The notes below the pieces were generated by a model. The model was not told the origin of the DNA. It ran no database searches and saw only the letters and a program-made list of their open reading frames with translations. 45,183 bases of DNA from Planctomycetota bacterium. Lineage in GTDB: Bacteria > Planctomycetota > GCA-002687715 > DRQF01. Of this stretch, positions 1 through 45,183 are shown piece by piece. The stretch covers positions 1 through 45,183 of the forward strand of contig JAZGFI010000042.1 of assembly GCA_036479435.1 (NCBI GenBank), read 5' to 3'. The translations under genes and the position numbers were made by a program. The first letter of the stretch is position 1; each line of letters begins with the position of its first letter.

Positions 1-209
1 CCTCCTGCGACAACGCGCTTCCACTGATGCCTTCGGGGCCAGCCATGCGCTGAATCATCCGCTCTCGAAATCCTTGGTTGTAAGACGGCAAAACTCGTTC
101 TCCGCCGCCCCCTATCCAGATTCGCAAATTTTCGCCCTCATGAGGGCGGCCCGCCTGCGGCGGACTGGGAAGAACCCACCAAAGAGCTACGCTCTTCGGC
201 GGGGCCCTA

Positions 210-260
210 ACTCAAGCGGCAACTACTCTGACACCGGGGGGTTACAGCTTCAACGCGCAA
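210..260. repeat. Short element, inverted copy of 43890-43934
   Basis: ACTCAAGCGGCAACTAC (210-226) is the exact reverse complement of 43918-43934. TCAACGCGCAA (250-260) matches the reverse complement of 43890-43901 with one indel. Confidence 0.55.
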
Positions 261-263
261 CTC

Positions 264-512
264 GTGTGGCTGATCATGTTTTTCATGTGGGCGTTCATGT
301 CACCCCTTGCGGTGCTTGCCATCATCCGTGGTACTCATGACCGTGGCCACGTAATACCGCCCGAGGAGTCACGCCTTGTCTTTCTGCTTTGCATGGCCGC
401 CTGTGGCCTTGGAATGATCTCAACCCTGGTGATCAGCACCACCTTCGGATCATGGAAGGCAAAACTCATGGCCGCGCCGAGTGACGGTGAGTTGGACAAG
501 GAACCAAGTTGA
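264..512 (+). CDS. Possible small two-TM membrane protein, perhaps a 5'-truncated gene
   Basis: 82-aa ORF with two hydrophobic segments and a charged tail; GTG start with no clear RBS. Confidence 0.35.
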   Translation: MWLIMFFMWAFMSPLAVLAIIRGTHDRGHVIPPEESRLVFLLCMAACGLGMISTLVISTTFGSWKAKLMAAPSDGELDKEPS

Positions 513-543
513 AGGCGGGTCTCTTCGTCTTGTCCTGCCGATT

Positions 544-720
544 TATGGGGTCGCCGAAAACGCTGGTGTTGTCGGTCGCGGGGCAAAAGCCGACGATGAG
601 GGCTGAAAGCGGCGAGGCATGGTGTTGTCGTGCGTCCACAGCTCGTCGAGCTGGAGACTGAACCGTTGCGGAGGCAAGCCACAACGCGCACGCGAGCCCC
701 AGCAACGATCGAGATGATAT
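544..720 (-). pseudogene. Internally deleted paralog remnant of the adjacent FG-GAP gene
   Basis: Reads ATA-SSRSLLGLACALWLASATVQS (signal-like), then a +1 frameshift to QLDELWTHDNTMP (intact gene: QLDEIWTHSNTMP; 33/39 nt identical to 2264-2302), then directly ASPLSALIVGFCPATDNTSVFGDPI (14/25 aa identical to the intact C-terminal domain). Confidence 0.85.
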
Positions 721-727
721 ATCTGTC

Positions 728-2377
728 TTATCCGCCGAGAAGGACCTCAAGTCCGTTTGAGTGAGCTCCATTACCTTGCTCAACGGCTTGAAGGTAGACC
801 GTGGAACCGGCGAGAGCCGGTTGAAAGAGCGAAACGAAAAGACGCCACTCACCCATGGCGTCGGTCATTTCTGTGGCCAGGTCCGTGGTACTGAGGTCGA
901 TAAAGACCGGGATGCCAAAGACGGTGGTATTGTCCGGCGCCGTGGCGAGGCCGACGAAGAGTAGGGAGAAAGGTGTCGCTCCGGTGAGGGCGAGACGCGG
1001 TGCAGTCGGGCTAGTTTCGTAGTCGAGGTCGAGGGGCGTGCCCACGGCGCCGTACTTTCTGGTCCCCATCATCGAGCGTGCGATGGTCAAGGGAGTCCCC
1101 GGAAGGGCGGGACCATCAAAGGAGAGAACAAAGTCGTCAAAGCCGTCGCCATTGGTGTCGCCGAGGGCCGTGTCGAATGCCAATTGCGAGTATTGAGCGA
1201 GTATGCTGCCGTTGGTTCCTGAGACCAACCTAGTAGCGGACCCGACCTTGGAGGAAAAATCCGGGGTTGAGTCGCCGTTGACGTCTCCCGCGGCACGGAT
1301 GTTGTCCAAACCTGGGGTGAAGGCAATATCACAGAAACGTCGAATCTCGACGCCAGTTGCGCCGGAGACCAGTGACCAAGCTCCCACCGCGTCGACGGCG
1401 ATGGTAACGCCGGTGCTCAGGGGAATCATGATGTCGCCGATTCCGTCTTGGTCGGCATCAAAGCCGCCAAATCCGTCTCGGCAGGCGTGGCCGATAACGC
1501 CGCAATCATTGAGAAGTCCGGTACCCAGGGTTCCATACACATAGACAGTGGACCAAAGCGAGGCACCAGTGGCACCCGACACGGCACGAAGGTAGCCTCC
1601 GTTACCAGAGAACGATCCAAATGGAGATGAGACGAGGGTGCCAGGGCCGCCGCAAGCAAAATCATCGAAGCCGTCGTTGTCGACGTCTCCGAGTCGGGCG
1701 AAGGTCTCGCCGAATGCCCACGAGCTCGGATTGGTTTCGAAGACGCTCAAGATCTCGCTGCTGGCGACGATGTCGATGATGCGGACGCGACCGCGACCGA
1801 GGTTTGTCCCGTTAATCGTGAAGGGAAGCGCAATGGCGACATCCTGAATGCCGTCACCGTTGACATCCCCGGCCCCATGAATCGAAGCCACATTGAACGA
1901 GTCGGCTGCATTCAGATAGAAATTGGAATACACCGTTGCGAAACTGACGCCGTCGTACACCTCAAGCGAGATATCCGGGCCGAACCCAAAAAAGAATGCC
2001 GGGCGTCTAAGAATGGCGAAGTCGACAATTCCATCGCCAGTTACGTCGCCCACAAAGTTGAAAGTCTCGATTTCCCAGAAAATGACTCCGGGGCTCGGAG
2101 GCGCTACGAAAGTGACATTGGCATTCGCCAGCAAGGCGCCATCGCGGCCGGACACGAATTGGATCTGCTCCACTCCCATGTTGGCATGAACCACCAACAA
2201 GTCATTCGCACCATCGCCGTCCCAATCCTGAGTCTCCTGCCCGACCCGTGCCGTGGCATTGATGGGCATGGTGTTGCTGTGGGTCCAGATCTCGTCGAGC
2301 TGGGCTTGGGCCGGAGCCCAAGTCATCATGATTGCCGCGATCAAAAAAAGTACCGGTTTCGTCGAGCGAAAGTTCAT
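728..2377 (-). CDS. Secreted FG-GAP (integrin-alpha-like) seven-bladed beta-propeller protein with a C-terminal domain
   Basis: GGAG RBS before ATG 2377; signal peptide ending AQA; seven DxD/NxDG-type Ca-binding repeats (DWDGDG, DVTGDG, DVNGDG, DVDNDG, DADQDG, DVNGDS, DTNGDG) plus SGATG-type motifs. Confidence 0.9.
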   Translation of the reverse strand: MNFRSTKPVLFLIAAIMMTWAPAQAQLDEIWTHSNTMPINATARVGQETQDWDGDGANDLLVVHANMGVEQIQFVSGRDGALLANANVTFVAPPSPGVIFWEIETFNFVGDVTGDGIVDFAILRRPAFFFGFGPDISLEVYDGVSFATVYSNFYLNAADSFNVASIHGAGDVNGDGIQDVAIALPFTINGTNLGRGRVRIIDIVASSEILSVFETNPSSWAFGETFARLGDVDNDGFDDFACGGPGTLVSSPFGSFSGNGGYLRAVSGATGASLWSTVYVYGTLGTGLLNDCGVIGHACRDGFGGFDADQDGIGDIMIPLSTGVTIAVDAVGAWSLVSGATGVEIRRFCDIAFTPGLDNIRAAGDVNGDSTPDFSSKVGSATRLVSGTNGSILAQYSQLAFDTALGDTNGDGFDDFVLSFDGPALPGTPLTIARSMMGTRKYGAVGTPLDLDYETSPTAPRLALTGATPFSLLFVGLATAPDNTTVFGIPVFIDLSTTDLATEMTDAMGEWRLFVSLFQPALAGSTVYLQAVEQGNGAHSNGLEVLLGG

Positions 2378-2485
2378 GGGTGATTCTCCAACTTCTGCTG
2401 AATGTGCGAGAGCCAGCCAGGGCTTGGCGCGTCCTGGTGGCCCAATCATGCCTTTTGCCGGTATCCGAAGTCAAGGCAATCGCCT

Positions 2486-5107
2486 TCAGTGAGACGGTGA
2501 GGAAGCTTGAGACCGCGGGCAGGTGAGTAGAACGGCCATGACGGTGATGGCACTCAACATTTCGATGCTTTCGAAGAACTGGAAATGAGCCGATCGCAAG
2601 AAGTACCAGCCTTCGTTTTCGAAGAAGAGAAGAACCAGAAACGAAAGGGCGATGCGAACTGCATAGAGAAAGGCGACGGCGGCGACGCTGGGCGCGGTGT
2701 TTAGTTCAGCTCGTGGGCGTGATGCGGCATAGGCCGCCAGGGCGATTGCCAAGGGCGCGGTGTGTTGCAGCAAGATGGCCACAAGGGCGAGGTTTAAGTT
2801 GACTTTGCCATCGGCGAAAGCAAAGGCGGAGTTCATGTCAAAGGTCGACAACTTGTAGCGGTAGCCCTGCGCAAACCAGTAAAACATCTCGTACAAAAAG
2901 ACCGTGGTCAACGCGAAGAGGCCCGGTGATTTCAAGCGCGCTAAGGCTACGGCGAGCAAGATGGCTCCGCCGAAAAAGGCGAGGCCAAACATGAGGTTGC
3001 CTTCGACAATGAACAAACGATAAAGGCCAAGGAAGAGCACCGCGACTCCGAAGCTGCGTGGAGCCAGGGGATAGGTTGATTTGGGCTCAAGGCGGGGAAG
3101 GAAAAACATGCCCACGACAAAAACCCCAAGGGCCGCCCAGCCGAGACTGATGGAATCCCAAGTTCGCGCGAAATAGGCACAGGTGAAAACGATGGCGCCA
3201 AAGGCAGATGATAGGACGAGACGACGTTGCGACCCGGGCGCGATGCGTCCGACCAAGACGCCCGCCGCCGACACCGTGAACACCAAGGTGATGAGGTTGA
3301 TGACCCAGATCGCTTTGAAGTCTGGGACACGGTAGGCCACTTCGACCTTTCCTCCGAGCAAATGAATGCTGTAGGCCGACAAGAACAAGACGCCAATTAA
3401 CGCAAGACCCGCGGCATAGCGACCGGATGTTGTGGCTGATCTCGAAGCAGCTAAGGCCCCAACCGCGATGACATAGAGCGCAAGGTAGGTCTCGACTTTC
3501 GGGCCGAAAGCCCAGGCGACCGTGAGGTAGCTCGTCAAAGTGAAGAAAAACACCCAGATCCACTCGCGGCTGTTATTCCAACTCTTGTTCAAACGCGGGC
3601 CGAACTTGCTGCGGCGCCAGCGCGCCCAAAAGTGTCGCAACGCGAAACCGCTTCCAAACCACAGGACGATGGCGAGGAAGTCATCAAGACGAAAGAGATC
3701 GCGGAACAGGCCCATCAGATAGTAGGCCCAGAAGTTTCGAAAAACCTGAAGGAAAACAAAGAGGCCGCAAAACGCTGCCGCGAAGGCGCAGGTGATGCGC
3801 CAGTCGATCGTCAGCGAGGAAGTGCTGAGGTGAAAAAACAACGCGCATGCCAACAGCGCTAAGACCAAGACGATGAGTCCCGACCACAGCCGTTGGCTGC
3901 GGCCTTGGGCCTTGGCCTCGGCGACCAAGGACCGATTGAGAGCCGAGCTGGATTCTTTGAGCCCATTCGCAAGCCTTACTGCACGGTCTTCAGAGAAGTT
4001 GGCGTCGGCGAGATTCAAGTTGGCGGCGGCCAGAATGCGCTCTTCGGCGTCGATGGCAAACTCAGGGTAGGCCTTGCGGGTTTGCTCCAGGCGGGCGCAT
4101 AGACTAGCGGCTTGCAAGGTGGCGGCGTCTCGCGCGCCGTGCGTCAACAACTCATGGCGCAAGGGAGCTTCAGCGCCGCGCGGGCTGCGGAGGCCGAAGA
4201 GCCCTGCCAACAGGGGGCACAGTTCGATGCCCTCGAGGTTTTGGTCACCCTCGACTTGTCGGATGCCGGGCCCACAAGCGGCGTAGCGAGTTCGGCGACT
4301 GATGTCGCTGAATCCACCGTGAGTTCCGGATTCGGTACAGCCGTGATCTGAAATGGAAAAAAGTGTCGTGTTGGCACCAGCGCGTTGGTGCCATTCTCGC
4401 GTCAACTTGTCAATGTTGTGAATGGATCGAGAGTAGGGCGTGAGCTCACCATTTTCGTCTCGGAGTCCGGCCCCGAACTTGTGAGAAAGCTTGTCCGGCG
4501 TCGAGAAGTGAACGACGAGTACATTCCAGTCGGGATCGTCGATGAGCTCGTCGATCTGCTTGATGACCTTAAGGTCGCGCTTGTACCAGTTGTCTTCAAT
4601 CTCCACTTGAAACCCAGTGAAGGGGTAGACGCATTTCCATTTACAGTCGCGATCGAAGGCTGAGTACCAAGTGGAGTCGCCAAAAAAGCCAACGGCGAGT
4701 TCGCGCTCGGCATAAAGGTCGAAGAGATCTTCGCCGGGCCAAGGCGGCACTACGAAGTTGGTCATGGCGGTCTTAAGGGGAGGGGTAATGCCGGTGCCGA
4801 AGCAGGTCACCGAGACGCCAGTGAGGCTCGGGCCGGGGACCATGAGGTCACCGCTAATGCCCTTGGCTGCGACCTCCTGAAAATAGGGCGCGATCTCGGC
4901 ATCCATCATGGGAGCTTTGCGAACGCTGTCGCCGAGGATAATCAGGAGGCGTTGAGTCAGGGCCGGGGCGACGATGGCAGCGCCCTTGTTGGCACTTGGA
5001 GCCTGTGCTTCCTCGGCGAAGTAACCCCGATAGAGCGCCGTGAGAGTCGTGCTCACGAGGAGGATACAAAGCAGGGTGAGGACGCGAGCGAGTGGGCCTC
5101 GCTTCAT
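2486..5107 (-). CDS. Alkaline-phosphatase-superfamily membrane transferase resembling GPI ethanolamine-phosphate transferases (PIG-G/PIG-O type)
   Basis: N-terminal TM; motifs GDSVR, PSLT, FFGDSTW, WNVLVVHFSTPDKLSH, SDHG, THGG; about a dozen C-terminal TM segments; ATG 5107 overlaps the cysZ stop (ATGA). Confidence 0.8.
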   Translation of the reverse strand: MKRGPLARVLTLLCILLVSTTLTALYRGYFAEEAQAPSANKGAAIVAPALTQRLLIILGDSVRKAPMMDAEIAPYFQEVAAKGISGDLMVPGPSLTGVSVTCFGTGITPPLKTAMTNFVVPPWPGEDLFDLYAERELAVGFFGDSTWYSAFDRDCKWKCVYPFTGFQVEIEDNWYKRDLKVIKQIDELIDDPDWNVLVVHFSTPDKLSHKFGAGLRDENGELTPYSRSIHNIDKLTREWHQRAGANTTLFSISDHGCTESGTHGGFSDISRRTRYAACGPGIRQVEGDQNLEGIELCPLLAGLFGLRSPRGAEAPLRHELLTHGARDAATLQAASLCARLEQTRKAYPEFAIDAEERILAAANLNLADANFSEDRAVRLANGLKESSSALNRSLVAEAKAQGRSQRLWSGLIVLVLALLACALFFHLSTSSLTIDWRITCAFAAAFCGLFVFLQVFRNFWAYYLMGLFRDLFRLDDFLAIVLWFGSGFALRHFWARWRRSKFGPRLNKSWNNSREWIWVFFFTLTSYLTVAWAFGPKVETYLALYVIAVGALAASRSATTSGRYAAGLALIGVLFLSAYSIHLLGGKVEVAYRVPDFKAIWVINLITLVFTVSAAGVLVGRIAPGSQRRLVLSSAFGAIVFTCAYFARTWDSISLGWAALGVFVVGMFFLPRLEPKSTYPLAPRSFGVAVLFLGLYRLFIVEGNLMFGLAFFGGAILLAVALARLKSPGLFALTTVFLYEMFYWFAQGYRYKLSTFDMNSAFAFADGKVNLNLALVAILLQHTAPLAIALAAYAASRPRAELNTAPSVAAVAFLYAVRIALSFLVLLFFENEGWYFLRSAHFQFFESIEMLSAITVMAVLLTCPRSQASSPSH

Positions 5108-5835
5108 GAACTCATGGTCCGGAGCTCTTCGTTCCAAAATATGGTGCCGCCGGCGACCGCGGTCGGCATCGCCACCAAATTGACGAAGGGAGTCGCAAAA
5201 GCGAGCAGAGTCATGCCGCCAAAGCCGAGGGCGATCCAGGGCTTTTTCCGGATGCGGCGTCGCATCTCGCGAAAGGGAAGTCCGTTGTTGTCCATGGCGT
5301 AGTCAACGAATTGCAAGGTCAGCATCCAAGCCGAAAAAGTGGCCCAGGCCAGCGCGCCAAAGGGGCCAAAAAAACAGGCCAAAAGCAAAAACGGAATCGA
5401 CAAGATCACGAAGTAGACGATCTTCTTGGTCTCTTGGATCAAGATTGTCGGCATACGTTTGACAAGTTGAGCCCAAGTGGTTGCCGGTGGCCCCGGCGGG
5501 CGGAGTTTTTGTTCAACGGCCTCTGCCAACAGGCCGTTGAAGGGCGAAGCAACCAGGTTGGCGGCGGCGATAAAGCCGAAGAACAGTGCAAGAGTCCAAA
5601 GGCTGCCGAACACCACCCAACCCAGCCAGTCAATCCAAGACAGCCAGCTGGGAGTTTTCGATTCGGTCCAAATCATGAAATCTGAAAAGTAGTCGGCGCC
5701 GACCAAGACGAAGGCGATGAACATCAACACCGTGAGCCCAATGGGAGCAAAAGCAAACACGCGGACGCGTTTGCCCCAAATAAGCGGCATGCCTTGCCAA
5801 AAAAAGCCCATGCCTTTCGCTAGGTCGTCAAACAT
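5104..5835 (-). CDS. cysZ: CysZ/EI24-family sulfate transporter
   Basis: ANLVASPFNGLLAEAVE, QFVDYAMDNN and PFVNLVAMPTAVAGGT are CysZ signatures. Confidence 0.88.
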   Translation of the reverse strand: MFDDLAKGMGFFWQGMPLIWGKRVRVFAFAPIGLTVLMFIAFVLVGADYFSDFMIWTESKTPSWLSWIDWLGWVVFGSLWTLALFFGFIAAANLVASPFNGLLAEAVEQKLRPPGPPATTWAQLVKRMPTILIQETKKIVYFVILSIPFLLLACFFGPFGALAWATFSAWMLTLQFVDYAMDNNGLPFREMRRRIRKKPWIALGFGGMTLLAFATPFVNLVAMPTAVAGGTIFWNEELRTMSS

Positions 5836-5863
5836 GTGTGGTCTCGTTGCGCGAATACTCGGA

Positions 5864-6412
5864 CTACATCATGTTCAATTCGAGTTTTGCCGCCTCCGAC
5901 ATCATGTCGGGCGTCCACGGCGGGTCCCAAACAATGATGACTTTTGCGTCTTCAATGCCAGGGGCATCCTTGACTTTTTGCTCGACCTCGCCGGGAAGCG
6001 TACCCGCCACCGGGCAGGAGGGAGAGGTGAGGGTCATCGTCACCAAAGACCGGTTGTCTTCGTCCACGTCAACTTTGTAGATCATGCCCAAGGCATAGAT
6101 GTTGACCGGGATCTCTGGATCGAACACCGTCTTCAAGACGTTGACGACGAGTTTCTTAATACGCTCAGAATTTTCGGTTCCGGCATCTTCGCAAAGAAAA
6201 GGCTCTTCGTCGGTTTTAGTCGTTGGCGGCGGTGCAGGCTCGGACGCCGCCGGCGTCCCCCAAGTGTCCGTCATCCGAGACACGCCTTTTTCGGCCATGG
6301 GTTTCTCGGGCTGTTTGCTGCCCTCATTCCGCAGTTCTGCGAGACGTTCCACCGTGGGATCTGATTGCGGAACTGGCTGGGATTCGTCCGGGTTTTTGTC
6401 TTCGTGGTTCAT
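5864..6412 (-). CDS. sufT: SufT/DUF59 Fe-S assembly protein with N-terminal low-complexity extension
   Basis: DPEIPVNIYALG, TLTSPSCP, WDPPWTPDMMSE; ATG overlaps the sufS stop (ATGA). Confidence 0.9.
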   Translation of the reverse strand: MNHEDKNPDESQPVPQSDPTVERLAELRNEGSKQPEKPMAEKGVSRMTDTWGTPAASEPAPPPTTKTDEEPFLCEDAGTENSERIKKLVVNVLKTVFDPEIPVNIYALGMIYKVDVDEDNRSLVTMTLTSPSCPVAGTLPGEVEQKVKDAPGIEDAKVIIVWDPPWTPDMMSEAAKLELNMM

Positions 6413-7689
6413 GACAATCCGAAGAGACGACGGCATTTATTGATCGCGTTGATCAAGACGTCAATCTCGTCCTTGGTGTTGTAAAATGCGAATGAAGCTC
6501 TCGCCGTGGCGCTGACGCCAAAGCGTTCCATGAGTGGTTGTGCGCAGTGGTGACCGGCGCGAATGGCCACACCTTCTTTGTCAATGATGGTGGCGAGGTC
6601 GTGGGCGTGGATGTCGTCGATGACGAAAGAGCAAACGCTTGCTTTGCCCGGCGCTTGACCGATCATCCGAAGGCCAGGTATCTCGCATAGTCGCTTGTCG
6701 GCGTATGCGAGGAGATCTTCCTCGGCCGCTGCGATGTTCTCGGGTCCTACCCGCTCTATGAAGTCGATGGCCGCACCCAGGCCAAAGACGCCAGCGATAT
6801 TTGGCGTGCCAGCCTCGAACTTGTAGGGCAGGTCGTTCCAAGTGGTCTTGGCGATCGTCACGTTATCGATCATGTCGCCACCGCCTTGCCAGGGTGGCAT
6901 GGCTTCCAGTAACTCGCGGCGACCGTAAAGGACGCCGATACCTGTGGGGCCGAATGCCTTGTGGGCAGAGAAGGTGTAAAAGTCGCAGTCGAGTGCTTTC
7001 CAATCGACGCGCATGTGCGGCACGGCTTGCGCGCCATCCAAGAGCACTTTGGCACCGACGGCATGAGCCTTCTTAATGATTTCGCGAACAGGAAGGACGG
7101 TGCCCAAGACATTCGAAATGTGGATCAAGGCCACCATCTTCGTGCGTGGGTTGAGCAGGCTCTCGAATGACTCAAGGTCGAGCTGGCCGTCATCGAGGAC
7201 TGCCACCGCTTTGACCACCGCGCCGGTCTGTTCGGCGACGATTTGCCAAGGCACGATATTGGAGTGGTGCTCCATCTCCGAAATCAAGATCTCATCGCCG
7301 GGCTTTAGTTCCGAGCGTCCCCAAGATTGGGCGACGAGGTTGATGCCTTCAGTCGTGCCGCGAACAAAGATGACTTCTTTTTCGTCGGCACCAAAAAATC
7401 TCGCGACCTTCGCGCGCGCTTCTTCGTAGCGGACGGTTGCGCGCGCACTCAGAGTGTGGGCGGCGCGATGAACGTTGGCGCAATCTTCGAGGTAGAAACT
7501 GTTGATGGCATCGACTACGGACTGCGGTTTCTGACTAGTGGCGCCACTGTCGAGATAGACCAAGGGCTTGCCATTAACCAGCTGACCAAGCGCCGAGAAC
7601 TCGGCGCGCAGAGCGTCGACGTCCAGGGGGCAAGCTCCCGAAGCTGGTATCGAGGACTGCGTTTGTGAATCCAGAGTTTTCTCGTTCAC
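6409..7689 (-). CDS. sufS: Cysteine desulfurase SufS
   Basis: YLDSGATSQKP, SAHK (PLP lysine), EAGTP, RAGHHCA (catalytic Cys). Confidence 0.97.
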   Translation of the reverse strand: MNEKTLDSQTQSSIPASGACPLDVDALRAEFSALGQLVNGKPLVYLDSGATSQKPQSVVDAINSFYLEDCANVHRAAHTLSARATVRYEEARAKVARFFGADEKEVIFVRGTTEGINLVAQSWGRSELKPGDEILISEMEHHSNIVPWQIVAEQTGAVVKAVAVLDDGQLDLESFESLLNPRTKMVALIHISNVLGTVLPVREIIKKAHAVGAKVLLDGAQAVPHMRVDWKALDCDFYTFSAHKAFGPTGIGVLYGRRELLEAMPPWQGGGDMIDNVTIAKTTWNDLPYKFEAGTPNIAGVFGLGAAIDFIERVGPENIAAAEEDLLAYADKRLCEIPGLRMIGQAPGKASVCSFVIDDIHAHDLATIIDKEGVAIRAGHHCAQPLMERFGVSATARASFAFYNTKDEIDVLINAINKCRRLFGLS

Positions 7690-9068
7690 CCTTTGATCTC
7701 CTGATCAGCGCTGGGGCTGCCTCCAGTCAAGGTTTTTCCCAACCGTTCGCGCCAGCGTTCTCGCATGGGCGCGAATTGAATGGCGTCGATGACGTCGCTG
7801 GCAAAAGCTGCGGTCAGCAGCGACTGCGCGCTCTTTTTTGTCATGCCTCGGCTCCGCAGAAAAAACAACTGATCGGCGTCCAATGCCCCGATGGTGGCGC
7901 CGTGCGAGCACTTCACGTCTTCGGCGTAGATCTCAAGTTGCGGCTTGGTGTTCACTGAGGCGTCCGCCGAAAGCAAAAGGTTAGCGTTGGTCTGCTCAGC
8001 TTCGGTTCCGACGATGTTTTCGGGTACGACGATCCTGCCGTTAAAGATGCCTTGTGAGTGGCCGTCCAAAATGCCCTTAAAAAGCTGCTTGCTGCGCCCC
8101 TGTGAAGCCATGTGCTTCACGATGATTTGATTGTCGTGATGTTGACGGTTGCGACCGAAGTAGAGCCCGCTCACGTCGGTTTCGGCTCCAGCGCCACGTT
8201 GCTCAATGGCGAACTCGATACGACCAAACGAGGCGCCGAAGGCGACCGAACTCGCCTTGAACTGACTGCCGCGATCCTGATGAACCTCAATCGATCCTAG
8301 GTGAATCGCCCCGGCATCTTCTCGTTGGACGCGGTCGTAGTTTAAGATGGCTTCGGGGCCGAGCCGTACTTGGGTCACAACGTTGTTGAAGTATTCAGAA
8401 GGCTGGGTGTCTTCAGCGAGCCCAATATGGCGTTCCACAACGTGTACTTGGCTGCGCTCGCCAAGGATGATGAAATTGCGCGGCTGCGCGAGGGTCGGAC
8501 CTTCGGTGATCGTCGTGAGAAAAAGCAAGTTGATGAAGCCATCGACTTCCGTCTTCGGGCTGACACGGATGACCGCGCCATCTTCACACTGCGCAGCGTT
8601 CAAAAGGGCGAAGGCATTTGAGTGCGCTTTGCCCGCCTCGATCGACGAAGCGACTTGAGAATCGATCAGCTCGCGCAGCTCGTCGTCGTGAACCTCGGAC
8701 AGGGGGGCCACGCTGATGCCGTCTTGAAGGTCGCCAATTCGGGATAGGCGGTCGCAATAGTGACCATCGATGAAGACCAATCTCGCGCCGCTTATTTCCC
8801 CGTAGAAAAAGCGCTCAAGATCTTCTTCGAGCACGCCCTCCATGGCCTTTGGGTGCGGTGCTTGCCAAGGAGTTTTAGCCAAAAACCGTGAGTCGCTGTA
8901 CTTCCAGTTTTCAAGCTTGCGAGTCGGAAGGCCCATGCCTTCAAAACTGAGTAAGGCGCGTTCGCGCAGCGCGTTCCACTGAGCATCGCCGAACAACGGT
9001 CCTTGGCTAGACGCGTAGTCGCGGCTGAAGACCCTGCTGCCATCATCAACTAAGGTCGGAGTCGTCAA
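7686..9068 (-). CDS. sufD: Fe-S cluster assembly protein SufD
   Basis: [32 protein letters not shown]; operon position. Confidence 0.95.
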
Positions 9069-9814
9069 ACGACTTGCTCCTCAATCCATCCGTAGCCTTT
9101 GGCCTCAAGTTCGAGCGCGAGGTTTTTGTCGCCGGTCTTCACGATGCGACCGTTGCTTAAGACATGAACGAAGTCGGGAACGACATGGTCGAGGAGGCGT
9201 TGGTAGTGCGTGATGATGACGAACGACCGACCATCGCTGCGCAGCGCGTTGACGCCATCGGCAACGGCTTTTAGGGCGTCGATGTCGAGCCCGGAGTCGG
9301 TCTCATCGAGAATGGCGAGCTTGGGTTCGAGCAAGGCCATCTGAAACACTTCGTTGCGTTTTTTCTCGCCGCCGGAAAAGCCGACGTTGACGGGGCGCTT
9401 CAACAGGTCTTTTTTGAGGGATACGAGCTTCAGTTTTTCGTCGACCAAGGCCATGAAATCCATGGCGTCGAGTTCGTCTTCGCCGCGGGCTTTGCGCTGG
9501 GCGTTCAAGACCGCTTTCAAAAAGTACATGTTGTTGACGCCGGGAATGGCAACCGGATATTGAAAAGCTAAGAAAATGCCCGCGCAGGCGCGTTCTTCGG
9601 GTTCCATCTCCAACAGGTTCTTGCCCTCAAAAAGGACGGATCCTTTGGTGACGTCGTAGCCATCGCGGCCGGCGAGCACGTAAGAAAGCGTGCTTTTCCC
9701 CGATCCGTTTGGACCCATGATGGCGTGTACTTGTCCGGGCTTAACGGAGAGGTTGATCCCCTTGAGGATTTCCTTGCCGTCGACGCTGGCGCTGAGGTCT
9801 TTGATCTCAAGCAT
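9065..9814 (-). CDS. sufC: Fe-S assembly ATPase SufC
   Basis: [41 protein letters not shown]. Confidence 0.98.
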
Positions 9815-9843
9815 GATTGACTTTCGTTTTTGTCCCGGGGGCC

Positions 9844-11331
9844 CTAGCCCACGGCTCCTTCGAGGCTGACTTCCAGCAACTTCTGGGCTTCAACGGCGAA
9901 CTCCATCGGGAGCTCCTTGAAGACCTCTTTGCAAAAGCCATTGACGATGAGGGATATCGCGGCTTCTTCGGTAAGACCGCGTTGTTTGCAGTAAAAGATC
10001 TGGTCTTCGCCGATCTTTGAGGTTGACGCCTCATGTTCGACCTGGGCGCTAGGGTTTTTGACTTCGAGGTAGGGATAAGTGTGGGCGCCACAGTCCGAAC
10101 CCATCAGCAGCGAGTCGCAAACCGAGTAGTTGCGCGCACCTTCAGCTCGCGGCCCGATCTTGACCAGGCCGCGGTAGGTGTTTTGCCCGAACTGAGCCGA
10201 GATCCCCTTCGAAACGATCGTGCTCTTGGTGTTCCGGCCCAGGTGGATCATCTTGGTACCGGTGTCGGCTTGTTGACGCTTACTGGTCAAAGCCACCGAG
10301 TAAAACTCACCGACAGAATCGTCGCCCTTCAAGATGCAGCTCGGGTACTTCCAAGTGATTGCCGATCCGGTTTCGACTTGAGTCCAAGAGATCTTGGAAG
10401 CCCTGCCTTCGCAAAGGCCGCGTTTGGTGACGAAGTTGAAGATGCCGCCCTTGCCGTTGATGTCGCCGGGGTACCAGTTTTGCACCGTCGAGTACTTGAT
10501 CTCGGCTTCTTCGTGGGCGATGAGTTCGACGACGGCAGCGTGGAGCTGAGTCCGGTCGCGCATCGGGGCGGTGCAACCCTCAAGGTAGCTGACGTAGCTG
10601 CCTTTGTCCGCGATGATCAAGGTGCGTTCGAATTGACCACTTTCCTCCGCGTTGATGCGGAAGTAAGTCGAAAGCTCCATAGGGCAGCGCACACCCTTGG
10701 GGATGTAGACGAAGGAACCGTCACTGAAGACCGCAGCGTTGAGCGCAGCGTAATAGTTGTCGGTGTAGGGCACCACGGTGCCGAGGTACTTTCTTAGAAG
10801 TTCGGGGTGCTCTTGAAGGGCGTCAGAGAACGAGCCAAAGATGATGCCGAGTTCGCCCAGTTTCTCTTTATAGGTCGTCGCGACCGAAACACTATCGAAG
10901 ACCGCGTCAACGGCGACGCCAGCCAAAGCGGCGCGCTCGTGCAAAGGCACGCCGAGTTTCTCGTAAGTCGCTAGCAGCTCTGGATCGACGTCGTCGAGGC
11001 TTTTGGGCGCTTCACCCTTGGGGGCGGCGTAGTAGTAGACGTCTTGGAAGTCGATCTTTGGATAGTGGACTTTGGGCCATTTCGGTTCTTCCAAAGTCAG
11101 CCAGTGGGCGTAGGCCTTGAGCCGATACTCGAGCATGAACGCGGGTTCGTTTTTCTTCGCCGAAATCCGGCGGACGATGTCCGTGTTCAGACCCTTTGGG
11201 AAGTCCTCTTGTTCAATGTCAGTAACAAAGCCCCACTCGTAGTCGCGGTTGGCCAATGCCGCGATCTCGGCGTTTTCTTCGGCGCGATTTTTGGCGTCGG
11301 CGGGTACGGGGCTGTTTTCGTTCGGACTCAT
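9844..11331 (-). CDS. sufB: Fe-S cluster assembly protein SufB
   Basis: [50 protein letters not shown]. Confidence 0.98.
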
Positions 11332-11334
11332 GAG

Positions 11335-11775
11335 CTATCGAGCTTTCGTATCGTCGTGACAGGGAACTTGGTCCGTCATATCCGCCAAAGACATGTCGCT
11401 GAGTGCCTCGTGGATCTTATGGTTGATGCGTTGCCAGTTGACCCGCACCCGGCAGTTCTCAGCGATGTTGCAGCTAGCTGCCTCTTCTGGGCCGCAGCAA
11501 CTTGTCATCGCGATGGGGCCTTCGATGGCCTCGATGATCTCCACCAGGCGAATCTGATCCGCTGGCCGAGCTAGTTGATACCCACCCGTGGGACCACGCT
11601 GAGAATCTAGAAGTCCCTCGTGAGAGAGCCCTTTCAGGATTTTGCTGACCATGGGCAAGGGGATGCCGGTTTGGGAGCTTGATTCCTTGGCGCTCAAGAC
11701 ATCGCCCGATTTCAGGCCAACGAATTGGCCAAGGAGCACGATTCCGTAGTCGCTCTGCTTGGTTATGCGCAGCAT
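11335..11775 (-). CDS. Rrf2-family SUF-system transcriptional regulator (IscR/SufR-like)
   Basis: MLRITKQSDYG start, SQRGPTGGYQLARP, Cys cluster SCCGPEEAASCNIAENC; first gene of the suf operon. Confidence 0.93.
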   Translation of the reverse strand: MLRITKQSDYGIVLLGQFVGLKSGDVLSAKESSSQTGIPLPMVSKILKGLSHEGLLDSQRGPTGGYQLARPADQIRLVEIIEAIEGPIAMTSCCGPEEAASCNIAENCRVRVNWQRINHKIHEALSDMSLADMTDQVPCHDDTKAR

Positions 11776-11845
11776 GTGGGGCCTCAAGTCGTTGGTCAAA
11801 AGCAGCTTAGATCAGTCAAAGGGGGACTTTTCACCGCCCTGCGAC

Positions 11846-11870
11846 AAAATGGACCTAAAAGGTCTTCTAT
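11846..11870. promoter_or_regulatory. Putative Rrf2/IscR-type operator 1
   Basis: AAAATGGACCTAAAAGGTCTTCTAT: GAC-N7-GTC dyad in AT-rich flanks, at the predicted transcription start. Confidence 0.65.
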
Positions 11871-11875
11871 GGCCC

Positions 11876-11903
11876 ATGATAGTCGCAGCGGAACCGCCTG
11901 CAA
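11876..11903 (-). promoter_or_regulatory. Putative sigma70 promoter of the suf operon
   Basis: Minus strand TTGCAG-16 nt-TATCAT, lying between the two dyads. Confidence 0.55.
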
Positions 11904-11916
11904 GCGATCAAAACGG

Positions 11917-11941
11917 AAAAAGGACAAATTTGGTCCTGTTT
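11917..11941. promoter_or_regulatory. Putative Rrf2/IscR-type operator 2
   Basis: AAAAAGGACAAATTTGGTCCTGTTT: AGGAC-N7-GTCCT palindrome with the same geometry as operator 1. Confidence 0.7.
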
Positions 11942-11943
11942 GC

Positions 11944-13080
11944 TTAGCCCTCGATCCAAGCGAGGTAGGCGGCGGGGAGCCCTCGGGGGAAAAGTCGTTT
12001 CCGCCAAGTTTTTGCGCTGAAGTCGGGCCGCGGCATCTCCGGACGCGGTACTGCCTTTGGCGCGCTCGCTTTGAGATTGAAGAACGATAGCTCGGCGGGA
12101 CGGTCGCGTTTAGGGTTGACGTCGATCTGGAGCATCCAGTCGTTCCCTCGGTCGCCACATCCGAGACTCACAAAGTGAATTTCGCTGTCTTTTTCCTGCT
12201 CGTGAAACACGTTGTGGCTGCGCCCCGGAAAAGCGCCCGCGTCACCTGCGAGGCACAGGACGGCTTTGCTCTTGGCCAAAGATTCGAGATGGGGTCTGAT
12301 GTCGCGGCGGAAAGGGTGAACCTCGCCAAGTTTTTCCACCATGGACAACAACATCGGCCCGTCATTGCTGGACAAAGCCGCAACGGCCAAACTCGCTGAG
12401 TCGCCCCATATCACGCGGTGGCAACAAATGATGACGGCTCGAATGTGGTCTTGTTGCTGAACGGCGCGAAGCTCTTTTTGAAGCCAGAGAAGTTGCGCGC
12501 CTTGGATCACAAACTCAGGGTGCTCAGAGTCCAACACCAACACTTGCACAGATCTGAATTGAAAGCCGTACCAAAGCGGGCCGAAGTGAATTTCAAAGCG
12601 ACCTCGCGGCAAGTTGTCGTGGTTTCCCAAGACACCCAGCACTGGAAAGGGGAGGCGTTTGAGCACCCGCTGGGTGTGCAAGAGCGTCGCTGGCAACGAG
12701 TCGAAGAAAGTGTCGCCCAAAGCCAACATGAAGTCGGGGTCTCGATCCGAAAGACTGGGGATTGCATTCTCAAAAGAACTGGCCGGGCGAGGCATGCCTT
12801 GGCCCTGTCGGCCGTAGAGGTGGCCGCCGGCTAGGATGCGAACCTGACCGGATCGATCCCGCGTTTCGATGAGCGCGGCTGAGTTTAGCGGCTTGACTGC
12901 CTTGGGGAGCACGCGACGCGAAGGTCGCGGAGCATCCGGGAAGCTGCGAGTTTGCGAGTTTTCCCCGTCGGAGATGGCAGAAGTCTCGGGGCCACAAGTT
13001 ATCAAGCCAGCCGCGATGCACGCGGCCAACACCACGACCACGCTGGCCAGTCCAAGATTCTGTTGCCGCTCCGTCCGCAC
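11944..13080 (-). CDS. Membrane-anchored calcineurin-like metallophosphoesterase with atypical motifs
   Basis: N-terminal hydrophobic segment; LGDTF, GNHD and CHR motifs; GGHLYG and AGDAG in place of DxH and GHxH. Confidence 0.8.
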   Translation of the reverse strand: MRTERQQNLGLASVVVVLAACIAAGLITCGPETSAISDGENSQTRSFPDAPRPSRRVLPKAVKPLNSAALIETRDRSGQVRILAGGHLYGRQGQGMPRPASSFENAIPSLSDRDPDFMLALGDTFFDSLPATLLHTQRVLKRLPFPVLGVLGNHDNLPRGRFEIHFGPLWYGFQFRSVQVLVLDSEHPEFVIQGAQLLWLQKELRAVQQQDHIRAVIICCHRVIWGDSASLAVAALSSNDGPMLLSMVEKLGEVHPFRRDIRPHLESLAKSKAVLCLAGDAGAFPGRSHNVFHEQEKDSEIHFVSLGCGDRGNDWMLQIDVNPKRDRPAELSFFNLKASAPKAVPRPEMPRPDFSAKTWRKRLFPRGLPAAYLAWIEG

Positions 13081-13085
13081 CCGAT

Positions 13086-14447
13086 CTATCCGGCGGTGAC
13101 GGAGATCCCGTCCGCAAGGATGTAGGGCATCATGTAAAGTCCGTGGACTTTGACCCTGTCGGCGGTAATCGCGGTGATATTGCGGTAGAGATCGAGAAGG
13201 TTGCCAGAGATCAAAGTCTCGGTGATGGGGCGGCGCTCGCCGCGTTCAATGAGGTAGCCCGACTTGACCACCCCCGAGAACTCGCCGGTCACAGCATTCG
13301 TGCTGCCGCTGAAGCGATTGACCAAAACTGTGCGCGGTGTGTCGCGCAACAAAGCCTCAAGGTCGTACTCGCCAGCCGCCACTTCAAGTTGGCTGGTGCT
13401 CACACCGGGGATTGCGTTGGCACCTCCGCTCGCGTGCCCGGTGCTGCTCGCGGCATGTTTGGCGGCTCGGGCTTCGTAGTGATTGAACAAGCTGGAAGAA
13501 AAGATGCCGTCCTTGATGATTTCAACGCGGCGGTGGGGCATGCCCTCGCGATCGAAACTGGAAGATCCCACGGCGCCGGGGATCGTGCCATCGTCGTAAA
13601 GCTGGAAACTCGTGCTCGCGATCTTCTCCGCGAACTTATTCGCTAGCGGGCTTTTGCCCTTTCGGATCGAGGGTGCTGCGACCATGGTCACGAGATTGCT
13701 GACCAAAAGTGATGCCACGGCCTCTGGCGAAAACAGAACCTGGCCTTTGAAACTGACGCCCTTACCAGGGTGCAGGGCGCCGATAGCCTTTTTCGAGAAA
13801 GTCGTCCCTGCCTCCGTCAGCGCTGCTTCGAAATCGGCGCGACTCCGGGAATAGCGCCCCTCGGAAACGAAACTGCCGACTTCGTCACCATCAACGGCCA
13901 TGCCGAAGAGGCTGCCGCCGAGATAACTCGTCGACTCGCTGAGGTTGATGCCGGTTGAAGACGCGATCGCTCGCACGGAGCGCGCGCCGGTTACCGAGCC
14001 AGAATCGACGCTGGGTCGAGGATCATGGCTACGGACGGCATCCAATAGGTGGACGCCCAAGCCGGTAACCTCGCTGACACTGAGACCGGCAATGGCGTCG
14101 TCGTAAAGGCCTTGAATGGGCGTCACTTCGACGGGCTCAGCGAGGCCCAGGTGTTCGTCCACGACTGAACTCTTGGCGATCGCCAAGGCGTCGCGCGCAC
14201 TCTCGGCCAGTGTTTCGGGGTCGTTGGTGGCCGCGAAACCCTGCTTCGAATCGGCGATAACGCGGAGTCCGAAGGTGACCTCTTCGTCGGACATCGCGAT
14301 CTGAATGTCGTTGTTTTCAAAAGAGACGCTGCTGCCACCGCCAAAGCCGGCGCAAACTTCGGCTTCATCGGCACCGGCTTCTAAGGCCAAGTCGACGGCG
14401 CGGCGGCACTGGGCCAAAAGTTTGGATTCAGTCATGCTCTCGCTCAT
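13086..14447 (-). CDS. pmbA: TldE/PmbA family protein
   Basis: FDREG, STGHA, TGEFS, ETLISGN; no HExxxH; ATG overlaps the tldD stop (TAATG). Confidence 0.9.
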   Translation of the reverse strand: MSESMTESKLLAQCRRAVDLALEAGADEAEVCAGFGGGSSVSFENNDIQIAMSDEEVTFGLRVIADSKQGFAATNDPETLAESARDALAIAKSSVVDEHLGLAEPVEVTPIQGLYDDAIAGLSVSEVTGLGVHLLDAVRSHDPRPSVDSGSVTGARSVRAIASSTGINLSESTSYLGGSLFGMAVDGDEVGSFVSEGRYSRSRADFEAALTEAGTTFSKKAIGALHPGKGVSFKGQVLFSPEAVASLLVSNLVTMVAAPSIRKGKSPLANKFAEKIASTSFQLYDDGTIPGAVGSSSFDREGMPHRRVEIIKDGIFSSSLFNHYEARAAKHAASSTGHASGGANAIPGVSTSQLEVAAGEYDLEALLRDTPRTVLVNRFSGSTNAVTGEFSGVVKSGYLIERGERRPITETLISGNLLDLYRNITAITADRVKVHGLYMMPYILADGISVTAG

Positions 14448-15847
14448 TACTGCGCACCCCCGAGCAGGGCGCGGCATCGAATGTAGGGGCCGCCGGCATC
14501 GACTTTGGCGGGCTGACCCTTGCCGCAGTATCCCGAGCCCAGGTCCCATCGAAACTCTTTGGAGACTGCGTCAACCGTCTGCATGACTTCAAAGGCGACA
14601 CCGGAAATCGTGACGCCCTTGACGAGCTCAGCAAGTTTGCCGTTTTTAATGCGCACGGCGTTTTGGACCGCAAACATGAATTCGCCCGTGGCGTCGGCTT
14701 GGCCGTTGCGAGGGCCGTCCAATAAGTAGCCGTCTTCGGTACTCGCGATGATCTCCTCAAGAGTTTGTTCGCCGGGGCAAAGGTAGGTGTTGCGCATGCG
14801 AATCAAGGGTTGGTCGGAGTAGTCCCAGGCTCGAGCGTTGCCGGTGGGCTCGACGCCGAAGCGCGCCGCGCTTTCGCGATTGTGGAGGTAAGACTCAAGG
14901 ATGCCATCGCGAATGATCGTGGTCTTTTGTGTGGGTACGCCTTCGTCATCGACGGGCAGCGTGCCGCCAGCACCGGGATGGAACTCCGAAAATCCACTGT
15001 CGCACAAAGTCACCAAGTCGCTTGCCACGCGTTGGCCGATTTTCCCCTGGGCTACGGACCCGGAGAGCACGAAGTCGGCCTCAACCGTGTGGCCGATCGC
15101 CTCGTGGACTAAAAGGCCCACGATGGATGGAGCGAGGATGACCGTGTGGCGGCCGCCTTGCGGGAGTTGGGCATCCAAAAGATCGACTGCGAAGCGCGCG
15201 GAACTTTCTACGAGCGCTTCCCGGCTGCGCCGTTCAAAAAGGCAGTCCCAGTTTCCGGTGACGCCGACGCTTTCGTTGGCCGATGACATCACCCCGTCAC
15301 GCTCGGCTACGGACTGGATGCGAAACTCTGGCCGGACGAGGCGAAAGTTCGCCGCCGCGCCATCGGTCGTAACGAGGGCTTTTTCCTCGTCGATTTCGTT
15401 GTAGACGCAAGTGGCGCTCTTGATGAGATGGCTTTTGCCGCGCGCCTCGGCTTCGGTTTCGAGCGCGAGCTCGACTTTTCTTTCGAGGGGGATGGCGGCG
15501 ACCGCCGCGGCGGCATCATTGGCGAAGTGGCCGCGAGCCAGGACGGTCTTCCCAAGCGGAGGAGCTTTGTCCTTTTTGCGGTCGGCGCTGACTCTCGCGG
15601 CGTCGCGTGCGCGATCGACCGCGCGCTTGATCGAGGCGGCGTCGCTGGAGCCGGTGCTGGAAAATCCCCAGGAACCGTCCTCAAGGACCCGCACGCCGAC
15701 GCCGTTGCGGCGTTTGACGTTGGCTTGCTCGACGCGGCCGCTTTCGACCGCAATTTGCCGGGTCGTTTTTTTGACGTAGCGCAATTCGACAAAGCCCTCG
15801 CAGGTGTCGGCGACACTTTGAAGAACTTCGGTCATTTCAATGGACAT
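14447..15847 (-). CDS. tldD: TldD metalloprotease
   Basis: HEAIGH zinc motif, DDEG, PTGNAR, RMRNT, GYCGKGQ. Confidence 0.93.
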   Translation of the reverse strand: MSIEMTEVLQSVADTCEGFVELRYVKKTTRQIAVESGRVEQANVKRRNGVGVRVLEDGSWGFSSTGSSDAASIKRAVDRARDAARVSADRKKDKAPPLGKTVLARGHFANDAAAAVAAIPLERKVELALETEAEARGKSHLIKSATCVYNEIDEEKALVTTDGAAANFRLVRPEFRIQSVAERDGVMSSANESVGVTGNWDCLFERRSREALVESSARFAVDLLDAQLPQGGRHTVILAPSIVGLLVHEAIGHTVEADFVLSGSVAQGKIGQRVASDLVTLCDSGFSEFHPGAGGTLPVDDEGVPTQKTTIIRDGILESYLHNRESAARFGVEPTGNARAWDYSDQPLIRMRNTYLCPGEQTLEEIIASTEDGYLLDGPRNGQADATGEFMFAVQNAVRIKNGKLAELVKGVTISGVAFEVMQTVDAVSKEFRWDLGSGYCGKGQPAKVDAGGPYIRCRALLGGAQ

Positions 15848-15985
15848 GAATTCCCCTCAATTCCCTTCGTCGGAATCGTCGATGACACTTCCGCGGGGTG
15901 GATTAGCTGCTGCTGGTTCAGCTGAGCGGGATCATTGAAGCCGATTCTCTGCCAACCGGCAAGAGACCGCCGAAAACTTAGGCGG

Positions 15986-16723
15986 CTATCGTCGTTTGAG
16001 GGCGGATTCGACGAAGGCGCGGAATAGCGGGTGGCCGTGTTCTTTTTTAGAGCCGTGTTGCGGCAGAAATGCTACGCCCACGAAGAAGGCTAGCGAAGGT
16101 AACTCGAATCCGGCCACGAATCGGCGGTCGAAGGCTTCACCCTCGGCGCTGAAGGCGAGGCCGGCAGCCTCTAATTCTGCCATGTAGTCGGCGTTGAGTC
16201 CGTAGTGGCTGCGGTAAGATTCGGTGATCTGTTCCTGGCCGTCATAGAACTCACGAAGGCGCGAACCCGCGCTGAGCTTGATCGCGCAGGGCTCTTCTCG
16301 GGGCTTTTCTCCGACGAGATCAGGGGCCAGGCGAGTCAAAAGCGGGTAAAAGCTGTCTTCATCGTAGGCGGTACTGTTGGCCTCGGGGTGGCCCGCCACA
16401 ACGCGTGCGTACTCGATGAGCATGTGCTGGAATCCACCCTCAATGCCGAGCGTGGGCAATTGCTTTTCACGGGCGAACGTGAGTGACGCCAAAACATCGG
16501 GCATCAGACGTCGCAGATGTTTGGGATTCCGGCAGGCGATAAGGACTCCACAGGAGTCGGCCAGGGATTCGGCGGGGTTGCTGAGCTCGTCGGGCGTGAT
16601 CCAGCGCGTGTTGATGACAACCCCCAGCGCTCGTTCGGCATGAATGATCGCGTCGCGTGTTGCGACATGGCCGTCGTACTCGCCGTCGAATGTGCCCAAG
16701 ATACTGATGTGCGTTTGACGCAT
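15986..16723 (-). CDS. Stand-alone CTP-synthase-type class I glutamine amidotransferase domain lacking catalytic residues
   Basis: Resembles the PyrG C-terminal domain (FARE..P.LG, FQH.LIEYAR, ANST, FFVGV); nucleophile elbow reads GIEGG and the His motif reads FLPQ. Confidence 0.8.
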   Translation of the reverse strand: MRQTHISILGTFDGEYDGHVATRDAIIHAERALGVVINTRWITPDELSNPAESLADSCGVLIACRNPKHLRRLMPDVLASLTFAREKQLPTLGIEGGFQHMLIEYARVVAGHPEANSTAYDEDSFYPLLTRLAPDLVGEKPREEPCAIKLSAGSRLREFYDGQEQITESYRSHYGLNADYMAELEAAGLAFSAEGEAFDRRFVAGFELPSLAFFVGVAFLPQHGSKKEHGHPLFRAFVESALKRR

Positions 16724-16809
16724 TGAACTCCCCGCCCCTTTTTACTCTTTCGGCCACCCGGTTGGCGAAGAATCGCTAAATCTCAAAGCTCCAGGGCATT
16801 CGCCCTAGC

Positions 16810-16838
16810 TTGTCGCTGCCAGCGGCCACGCGTAGGAT
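16810..16838 (+). promoter_or_regulatory. Putative sigma70 promoter of the acyl-CoA dehydrogenase gene
   Basis: TTGTCG-17 nt-TAGGAT, 73 nt upstream of an ATG preceded by AGGAG. Confidence 0.5.
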
Positions 16839-16911
16839 GCGGCGTTCGCGGTTTTTGCCACGATAGCGCTCAAATGTCCCCAACGTCCCGGTACTAGGAG
16901 TTCTTGCCGCC

Positions 16912-18105
16912 ATGGCTAGACGGATCGATACCTATCTGAAGGATTTGATCGACGAGGACCGCCTCGACTTCTACAACGCTGTTGCTGAGTTCTCGGATAA
17001 CGAAATCGCTCCGAAAGTTCTCCAGTGGGAACGCGACCATGTACTCATTCCCGACGAGACGATTGCGGCGATGGGGGAGATGGGGCTTTTTGGGGTCCCC
17101 ATTGATGAAGCCTACGGTGGGCAGGGCGGCGACCATCTCGACCTGGTCCTGATGGGTTTGGCGCTTAGCTATCATTCCCACTCGGCGGCGATCACGCCGG
17201 GTGCGGCGATTAGTCTCGGGGCGAAACCCTTGATGCTCTTCGGTAGCGAGGAGCAAAAAAACGCTCACCTTCCCGACCTCGCGGCCGGCCGGCGCATGTT
17301 TGTGTTCGGGCTCACAGAGCCGGCTCGAGGCTCCGACGCTGCGAACCCCGAAGTTGTCGCGACCAAGACGGAATCGGGTTGGGTCATCCGCGGCGAAAAG
17401 TGCTGGTCGACGAATGCGGCATGGTCGAGTCACGTTGTCGTTCACGCTCTGACACATCCCGATGAAAAAAACGGTCGGCGTTCGACCTGCTTCATCGTGC
17501 CCATGAATCATCCGGGTGTTCACTACCAAGAGATGAGCGGCAAAAAGGTCTGGGAACAGTCCAGCACCGGCTCGATCGTCTTTGACAACGTCGAAATCGG
17601 CGAAGACGACATTCTTGGTGAACTAAAGGGCGGCTTCAAAGTCATGGCCAAGACCCTGAACGGTGGCCGGCTCTTCATTGGCAGTTTGGCGCTCGGGTCT
17701 TTGGCCTTTGCTCTCGACAAGTGCTGTGCCTACGCCCAAGAACGGCTGCAGTTCAACGAAATGCCCATCGGCCGCTTCCAACGCGTTCAAGACGTCATCT
17801 TGGACATGGACATCGCGCTGCAACAAAACATCTCTTACTTGATGCACGCGACGAAGCTCTTCATTGAGGATCGTCTCGATCGTGAAACGGCGGCGAAAGT
17901 CAAGATCGCGTGCTCGCGGCAGGCTTCAGATCTCGTCACCAAGGCGATGGAGATCTGTGGCGGCGTGGCCTGTCTTGATGAGTTCGGGTTGATTCGGCAT
18001 CAAGGCGACCTCTTCGTGACGCGAGTTGGCGAAGGCAGTAACTTCGCCCTCAAAAGTCAAATCACGCGCGCTCTCATGCCGGGAATTGCTCGCGACTTGC
18101 AGTAG
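16912..18105 (+). CDS. Acyl-CoA dehydrogenase family protein
   Basis: FGLTEPARGSD, GEKCWSTN, LNGGRL, PIGRFQ, GEGS (catalytic Glu). Confidence 0.95.
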   Translation: MARRIDTYLKDLIDEDRLDFYNAVAEFSDNEIAPKVLQWERDHVLIPDETIAAMGEMGLFGVPIDEAYGGQGGDHLDLVLMGLALSYHSHSAAITPGAAISLGAKPLMLFGSEEQKNAHLPDLAAGRRMFVFGLTEPARGSDAANPEVVATKTESGWVIRGEKCWSTNAAWSSHVVVHALTHPDEKNGRRSTCFIVPMNHPGVHYQEMSGKKVWEQSSTGSIVFDNVEIGEDDILGELKGGFKVMAKTLNGGRLFIGSLALGSLAFALDKCCAYAQERLQFNEMPIGRFQRVQDVILDMDIALQQNISYLMHATKLFIEDRLDRETAAKVKIACSRQASDLVTKAMEICGGVACLDEFGLIRHQGDLFVTRVGEGSNFALKSQITRALMPGIARDLQ

Positions 18106-18119
18106 CTGGGTGGCCTTCG

Positions 18120-18587
18120 ATGCCGTTACTTAGTGAACACGAACTGGGTCTTCGCGTCGATCAACTTCGCAAGGAGTCGAAGAAGATCGGTTTTACTTGC
18201 GGCGTTTTTGATCTGATTCACCCTGGACATGTTCGCTATCTTCGCGCGGCCAAAAAACTCTGTGACTTTTTGATTGTGGCCCTCAACGACGATGCGTCGG
18301 CTCGACGTCACAAGGGTGCTCCCTTGCCTTTGGTGCCGGGTTTGGAGCGAGCGGAGATTCTTGCCGATCTACGCTGGGTCGATGCTGTGGTCATGATGCC
18401 CGACGACCGTCCGCTTCGCCTGCTTGAACTCTACCGCCCGGACTTCTACATCAAAGGCGGCGACTATGCAGCGGGCGAGCTAAAAAGCGCCAAGGCTCTC
18501 GAAGAGTGGGGCGGTGGGACTCAGGTCATCTCGGTCGACAGCGATCACTCCAGTCGCCAGCTCCGGAGTCGAATTCGAGCGGATTAA
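18120..18587 (+). CDS. RfaE/HldE domain II-like nucleotidyltransferase
   Basis: FTCGVFDLIHPGH (HIGH motif), LIVALNDD, KGGDY. Confidence 0.88.
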   Translation: MPLLSEHELGLRVDQLRKESKKIGFTCGVFDLIHPGHVRYLRAAKKLCDFLIVALNDDASARRHKGAPLPLVPGLERAEILADLRWVDAVVMMPDDRPLRLLELYRPDFYIKGGDYAAGELKSAKALEEWGGGTQVISVDSDHSSRQLRSRIRAD

Positions 18588-19705
18588 CTCGCCTTGCCGG
18601 CGGCAAGCGGTCGGTAGTTGGAATCGCGTTTTTGGGCTTTGAATCCAGCGGATTCGATGAAGCTGCGGATGCGATCTTCGGTCATGCAGCTGTAAGTTGA
18701 GCCGGCGCTGGAAACAACGTTTTCTTCGAGCATCGTAGAACCGAAATCGTTGGCGCCGTAGGCCAACGCTTCCTGTGCGATTTCTGGACCCATCGTGGGC
18801 CAAGACGCTCCGACGTTGGGGACGTTGTCCAAAAACAATCGCGCCAACGCGATGTGCCGCAAGTATTGCTCGCGAGTAGCGCCGAGTTCCATGCCTTTTT
18901 TCTCGCCAAAGACAAAGCCAAAACGGCTTTCGTATTGCAGCGGCCACATGACGAAGCTCAAAAAACCATTGCCATGGGCCGCCACGCTCTCGTCTTGAAG
19001 ATCGCGAATTTCTCGTAGCGACTCAAAGCGGTGCCAAGCAGACTCGCCGAATCCGATCACTTGCGATGCGCTGGTAACCATGCCCAGCTTCTGAGCGATC
19101 CGCATGCAGTGGATCCAGTCAGCGGTCTTTTGCTTTTTGGGAGAGACTTGGTGGCGTATCTCATCCTGGAGGATTTCTCCGCCGCCGCCAGGGAGCCCGT
19201 CCATTCCGGCTCGCTGGAGGGTTCTCAAGACCGCTTCAATCTCCATTCCCTCTTTGGTCGCGATGTGGTCAATCTCGGAGGGCGAAAAAGAATTTAGCTC
19301 AATCGTGGGGAATTCAGATTTGATGAACTGAAGAAGGTCCACGTAGTAGTCCAAGCCGAGGTCGGGATTGTGCCCGCCTTGGAGCAAGATGCGCGTGCCG
19401 CCAAGGTCACAGGTCTCCTGGATTTTTTGGCTCAAAGAGGACTTAGTGAGGACGTAGCTCTCGTCATGACCAGGACGTCGGTAGAATTCACAGAATTTGC
19501 AATCCGTGATGCAAACGTTGGTGTAATTGACGTTGCGATCGACGAGGTAGGTCACAACCAGCGGATCGGCGACGCTTTGGCGCTTTTTGTCTGCACGCTC
19601 GCGCAGATCCTCGGTGGCGGCGTGTTCGTGCAGTCGCACGGCATCATCCACGCTCAGGCGGGAACCACAGTCCAGGTCTTGCAGAATTTTCGCGACTTCG
19701 GGCAT
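18584..19705 (-). CDS. mqnC: Cyclic dehypoxanthinyl futalosine synthase (radical SAM, futalosine menaquinone pathway)
   Basis: DRNVNYTNVCITDCKFC, LLQGGHNP, PGGGGEIL, GANDFGSTMLEENVVS. Confidence 0.9.
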   Translation of the reverse strand: MPEVAKILQDLDCGSRLSVDDAVRLHEHAATEDLRERADKKRQSVADPLVVTYLVDRNVNYTNVCITDCKFCEFYRRPGHDESYVLTKSSLSQKIQETCDLGGTRILLQGGHNPDLGLDYYVDLLQFIKSEFPTIELNSFSPSEIDHIATKEGMEIEAVLRTLQRAGMDGLPGGGGEILQDEIRHQVSPKKQKTADWIHCMRIAQKLGMVTSASQVIGFGESAWHRFESLREIRDLQDESVAAHGNGFLSFVMWPLQYESRFGFVFGEKKGMELGATREQYLRHIALARLFLDNVPNVGASWPTMGPEIAQEALAYGANDFGSTMLEENVVSSAGSTYSCMTEDRIRSFIESAGFKAQKRDSNYRPLAAGKAS

Positions 19706-19933
19706 GTCAAACTCCTGAATACTGGCTGAGTGTGGACACCCAGCCGACGGTATTCAAGGCCGAGCGGCCCAAAACCCGCGGGGTCACCGCCTCACTCCTG
19801 GATTAGATGAGCCAAATCGGCCCTAACACCACTTTCGCTGCGACTGGATCAAAAGAGTCGCAGTTCTTAGACTTCCGTCGGCCTGCACTCAACTGCGGGC
19901 CAGCATTCACTCTGCTTGGAAAAGGAGCGCCCG

Positions 19934-20266
19934 ATGGGAAACGCAATCGAAATTAAGTCAGACAACTTTGAGTCCGAAATCATCGGCAGCAGTGGTGTCA
20001 GCGTCGTGGATTTTGGCGCGACCTGGTGTGGCCCCTGCAAGGCCCTCGCCCCGATCATCGATGAACTCGCCGCCGAGTACGCCGACAAGGGCGTCAAGAT
20101 TGGCAAGTGCGATGTGGACGAAGCGTCCGACCTCGCCTCGAAGTTCGGCATCATGAGCGTGCCGACGATCATTTTCTTCAAAGATGGGGAAAAGGTCGAC
20201 ACCTTGATGGGCAACCAGCCCAAGGCGACTCTCGCCGCTAAGATCGAGGGGCTACTCGACAGTTGA
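19934..20266 (+). CDS. trxA: Thioredoxin
   Basis: WCGPC active site, SVPT; AAGGAG RBS. Confidence 0.97.
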   Translation: MGNAIEIKSDNFESEIIGSSGVSVVDFGATWCGPCKALAPIIDELAAEYADKGVKIGKCDVDEASDLASKFGIMSVPTIIFFKDGEKVDTLMGNQPKATLAAKIEGLLDS

Positions 20267-21297
20267 ACGATCCGAGCCGAGCTCGCTCCGTCACGATTAA
20301 AGAGCTCGCCGCTCTTTTTCAGGAACGCGACGACTTTCTTTTCACGACTCACATGACGCCGGATGGAGATGGGCTCGGCAGCCAGCTCGCCCTTCTCCGC
20401 GTCTTGAAGAGGAAGGGGAAGTCCGTCCGCATTCTGAATTGCTCCGGTGTCCCCGAAGACTTGCGCTTTTTGACGAAGCCAGGAGAGGTTGTCACCTTCC
20501 ATAAAGACAAGCACGCAGATGACGTGAAGAAGGCCAAACACATTGTGGCCTTCGATCTCGGCGGAGCTGGACGGCTGGGACGAATGGAGTTGCCAGTGCG
20601 CGGCTCTGATGCGGAAAAGATCCTGATCGATCACCACGTTTACGACGGAGAGCTTTTTGACCTCGCGCACATCGCGATCAAAGCTTCGTCCAGCGCGGAG
20701 ATCACCTATGACGTCATCAAGAAACTCGGTGGTACTATTTCTGCCGACGTCGCCGAACCTCTTTACGTCGGTTTGGTGCAGGACACCGGTTCCTTCAACT
20801 ACAACTCCACGTCGGCTCGAACTCACCTGATCGCGGCTGAATTCGTTGACGCTGGGGTCAACCCCTACCGCATCTGGAAAAAGCTGAACTGCCAAAAGCC
20901 CTACCGTCGCGTGCGGCTTATGGGTGAGAACATCGCCCGCATTCGTCTTGAGAACGAGGGGCGTCTGGCGACTTGTAAGGTGGACCTCGATTTCTTGAAG
21001 AAGCAAGATGGCGAAGTTCGCGACGCTTTCGAAGTCGTCAATCACTTTTTGACGATCAAAGGCGTCGAAGTCGGCGTCCTTGGCCTTCAAATCGGCAGCG
21101 ACCGCACGAAGTTCAGTCTAAGGGCGACCGGCGCTCATGACGTCTGCAAGATCGCGCAGGGTTTTGGCGGTGGCGGCCATCGCTATGCGGCAGGATTTAC
21201 CGTCGAGAAGATGGGCTTCGATGTCGCATTCGAAACTGTCTTGCAGAGAGTTCGCGATAGCTTCGGGGCGGTGAAAGCACGTCCCGCTCGGACCTGA
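20263..21297 (+). CDS. nrnA: DHH/DHHA1 phosphoesterase (NrnA oligoribonuclease/pAp phosphatase)
   Basis: H..PDGDGLGS, IDHH, DTGSF, GGGGH; start overlaps the trxA stop. Confidence 0.9.
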   Translation: MNDPSRARSVTIKELAALFQERDDFLFTTHMTPDGDGLGSQLALLRVLKRKGKSVRILNCSGVPEDLRFLTKPGEVVTFHKDKHADDVKKAKHIVAFDLGGAGRLGRMELPVRGSDAEKILIDHHVYDGELFDLAHIAIKASSSAEITYDVIKKLGGTISADVAEPLYVGLVQDTGSFNYNSTSARTHLIAAEFVDAGVNPYRIWKKLNCQKPYRRVRLMGENIARIRLENEGRLATCKVDLDFLKKQDGEVRDAFEVVNHFLTIKGVEVGVLGLQIGSDRTKFSLRATGAHDVCKIAQGFGGGGHRYAAGFTVEKMGFDVAFETVLQRVRDSFGAVKARPART

Positions 21298-21304
21298 GTT
21301 CCTC

Positions 21305-22174
21305 ATGCTCGTGGGCGACTGGCAAGTAGACAGTCTTGAAACCGGCGAGTGTTGGCTAGACGGCGGAGCGATGTTCGGCAGCGTGCCGAAGACGCTTTGG
21401 GAACGCGAGCACCCAGTGGACGAACAGAACCGCATTTGCCTCGCATTGCGCTGCCTTCTTATTCGCGGGCACGGCCGAACGATCGTCGTTGACACCGGCT
21501 GCGGCGACAAGTGGAGCGACAAGCTGCGTGACATCTTTCGGCTCCACAATCCCATTGACTCACTCCGCGATGCCATTCGTGCTCAAGGCGTTGATCCCGA
21601 ATCCGTCACCGACGTTATTTTAACCCACCTTCATTTTGACCACGCCGGTGGCGTTAGCGAGCTCAATGAAAAAGGTGAGCTCGTCCTGACTTTTCCGCGG
21701 GCCAAGCACTGGGTTCAGCGCGACAACCTTGAGAACGCTCAGAAGCCAGGCTTGCGTGAACGCGCCAGCTACTTGCCCGAGAACTGGCAGCCCGTGGTCG
21801 AAGGCAATCACGAATTGACGGTGGGCACCGTGGAGCTTTATCCCGGTCTGAGCGTGCGCCCGGTTCATGGCCACACGCGTGGGATGCAGTTGGTTCGGCT
21901 GGCCGACAAGGACGGGCGCAACGGACTGGTTTACGGGGCGGACCTCATTCCGACTCGTTCGCATGTGCGCCTGCCTTACACGATGGGCTACGACATTAAT
22001 CCGGGGCTCTTGATCGAAGAGAAAGCCACCGCCTTGCGCGACTGCCTCGATCACGACCTTTTGGTTTTCTTTGAACACGACCCGATTTGCGACGCCGCTT
22101 CCTTGAAGGAACAGGGTGGCAGAATCGAAATCGCGGATTCCATACGACTGGATGACAGGGGAGCAGACCGATGA
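21305..22174 (+). CDS. MBL-fold metallo-hydrolase
   Basis: LDGGAMFG, THLHFDHAGG, GHTRG, ADL, MGYD, FEHD. Confidence 0.93.
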   Translation: MLVGDWQVDSLETGECWLDGGAMFGSVPKTLWEREHPVDEQNRICLALRCLLIRGHGRTIVVDTGCGDKWSDKLRDIFRLHNPIDSLRDAIRAQGVDPESVTDVILTHLHFDHAGGVSELNEKGELVLTFPRAKHWVQRDNLENAQKPGLRERASYLPENWQPVVEGNHELTVGTVELYPGLSVRPVHGHTRGMQLVRLADKDGRNGLVYGADLIPTRSHVRLPYTMGYDINPGLLIEEKATALRDCLDHDLLVFFEHDPICDAASLKEQGGRIEIADSIRLDDRGADR

Positions 22175-23673
22175 AAGTTAGTTTCAAAAAGGGATCAGCC
22201 GCTGCGGAAGTCGCTGATCTATTGGCCTTGCCGGTCTACAAGCTCGGCGACAAAGGCTCTTTGAAGGGTGTCGCGGCGGCGATCGACAAGATGATGGGTG
22301 GTGTCTTGTCACAGCTCGTTGCCGGGGGCGACTTCAAGGGCGACCGCGATAGCTGCCTTATGGTTCCGAATACATCCGCCAAGTTGAAAGCCAAGCGCGT
22401 CGCGCTCTTGGGTCTTGGCGACAAAGGCGACGGGACGCCCGAGAACCTTCGCCGCGCGGCGGCGGTGATGGTGAAGAATTCTGGCGACAAGATCAAAAAG
22501 ATCGCCATCGTTGCCGACGATCTTGGGGCAACGGCTAAGTCGGCCGCGGGCTACGCCCAGGCCTTGATTGAAGGCGCGCAGCTCGCCCGCTATCGTTTTG
22601 ACCGCTTCATGGACAAGAAAAAACCGGGGCCAGATCGCTTGGCGCTCGTCTCCGAAAAAGACGCGCTCGCGTCCAATCTTCGCAACGGCGTAAAAGTCGG
22701 TAACGCGACGGCCGCCGGCAACGCTTTTGCCCGCGACCTCGGCAACCTTCCCGGCAATTTCGGTCAGCCTCGAGTCTTGGCGGCAGAAGCGAAGAAGATG
22801 GCCAAGAAGGTTGGCCTCTCCGCCAAGGTCCTTGGCAAGTCCGAGATGGAAAAGGCGGGCATGGGATCGCTATTGTCGGTGGCGCTCGGCAGCAAAGAAG
22901 AAGCGAAGCTCATCGTTCTTGAGCACAACAAAGGCAAAAAGAACCTGCCGACGATTTGCCTGGTCGGTAAGGGTCTGACCTTTGACTCCGGCGGCATTTC
23001 GATCAAGCCCTCGGGCGACATGGACAAAATGCGCTACGACAAGTGCGGCGGCTGCACGGTATTGGGAACCATGCTCGCGGTGGCCGAACTGAATCTACCT
23101 TTGCACGTCGTGGGCATTGTGCCGTCGTCGGAAAACATGCCCGGCGAGAACGCCAACAAACCCGGCGATATCGTGAAGGCTTCGAATGGCAAGACCATTC
23201 AGATCTTGAACACCGATGCCGAAGGCCGGTTGATCCTCGCGGACGCCTTGGTCTACGCCCAAAAGTTTAAGCCCGACGCCATCGTCGATCTCGCTACTTT
23301 GACCGGAGCTTGCATGGTCGCCTTGGGCCAGCATTGTTGCGGGCTCATGACGCGCCATGACGATCTCGCTCGAGAGCTGGTTCACGCTGGCGAGGGTGCC
23401 CACGAAAGAGCTTGGCGCTTGCCGCTCTGGGATGAGTACTCAGACGAGATGAAGGGTGATTCCAGTGATCTCAAAAACCTCGGGGGCCGTTTCGGCGGCG
23501 CGCTTACGGCTGGGGCTTTTCTTGAGAACTTCACGGACAACGCCCGTTGGGCCCACCTCGACATTGCGGGTGTTTCCTGGGATGACTCGCATCGGCCCTA
23601 CAACCGTGGCTCCGGGGCAACTGGGTTCGGGGTCCGCCTTTTGGTCCAGTACCTCAGGAACCTCACATCTTAA
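22171..23673 (+). CDS. pepA: Leucyl aminopeptidase (M17)
   Basis: GKGLTFDSGG, NTDAEGRL, ATLTGA, WAHLDIAG. Confidence 0.97.
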   Translation: MKVSFKKGSAAAEVADLLALPVYKLGDKGSLKGVAAAIDKMMGGVLSQLVAGGDFKGDRDSCLMVPNTSAKLKAKRVALLGLGDKGDGTPENLRRAAAVMVKNSGDKIKKIAIVADDLGATAKSAAGYAQALIEGAQLARYRFDRFMDKKKPGPDRLALVSEKDALASNLRNGVKVGNATAAGNAFARDLGNLPGNFGQPRVLAAEAKKMAKKVGLSAKVLGKSEMEKAGMGSLLSVALGSKEEAKLIVLEHNKGKKNLPTICLVGKGLTFDSGGISIKPSGDMDKMRYDKCGGCTVLGTMLAVAELNLPLHVVGIVPSSENMPGENANKPGDIVKASNGKTIQILNTDAEGRLILADALVYAQKFKPDAIVDLATLTGACMVALGQHCCGLMTRHDDLARELVHAGEGAHERAWRLPLWDEYSDEMKGDSSDLKNLGGRFGGALTAGAFLENFTDNARWAHLDIAGVSWDDSHRPYNRGSGATGFGVRLLVQYLRNLTS

Positions 23674-23771
23674 GTAGATTGTCGCGTCAGGGGCGTTCAA
23701 AGCGCTCCTGGCTCGCATCCTGGACAATGTCGGGCTAAGATCCGGCGGACGCCGTCATCGGAGAACGACAA

Positions 23772-24857
23772 GTGCAGAATGAACAAGAAGGCCGCCGCCT
23801 AGCCCGCACGCTTCAAGTAGGCGAGCTTAAGATCGGGGGCAACAACCCCATTGTCGTTCAGTCGATGACGACGACTGATACTCGCGATATCGATGCGACG
23901 GTTGCCCAGATCAAACGACTTGAGGAAGTCGGTTGCGAGATGGCTCGGGTCGCCGTTGTTGACAACGCCGCCGCCGAATGCCTCGGGAAGATCAAAGCTC
24001 AGATCGACATCCCGCTTATCGCCGACATTCACTTCAATTACAAGCACGCGCTTGAAGCCATCAATCAGGGCGTCGACAAGGTTCGCATTAACCCCGGCAA
24101 CATCGGTGGCGAGACACGCTTTCGCGAGGTCATCCGCGCCTTGCGCGACAGCGGCATGCCGTCTCGCATCGGCGTCAACGCTGGCTCGCTCGAAATGGAT
24201 CTCATCGACCGCTACGGCTTTCCAACTGCGGAAGCACTCGTCGATTCTGCTGAACGGCACATCGAGGTGTGCGAAGACGAAGGTTACACCGACTTTCTAG
24301 TTTCGCTCAAAAGCTCAAGTGTGCCGATGTCGGTAAAAGCCTACCGTCTCTTCGCTTCAAGAAACGACATTCCTTTGCACATCGGTATTACCGAGGCGGG
24401 CGACCCCGAGTACGGCGCGATCAAATCAGCCGCGGGCCTCGGCCCGCTACTTGTCGATGGCATCGGCGACACGATGCGCATCTCTCTCCTCGGCGATCCC
24501 ACCATCGAGATCCCCGTCGCTTACGACATCTTGAAGGCCACCGGCCGGCGCATCCAAAATCCCGAGATCGTCGCGTGCCCCTCTTGCGGCCGGATCGAGA
24601 TCGACCTCGAGAAAATCGTGGCCGAAGTCAAAGTACGCCTCAACAAATCAAAACTCCCCATCGTTGTTTCCGTCTTAGGCTGTGTTGTGAACGGTCCGGG
24701 TGAAGCCCGTGAGGCTGACATCGGCATCGCCGCCGGTCGCGGCTTCGGCATGCTCTTCAAAAAGGGCGTCATGATTCGCAAACTGCAAGAAGACGAAATG
24801 GTCGACGCCCTCATCGAAGAGATCGAGAAGATGGAAGCTGAGGAAGTCTCGGCCTAA
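23772..24857 (+). CDS. ispG: HMBPP synthase (MEP pathway)
   Basis: VQSMTTT, ADIHF, RINPGNIG, CPSCGR, GCVVNGPGEA. Confidence 0.98.
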   Translation: MQNEQEGRRLARTLQVGELKIGGNNPIVVQSMTTTDTRDIDATVAQIKRLEEVGCEMARVAVVDNAAAECLGKIKAQIDIPLIADIHFNYKHALEAINQGVDKVRINPGNIGGETRFREVIRALRDSGMPSRIGVNAGSLEMDLIDRYGFPTAEALVDSAERHIEVCEDEGYTDFLVSLKSSSVPMSVKAYRLFASRNDIPLHIGITEAGDPEYGAIKSAAGLGPLLVDGIGDTMRISLLGDPTIEIPVAYDILKATGRRIQNPEIVACPSCGRIEIDLEKIVAEVKVRLNKSKLPIVVSVLGCVVNGPGEAREADIGIAAGRGFGMLFKKGVMIRKLQEDEMVDALIEEIEKMEAEEVSA

Positions 24858-24922
24858 AGGGTGGTGACTTTGGTCTGACCCAAGTGTTCAGTGTTTGCTG
24901 GGAGTGAGGCGGGCTCTCTTCG

Positions 24923-26011
24923 TCAATGTTGGGGGATTTGCTGCGTGACGCAGTGAAGGCCCCCGCCAGCTTCCGTGATGGCTTTCGCGGGAATTGCAAT
25001 CACCGATGCAAAGAGCTTGCGCAGGATCTTGAGGGCGGGCTGGTCCTGTTTCGGATCGCCGCAGATAGGCACATAGATGTGCTTTGCGCCCGATCCAATG
25101 TAGAAGTTCATGTGCACGATGTCATCGGCGAGCGGCAAATCAATAACTTTCAATCCGGCGGCGACGAGGCGTTTTTTGGCGTCCTTGCAGATTGCGTAGT
25201 TCGGATCTTTCTTGTCATCCGTCGTATGCAGAAGGACCGTGTTCTTCTTCACAAACTTCAAAAGACCATCGACGTGCCCATCGGTGATGGGGTCGGGCAC
25301 GAGACCTTTGTCGAGCCATAGGATGCGCTCAATCCCGAGATTCGATTTGAGTTCTTGCTCGACTTTTGCCCGTGGCCAGCTATTGCCGTTGCCGTTGCGG
25401 TTGGCGTTGAGGACGCAACTCGCGGTCAAGATCCCCGTCTTGCCTTTGGCACTGGCGCCAATCTCGATGGCACCGCCTTCCATCACGAACGCAGACGACA
25501 CGATCGGCAACTTGAGTGCCTTAGCGATGGTCACGCCCACTTTTGTGTCTTGTTTCCAGCCTCGATACTTTTGACCCCAACCATTGAATCTAAAGCAGAC
25601 GGCGCGGCGTTCGCCATCCGCGTTGCGGATGATCAAAGGCGCGGTGTCGCGGGCCCAGTCGACGCTGTAAGCCTCACCGACCGTGACCTTGATCGTCGAA
25701 CTGAGGAGTTTCGTGGCCTGCGCCAGGTCGTCGGGAAAAACGAACATGTGAACCGGTTCATTCTTGGCGATCGCGTTGGCCAAGATGGCAACTTCGGCCT
25801 GTATCGCTTTAGCCTGCTGGCGGTAAGCGTGTTGCGCCGGAAAAATCATGATCGTGCCTTCGTGTCGTTCCCACTCATCAGGGAAGGAGAAGAGCTTAGG
25901 CTTCGGCTTTGGATTGGGCCGGGAGCTAGGACGGCTGTGTTGGCTCCTGGCGCAACTGGAGAACGCTAGCGCTAAAGCGAGGATCAGCAGAATTTTCTTG
26001 TATCTAATCAT
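24923..26011 (-). CDS. Agmatine deiminase / peptidylarginine deiminase family protein, predicted lipoprotein
   Basis: WARD, MEGG, TDGHVD, GGGLHCVTQQ; signal peptide ending AFSSC followed by a Pro/Lys/Ser linker. Confidence 0.92.
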   Translation of the reverse strand: MIRYKKILLILALALAFSSCARSQHSRPSSRPNPKPKPKLFSFPDEWERHEGTIMIFPAQHAYRQQAKAIQAEVAILANAIAKNEPVHMFVFPDDLAQATKLLSSTIKVTVGEAYSVDWARDTAPLIIRNADGERRAVCFRFNGWGQKYRGWKQDTKVGVTIAKALKLPIVSSAFVMEGGAIEIGASAKGKTGILTASCVLNANRNGNGNSWPRAKVEQELKSNLGIERILWLDKGLVPDPITDGHVDGLLKFVKKNTVLLHTTDDKKDPNYAICKDAKKRLVAAGLKVIDLPLADDIVHMNFYIGSGAKHIYVPICGDPKQDQPALKILRKLFASVIAIPAKAITEAGGGLHCVTQQIPQH

Positions 26012-26090
26012 GTCGTATTGGGGTCGGAGCGGCTGTCATGCTTTGGGGTGCGACTAAAGGCGCCGAAGAGGACTTACCTCACTGAGTCTA

Positions 26091-27785
26091 TTATTGCCGA
26101 TTTAGGTCCAAGATGAACTCGATTGTTTCGCCTGGTTTGCCTTTGACCTCGGCTCCACACCAATCGTAGTCGGGGAATCGGAAATGAAGGGTGCGGCGGC
26201 CGGGCGGCAGGTCGCATGCATACGCTCCCTCGGGTTCGAGCAAATCGGCTACCCCATCCTCGTCGTCCACCGAGAACGAAATCAGAGCGCTGGGCACGAA
26301 TATCTCGCCTCTCTCGTTGCGAAAACGGATTTTGCAGCGAACTGCCCAGGGACTGAAAGAGCCGTTGAAGTTCCATCGCCACGCCGCGGCGGCCAAGGGA
26401 TCAGGCAGCAGGTCGATGGTGTGAATAGACTTCGCGGTCCCAAGGAAGACTGTCTTCTTGGCGTGGAAACTCTTGCCGAGCGCCCTATGATTGAAGCAAC
26501 TAACGACTAGCTGAAGACGACTTCCCGGGATTCCGACGAAGAACAATGAATCCTCCTTCCAGGGGTCTTGGACCGCCCGAAATCCGAGCGTTTCGTCGTT
26601 GACCAACAGGCTCCAATCATGCCGCAGTGGCTGGTCATCACCGGGCAGGCGGACGTTGACTTCGACCGGGACCCCCGGTTGGATGACGATGTCGAGGGGC
26701 GGTTGTTCTGGCCGCGTTCGAATCTGTTGAATTCGTTGGGCCAGACCTAGCCGCGGGATGATGGTGATGACCCCGGTGTCCGTATGGGGCACGGTCTTAA
26801 ACAGGCAGCGACCGTCGCGGTCGGTGTCGATTTTGGTCGTAAACGAGAGCGGGGCTACAGAGCCGGTCCTTCCTTTCTCTTCAAACACTGAAAAACGCAA
26901 TGTTCCGGAGACAGGCTCACCGTTGGCCAGTCTCAACCGCCCGGAAAGTCGGCAACTTGGGCTCAATCCAATCTTCAGGTTCCATTTAGCGGGACGGAGA
27001 GGATCGTAGGCAACCGTGATCTGTCTGCTGATCCACCCCGATTTCTCGACCGCAAGCACCATGGAATTGAAGTCGATCTCTTCTTCGGGGTCTCTCAATC
27101 CAATGCCGCTGAACCGGCCGAGTTCGTCCGTCGTCATGCCAACTTTGTAGCCGCTGAAATCAAGCTTCAATGAAACGCCGGCGATCCCGCGGCCATCTAC
27201 TTTGGAAAACACTCGGCTCGACAAGGCGGGCGACAAGCTCGCAAAAAAGACGGCGGGACCGGAGTTATTGAAACCGTCTTGAGTCTCAAAGACGAAGTCC
27301 GGGCCGTAGTCTCCGGTTATCTGGGACGCGCCGGCATGACCGTTGACGATAAACTTGGGTCGGATGGTGTAGTTGTGCAGCGTCGCTTTTTTGTCGAGAA
27401 AAAGAGTGAACGAACCTTGGCTGTCGATCGAAGCCAGTGCCGTTCGATCGGGAACTCCGCTGCCGTTGGTTTCGTACTCGAAGGTAGCTTTCCCGCCGAT
27501 GGCTGGCTGCCTGTTGCTAAGGGCGAGGACCAATCCTTTGAATATCTTCGTCCCCGGAGCGCCAGTCAAGGTTGAATCTGAGTTGTCACCCGCCGCCTCA
27601 GAGCCTGAAGTAAAGACTTTCGCCGCGGCGCCCGCAGCTCTTGCTGCCTGATTGGGCCGGGCATCTAGTTTCTGCTCAATGGCGTCGACTTGATTGTCGG
27701 ACTCGGATTCGGAGAGATAGAGGAACACACCGCCAACGAGTGCCAACACGAATAACGAAATGGCGACCGCGCGACCCAAACCCAT
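26091..27785 (-). CDS. Membrane-anchored protein with carboxypeptidase-regulatory-like (prealbumin-fold) repeats
   Basis: N-terminal TM, then repeated G.V...G.P..G units with TDELGRF / TDRDGRC motifs; exact start uncertain. Confidence 0.7.
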   Translation of the reverse strand: MGLGRAVAISLFVLALVGGVFLYLSESESDNQVDAIEQKLDARPNQAARAAGAAAKVFTSGSEAAGDNSDSTLTGAPGTKIFKGLVLALSNRQPAIGGKATFEYETNGSGVPDRTALASIDSQGSFTLFLDKKATLHNYTIRPKFIVNGHAGASQITGDYGPDFVFETQDGFNNSGPAVFFASLSPALSSRVFSKVDGRGIAGVSLKLDFSGYKVGMTTDELGRFSGIGLRDPEEEIDFNSMVLAVEKSGWISRQITVAYDPLRPAKWNLKIGLSPSCRLSGRLRLANGEPVSGTLRFSVFEEKGRTGSVAPLSFTTKIDTDRDGRCLFKTVPHTDTGVITIIPRLGLAQRIQQIRTRPEQPPLDIVIQPGVPVEVNVRLPGDDQPLRHDWSLLVNDETLGFRAVQDPWKEDSLFFVGIPGSRLQLVVSCFNHRALGKSFHAKKTVFLGTAKSIHTIDLLPDPLAAAAWRWNFNGSFSPWAVRCKIRFRNERGEIFVPSALISFSVDDEDGVADLLEPEGAYACDLPPGRRTLHFRFPDYDWCGAEVKGKPGETIEFILDLNRQ

Positions 27786-27834
27786 CCTCCGACTAACTGC
27801 ACATACGGTGCTTGGCACCGTATGTGCGCGAAGC

Positions 27835-28347
27835 TTAGTCTCTTTGCTCCATGGATCTGACCGCCCGGTCAATTTTTTGGAGCTCACGAGTCAATTCTGG
27901 GCCTTTGCGCTTGGCGCGGTGTAGGCGGCCACGGAATCTGCGGACCTCTTCCGCGCTGTTGACGGCGTCAATGTTGACCAAAGACTCGACGATTAGTTTT
28001 CCCTCGGTGAGCGAAGTGTTGGCGTTATTCAGTTGTTGATTGAGTCTCTGCGCGGCACGGGGACTGTTGATCTGCCCCAGACTGCGGATGGCGTTCGCTC
28101 GGTAATCAATACGTTCGTGGTGGAGGAGATCGCCAAGATCATCGATACAGGATTCATCGGCGACGATGCCGAGCAATGAAATCGCGTTTTTGCGCATGTA
28201 GCGGTCGGCCAATGGGAGGTCACCGCGCGCGACCTGAAGAAGGACCGGGCGATACTGATCCGCCTCGGCACTGAGGTTGTTGAGAGTCTCCGCCGCCATG
28301 TCGATCTGCTTGAGCAACTTGAGCGTGAGATCTTGAAAGTTTGCCAT
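27835..28347 (-). CDS. HEAT-repeat protein
   Basis: MRKNAISLLG and YRANAIRSLGQI HEAT-like units. Confidence 0.75.
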   Translation of the reverse strand: MANFQDLTLKLLKQIDMAAETLNNLSAEADQYRPVLLQVARGDLPLADRYMRKNAISLLGIVADESCIDDLGDLLHHERIDYRANAIRSLGQINSPRAAQRLNQQLNNANTSLTEGKLIVESLVNIDAVNSAEEVRRFRGRLHRAKRKGPELTRELQKIDRAVRSMEQRD

Positions 28348-28562
28348 GAAGTTCGCCCTGTGACCGTCCCGGCACGGCCTATGGATCCGGCTCCGAATTG
28401 GGGCGGATTGGCGTACGACGGATCCTATTCCTCACTGGGATGAAGCGGGAAGGCGCCTAGTCTCCGACCGCAATTCGTGAGAATTTGCGGGCGGACAGGA
28501 GTTAGTCTTCACAGGGAGGGTGGTACTGGAGAGTGACGGCGGGGTGCCTGGCACCGCATATG

Positions 28563-29393
28563 TCAGTTGAGGGCTTTGCGGATGGGGAGGTGCGGTTCGA
28601 TTTGGCGGCGGGCTTCGAACTCGGATTCGAAGCGGGGGTCATTCAGGGTTTTGGCGGCACGGATCGCGGCGAGACGGCGGGCGTCGACACCGGACCATAG
28701 ATCGCCGGTGACTTTGGCGAGGACGCCGGGGCAGGGAGCGAAGGCGGCGAGCTCTATCGATCCGGCCCACACCGGGCGGTGGGCGGCTTCGCGTTCGCTC
28801 ATGAAGTCCAGCAGCATGCGTGACAGTTCGGGAGTAGCGCGCTTGGAGGCGCCGAGGATGCGATCGAGGCTGAGGTCGGTGAACGCGGCCTTAAGGATTC
28901 CGCGCGCGAAGTCGTCATCATCTAAGGCGCGCGCCGGCAGATCAGTATCGGCGAAGGCGGCGATAAAGATGTTGCCGTCGTTCGTTCGATGCGCTTCTTG
29001 CAAAAGGCGAATGCTGACCGGCATGACCGGCAATAGGGTGAGCGCCTTCAAGATCATGCGGCGCTCTTCGTGGTCGCCCCGCTCGTAAAGTCTGAAGATG
29101 GCGTCGCCATCGTTTGCGATACCGGCGGCATCAAAAAGAAGAGGAGCTGCGAGATCACAGAGGCGAAAAGACTCGGCGATGATGGCGGCTTGATCGTTTT
29201 GGATCAGGCCGCCGGTAAGGGCCTCTCTGCCGATCTTCCGCAATGTAGCCGCAAAGTGAACTTCGAGCCAGCCCAGGCCGCCGTCCACAGCTTTGGCCCG
29301 AAAGTCGGCCCAAGTTGGCTGGCGGTCGGCGGGAAGCTGAGCCTCGAAGAGCGAACTTGCGAGAGCGAACGTGAGCGATGGCGAAGGGGTCAT
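28563..29393 (-). CDS. eboA: EboA domain protein
   Basis: GDHEERRMILKAL, EAHRTND, ILKAAFT, ELSRMLLDFMSEREAAHRPV; directly downstream of eboB. Confidence 0.8.
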   Translation of the reverse strand: MTPSPSLTFALASSLFEAQLPADRQPTWADFRAKAVDGGLGWLEVHFAATLRKIGREALTGGLIQNDQAAIIAESFRLCDLAAPLLFDAAGIANDGDAIFRLYERGDHEERRMILKALTLLPVMPVSIRLLQEAHRTNDGNIFIAAFADTDLPARALDDDDFARGILKAAFTDLSLDRILGASKRATPELSRMLLDFMSEREAAHRPVWAGSIELAAFAPCPGVLAKVTGDLWSGVDARRLAAIRAAKTLNDPRFESEFEARRQIEPHLPIRKALN

Positions 29394-29395
29394 GG

Positions 29396-30301
29396 TTAGC
29401 GGGCTTCGGGGTTTTTGTCCATGGTGTCGGAGACTTGGCCGCGCAAAACCGAGTTGCCGTCGAAGGTGTCGGTCCAATCCAAAGTCGGTTTGGCCATCCA
29501 TTCCTCTTCGCTCCCGCGTCCGTCGCGGCCAAAGAATTTGACGGGGTTTTTCCAAACCAGAGTGTCAATATCAGCGTCGCTGATTCCAGCTTGCTGCAAC
29601 AAGGCGACGGTTTTGGGAACGGAGAGGGGATCGCTGACGCCCCAGTCACAAGCCGAGTTGATCACAATGTCCGCCACGCCGAACTCGAGGATGATTTTCA
29701 CCATCCGCTCCGGCGACATTTTCGTGTGCGGGTAGATCGAAAATCCCTGCAAGTAGCCGGTCTCGCGGGTGATCTTGATCGTCTCTTCATTGCCGTGGTC
29801 GATGAGCACGCGCGAGGGCGCAATGCCAGAGTCTCTGACGATGTCGACGCAGCGCTCGAAGCCGCGCTTTTTGTCGCGGTGTGGCGTGTGGATCAAGATC
29901 GGCAAGTTGTGCTCGATGGCGAGTTGGATCTGAGCTGCGAAAAATTTCTCTTCGGCCGTCGTCATGTCATCGAGGCCGATCTCGCCGACGCCGACCACGG
30001 AGTTTTTCTCGAGATAGCGCGGGAGCACTTCCATCACGGCGTCATTCACACGGTCGTCGTTGGCTTCCCGGGGGTTCAGACCCATGGTGCAGACGTGGTG
30101 GATACCGAACTGCTCGGCGCGATGGCGTTCCCAGCCGATAATCGTGTCGAAATAGTCAATGAAGGTGCCGACATGCGTTCGAGGCTGCCCCAGCCAAAAT
30201 GCGGGCTCTAGAACAACGCGGACGCCGGCGGCGGCCATGTTCTCGTAATCGTCTGTGACGCGCGAGAACATGTGGCTGTGGGGTTCGAAAATCCTGATCA
30301 T
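29396..30301 (-). CDS. eboB: EboB TatD-family hydrolase
   Basis: HSHMFSRVTDDYE, EPAFWLGQPRT, GEIG, IHTPHRDKK, SIYP.TKM, DWGVSDPL. Confidence 0.88.
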   Translation of the reverse strand: MIRIFEPHSHMFSRVTDDYENMAAAGVRVVLEPAFWLGQPRTHVGTFIDYFDTIIGWERHRAEQFGIHHVCTMGLNPREANDDRVNDAVMEVLPRYLEKNSVVGVGEIGLDDMTTAEEKFFAAQIQLAIEHNLPILIHTPHRDKKRGFERCVDIVRDSGIAPSRVLIDHGNEETIKITRETGYLQGFSIYPHTKMSPERMVKIILEFGVADIVINSACDWGVSDPLSVPKTVALLQQAGISDADIDTLVWKNPVKFFGRDGRGSEEEWMAKPTLDWTDTFDGNSVLRGQVSDTMDKNPEAR

Positions 30302-30513
30302 CGGGTCTCTCGGATTGAAGGTCGGGAGTCGCCGCACTTTAGCACCAGGGCTCATCCTTCGACAAACGCGGACCGTCGACTGCGTCCATATTTCGCAATG
30401 TCGTGCTTACAAGGGGGCCGGGCCTGTAACTTCAAGGCTGGTAAGGGCTTCGTTGATGTGTCTAAGCGCCTTGGTAGACTCTGAGCCATTGCGACGGAGG
30501 AGATCCAGGGATC

Positions 30514-31611
30514 ATGCAACGGCTTCTATTGACCGCGCTGCTGGCCTTTTTAGGCCTTAGCGGCTGCAAGGGTGTTGACGACTACTTGATCGATCTCGAC
30601 ACCCTGGATCCGGAGACGAAACGCCCGTCGTTTGCGACGACGAGCGTTGTCTTTGACGCGGGCCAGTTGAGTCACGAGGGGCTCACGGGCTTGGCGACCG
30701 CGGAAGAAATGACCTTCTGGCAGGCCATGCAGGCGCTGTACCACGGCAGTAATTATCTGCAGCTAGCCAAAGAAAACTCACTGTTGCAATCGGACGGTGC
30801 CGTATTGATTGCCGAAATCACGACTCGGTTGCCAATTCCCGCTATCACGCAGCCTCTGGAGTATCGCGACAAGATCGCGGAGAGAGTCGAGAAGGCGGCG
30901 GTTGATCTGCTGGCGGCCAGCGGCAGCTTGACGATTCCGTTCATCATCGCCTCAATGGATTCGCCCGACGAGATTGCCAAACAGAACGCCTACGAGGACT
31001 TGAAGCAAAAAACCGGGGAGGACTTTGGACTGGATGTCGCCGCTTGGAACAAGTGGTGGACCTCAGTCAAAGACCAGCGAGATCGTGATTATATTCTCAA
31101 TGCGCGGGAGCCGCTCCGCATTCTGGGGCAACTTGAGTTTGCAAGGCCTTCCGAAGCACGTGCCGTCCTTCGGGTTCTCGCCTTTTGGTTGCAGCACACC
31201 AGCGACGCCGAACTATCCGAAGAGGCTTTGGCCGCCACCATGCGAGTGGCTCGGCAAACCGCGGTTTTGTCCCTACGGGATTCCTTGAAGCGAGCGAAAA
31301 CTGGCGCAGTGCGCGCCGACATCGCCGAAGCCATGGGGAAGATCCGCGACCCGCAGTTTGGAGAGGTTCTCGTCGAACAGTTAACTCGCGAACGCGATCC
31401 GGACGCCGCCGCCAAAATGGTGCGAGCCCTGCGCTTTTATCCCGGGCGTCGTTCGATCGTCGCGGTCTTCAATGCGATGTTGGCGGAAGACCCCCAGGTC
31501 GACCTCAACGCCGTTGACACTCTTCGCACGATTACTGGCGAAGATCATGGCGGTCAGATCGAAGACTGGCTCACCTGGTGGGAAAAAGAAGGGCTGAAAC
31601 AGTGGCCTTAG
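30514..31611 (+). CDS. HEAT-repeat lipoprotein
   Basis: Lipobox LSGC; HEAT units (VRADIAEAMG); two TGED.G....W..WW motifs. Confidence 0.8.
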   Translation: MQRLLLTALLAFLGLSGCKGVDDYLIDLDTLDPETKRPSFATTSVVFDAGQLSHEGLTGLATAEEMTFWQAMQALYHGSNYLQLAKENSLLQSDGAVLIAEITTRLPIPAITQPLEYRDKIAERVEKAAVDLLAASGSLTIPFIIASMDSPDEIAKQNAYEDLKQKTGEDFGLDVAAWNKWWTSVKDQRDRDYILNAREPLRILGQLEFARPSEARAVLRVLAFWLQHTSDAELSEEALAATMRVARQTAVLSLRDSLKRAKTGAVRADIAEAMGKIRDPQFGEVLVEQLTRERDPDAAAKMVRALRFYPGRRSIVAVFNAMLAEDPQVDLNAVDTLRTITGEDHGGQIEDWLTWWEKEGLKQWP

Positions 31612-32171
31612 TCCGTCCCCAGACCCTCGTCTCGGACGCAGAGCAACAATACGACGGCACGCAGCTGCGACCCCATTGGATCTTCGAGAATTTCGAGATT
31701 CAAGGCGACGCCGCCGTCGCCTTCATGGGGCCGGCGGAAGTCCTCGAGGAACATCTCGTCGACCTTGCCGATCGGCGCGATCACCTGGTCATCAAAGCCG
31801 ACGCCATGCTTCACATCTTGGTGGAGGTGTTTGGCGCTGGACTCGACCAAGCCGTCTTGATGCAGCGTATCTTGGTCTTGTTGGCACGGGAGATCCTTGA
31901 GGAACATGACGTTCCCGATCTAGCCCGCCGCGGCGACGACTTCTACGCGGGTGAAGGCAAGATCTCGGTGTCCATCGCCACGGTCTCAGCGGTGAGCGCG
32001 CTCATCCACTTCGGAATCAACATCACTAACGAAGGGACGCCCGTTCGCACCGCCGCCTTGAGCGACTTCGGAATTGATGCCTCAGAATTCGCGGCCGCCT
32101 TGCTCGATCGATTCGCGAACGAAGTTGAAGCCATGGCCAAGGCCAGCACCAAAGTGAGGCCTGTCACTTGA
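31602..32171 (+). CDS. DUF366 family protein
   Basis: YDGTQL, VDLAD, MLHI.VE, RRGDDFY, KISVSIAT, IHFGIN; GTG start overlaps the upstream gene. Confidence 0.85.
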   Translation: MALVRPQTLVSDAEQQYDGTQLRPHWIFENFEIQGDAAVAFMGPAEVLEEHLVDLADRRDHLVIKADAMLHILVEVFGAGLDQAVLMQRILVLLAREILEEHDVPDLARRGDDFYAGEGKISVSIATVSAVSALIHFGINITNEGTPVRTAALSDFGIDASEFAAALLDRFANEVEAMAKASTKVRPVT

Positions 32172-33340
32172 GCACTGAGGGCAAAAAGGGTCTTGGCTGG
32201 CTCAAGACCCTTCTCAAGATCGCTTTGCTCGGCGCGGCTTTCTTCGTCGTGTCGACGCAAGTCGACTGGTACGACCGCGTTGCAAGCAATGGCGGTGATG
32301 TGCTGCGGGGCAAGATCATTGAAGGCAGCGACCCCGACGCCCAAGTTGTCGTGATCGAGACGACGGACGGCAAAAGGGAAACGCTGGTCAAGGGCAGCTG
32401 GAAAAAAGGGGGCAAGTCCCTCGGTATCAAGAGTACCTACCAGTCTCTGAGCCTTGGGTGGTATGCACTCGGCATGGCCTTGATCTTTGCGATGTATTGC
32501 TTGGGCGTCCAACGGTGGCGCTACCTTTTGCGCGCACAAGGGCTCGAAGCTAGCTATGGCCGGGCTTTTCGCCTGACCTTCATGGGATTTTTCTGGAACA
32601 ACTTCGTTCCCGGTTTGACGGGAGGCGATGTCGCCAAGGCCGTGTTGATCGCAAAAGAGAGTCCTGGCCGGCGTAGCGAGGCCGTGGCGACCGTCATTGT
32701 TGATCGCCTGATTGGTTTGGCCGTGCTGGCCTTGATCTCCGCCGCCGCGATCCTCTGCAACTTCGACAAGTTCAAAGATACCGGCTTCGTGATTTTTGGC
32801 GTACTCGCGGCCTTGGCCATGGGGGCGGTTGCCATCTTTTCGCGACGAGTTCGACGCGCCTTGCGGATTGACCAACTACTGAAGGCTTTGCCGCTGAGCG
32901 AAATGCTCATGAAGTTGGACAAGGCTTTTCGGCTGTACCGCTCTCACCCGGGCACTCTGGTCTTGGCGGTTGCCTTGTCGTTCGCCGCCCATTGTTGCAA
33001 CATCGGATCGGTGATTGCTTTCGGCAACGATCTGAACATCAATGCTGGCTGGCTGACGTATTTCGCCACCGTGCCTCTTATCCTCATTACCGCTTCGATT
33101 CCGCTGTTTCCCGGCGGTTGGGGGGTGCGTGAGACCGCCTTTTTGTTTGCCTTCGCCGCCGTTGGCGTTCCCGAGGAGCAAAAAAGCCAGATTGTCATTT
33201 TGAGCGTCCTTCTTGGCTTCTCGACGATGATCTGGAGCCTTCTAGGAGGCGTGTTCCTTTTCGTTGGCCGCGGCCGTGGTGATCAACCTTCGGAATTCGA
33301 GGCCGCCGCCTCGGAAACTCCACCAACGCTTGGTACCTAA
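32168..33340 (+). CDS. UPF0104 / lysylphosphatidylglycerol-synthase TM (flippase-like) protein with an inserted soluble domain
   Basis: RWRYLL, FWNNFVPGLTGGDVAK, DRLIGL, PGGWGVRE. Confidence 0.9.
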   Translation: MSTEGKKGLGWLKTLLKIALLGAAFFVVSTQVDWYDRVASNGGDVLRGKIIEGSDPDAQVVVIETTDGKRETLVKGSWKKGGKSLGIKSTYQSLSLGWYALGMALIFAMYCLGVQRWRYLLRAQGLEASYGRAFRLTFMGFFWNNFVPGLTGGDVAKAVLIAKESPGRRSEAVATVIVDRLIGLAVLALISAAAILCNFDKFKDTGFVIFGVLAALAMGAVAIFSRRVRRALRIDQLLKALPLSEMLMKLDKAFRLYRSHPGTLVLAVALSFAAHCCNIGSVIAFGNDLNINAGWLTYFATVPLILITASIPLFPGGWGVRETAFLFAFAAVGVPEEQKSQIVILSVLLGFSTMIWSLLGGVFLFVGRGRGDQPSEFEAAASETPPTLGT

Positions 33341-33377
33341 CCCTTCACTCCAAAAGTTTCACAGGGACAACACTCTC

Positions 33378-34286
33378 ATGTCGCTTCTCGTCGTTGGCTC
33401 GATTGCGCTCGACAGCATTGAAACCCCGCACGGCACTCACGAGAACATCCTCGGTGGTGCGGCCTCTTACTTCTCCGTGGGAGCATCGCTCTTTACGCCG
33501 GTGCGCTTAGTCGGCGTTATCGGCGAGGATTTTCCTCCGGAGCACGTCGAGTTTTTCAAGACTCGGGACATCGATCTCGCCGGTTTGCGAAAGATCGAGG
33601 GCGGAAAGACCTTTCGCTGGAAAGGCAAATATGAAGGCCGCATGGATGTCGCGGAAACGCTTGACACGCAGCTGAACGTCCTTGGCGATTGTCGCCCGGA
33701 AGTTCCCGAGCAATTTCTCGATACTGAGTTTGTCTTGTTGGCAAACGACAACCCGGAGAATCAACTTCACGTCGCGAAGCAGATGAAGAGCGCGCGCTTC
33801 GTCATGATGGACACGATGAATCTTTGGATTGATCATTTTCGTGACGGCGTCAAGGAAGTCCTGGGCGTGGTGAACGCCATCATCTGCAACGACGAAGAAG
33901 CGCGTGTGCTCGGAGGTTCATCGAACCTCATTCGCGCCATGAAGAACATCCAAAAACTCGGTCCCGAAACCGTCCTGGTGAAAAAGGGCGAGCACGGAGC
34001 CATCATCTTGTCCAAAGACCGTGGTTTCGCCTTGCCAGCCTACCCGCTGGAGACCGTGGTTGATCCCACCGGCGCGGGTGACACCTTTGCGGCGGGCGTC
34101 ATGGGTTACCTCGCCGGAAAAGGCGAGGTGTCCTTTCGCGACCTGAAGTTGGCGATGGCCTACGGTACGGTCGTGGCGTCCTACAACGTCGAGGGCTTCG
34201 GCCTCGACCGCTTGCGGACCTTGACCTTCGGCGACGTCCAAAGTCGCTACGAAGAGTTCGTCATCTTTCTTGATCTCCACGACTGA
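33378..34286 (+). CDS. PfkB-family carbohydrate kinase
   Basis: GSIALD, GGAASY, NDEEA, KKGEHG, DPTGAGDTF. Confidence 0.95.
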   Translation: MSLLVVGSIALDSIETPHGTHENILGGAASYFSVGASLFTPVRLVGVIGEDFPPEHVEFFKTRDIDLAGLRKIEGGKTFRWKGKYEGRMDVAETLDTQLNVLGDCRPEVPEQFLDTEFVLLANDNPENQLHVAKQMKSARFVMMDTMNLWIDHFRDGVKEVLGVVNAIICNDEEARVLGGSSNLIRAMKNIQKLGPETVLVKKGEHGAIILSKDRGFALPAYPLETVVDPTGAGDTFAAGVMGYLAGKGEVSFRDLKLAMAYGTVVASYNVEGFGLDRLRTLTFGDVQSRYEEFVIFLDLHD

Positions 34287-34855
34287 TGTCGGAACGGATT
34301 CGCTGTTTTGTCGCGGTGACGATTGACGCCGCAATCTCGCGGCGCCTCGAACGTGAGATCGGATACTTTCAGCTGGCCGGTGCCGACGTGAAGTGGGTCC
34401 CGCGCGACAGTTTTCATTTGACCGTGAGTTTCCTCGGCGATCTTGAGCCCGAGCTGCTCATCGACGTCGAGGAGCAATTGGAAGAAGCGGCTCAGGGAGT
34501 CGCGCGGATGAAGATGATGGTCCGTGGCGTCGCCGCTCTTCCCGACCTAGATAGGCCCCGCGTCATTGCAGCGGGCTTCGATGGCGATCTCGACAAATTC
34601 AAGAACCTCCAGCGAGATCTCAAAGGTCGCTTCCGCAGCCTCGGAATCCGGGCCGACAAGAAAATCTTCGCGGCACACGTAACCTTGGGCCGTGTCCGCG
34701 GTGATCGCCATCTTGACGAATTGAAGACCAGGCTTGCCAAGAGTCTAAATCGTCGATTTGGCATGCTCTCGGTGACCGGTGTTGAGCTCTACATGAGTGA
34801 CCAAGGCCCCAAGGGTCCCATCTACACCCCCTTGAAAAGATTCTCACTCATCTGA
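34286..34855 (+). CDS. thpR: RNA 2',3'-cyclic phosphodiesterase (2H phosphoesterase)
   Basis: Two HxT motifs (HLTVSFLG, HVTLGR); GPIYT C-terminus. Confidence 0.92.
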   Translation: MSERIRCFVAVTIDAAISRRLEREIGYFQLAGADVKWVPRDSFHLTVSFLGDLEPELLIDVEEQLEEAAQGVARMKMMVRGVAALPDLDRPRVIAAGFDGDLDKFKNLQRDLKGRFRSLGIRADKKIFAAHVTLGRVRGDRHLDELKTRLAKSLNRRFGMLSVTGVELYMSDQGPKGPIYTPLKRFSLI

Positions 34856-34926
34856 CTTTGGCCTAACTATGCCTTGTTACGGAGTTTTTCGAGAGCGAGG
34901 AACTTTTGACTCGATCGCCTTTGGGT

Positions 34927-36564
34927 TTAACGCCAGTCGAGGTAACGGTTCATGAGAGCGTTGGTTGAGCTGTCGTGACTCGAAACCGGGTCTCCGCGCT
35001 CCAACTCAGGGAAGATGCTCTTGGCGAGTTGCTTGCCCAACTCCACGCCCCATTGGTCAAAAGAGCTGAGATCCCAAAGCAGCCCCTGGACGAAAACGCG
35101 TTGCTCATAGAACGCAATGAGGCTTCCCAGAGTTCGGGGATCGAATTCGCGCACCAAGATTGAGTTGCTGGGCCGGTTGCCGGGAAAAACCTTGTGCGGC
35201 ACTAGTTTCTCCAGAGCTTCGCCCGTCAAACCCGAGGCGACGAGTTCGGCGCACACGGCAGCTTCGCTTTTGCCGTTCATCAGCGCTTCAGGTTGGGCAA
35301 AAAAGTTCGATAGCAAGATGTCGTGGTGTTGTCCGATTGGGTTTTGGCTGCGTGCCGGAGCGATGAAATCGCAGGGGACCAGTCGCGTGCCTTGATGGAT
35401 GAGCTGGTAAAAAGCGTGCTGCCCGTTCGTACCGGGTTCGCCCCAGATCACCGGGCCAGTGGCGACGTCGGATTCATCGCCACTCATGGTGACGCGCTTG
35501 CCGTTGCTCTCCATGTCCAGCTGTTGCAAAAACGCCGGGAAGCGATGCAAGTACTGATCGTAGGGCAACACGGCGTGGCTTTCCGCGCCGAAGAAGTCGG
35601 TGTACCAAAGCCCCAAGAGTCCCGCGATCACCGGCAGGTTCTCGGCAAGCGGAGCCGACCTAAAGTGCTCGTCGAGAGCATGGGCACCGTCGAGTAACTC
35701 CTCGAAGGCATCCATGCCGACGCTAAGCGCGATGGAAAGTCCCACGGCGGACCAAAGCGAGTAGCGACCACCCACCCAATCCCAAAACTCGAACATGTTC
35801 TCGGGGTCGATGCCGAACTCTTTGACGCCTTCGGCGTTCGTTGAAAGAGCGACGAAATGCTTGGCAACGTCAGCTGGCAAGGCACCTTGATCGAGGAACC
35901 ACTGCCGCGCGCTGTGAGCGTTGGTCATGGTCTCTTGGGTGGTGAAAGTCTTGGACGCGATGACGAACATCGTCGTCGCAGCGTCGACGCCTTTGAGGGT
36001 TTCCGCGAGATGAGTTCCGTCAACGTTGGAAACGTAGCTGACCTTCAAGTCTTCGGATGCCCGTGACTTCAAGGCCTCGACGACCATCAAGGGGCCCAGG
36101 TCGGAGCCGCCGATGCCGATGTTAATGACGCGCCTAATCGCGTCGCCGCGGAATCCGCGCCAGGCCTTGCTGCGGACGGCCTCGCTAAACTCACGCATCT
36201 TGCGAAGGACTCGGTGGATGCCGGGCATGACGTCTTCGCCATCGGAGAAAACCGGGCGGTCGCTGCGATTGCGAAGGGCGGTGTGCAGCACAGCGCGACC
36301 CTCGGTGACATTGATCTTGTCGCCGCGAAACATGGCCTCGATGCGGTCGGGAAGGCCCCGAGCCGCGGCTAAGGCCAGCAGGCTCGTCATGACCTTATCG
36401 TCGATGAGGTTTTTTGAGTAATCGAAGTAGATGTCTTCAATTTGGAGGGAAAACCGCTCCGCGCGATTCGCGTCCACAGCGAACAGAGACCGCAGCTGGA
36501 TGCCCTCGAAGCGTTTACGGTGCCTAGTTAAGTCTCTCCACTCCGCGCCATCGCTGAGTTTCAT
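34927..36564 (-). CDS. pgi: Glucose-6-phosphate isomerase
   Basis: [48 protein letters not shown]. Confidence 0.98.
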
Positions 36565-38075
36565 GCCCCCGCCTCCCGCGGGCCGGTTTCGCCTTCGCTG
36601 ATCGCGACGACGGCAGAACCACAGGTGTCGCTAAAGACGTTGGTGACGGTGCGAAGCATGTCCAGCGGGCGATCCACCGCGAGCAAGAGGGCGGCACCTT
36701 CCACCGGGAGCTTTAGTGCCGACAAGATCGTCACCATCATGATGAGTCCAGCGGAAGGAATGCCCGCGGCCCCGATCGAGGCCATCAGGGCCATGAAGAC
36801 GATCATGATTTGGGCGCCGAAAGTCAACTCGTAGCCGCTGACTCCCTGGTAGTACTGCGCCAAAAAGATGACGCCGATACACTCGTAAAGTGCGGTGCCG
36901 TCCATGTTGATGGTCGCGCCCAAGGGCTGAACGAATGAGACGACGCGGTTTGAGACTTTGCCGCGGTCCTCGACGGTCTCAAGACTGACGGGAAGGGTCA
37001 TCGACGATGAGGAAGTCGAAAACGCGGTCAACAACGCGGGGCTCACAGCCTTGGCCCAGCGAATCGGGCTTATCTTCGCGACGAACTTCAAGATCAAAGG
37101 AAGCGTGATTAGGCAGTGAATCAAGAGCGCTGAAGTAACGGTGATCATGTAGACACCGAGAGGCTTGAAGACCTCATAGCCCGTACTGCCTACGACTTTC
37201 ACCAGCAGGCAAAAGACCCCGTAAGGGATCAGCGATAAGATTCCCGCCGCCATCTTCATCATGACTTCGAAGGCGCTCTCGAAGAAGTCGCTCATCACTT
37301 CTCGGTGTTTCTTCGCGGTTTTCAACACGAAGTAGCCAAAGAGCAGGGCGAAGAAGATGACCTGCAGCATGTTCAGGTTTGCCCCGAACGCTGCAAAGAC
37401 GTTCTCGGGAATCATGCGCAACAAGACGTCGGCGAAAGAGGTCTCGGTGACGTTCGAAAAACTGTCGTCCGCCGCCAGGCCTAGAGCCGCACCTTCGCCG
37501 GGGCGAATGAGGTTGACCAGGGCGAGGCCCGTAAAAATCGCCAACATGCTGGTGGAGATGTAGTAGGCGAAAGTCTTAAATCCAAGGCGACGAAGATTCG
37601 CTCCGTTGCCAACGCCGATAACCCCGACGATGATCGAGGTCAAAATGATCGGCACGATGAGCAACTTCAAAAGGCGGATGAACATGTCCGCCAAGAACGC
37701 GAAGGGCTTGATCCAAGCCGCACGCTGGGAGTTCGGATCGAGGCTGAGATTTACCGGGACGATCCGGCTTTCGCCGAGTTCGTGCCAGACGATGTCGCCG
37801 TTTTTCGAACTCGCGATGGTCTCACGATAGATCTTGGCGTCTGAGATAACGATACGTTGCTCGTTACTACGGCCGCGATTTTTGATGATCGCAGAAATCA
37901 CATCGCCAGCTTTGGCTTTGCTCTTCGGGCCCGCCTTCATGACGGCGGCACCTTCGTTTGCGGAATCCGCAACGACGAGGCCCGAAATGGCGGAGCCGCT
38001 GAGGAAGGCCTGAAAGCCTCCTCCGACAATCACGCCCGCGATGAGCCAGGCGAGGATTTTCCAATGAACTTTCAA
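36561..38075 (-). CDS. Dicarboxylate/amino acid:cation symporter (DAACS) with an N-terminal PDZ-like insert
   Basis: [36 protein letters not shown]; about 90-aa soluble insert after TM1. Confidence 0.93.
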
Positions 38076-38159
38076 ACGACTTCTCCCAGCAGGTATTCAG
38101 GTGGCCAAGGATAGCGATTATCAAAAAGGCTGAGGCGGAGCGCGGTCGCCAGGAGCTTT

Positions 38160-39017
38160 CTAGCTGAGACCCGATCCGTAGCGGGCGTAGCTCCCCGAGG
38201 GGAGGGGGCGACCACTGGCCTCCGGCACCGTCATTTCGCCCGAGCTGAGGATTTTGCCCTCGAGATCAAAATGGTCGTGAAGGAGGTTTTCGAGCGATAG
38301 GGCGCCATAGCCCGGCGAGTGGGCGGAGAGCAGCACGATGGCGGGGCGATTCTTCACCAACCCGGAGCAAAGGTCTAGAAGTTCAGCCAAGCGTTCTTCG
38401 ATCTTCCACAACTCGCCGCCGCTTCCGCGACCAAAACTCGGAGGATCGAGGATGACACCATCGTAATGGTCTTCGCGTCGCTTGGCCCTTTGGGCGAAGC
38501 GAATCACATCTTCGACGATCCAGCGCACTGGCCGATCGGCCAGGCCGTTGAGATCGGCGTTGCGCCGGGCCCAATCTACGACGCCCTTGGCGGCATCAAC
38601 GTGCGTGACCGCGGCTCCGGCCTGCGCCGCGGCCAGGGTGCTGCCGCCGGTGTAGGCAAATAGGTTGAGCAATTTAGGCGCGCGCGCCTGCTCTTTTTGA
38701 AAAGCCTCCACGGCGCTTCGCAAGAACGCCCACTGCGCGGCTTGCTCGGCAAACAGGCCAAGGTGGCCGAAGGGCGTGGCTTTCAACTCGAGATTTAGCC
38801 CGCCGTAGTCAACTGTCCAGGACTTTGGCGCTGGCCCCTTCCAATTCCAGTGGCCGCCGCCGCGCTCGCTACGGATGTGGACGCCGTTTGCGCGTTCCCA
38901 TTCTTTGCGCGGCAAACTCGGGCGCCACACCGCGGCCGGAGCTTGTCGATCGAGGCGCTGGCCGGCGACTTCTTCGAGCTTGCGGCCACCGCCGGAATCG
39001 AGAAGGCGGTAGTTCAT
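38160..39017 (-). CDS. Class I SAM-dependent methyltransferase (RlmI/RlmK-related)
   Basis: YRLLDSG, HLGLFAEQ, LNLFAYTGG, ILDPPSFGRG. Confidence 0.9.
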   Translation of the reverse strand: MNYRLLDSGGGRKLEEVAGQRLDRQAPAAVWRPSLPRKEWERANGVHIRSERGGGHWNWKGPAPKSWTVDYGGLNLELKATPFGHLGLFAEQAAQWAFLRSAVEAFQKEQARAPKLLNLFAYTGGSTLAAAQAGAAVTHVDAAKGVVDWARRNADLNGLADRPVRWIVEDVIRFAQRAKRREDHYDGVILDPPSFGRGSGGELWKIEERLAELLDLCSGLVKNRPAIVLLSAHSPGYGALSLENLLHDHFDLEGKILSSGEMTVPEASGRPLPSGSYARYGSGLS

Positions 39018-40162
39018 CGCGACATCTTGGTTCCACGGCCTTGGGCCTTGGGGCGCTCAAGTCGTCCCAAGGTTCCACGCTTGTAGGACGCGTAATGTCC
39101 GCTCTCAATCGCCCCGCGAATGTCGCGCATCAAGTCTTCGTAGTAGTGAATGTTGTGGATCGAGGCGAGCGTGTTGTAAAGCGGCTCGCCCGCGTAGTGA
39201 AGGTGGCGCAAGATGGCGCGCGTGTAGTGTTCACAGGCGTAGCACTTGCACTTCGTGTCGATGGGATACTTGTCCTTGCGAAACTTCTTGTCGCCGATCC
39301 TAATGCGGCCGGTGCGTGTGAACAGGGTGCCGCCGCGGGCGTAGCGCGTGGGAATCACGCAATCGAACATGTCGATGCCGTGCTCGACTGCTTCCAAGAT
39401 ATCCTCCGGTGTTCCCACTCCCATGAGATAGCGCGGCAGGTTCTTCGGCAGCAAGGGAGTCGTCCAGGCGGTGACATCTCGCATGAGATCGTGGCCTTCG
39501 CCAACGCTCACGCCACCGACCGCAAAGCCGTCAAAGTCGATCGCGGTAATCTGCTTGGCGCTCCGCTTACGAAGGTCCTCGTGCGTTCCGCCCTGGACAA
39601 TGCCAAAGAGAAACTGGTGCGACCCGAGTTCAACCTTGCGACAGCGTGCGGCCCATCGCGCAGTGCGCTCCAAAGAGCTTTCGACGTATTTCTTAGGGGC
39701 TGGGTATTCGACGCATTCGTCAAAGGCCATTACGATGTCGGCACCCAAGTCTTTTTGGGTCAACATCGACGTTTCGGGGTCCAGAAAAATCGTCTTCGAG
39801 GACTTCTCTTCTTGGAAGGTGACGCCGTTGTCGTCGATCTTTCTGTTCGGAAGCGAAAAGACCTGAAATCCCCCGGAATCGGTGAGGATCGTCTTGGGCC
39901 AACTCATGAACTTATGAAGTCCACCGTGGCGAGCGACGAGTTCACGCCTACCGTCGTAAGAGAGGTGGTAGGTGTTGGCGAGGACGACTTCGGCCCCCGT
40001 ATCCAAGACCTGATGTGGCGTGAGCCCTTTGACGGCGCCCTGCGTGCCCACCGGCATGAAGGTGGGGGTTTGAACGGTACCGTGCTCGGTGGTGAAGCGA
40101 CCGCGTCGCGCCCCGCTTTGGTCCGTCTTCAAAAGCTCAAATTGGATGTCCTTTTTCGGCAT
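39014..40162 (-). CDS. tgt: tRNA-guanine(34) transglycosylase
   Basis: TPTFMPVGT, TDSGGFQ, FDEC, GIVQGG, SVGE, DMFDCV, CKCYAC..H zinc site. Confidence 0.97.
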   Translation of the reverse strand: MPKKDIQFELLKTDQSGARRGRFTTEHGTVQTPTFMPVGTQGAVKGLTPHQVLDTGAEVVLANTYHLSYDGRRELVARHGGLHKFMSWPKTILTDSGGFQVFSLPNRKIDDNGVTFQEEKSSKTIFLDPETSMLTQKDLGADIVMAFDECVEYPAPKKYVESSLERTARWAARCRKVELGSHQFLFGIVQGGTHEDLRKRSAKQITAIDFDGFAVGGVSVGEGHDLMRDVTAWTTPLLPKNLPRYLMGVGTPEDILEAVEHGIDMFDCVIPTRYARGGTLFTRTGRIRIGDKKFRKDKYPIDTKCKCYACEHYTRAILRHLHYAGEPLYNTLASIHNIHYYEDLMRDIRGAIESGHYASYKRGTLGRLERPKAQGRGTKMSR

Positions 40163-40210
40163 GCCGACAGCATATCGGAGTCCGATGCCGTCTTCGAGGC
40201 TCGATTTGGC

Positions 40211-40975
40211 TTAGCGGCGGCGACTTTTGCGACCACGGGCGTGGCGTTGACGAGAGGAGAGCCGTCCCTTAGGTGAGGGGCCGTCATCAAAATGGGAATC
40301 CTGTGTGCTTTTGGCCGCCGCGGCTTTTTTCAGGCCGAGTTCAAAATCTGGCGGCAGGGGGCTCTCGATGCGCAGAGCTTGCGGCAAATCGGGAGGGATG
40401 AAGTCCAAGGCCAGAGCGTGGAGGAGAGCGCGTTTGTGCTTCACGATGGCATCGCGACCGCGGGCGAACTTTCGTTCACCAACGATGGCGTGGCCCACTT
40501 GGGCGAAGTGCAGCCGAATCTGGTTGTGGCGACCCGTTTGGATGCGGGCTTCAACCAGCGCGCAGCGCCCGACCCTGCGAATGACTTCGTAGAAGGTTTC
40601 AGCAGGTTTTCCGGCCTTCGAAATGACTGCGGAAGCGCCGAGGTCTTTGATGGGAAAGATGAGCTTGCCACGCGGCGGCGAGGGCCAGCCCTGGACTAAA
40701 CAAAGGTAAGTTTTTTCAACCCGGCGGGAGCGAAAAGCCTCGATCAAACGGTCGGCGGCTTTTTGGTTCTTTGCGAACACCAAGACCCCTGAGGTCTCAT
40801 AGTCGAGCCGGTGCACCGCGATGGCCTTACGTCGATCGGCACGCAGTCGCTCCCATACCGAAAGCCCGAGGTCTTTGGAGCCCTTCGGTGCCGGCACGCT
40901 CATCATGCGGGCGGGCTTATCGACGGCGAGCATGTCGTCGTCTTCGTAAATCAGACTTAGGGGTCTTTTAGCCAC
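40211..40975 (-). CDS. RluA-family pseudouridine synthase
   Basis: VDKPA, HRLDYETSG, TGRHNQIRLH, LLHA. Confidence 0.93.
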   Translation of the reverse strand: MAKRPLSLIYEDDDMLAVDKPARMMSVPAPKGSKDLGLSVWERLRADRRKAIAVHRLDYETSGVLVFAKNQKAADRLIEAFRSRRVEKTYLCLVQGWPSPPRGKLIFPIKDLGASAVISKAGKPAETFYEVIRRVGRCALVEARIQTGRHNQIRLHFAQVGHAIVGERKFARGRDAIVKHKRALLHALALDFIPPDLPQALRIESPLPPDFELGLKKAAAAKSTQDSHFDDGPSPKGRLSSRQRHARGRKSRRR

Positions 40976-41521
40976 TTAGCTTTCGAAACGACGGACGAAG
41001 GCCAAAAACCCCTTCGCCTGGTCTTTCAAACGTTGGCCGAGTTCGGCGTCTTTGAGCGCCCCGGTCTCAAAGTCAAATTGTTTGTAGCTGTCACCGATGA
41101 AAATGCGGCGCGGGTAGATGTAGGCGTTGCGGTAGCCGGCGACACCCTGAAGATGTTCGACGGCGCGAAGTCCCTGAAAACGTCCCGCAGCGAGGCCCAC
41201 AAAAGCAACGGGGCGATCGGCGAAGCCCTCGGGGTCGGGCAGCATGTCGAGAAAGAGCTTCAAGGCGCCCGGGTAGCTGCCGTTGTATTCTGGAACGATG
41301 ATGACCACGCCGTCACTTGCCAAAAAGCGATCCACCATCGCGCTGACGGAAGCAGCGGGGCTTTTGTAGGCCTCGGGATCCAAAAACTCCGGCCCCATCT
41401 CGCGAAGGTCGAGATAGTCAACTTCGCAGTCGAGGGCCCGGTAGTGGTCGGCCATCACCTCGGCGAGCCGGTGCGACAGCGATCCCTTGCGATTGGTGCC
41501 AGCCAAGACGGTGATGCGCAT
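40976..41521 (-). CDS. NADPH-dependent FMN reductase
   Basis: GTNRKGSLS, PEYNGSYPGALK. Confidence 0.92.
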   Translation of the reverse strand: MRITVLAGTNRKGSLSHRLAEVMADHYRALDCEVDYLDLREMGPEFLDPEAYKSPAASVSAMVDRFLASDGVVIIVPEYNGSYPGALKLFLDMLPDPEGFADRPVAFVGLAAGRFQGLRAVEHLQGVAGYRNAYIYPRRIFIGDSYKQFDFETGALKDAELGQRLKDQAKGFLAFVRRFES

Positions 41522-41774
41522 GCTTAGGAACTCCGATTCTGATAACGGCAAGGCTTATAACCCCCAAACTGAGGCCTTTCGAGGCGCTCTAAACGTGGGA
41601 GAGGGGCCTTTTGCCGAATCGAGGCCGAAATTGCGGGCGAGATTGGCACTTGGTGGAAAGAAGAACCCATCGGCTGCGTCTCATCTCGAAAGCCAAGCCA
41701 CGGAGGCTCCGGTGCTAGCGGCGGTCTGTTAAGATTTTGCCCGACTCGACTCAATCGATCGAAGGAGAAACGCA

Positions 41775-43883
41775 GTGTCGACGATTGCCAGGATTTCCAA
41801 TTGTAGATGGGGTGCCGCCGCAACGGCAACCATGACCGTGGCCTCCGTACTGATCTTGACGACCATCGCGACGGCTCAAGAGCCTTCTGCGGGTCCTTCA
41901 AAGGGACAGGAAATGCAGCGGATCAGTTTCGACGACACTTTGGGTTGGCGGCTTTTTCCCACCAGCCGAGGACCGTCAGGAAAATGGTCCAAGGACGGCA
42001 AGGCTTACTCCTTCCGCGGCGCTTGGTTCGATCTTGAGACCGGCAAAAAGATCAAAGCGCCCGATCCCCAAAAAAGCAAACCGATCGACAAATTCGCCGA
42101 GACCAACTCGGCCGCCGCTCTCGTCTTTTTCAGCCCCGACAAAAAGTGGCGCTCTGAAGTCCGCGATTGGAATCTCTTCGTCACTTCCACTGAAATGGCC
42201 GCCGCTGAACGAGTCGCCATCAGTTCCGATGGCAACAAAGAACTCCTCTACGGCATTTTGGATTGGGTCTACCAAGAAGAAGTCTACGGTCGTCACGACT
42301 TCCGCGGTCACTGGTGGAGCCCCGACTCCAAAAAAATCGCTTTCCTAAAGATCGACGAAGAACCCGTTGGCGAATTCACCGTCGTCGACCACATCCCGGT
42401 CACCTTAAAAACCGAGATCACCAACTATCCCAAGGCCGGTTATCCCAATCCCCGCGCCGAGCTTGGTATCTACGATCTCGAAACCAAAAAGACAATCTGG
42501 TGCGACCTAAGCCACTACGAAGGCCAAGAGCCTCTCGTCGTCAAAGTCGGCTGGACTCCCGACAGCTCCAAGGTCGTTTTCCAGATGCAGAACCGCATCC
42601 AGAACAAGCTTGACCTCAACTACGCCGACCCCGCCACCGGAACCGTCACGCGCCTCATTCACGAAGAGTCAAAAGCCTGGGTCAACGTCCTCGGCGACCC
42701 GCACTGGCTCGACGACGGTAGCTTTTTGTGGCTCAGTGAGCGCAGCGGCTACAAGCACGTCTATCACTACCAAGGCGACGGCAAGCTAAAGCGCGCGCTG
42801 ACTTCTGGCCCCTGGGAAGTCAAAGACATCCTCGCTGTCGACGAGAAAAGCCGCCGCCTCTTCTTCACCGGCAGCCGCGAATCGGCTATCGCCGTCGATG
42901 CCTACCGTGTTGGTTTGAACTGGGACGCAGACGGCAAAGACCTAGTCCGCCTCACCCCCGACCGCGGCAAACACCGCGTCAAACTCAACGCCGATCACAC
43001 GCATCTCATCGACCACTTCAGCTCCCTCGCCGCGCCACCCCGCGTCGTCCTTCGCGACCTCGATGGCAAGATCGTCCGGGATCTTGGCAGTGTCGAGCTC
43101 GAGGCCTCCCACCACTACGAGATGCCGCAATCGCACACCATCAAGACTCGTGACGGTTTCGAGATGGACGCCACCGTCATCATGCCGCACGCCTTCGACG
43201 CCTCGAAGAAGTACCCGGTCATGTTACTCACCTACTCCGGTCCCAACGCTCCCAGCGTAGGCGACGATTGGAACGGCAGCGTCTGGCACCAGTTCTTGGC
43301 CCAAGAGGGCATCATCGTCCTCCAAGTCAACAACCGTAGCTCTTCGCAAAAAGGCCAAGTTTCCACCGAGACCTGCTACAAAAACTTCGGCGAACAAGAA
43401 CTCAATGACCTTCTCGACGCCGTCTCTTGGCTCTGCAAAAACAGCTGGGCCGACGCCGACCGCGTCGGCATCTCCGGCTGGAGTTACGGGGGCTTCATGG
43501 CGGCCTACGCTTTGTGCCGTTCCAAGTCCTTCGCCCTCGGTTTAGCGGGCGCCGGCGTCTACAGTTGGCGTCTTTACGACACCATCTACACCGAACGCTA
43601 CATGAGCACGCCGCAACTCAACCCCGAAGGCTACAAGAACGCCTCACCCATGACATTCGCCAAAGACCTCCACGGTCACTTGGTCATGATGCACGGTACT
43701 ATGGACGACAACGTCCACCTCCAAAACTCCATCCAGTTCATCTTCGAACTCCAAAAAGCCGGCAAACAATTCGACTTCATGGTCTACCCCAAACAACGCC
43801 ACGGAGTCCGCGAACCCGCCCTCCGCCGCCACCTCCAACAACTAAAATGGAACGCCATCCAAAAGCACCTTCTTGGCACTTGA
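41775..43883 (+). CDS. Dipeptidyl-peptidase IV family (S9B) peptidase, exported
   Basis: DWVYQEE, YPKAG, GWSYGG, DDNVH and C-terminal His; signal peptide ending ATA. Confidence 0.95.
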   Translation: MSTIARISNCRWGAAATATMTVASVLILTTIATAQEPSAGPSKGQEMQRISFDDTLGWRLFPTSRGPSGKWSKDGKAYSFRGAWFDLETGKKIKAPDPQKSKPIDKFAETNSAAALVFFSPDKKWRSEVRDWNLFVTSTEMAAAERVAISSDGNKELLYGILDWVYQEEVYGRHDFRGHWWSPDSKKIAFLKIDEEPVGEFTVVDHIPVTLKTEITNYPKAGYPNPRAELGIYDLETKKTIWCDLSHYEGQEPLVVKVGWTPDSSKVVFQMQNRIQNKLDLNYADPATGTVTRLIHEESKAWVNVLGDPHWLDDGSFLWLSERSGYKHVYHYQGDGKLKRALTSGPWEVKDILAVDEKSRRLFFTGSRESAIAVDAYRVGLNWDADGKDLVRLTPDRGKHRVKLNADHTHLIDHFSSLAAPPRVVLRDLDGKIVRDLGSVELEASHHYEMPQSHTIKTRDGFEMDATVIMPHAFDASKKYPVMLLTYSGPNAPSVGDDWNGSVWHQFLAQEGIIVLQVNNRSSSQKGQVSTETCYKNFGEQELNDLLDAVSWLCKNSWADADRVGISGWSYGGFMAAYALCRSKSFALGLAGAGVYSWRLYDTIYTERYMSTPQLNPEGYKNASPMTFAKDLHGHLVMMHGTMDDNVHLQNSIQFIFELQKAGKQFDFMVYPKQRHGVREPALRRHLQQLKWNAIQKHLLGT

Positions 43884-43889
43884 GGACAC

Positions 43890-43934
43890 TTGCGGCGTTG
43901 ATCAGATGAGTTCCAAGGTAGTTGCCGCTTGAGT
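43890..43934. repeat. Short element, inverted copy of 210-260, able to form a hairpin
   Basis: TTGCGGCGTTGA-N16-GTAGTTGCCGCTTGAGT; GCGGCG can pair with TGCCGC; begins 6 nt after the DPP-IV stop. Confidence 0.55.
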
Positions 43935-44276
43935 GTTGCACTTCATTCCGGCGCCATTGATGCCGGCTTTGAATTTAGAGCGGCGCCTGACGTCAGATTC
44001 AAATACACGACTGTTGGTCAGAATTCGCAAAATCTGTAGCATGGGGCTTCATTGGACTATCGCCTAAGGTCTCCAACGCAAACGAAACGTCAGAGATTTC
44101 CTATTACATCCGGGCCCGGAATGGCCCTAACTTTTCATGCGCTTGCTTAGTTCTTTGGGTTTTGAGTTCTTAGTCGAAACTCGATGATGGCACGAGATCA
44201 CCGGAACAGTTTTTCGGCTTTCGAGCTGAAATGCTGCGTTGATCTGTCGCAGTACTTGGGGTTTTCGGGGAAACAA

Positions 44277-45058
44277 ATGAACTACATAGTCATAGTATCT
44301 GCAACCTGTTGTTTTTTGATTGTCGCCGGCTTCAGTGTAGTGGCTGGCGCGCAAAGCCTCCCTGAGACTTTCGTTCGCTTGGGGCCGGCGCAATTCGGTG
44401 ATGCTGGCGCGGCGCGGCATGAACCAGCTGGAGACATCGACGGAGATGGCCGCGCCGATTTCATTGAGTCGGTTTTTGAGTAAACCGTCGGCTTTCTCCA
44501 AATTCGAAACGCGGTCGTTTCGGGTGCAACCGGTGTTGACCTCGACAGCGCTCCCTTTGTTGGAGGGTTTGCGCCCTTTGGGCCGGAGCTCGGGCAACGG
44601 TTTTTTGCCCTTCGAGATATAGACGGCAATGGTATCAGTGAGTACGCCGACCTCATCGTGACGGTTCCCGCGCCGGGATTACTCAATACAACGCTGTCTG
44701 TTTATTCCGGTTTCCCTCGAGTTCTGCTGTGGCAAGTCGCCTACACCGGGCAAATTTGCCAAGGCAAAGAGGTGCGCCCTTTGGGCGATGTCGATGGTGA
44801 CGGGATCAAGGACGTCGGAGTATTTTTGGAATACTGAGTTCGCACCGAATCCGCAGATCTTTAGGTTCGAGTGCCTCAGCGGTGCTACAGGTGCACTCAT
44901 CTCTCAAGTCGGATCTACGTTCTTACGGGGCGACGGCATGGCTGATGTCGGTGACATCAATGGTGACGGATTCGACGACTACGTCTTGTCATCCCGAGCG
45001 ACGAATCTCGTTTTTCCCGGCGGTGGTAGCGCTTCTATATTCTCGGGTGCGGACAACT
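44277..45058 (+). pseudogene. Decayed FG-GAP propeller gene
   Basis: Signal peptide ending AGA; four repeats (DIDGDG, DIDGNG, DVDGDG, DINGDG) split by an in-frame TAA at 44481 and a +1 frameshift in the T5 run at 44823-44827; homology ends at 45058. Confidence 0.88.
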
Positions 45059-45183
45059 GTAACTGTCCGGTGAACCCCATCTTTTTGTCGCGCTGACAGA
45101 GCACAAGATACCTCCTCTTTTGTTCCTGAGGAGTGATCGCAATGAAGAGCGTAGAAGTTGAGATGAGGGCGGCGTTGGCTGGC
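45059..45183 (+). mobile_element. Probable left end of an IS66-family insertion sequence (runs off the window)
   Basis: GTAACTGTCCGGTGAACCCCATCTT resembles IS66 GTAA-type terminal repeats and interrupts a coding frame; GAGGAG RBS and an ORF from ATG 45142 (MKSVEVEMRAALAG...) sit where tnpA is expected. Confidence 0.62.

Follow-up and report, generated by a model that had tools for sequence, protein, structure and literature searches.

The locus considered here raises the question of whether a planctomycete encodes a counterpart of the eukaryotic ethanolamine-phosphate transferases PIG-N, PIG-O, and PIG-G along their whole length and, if it does, what such an enzyme would do in a bacterium. 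In eukaryotes these three enzymes are essential, and their genes are human disease genes. The window, that is, the whole stretch of DNA analyzed, covers 45,183 nucleotides (positions 1 to 45,183 of contig JAZGFI010000042.1, assembly GCA_036479435.1). The protein of interest, P0001, is encoded on the minus strand, a detail absent from the initial annotation, from an ATG at 5107, in a frame that is free of stops from 5137 to 2486; the plus-strand reading of the same region is stop-rich. Its parts and its neighbors are collected in Table 1.

Table 1. Coordinates of P0001, its predicted domains, and adjacent genes in the window.
Feature	Positions	Strand	Basis or remark
PIG-G/O/N-like membrane phosphotransferase gene (P0001)	2486..5107	-	873 aa; ORF, profile and structure matches
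Membrane anchor helix TM1 near the N-terminus, about residues 9-29; the N-terminus is predicted to face the cytoplasm	5021..5083	-	Hydropathy; AF2 helix 3-30; topology
Catalytic domain of alkaline-phosphatase fold, about residues 50-325, predicted to lie in the periplasm	4133..4960	-	PF01663 at residues 54-259; structure and hhalign matches
Helical stalk, about residues 326-406, linking the catalytic to the membrane domain	3890..4132	-	AF2 helices 325-346, 353-367, 373 onward
C-terminal membrane domain, residues 407-862, about 15 predicted spans	2522..3889	-	AF2 models; positive-inside test; whole-chain TM 0.76 to PIG-G
Conserved loop 747-770 (L753, D757, A761), predicted periplasmic; counterpart of PIG-G G-N-S-N-x4-I-D-x3-G	2798..2869	-	HMM and hhalign alignments
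R818 and last predicted outward loop with W834; aligns to PIG-G R-x-H-L-F-x-W-x-V-F-x-P-K	2582..2656	-	HMM alignment
cysZ/EI24-family gene; stop codon overlaps P0001 start (ATGA)	5104..5835	-	Pfam, sequence overlap
suf operon (Rrf2 regulator, sufB, sufC, sufD, sufS, sufT-like), upstream	5864..11799	-	Context; same order in G003
Secreted 549-aa FG-GAP protein, belonging to a set of about 18 related proteins in this genome	728..2377	-	Not part of the system

The catalytic and nucleophile motifs quoted in the initial annotation are all found in the translation, namely GDSVR (D60), PSLT (T96), GDSTW (143-147), PDKLSH (D205, H209), SDHG (D254, H255), and THGG (H263), as is YWFAQGYRYKLSTFDMNSAF (743-762) in the membrane domain, and column conservation agrees with them. 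Across 112 family members no substitution occurs at D205, H209, H255, or H263, D60 and D254 are each kept in 111, and the nucleophile position 96 has T in 108 members and S in the other 4. The positions equivalent to this catalytic set are invariant in 119/119 of the animal PIG-G sequences that formed our comparison set (PIG-N was compared by structure only). The catalytic domain also carries N117, GDxTW, D178, and H200, the last three of which are common to PIG-G. At position 206, where PIG-G has an invariant H, P0001 has K, and its donor or its use of metals may therefore not be the same.

One transmembrane helix, an extracytoplasmic domain, and about a dozen further spans had been proposed. 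The first two stand, the N-terminal helix being present in 107/112 members, and the last figure was too low: the AF2 model (pLDDT 86.5; 83.5 for the other of the two models that include the membrane domain) has 1 + 15 membrane spans. Under a single hydropathy rule, the median number of predicted spans is 14 in the P0001 family and 11 in PIG-G. The predicted topology fits the positive-inside rule (K+R of 0.207 per residue in inside loops vs 0.066 in outside loops, over 19 close relatives), and it would put the catalytic domain, together with the two loops conserved in the membrane domain (those of D757 and W834), on the outer face. Loop position 757 is D in 83/111 members and its PIG-G equivalent is D in 110/119; R818 is kept in 85/111 and W834 in 74/111.

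P0001 is homologous to PIG-G/O/N over its whole length, as had been claimed for it. A profile of three bacterial sequences finds the PIG-G of the insect Lygus among 1.84 billion proteins (E 1.4e-19), and the catalytic halves align in hhalign with probability 100 (E 4.7e-49, 261 columns). When whole-chain Atlas models are compared, TM is 0.76 for a PIG-G cluster over 775 aligned residues, 0.73 for PIG-O, and 0.69 for PIG-N over 751 residues; as the soluble part has only about 400 residues, the membrane part must superpose too.

The sequence signal of the membrane half is weak, lies above all shuffles, and is limited to the last third. A membrane-only HMM gives at least 12 bits for 80 of the 119 PIG-G membrane halves vs none of the 118 reversed controls scored, and a C-terminal HMM gives one PIG-G half 22.9 bits vs a best of 7.8 among 200 shuffles. 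The hhalign score is 35.2 vs 9.3-17.1 in 40 block shuffles, with a probability of 19-47% and a local signal without any global-mode alignment. The late membrane loop is aligned to its PIG-G counterpart in both the HMM and hhalign, above shuffles, which bears out its earlier identification. P0001 by itself scores -10.4 bits on the PIG-G membrane HMM, and neither PIGO_PIGG (PF19316) nor PigN (PF04987) was matched in P0001 or 28 other members at E up to 0.1 (PIG-G control, 8e-28). An Atlas structure search with residues 398-865 alone had no PIG protein among its results (best TM 0.32); the feature matches of the same residues to PIGO_PIGG, at 0.80-0.82, are under the 0.9 bar. The fold search with the membrane-domain model gave nothing over Z 8.2, all hits being generic helical bundles, a result that excludes no family; with the full model, matches were confined to alkaline-phosphatase-fold domains. 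Searching with P0001 as a single sequence gave 3 homologs by word index and 10 with alignment, no significant PDB match, and no NCBIfam family.

Set against known enzymes, P0001 is most like PIG-G/Gpi7 and PIG-O/Gpi13 (GPI ethanolamine-phosphate transferases 2 and 3; PF01663 + PF19316), with which it shares domain order, size, the full catalytic set, the R...W region near the end of the chain, and the late "ID...G" loop of the membrane domain. It differs from them in being only about 20% identical, in falling outside the eukaryotic group of the tree, and in belonging to a genome without a GPI8 match or a PIG-F match (for the latter the control was silent). With PIG-N/Mcd4 (PF01663 + PF04987) the layout is shared.

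The best solved match is the Xanthomonas NPP 7mw8 (Z 26.1, rmsd 2.6, 253 aligned, P0001 residues 51-324), and in NPP (7mw8, ENPP7) and PafA the metal ligands are alike and in the same order. One may ask whether P0001 is instead an NPP-like hydrolase, a phosphodiesterase or phospholipase bound to the membrane and serving in the removal or recycling of head groups. The nearest solved folds are hydrolases of this family (Z 26.1 and 25.8), the two-metal site is of NPP type, and a phospho-threonine intermediate can go to water. The PDB copy searched holds no solved PIG structure (a PIG-G query matched no PDB sequence), however, and NPP is hence only the nearest available. By sequence, the catalytic domain is much nearer PIG-G, which scores 173 bits on the family catalytic-domain HMM, whereas the best solved NPP scores 98 bits on the whole-family HMM (the two HMMs differ in extent). 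NPP and PafA are soluble or single-pass enzymes with no multi-pass domain, and a hydrolase has no obvious need for 15 spans with conserved outward polar residues. We consider the hydrolase unlikely. Grouping of the catalytic domain with ordinary pyrophosphatases and loss of similarity in the membrane half would have counted against homology; what we find is a catalytic domain nearer PIG-G and a membrane half that keeps a signal.

Bacterial EptA/LtaS/OpgB transferases have their membrane domain first and their catalytic domain after it. EptA/MCR-1, LtaS, OpgB, and YejM/PbgA share with P0001 the extracytoplasmic alkaline-phosphatase-fold domain and the threonine nucleophile, and the Foldseek matches to LtaS, YejM, and MCR-1 extend over no more than the catalytic domain (TM by query 0.22-0.26). 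By analogy, the reaction type of P0001 is likely that of these head-group transferases. The domain order is the reverse of theirs, as the initial annotation had pointed out: both the sequence and the model place the catalytic domain before the membrane domain.

P0001 is not an isolated oddity but a divergent member of a patchily distributed family, which comprises hundreds of unnamed prokaryotic proteins in Planctomycetota, Myxococcota, and archaeal clusters; in its Atlas clusters Archaea predominate, with shares of 56% and 80%. We did not find the prokaryotic family described in the literature searched, most subscription journals lying outside that search. One relative (P0006) is fused to carboxypeptidase-regulatory-like repeats, and RefSeq includes members labeled Nannocystis. 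A metagenome scan with a three-sequence alignment gave only two distant loci, one of which groups with eukaryotes.

Nor is P0001 specially close to eukaryotes. In a tree whose eukaryotes are PIG-G-type rows only and which has no outgroup, the eukaryotic rows form their own branch (support 100/100) and P0001 lies among the prokaryotic rows. Grouping the eukaryotes with P0001, P0002, and P0004 is disfavored (p-AU 0.042), and the test does not reject a Polyangiales-type group as their sister (p-AU 0.35). A recent eukaryotic donor was discarded as an explanation, since GC (0.58) and GC3 (0.70) are in line with those of the neighboring genes and the tree sets P0001 within the prokaryotic part.

An undescribed GPI-like pathway, in which an inositol glycolipid is built and proteins such as the downstream FG-GAP product are anchored to it, had also been suggested, and the genome was searched accordingly for GPI and inositol genes. 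That search was positive in part: inositol-phosphate synthase, four CDP-alcohol phosphotransferases, and a PIG-V-like gene are present, and 39/40 carrier genomes have the synthase. The synthase is, however, also in 28/37 non-carriers, including 20/20 of the same order; PIG-V-like genes occur in 1/40 carriers vs 4/37 non-carriers, and were rejected as a co-occurring partner. A C13/GPI8-family match was obtained in 5/40 carriers. The genome of P0001, which is 92% complete, gave none, with the search control positive there. PIG-M, PIG-B, GAA1, and PIG-F had no match in this genome, and the control searches were equally silent. The small membrane protein upstream of the copies in family f28 was tried as a PIG-F analogue and has no match in this genome.

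The FG-GAP gene does lie 108 nt downstream on the same strand, if its start is the ATG at 2377 (MNFRSTK...), and its product has no long hydrophobic tail, as described earlier. The link proposed for it fails: the genome has 17 other relatives of its family, 17 proteins match the HMM of its C-terminal domain, and no relative was found beside the G003 ortholog or at any other fetched locus. Promoter-like sites between the two genes are about as frequent as chance predicts (2 vs 1.9 expected). We regard a prokaryotic GPI-like pathway as highly improbable.

On the other side of P0001, the overlap with the cysZ stop codon, which the initial annotation had overlooked, recurs in G003 (as GTGA), and no cysZ adjacency was seen at the other carrier loci. 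CysZ is unlikely to be an obligatory partner, as cysZ is present in 9/9 genomes of the family and beside the gene in 2. The suf operon lies upstream on the same strand, with no functional link to P0001 shown.

What, then, would the enzyme do? The reading that we prefer, to which we give about an even chance and which keeps the head-group transfer suggested in the initial annotation, is an inner-membrane enzyme that would move a phospholipid head group, probably phosphoethanolamine from phosphatidylethanolamine (PE), to a sugar of a glycolipid or lipid-linked glycan at the periplasmic face, as an accessory modification of the envelope and not for protein anchoring. Enzymes of the alkaline-phosphatase superfamily activate their nucleophile with two metals and form a phospho-enzyme intermediate. 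By that chemistry, two metal ions (D60/D254/H255 with T96; D205/H209/H263) would activate T96, which would attack the phospholipid, releasing diacylglycerol and leaving a phospho-threonine from which the head group would pass to a sugar hydroxyl. The membrane domain, by analogy with the PIG proteins, would be where the donor lipid and the lipid-linked acceptor are held.

The known homologs of this layout are described as PE-dependent transferases throughout, with luminal catalytic sites and lipid-linked acceptors (PMC7125958), and PE is given as the donor for the PIG ethanolamine-phosphate transferases (PMC8757616). The PE-making gene psd is present in 38/40 carrier genomes, although it is a common gene and the count covers carriers only. 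A glycan-synthesis gene lies no more than two genes away in 12/52 Myxococcota-type loci (about 9 independent contexts) vs a base rate of 4.2% (142/3414) in this genome, an enrichment that is overstated, the seeds having been chosen from the same loci, the base rate being that of another phylum, and the genomes being related. In the other 40 of these loci no glycan gene is that near, which counts against the reading, and the neighbors of P0001 itself (suf, cysZ) are uninformative on glycans.

The acceptor might instead be lipid A or the LPS core, P0001 doing the job of EptA/EptB on a different scaffold. All 18 Planctomycetota carriers tested have lpxC, and in 5/12 f28 regions the family gene has lpxB one to three genes away, beyond uvrA, with lpxD in one region as well. 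This synteny belongs to one lineage, however, with the intervening uvrA on the opposite strand; lpxC was not matched in 13/22 Myxococcota-type carriers (draft genomes), the P0001 locus has no lpx neighbor, and the largely archaeal make-up of the Atlas clusters also argues against such an acceptor, which we hold to be improbable. Some EptA/OpgB-type enzymes modify proteins or a soluble periplasmic glucan. Transfer to such a glucan, or to proteins of the periplasm or the cell surface, is permitted by the chemistry, and both the P0006 fusion and the 40/52 loci with no glycan gene within two positions would agree with it. However, the adjacent genes include no conserved candidate for a substrate, and the lipid-linked acceptors reported for the PIG homologs (PMC7125958) speak against it, making it a less probable choice still than lipid A.

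Beyond the preferred transferase reading, the family might represent the prokaryotic stock of PIG-N/O/G, placing phosphoethanolamine, in Planctomycetota and Myxococcota, on an undescribed inositol- or ceramide-based glycolipid, a decoration that would predate GPI anchoring. This proposal, which we regard as doubtful, draws on inositol-phosphate synthase (39/40) and psd (38/40) in the carriers, on GT21 glycosyltransferase genes near 8 Myxococcota-type copies, and on the p-AU of 0.35. The origin of the GPI pathway is itself debated: two preprints disagree, Asgard vs mixed Asgard-Myxococcota, and a 2026 preprint refers to Myxococcota contributions to GPI biosynthesis that are unnamed there (bioRxiv 10.64898/2026.05.08.723234).

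The interest of the finding rests on the family, of which P0001 is a divergent, patchily distributed copy. The family points to a second class of bacterial phospholipid head-group transferase, with a layout the reverse of that of EptA/LtaS. Single-chain bacterial homologs would supply tractable material for the structure and mechanism of the PIG enzymes, and they would allow ideas on how the GPI pathway arose to be tested. If the ancestral-stock proposal were true, eukaryote-style decoration of glycolipids would be older than GPI anchoring.

P0001, the 873-aa product of the gene under study (read on the minus strand from 5107 to 2486), is genuinely related, over its full length, to the eukaryotic GPI ethanolamine-phosphate transferases PIG-G, PIG-O, and PIG-N, and is a prokaryotic member of that kinship. 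All motifs quoted in the initial annotation are found in its translation; its sole Pfam match is PF01663 (residues 54-259), and NCBIfam gives no match. The gene occurs once in the 92%-complete genome, with GC and GC3 similar to those of the adjoining genes. The host belongs to the planctomycetes: one protein encoded by another genome of its phylum is identical to a protein carrying the label Planctomycetota.

A profile combining P0001 with its two closest homologs retrieved a Lygus PIG-G unprompted (E 1.4e-19), and 120 PIG-G relatives were gathered, the 119 of at least 760 aa being used. Profile-profile alignment of the catalytic domains gives a probability of 100 (E 4.7e-49), the nucleophile and all metal ligands correspond to PIG-G positions, and the catalytic-domain HMM scores 173 bits on PIG-G, compared with 98 bits for the full-length HMM on the best solved nucleotide pyrophosphatase/phosphodiesterase. 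The signal in the membrane half is weaker, confined to the last third, and reproducible: 80 of the 119 PIG-G halves reach at least 12 bits on the membrane HMM (vs. 0 of 118 scored reversed controls), one PIG-G half scores 22.9 bits on the C-terminal HMM (best of 200 shuffles, 7.8), and the hhalign score is 35.2 against a maximum of 17.1 across 40 block shuffles. Here the hhalign probability is 19-47%, global mode returns no alignment, P0001 alone gives no signal on the PIG-G membrane HMM, and an Atlas structure search with residues 398-865 alone has no PIG protein among the matches listed. Among predicted structures, the Atlas model superposes on the PIG-G, PIG-O, and PIG-N clusters with TM 0.76, 0.73, and 0.69 over 751-775 residues; since this exceeds the ~400 of the soluble part, the membrane part must superpose too. 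We read the membrane domain as homologous but strongly diverged. The proposed full-length homology is upheld, clearly in the catalytic half, and in the membrane half by a weaker profile signal and the whole-chain superposition though not by structure search of that half alone.

The AF2 model of P0001 (pLDDT 86.5, pTM 0.89) predicts a single anchor helix followed by the catalytic domain, then a helical stalk and ~15 spans, which agrees with the layout first described, although "about a dozen" spans was too low. No solved structure matched its membrane domain, and we found no solved PIG structure for comparison. Under the AF2-based topology, K+R density in 19 close relatives is three times as high in inside as in outside loops. 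The catalytic domain and both conserved membrane-domain loops (D757 and W834) are predicted to share the periplasmic face, an arrangement that would suit presentation of lipid substrates to the active site on that side.

The family is large and uncharacterised. The three-sequence profile finds 1304 representatives at E <= 0.001 and 376 at 1e-10, and 115 of the 150 matches listed are 740-1000 aa long. Alignment A2 comprises 111 of these 115 (PIG-G and three others being excluded) and one 517-aa row, most rows probably being of prokaryotic origin. The named minority among 30 proteins looked up are "alkaline phosphatase family protein" (Planctomycetota, Nannocystis, "bacterium") or "hypothetical," and Atlas clusters fall in Myxococcota, Thermoplasmatota, and Verrucomicrobiota. 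Of 401 Planctomycetota genomes, A2 matches 33 at E <= 1e-25, a floor that also admits shorter forms, among them 15 of the 16 genomes of one planctomycete family and 1/8 other genomes of the window's own family; it also matches 12/201 Myxococcota genomes at 1e-40; a narrower alignment found 54 loci, 48 with a Myxococcota label. Shorter relatives (520-660 aa; loci L056-L060) occur in Planctomycetota and Myxococcota, superposition of a 555-aa Chloroflexota cluster (TM 0.72, normalised to its own length) suggests a variant whose membrane domain is reduced, and the 1416-aa relative P0006 carries carboxypeptidase-regulatory-like repeats C-terminal to the transferase part.

In an unrooted catalytic-domain tree of 47 rows, in which the PIG family is represented by PIG-G-type sequences only, eight eukaryote-type rows form their own branch (support 100/100) and P0001 lies inside a prokaryotic group (97/99). 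Grouping P0001 and its relatives P0002 and P0004 with eukaryotes is disfavoured (p-AU 0.042), and joining a Polyangiales-type group to eukaryotes is not rejected (p-AU 0.35). No paper listed by our literature searches describes this prokaryotic family. The accessible part of bioRxiv 10.64898/2026.05.08.723234 reports that GPI biosynthesis is chimeric in origin, with up to four Myxococcota contributions whose enzymes it does not name, and the PIG-type homology may already be reported there. GPI synthesis and maturation components are assigned to Asgard archaea in PMC12338589, whose accessible text does not name PIG-O/G/N; PMC7125958 is the source for the roles of PIG-N/O/G, and the accessible parts of PMC6056205 and PMC10704324 add nothing further.

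The start codon of P0001 overlaps the stop of cysZ, which is attached to the end of a suf operon, and gene order and overlap are identical in G003, the genome carrying the ortholog. In the other seven genomes of the window's family, no P0001-type gene was found and cysZ lies elsewhere. The G003 ortholog is broken by a frameshift, more likely from assembly indels than a pseudogene since the adjoining sufS is also spread over several frames. The speculative link to the FG-GAP gene falls away: translations downstream of the G003 ortholog show a formate-dehydrogenase-like cluster and no FG-GAP gene, and the protein is one of ~18 relatives in the window's genome. An HMM of its C-terminal domain matches 17 proteins of that genome, mostly at the C-terminus; this domain is not matched by Pfam and may serve in sorting or surface attachment.

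Coordinates of the gene and of features discussed with it
Feature	Location	Strand	Remark
FG-GAP protein	window 728-2377		C-terminal ~100-aa domain, Q...SNGLE-like tail
P0001 gene	window 2486-5107	-	
suf operon and terminal cysZ	window 5104-11799	-	cysZ attached in window's genome and G003
Calcineurin-like metallophosphoesterase	window 11944-13080		N-terminal hydrophobic segment; upstream of suf operon, after tldD/pmbA
G003 ortholog	G003:C21:84961-87460 (L004)		
PIG-V-like (PF04188) membrane glycosyltransferase	G000:C297 (L126:997-2172)		391 aa; upstream of asparaginyl-tRNA-synthetase-like gene

By the features examined, P0001 is not a member of a GPI pathway. The window's genome encodes inositol-phosphate synthase, psd, and four CDP-alcohol transferases and also carries a PIG-V-like gene (found in 5/77 genomes, all of its taxonomic order), but the C13 peptidase GPI8 has no match in this 92%-complete genome. 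PIG-M, PIG-B, GAA1, and PIG-F also had none there, the positive controls being silent as well. Among 40 carriers of the family gene, from only four lineages, and 37 non-carriers, PIG-V-like genes occur in 1/40 vs. 4/37 and inositol-phosphate synthase in 39/40 vs. 28/37; psd is present in 38 carriers and a C13 match in five. Because of these counts, the undescribed GPI-like pathway first suggested is not supported. A rival acceptor is lipid A, yet lpxC is present in only 27/40 carriers (18/18 planctomycetes, 9/22 Myxococcota-type), which makes lipid A unlikely across the whole family.

In one family of carrier genomes, f28, uvrA and lpxB lie nearby and the gene is preceded by a small membrane protein of no assigned function (~245 aa, no Pfam match, upstream of 12 copies), which has no counterpart in the window's genome. 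Some f28 genomes have two copies (L044, L051, and L055; G355, G391, and G315). In G355 the copies stand in tandem, separated by the small membrane protein and accompanied by a divergent GT2 gene. Myxococcota-type loci are variable, with a glycan gene (GT4, GT2, GT21, Wzx, GDP-mannose dehydratase, or RgpF) within two positions in 12/52 vs. 4.2% expected, for seeds chosen post hoc and loci related by kinship. Polyangiaceae loci (L083, L084, L090, L109, L114, and others) have a recurring block in which CapA-like and FGE-sulfatase-like genes lie upstream of the family gene; downstream of it are TerB-like, GT21, and GtrA genes.

Two-metal ping-pong chemistry has precedent in the alkaline-phosphatase superfamily. 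P0001 might hydrolyse rather than transfer, or modify proteins or glucan; most likely, it would catalyse a two-metal ping-pong transfer through a phospho-T96 intermediate, with a phospholipid as the probable donor and, as the probable acceptor in the periplasmic leaflet, a lipid-linked sugar.
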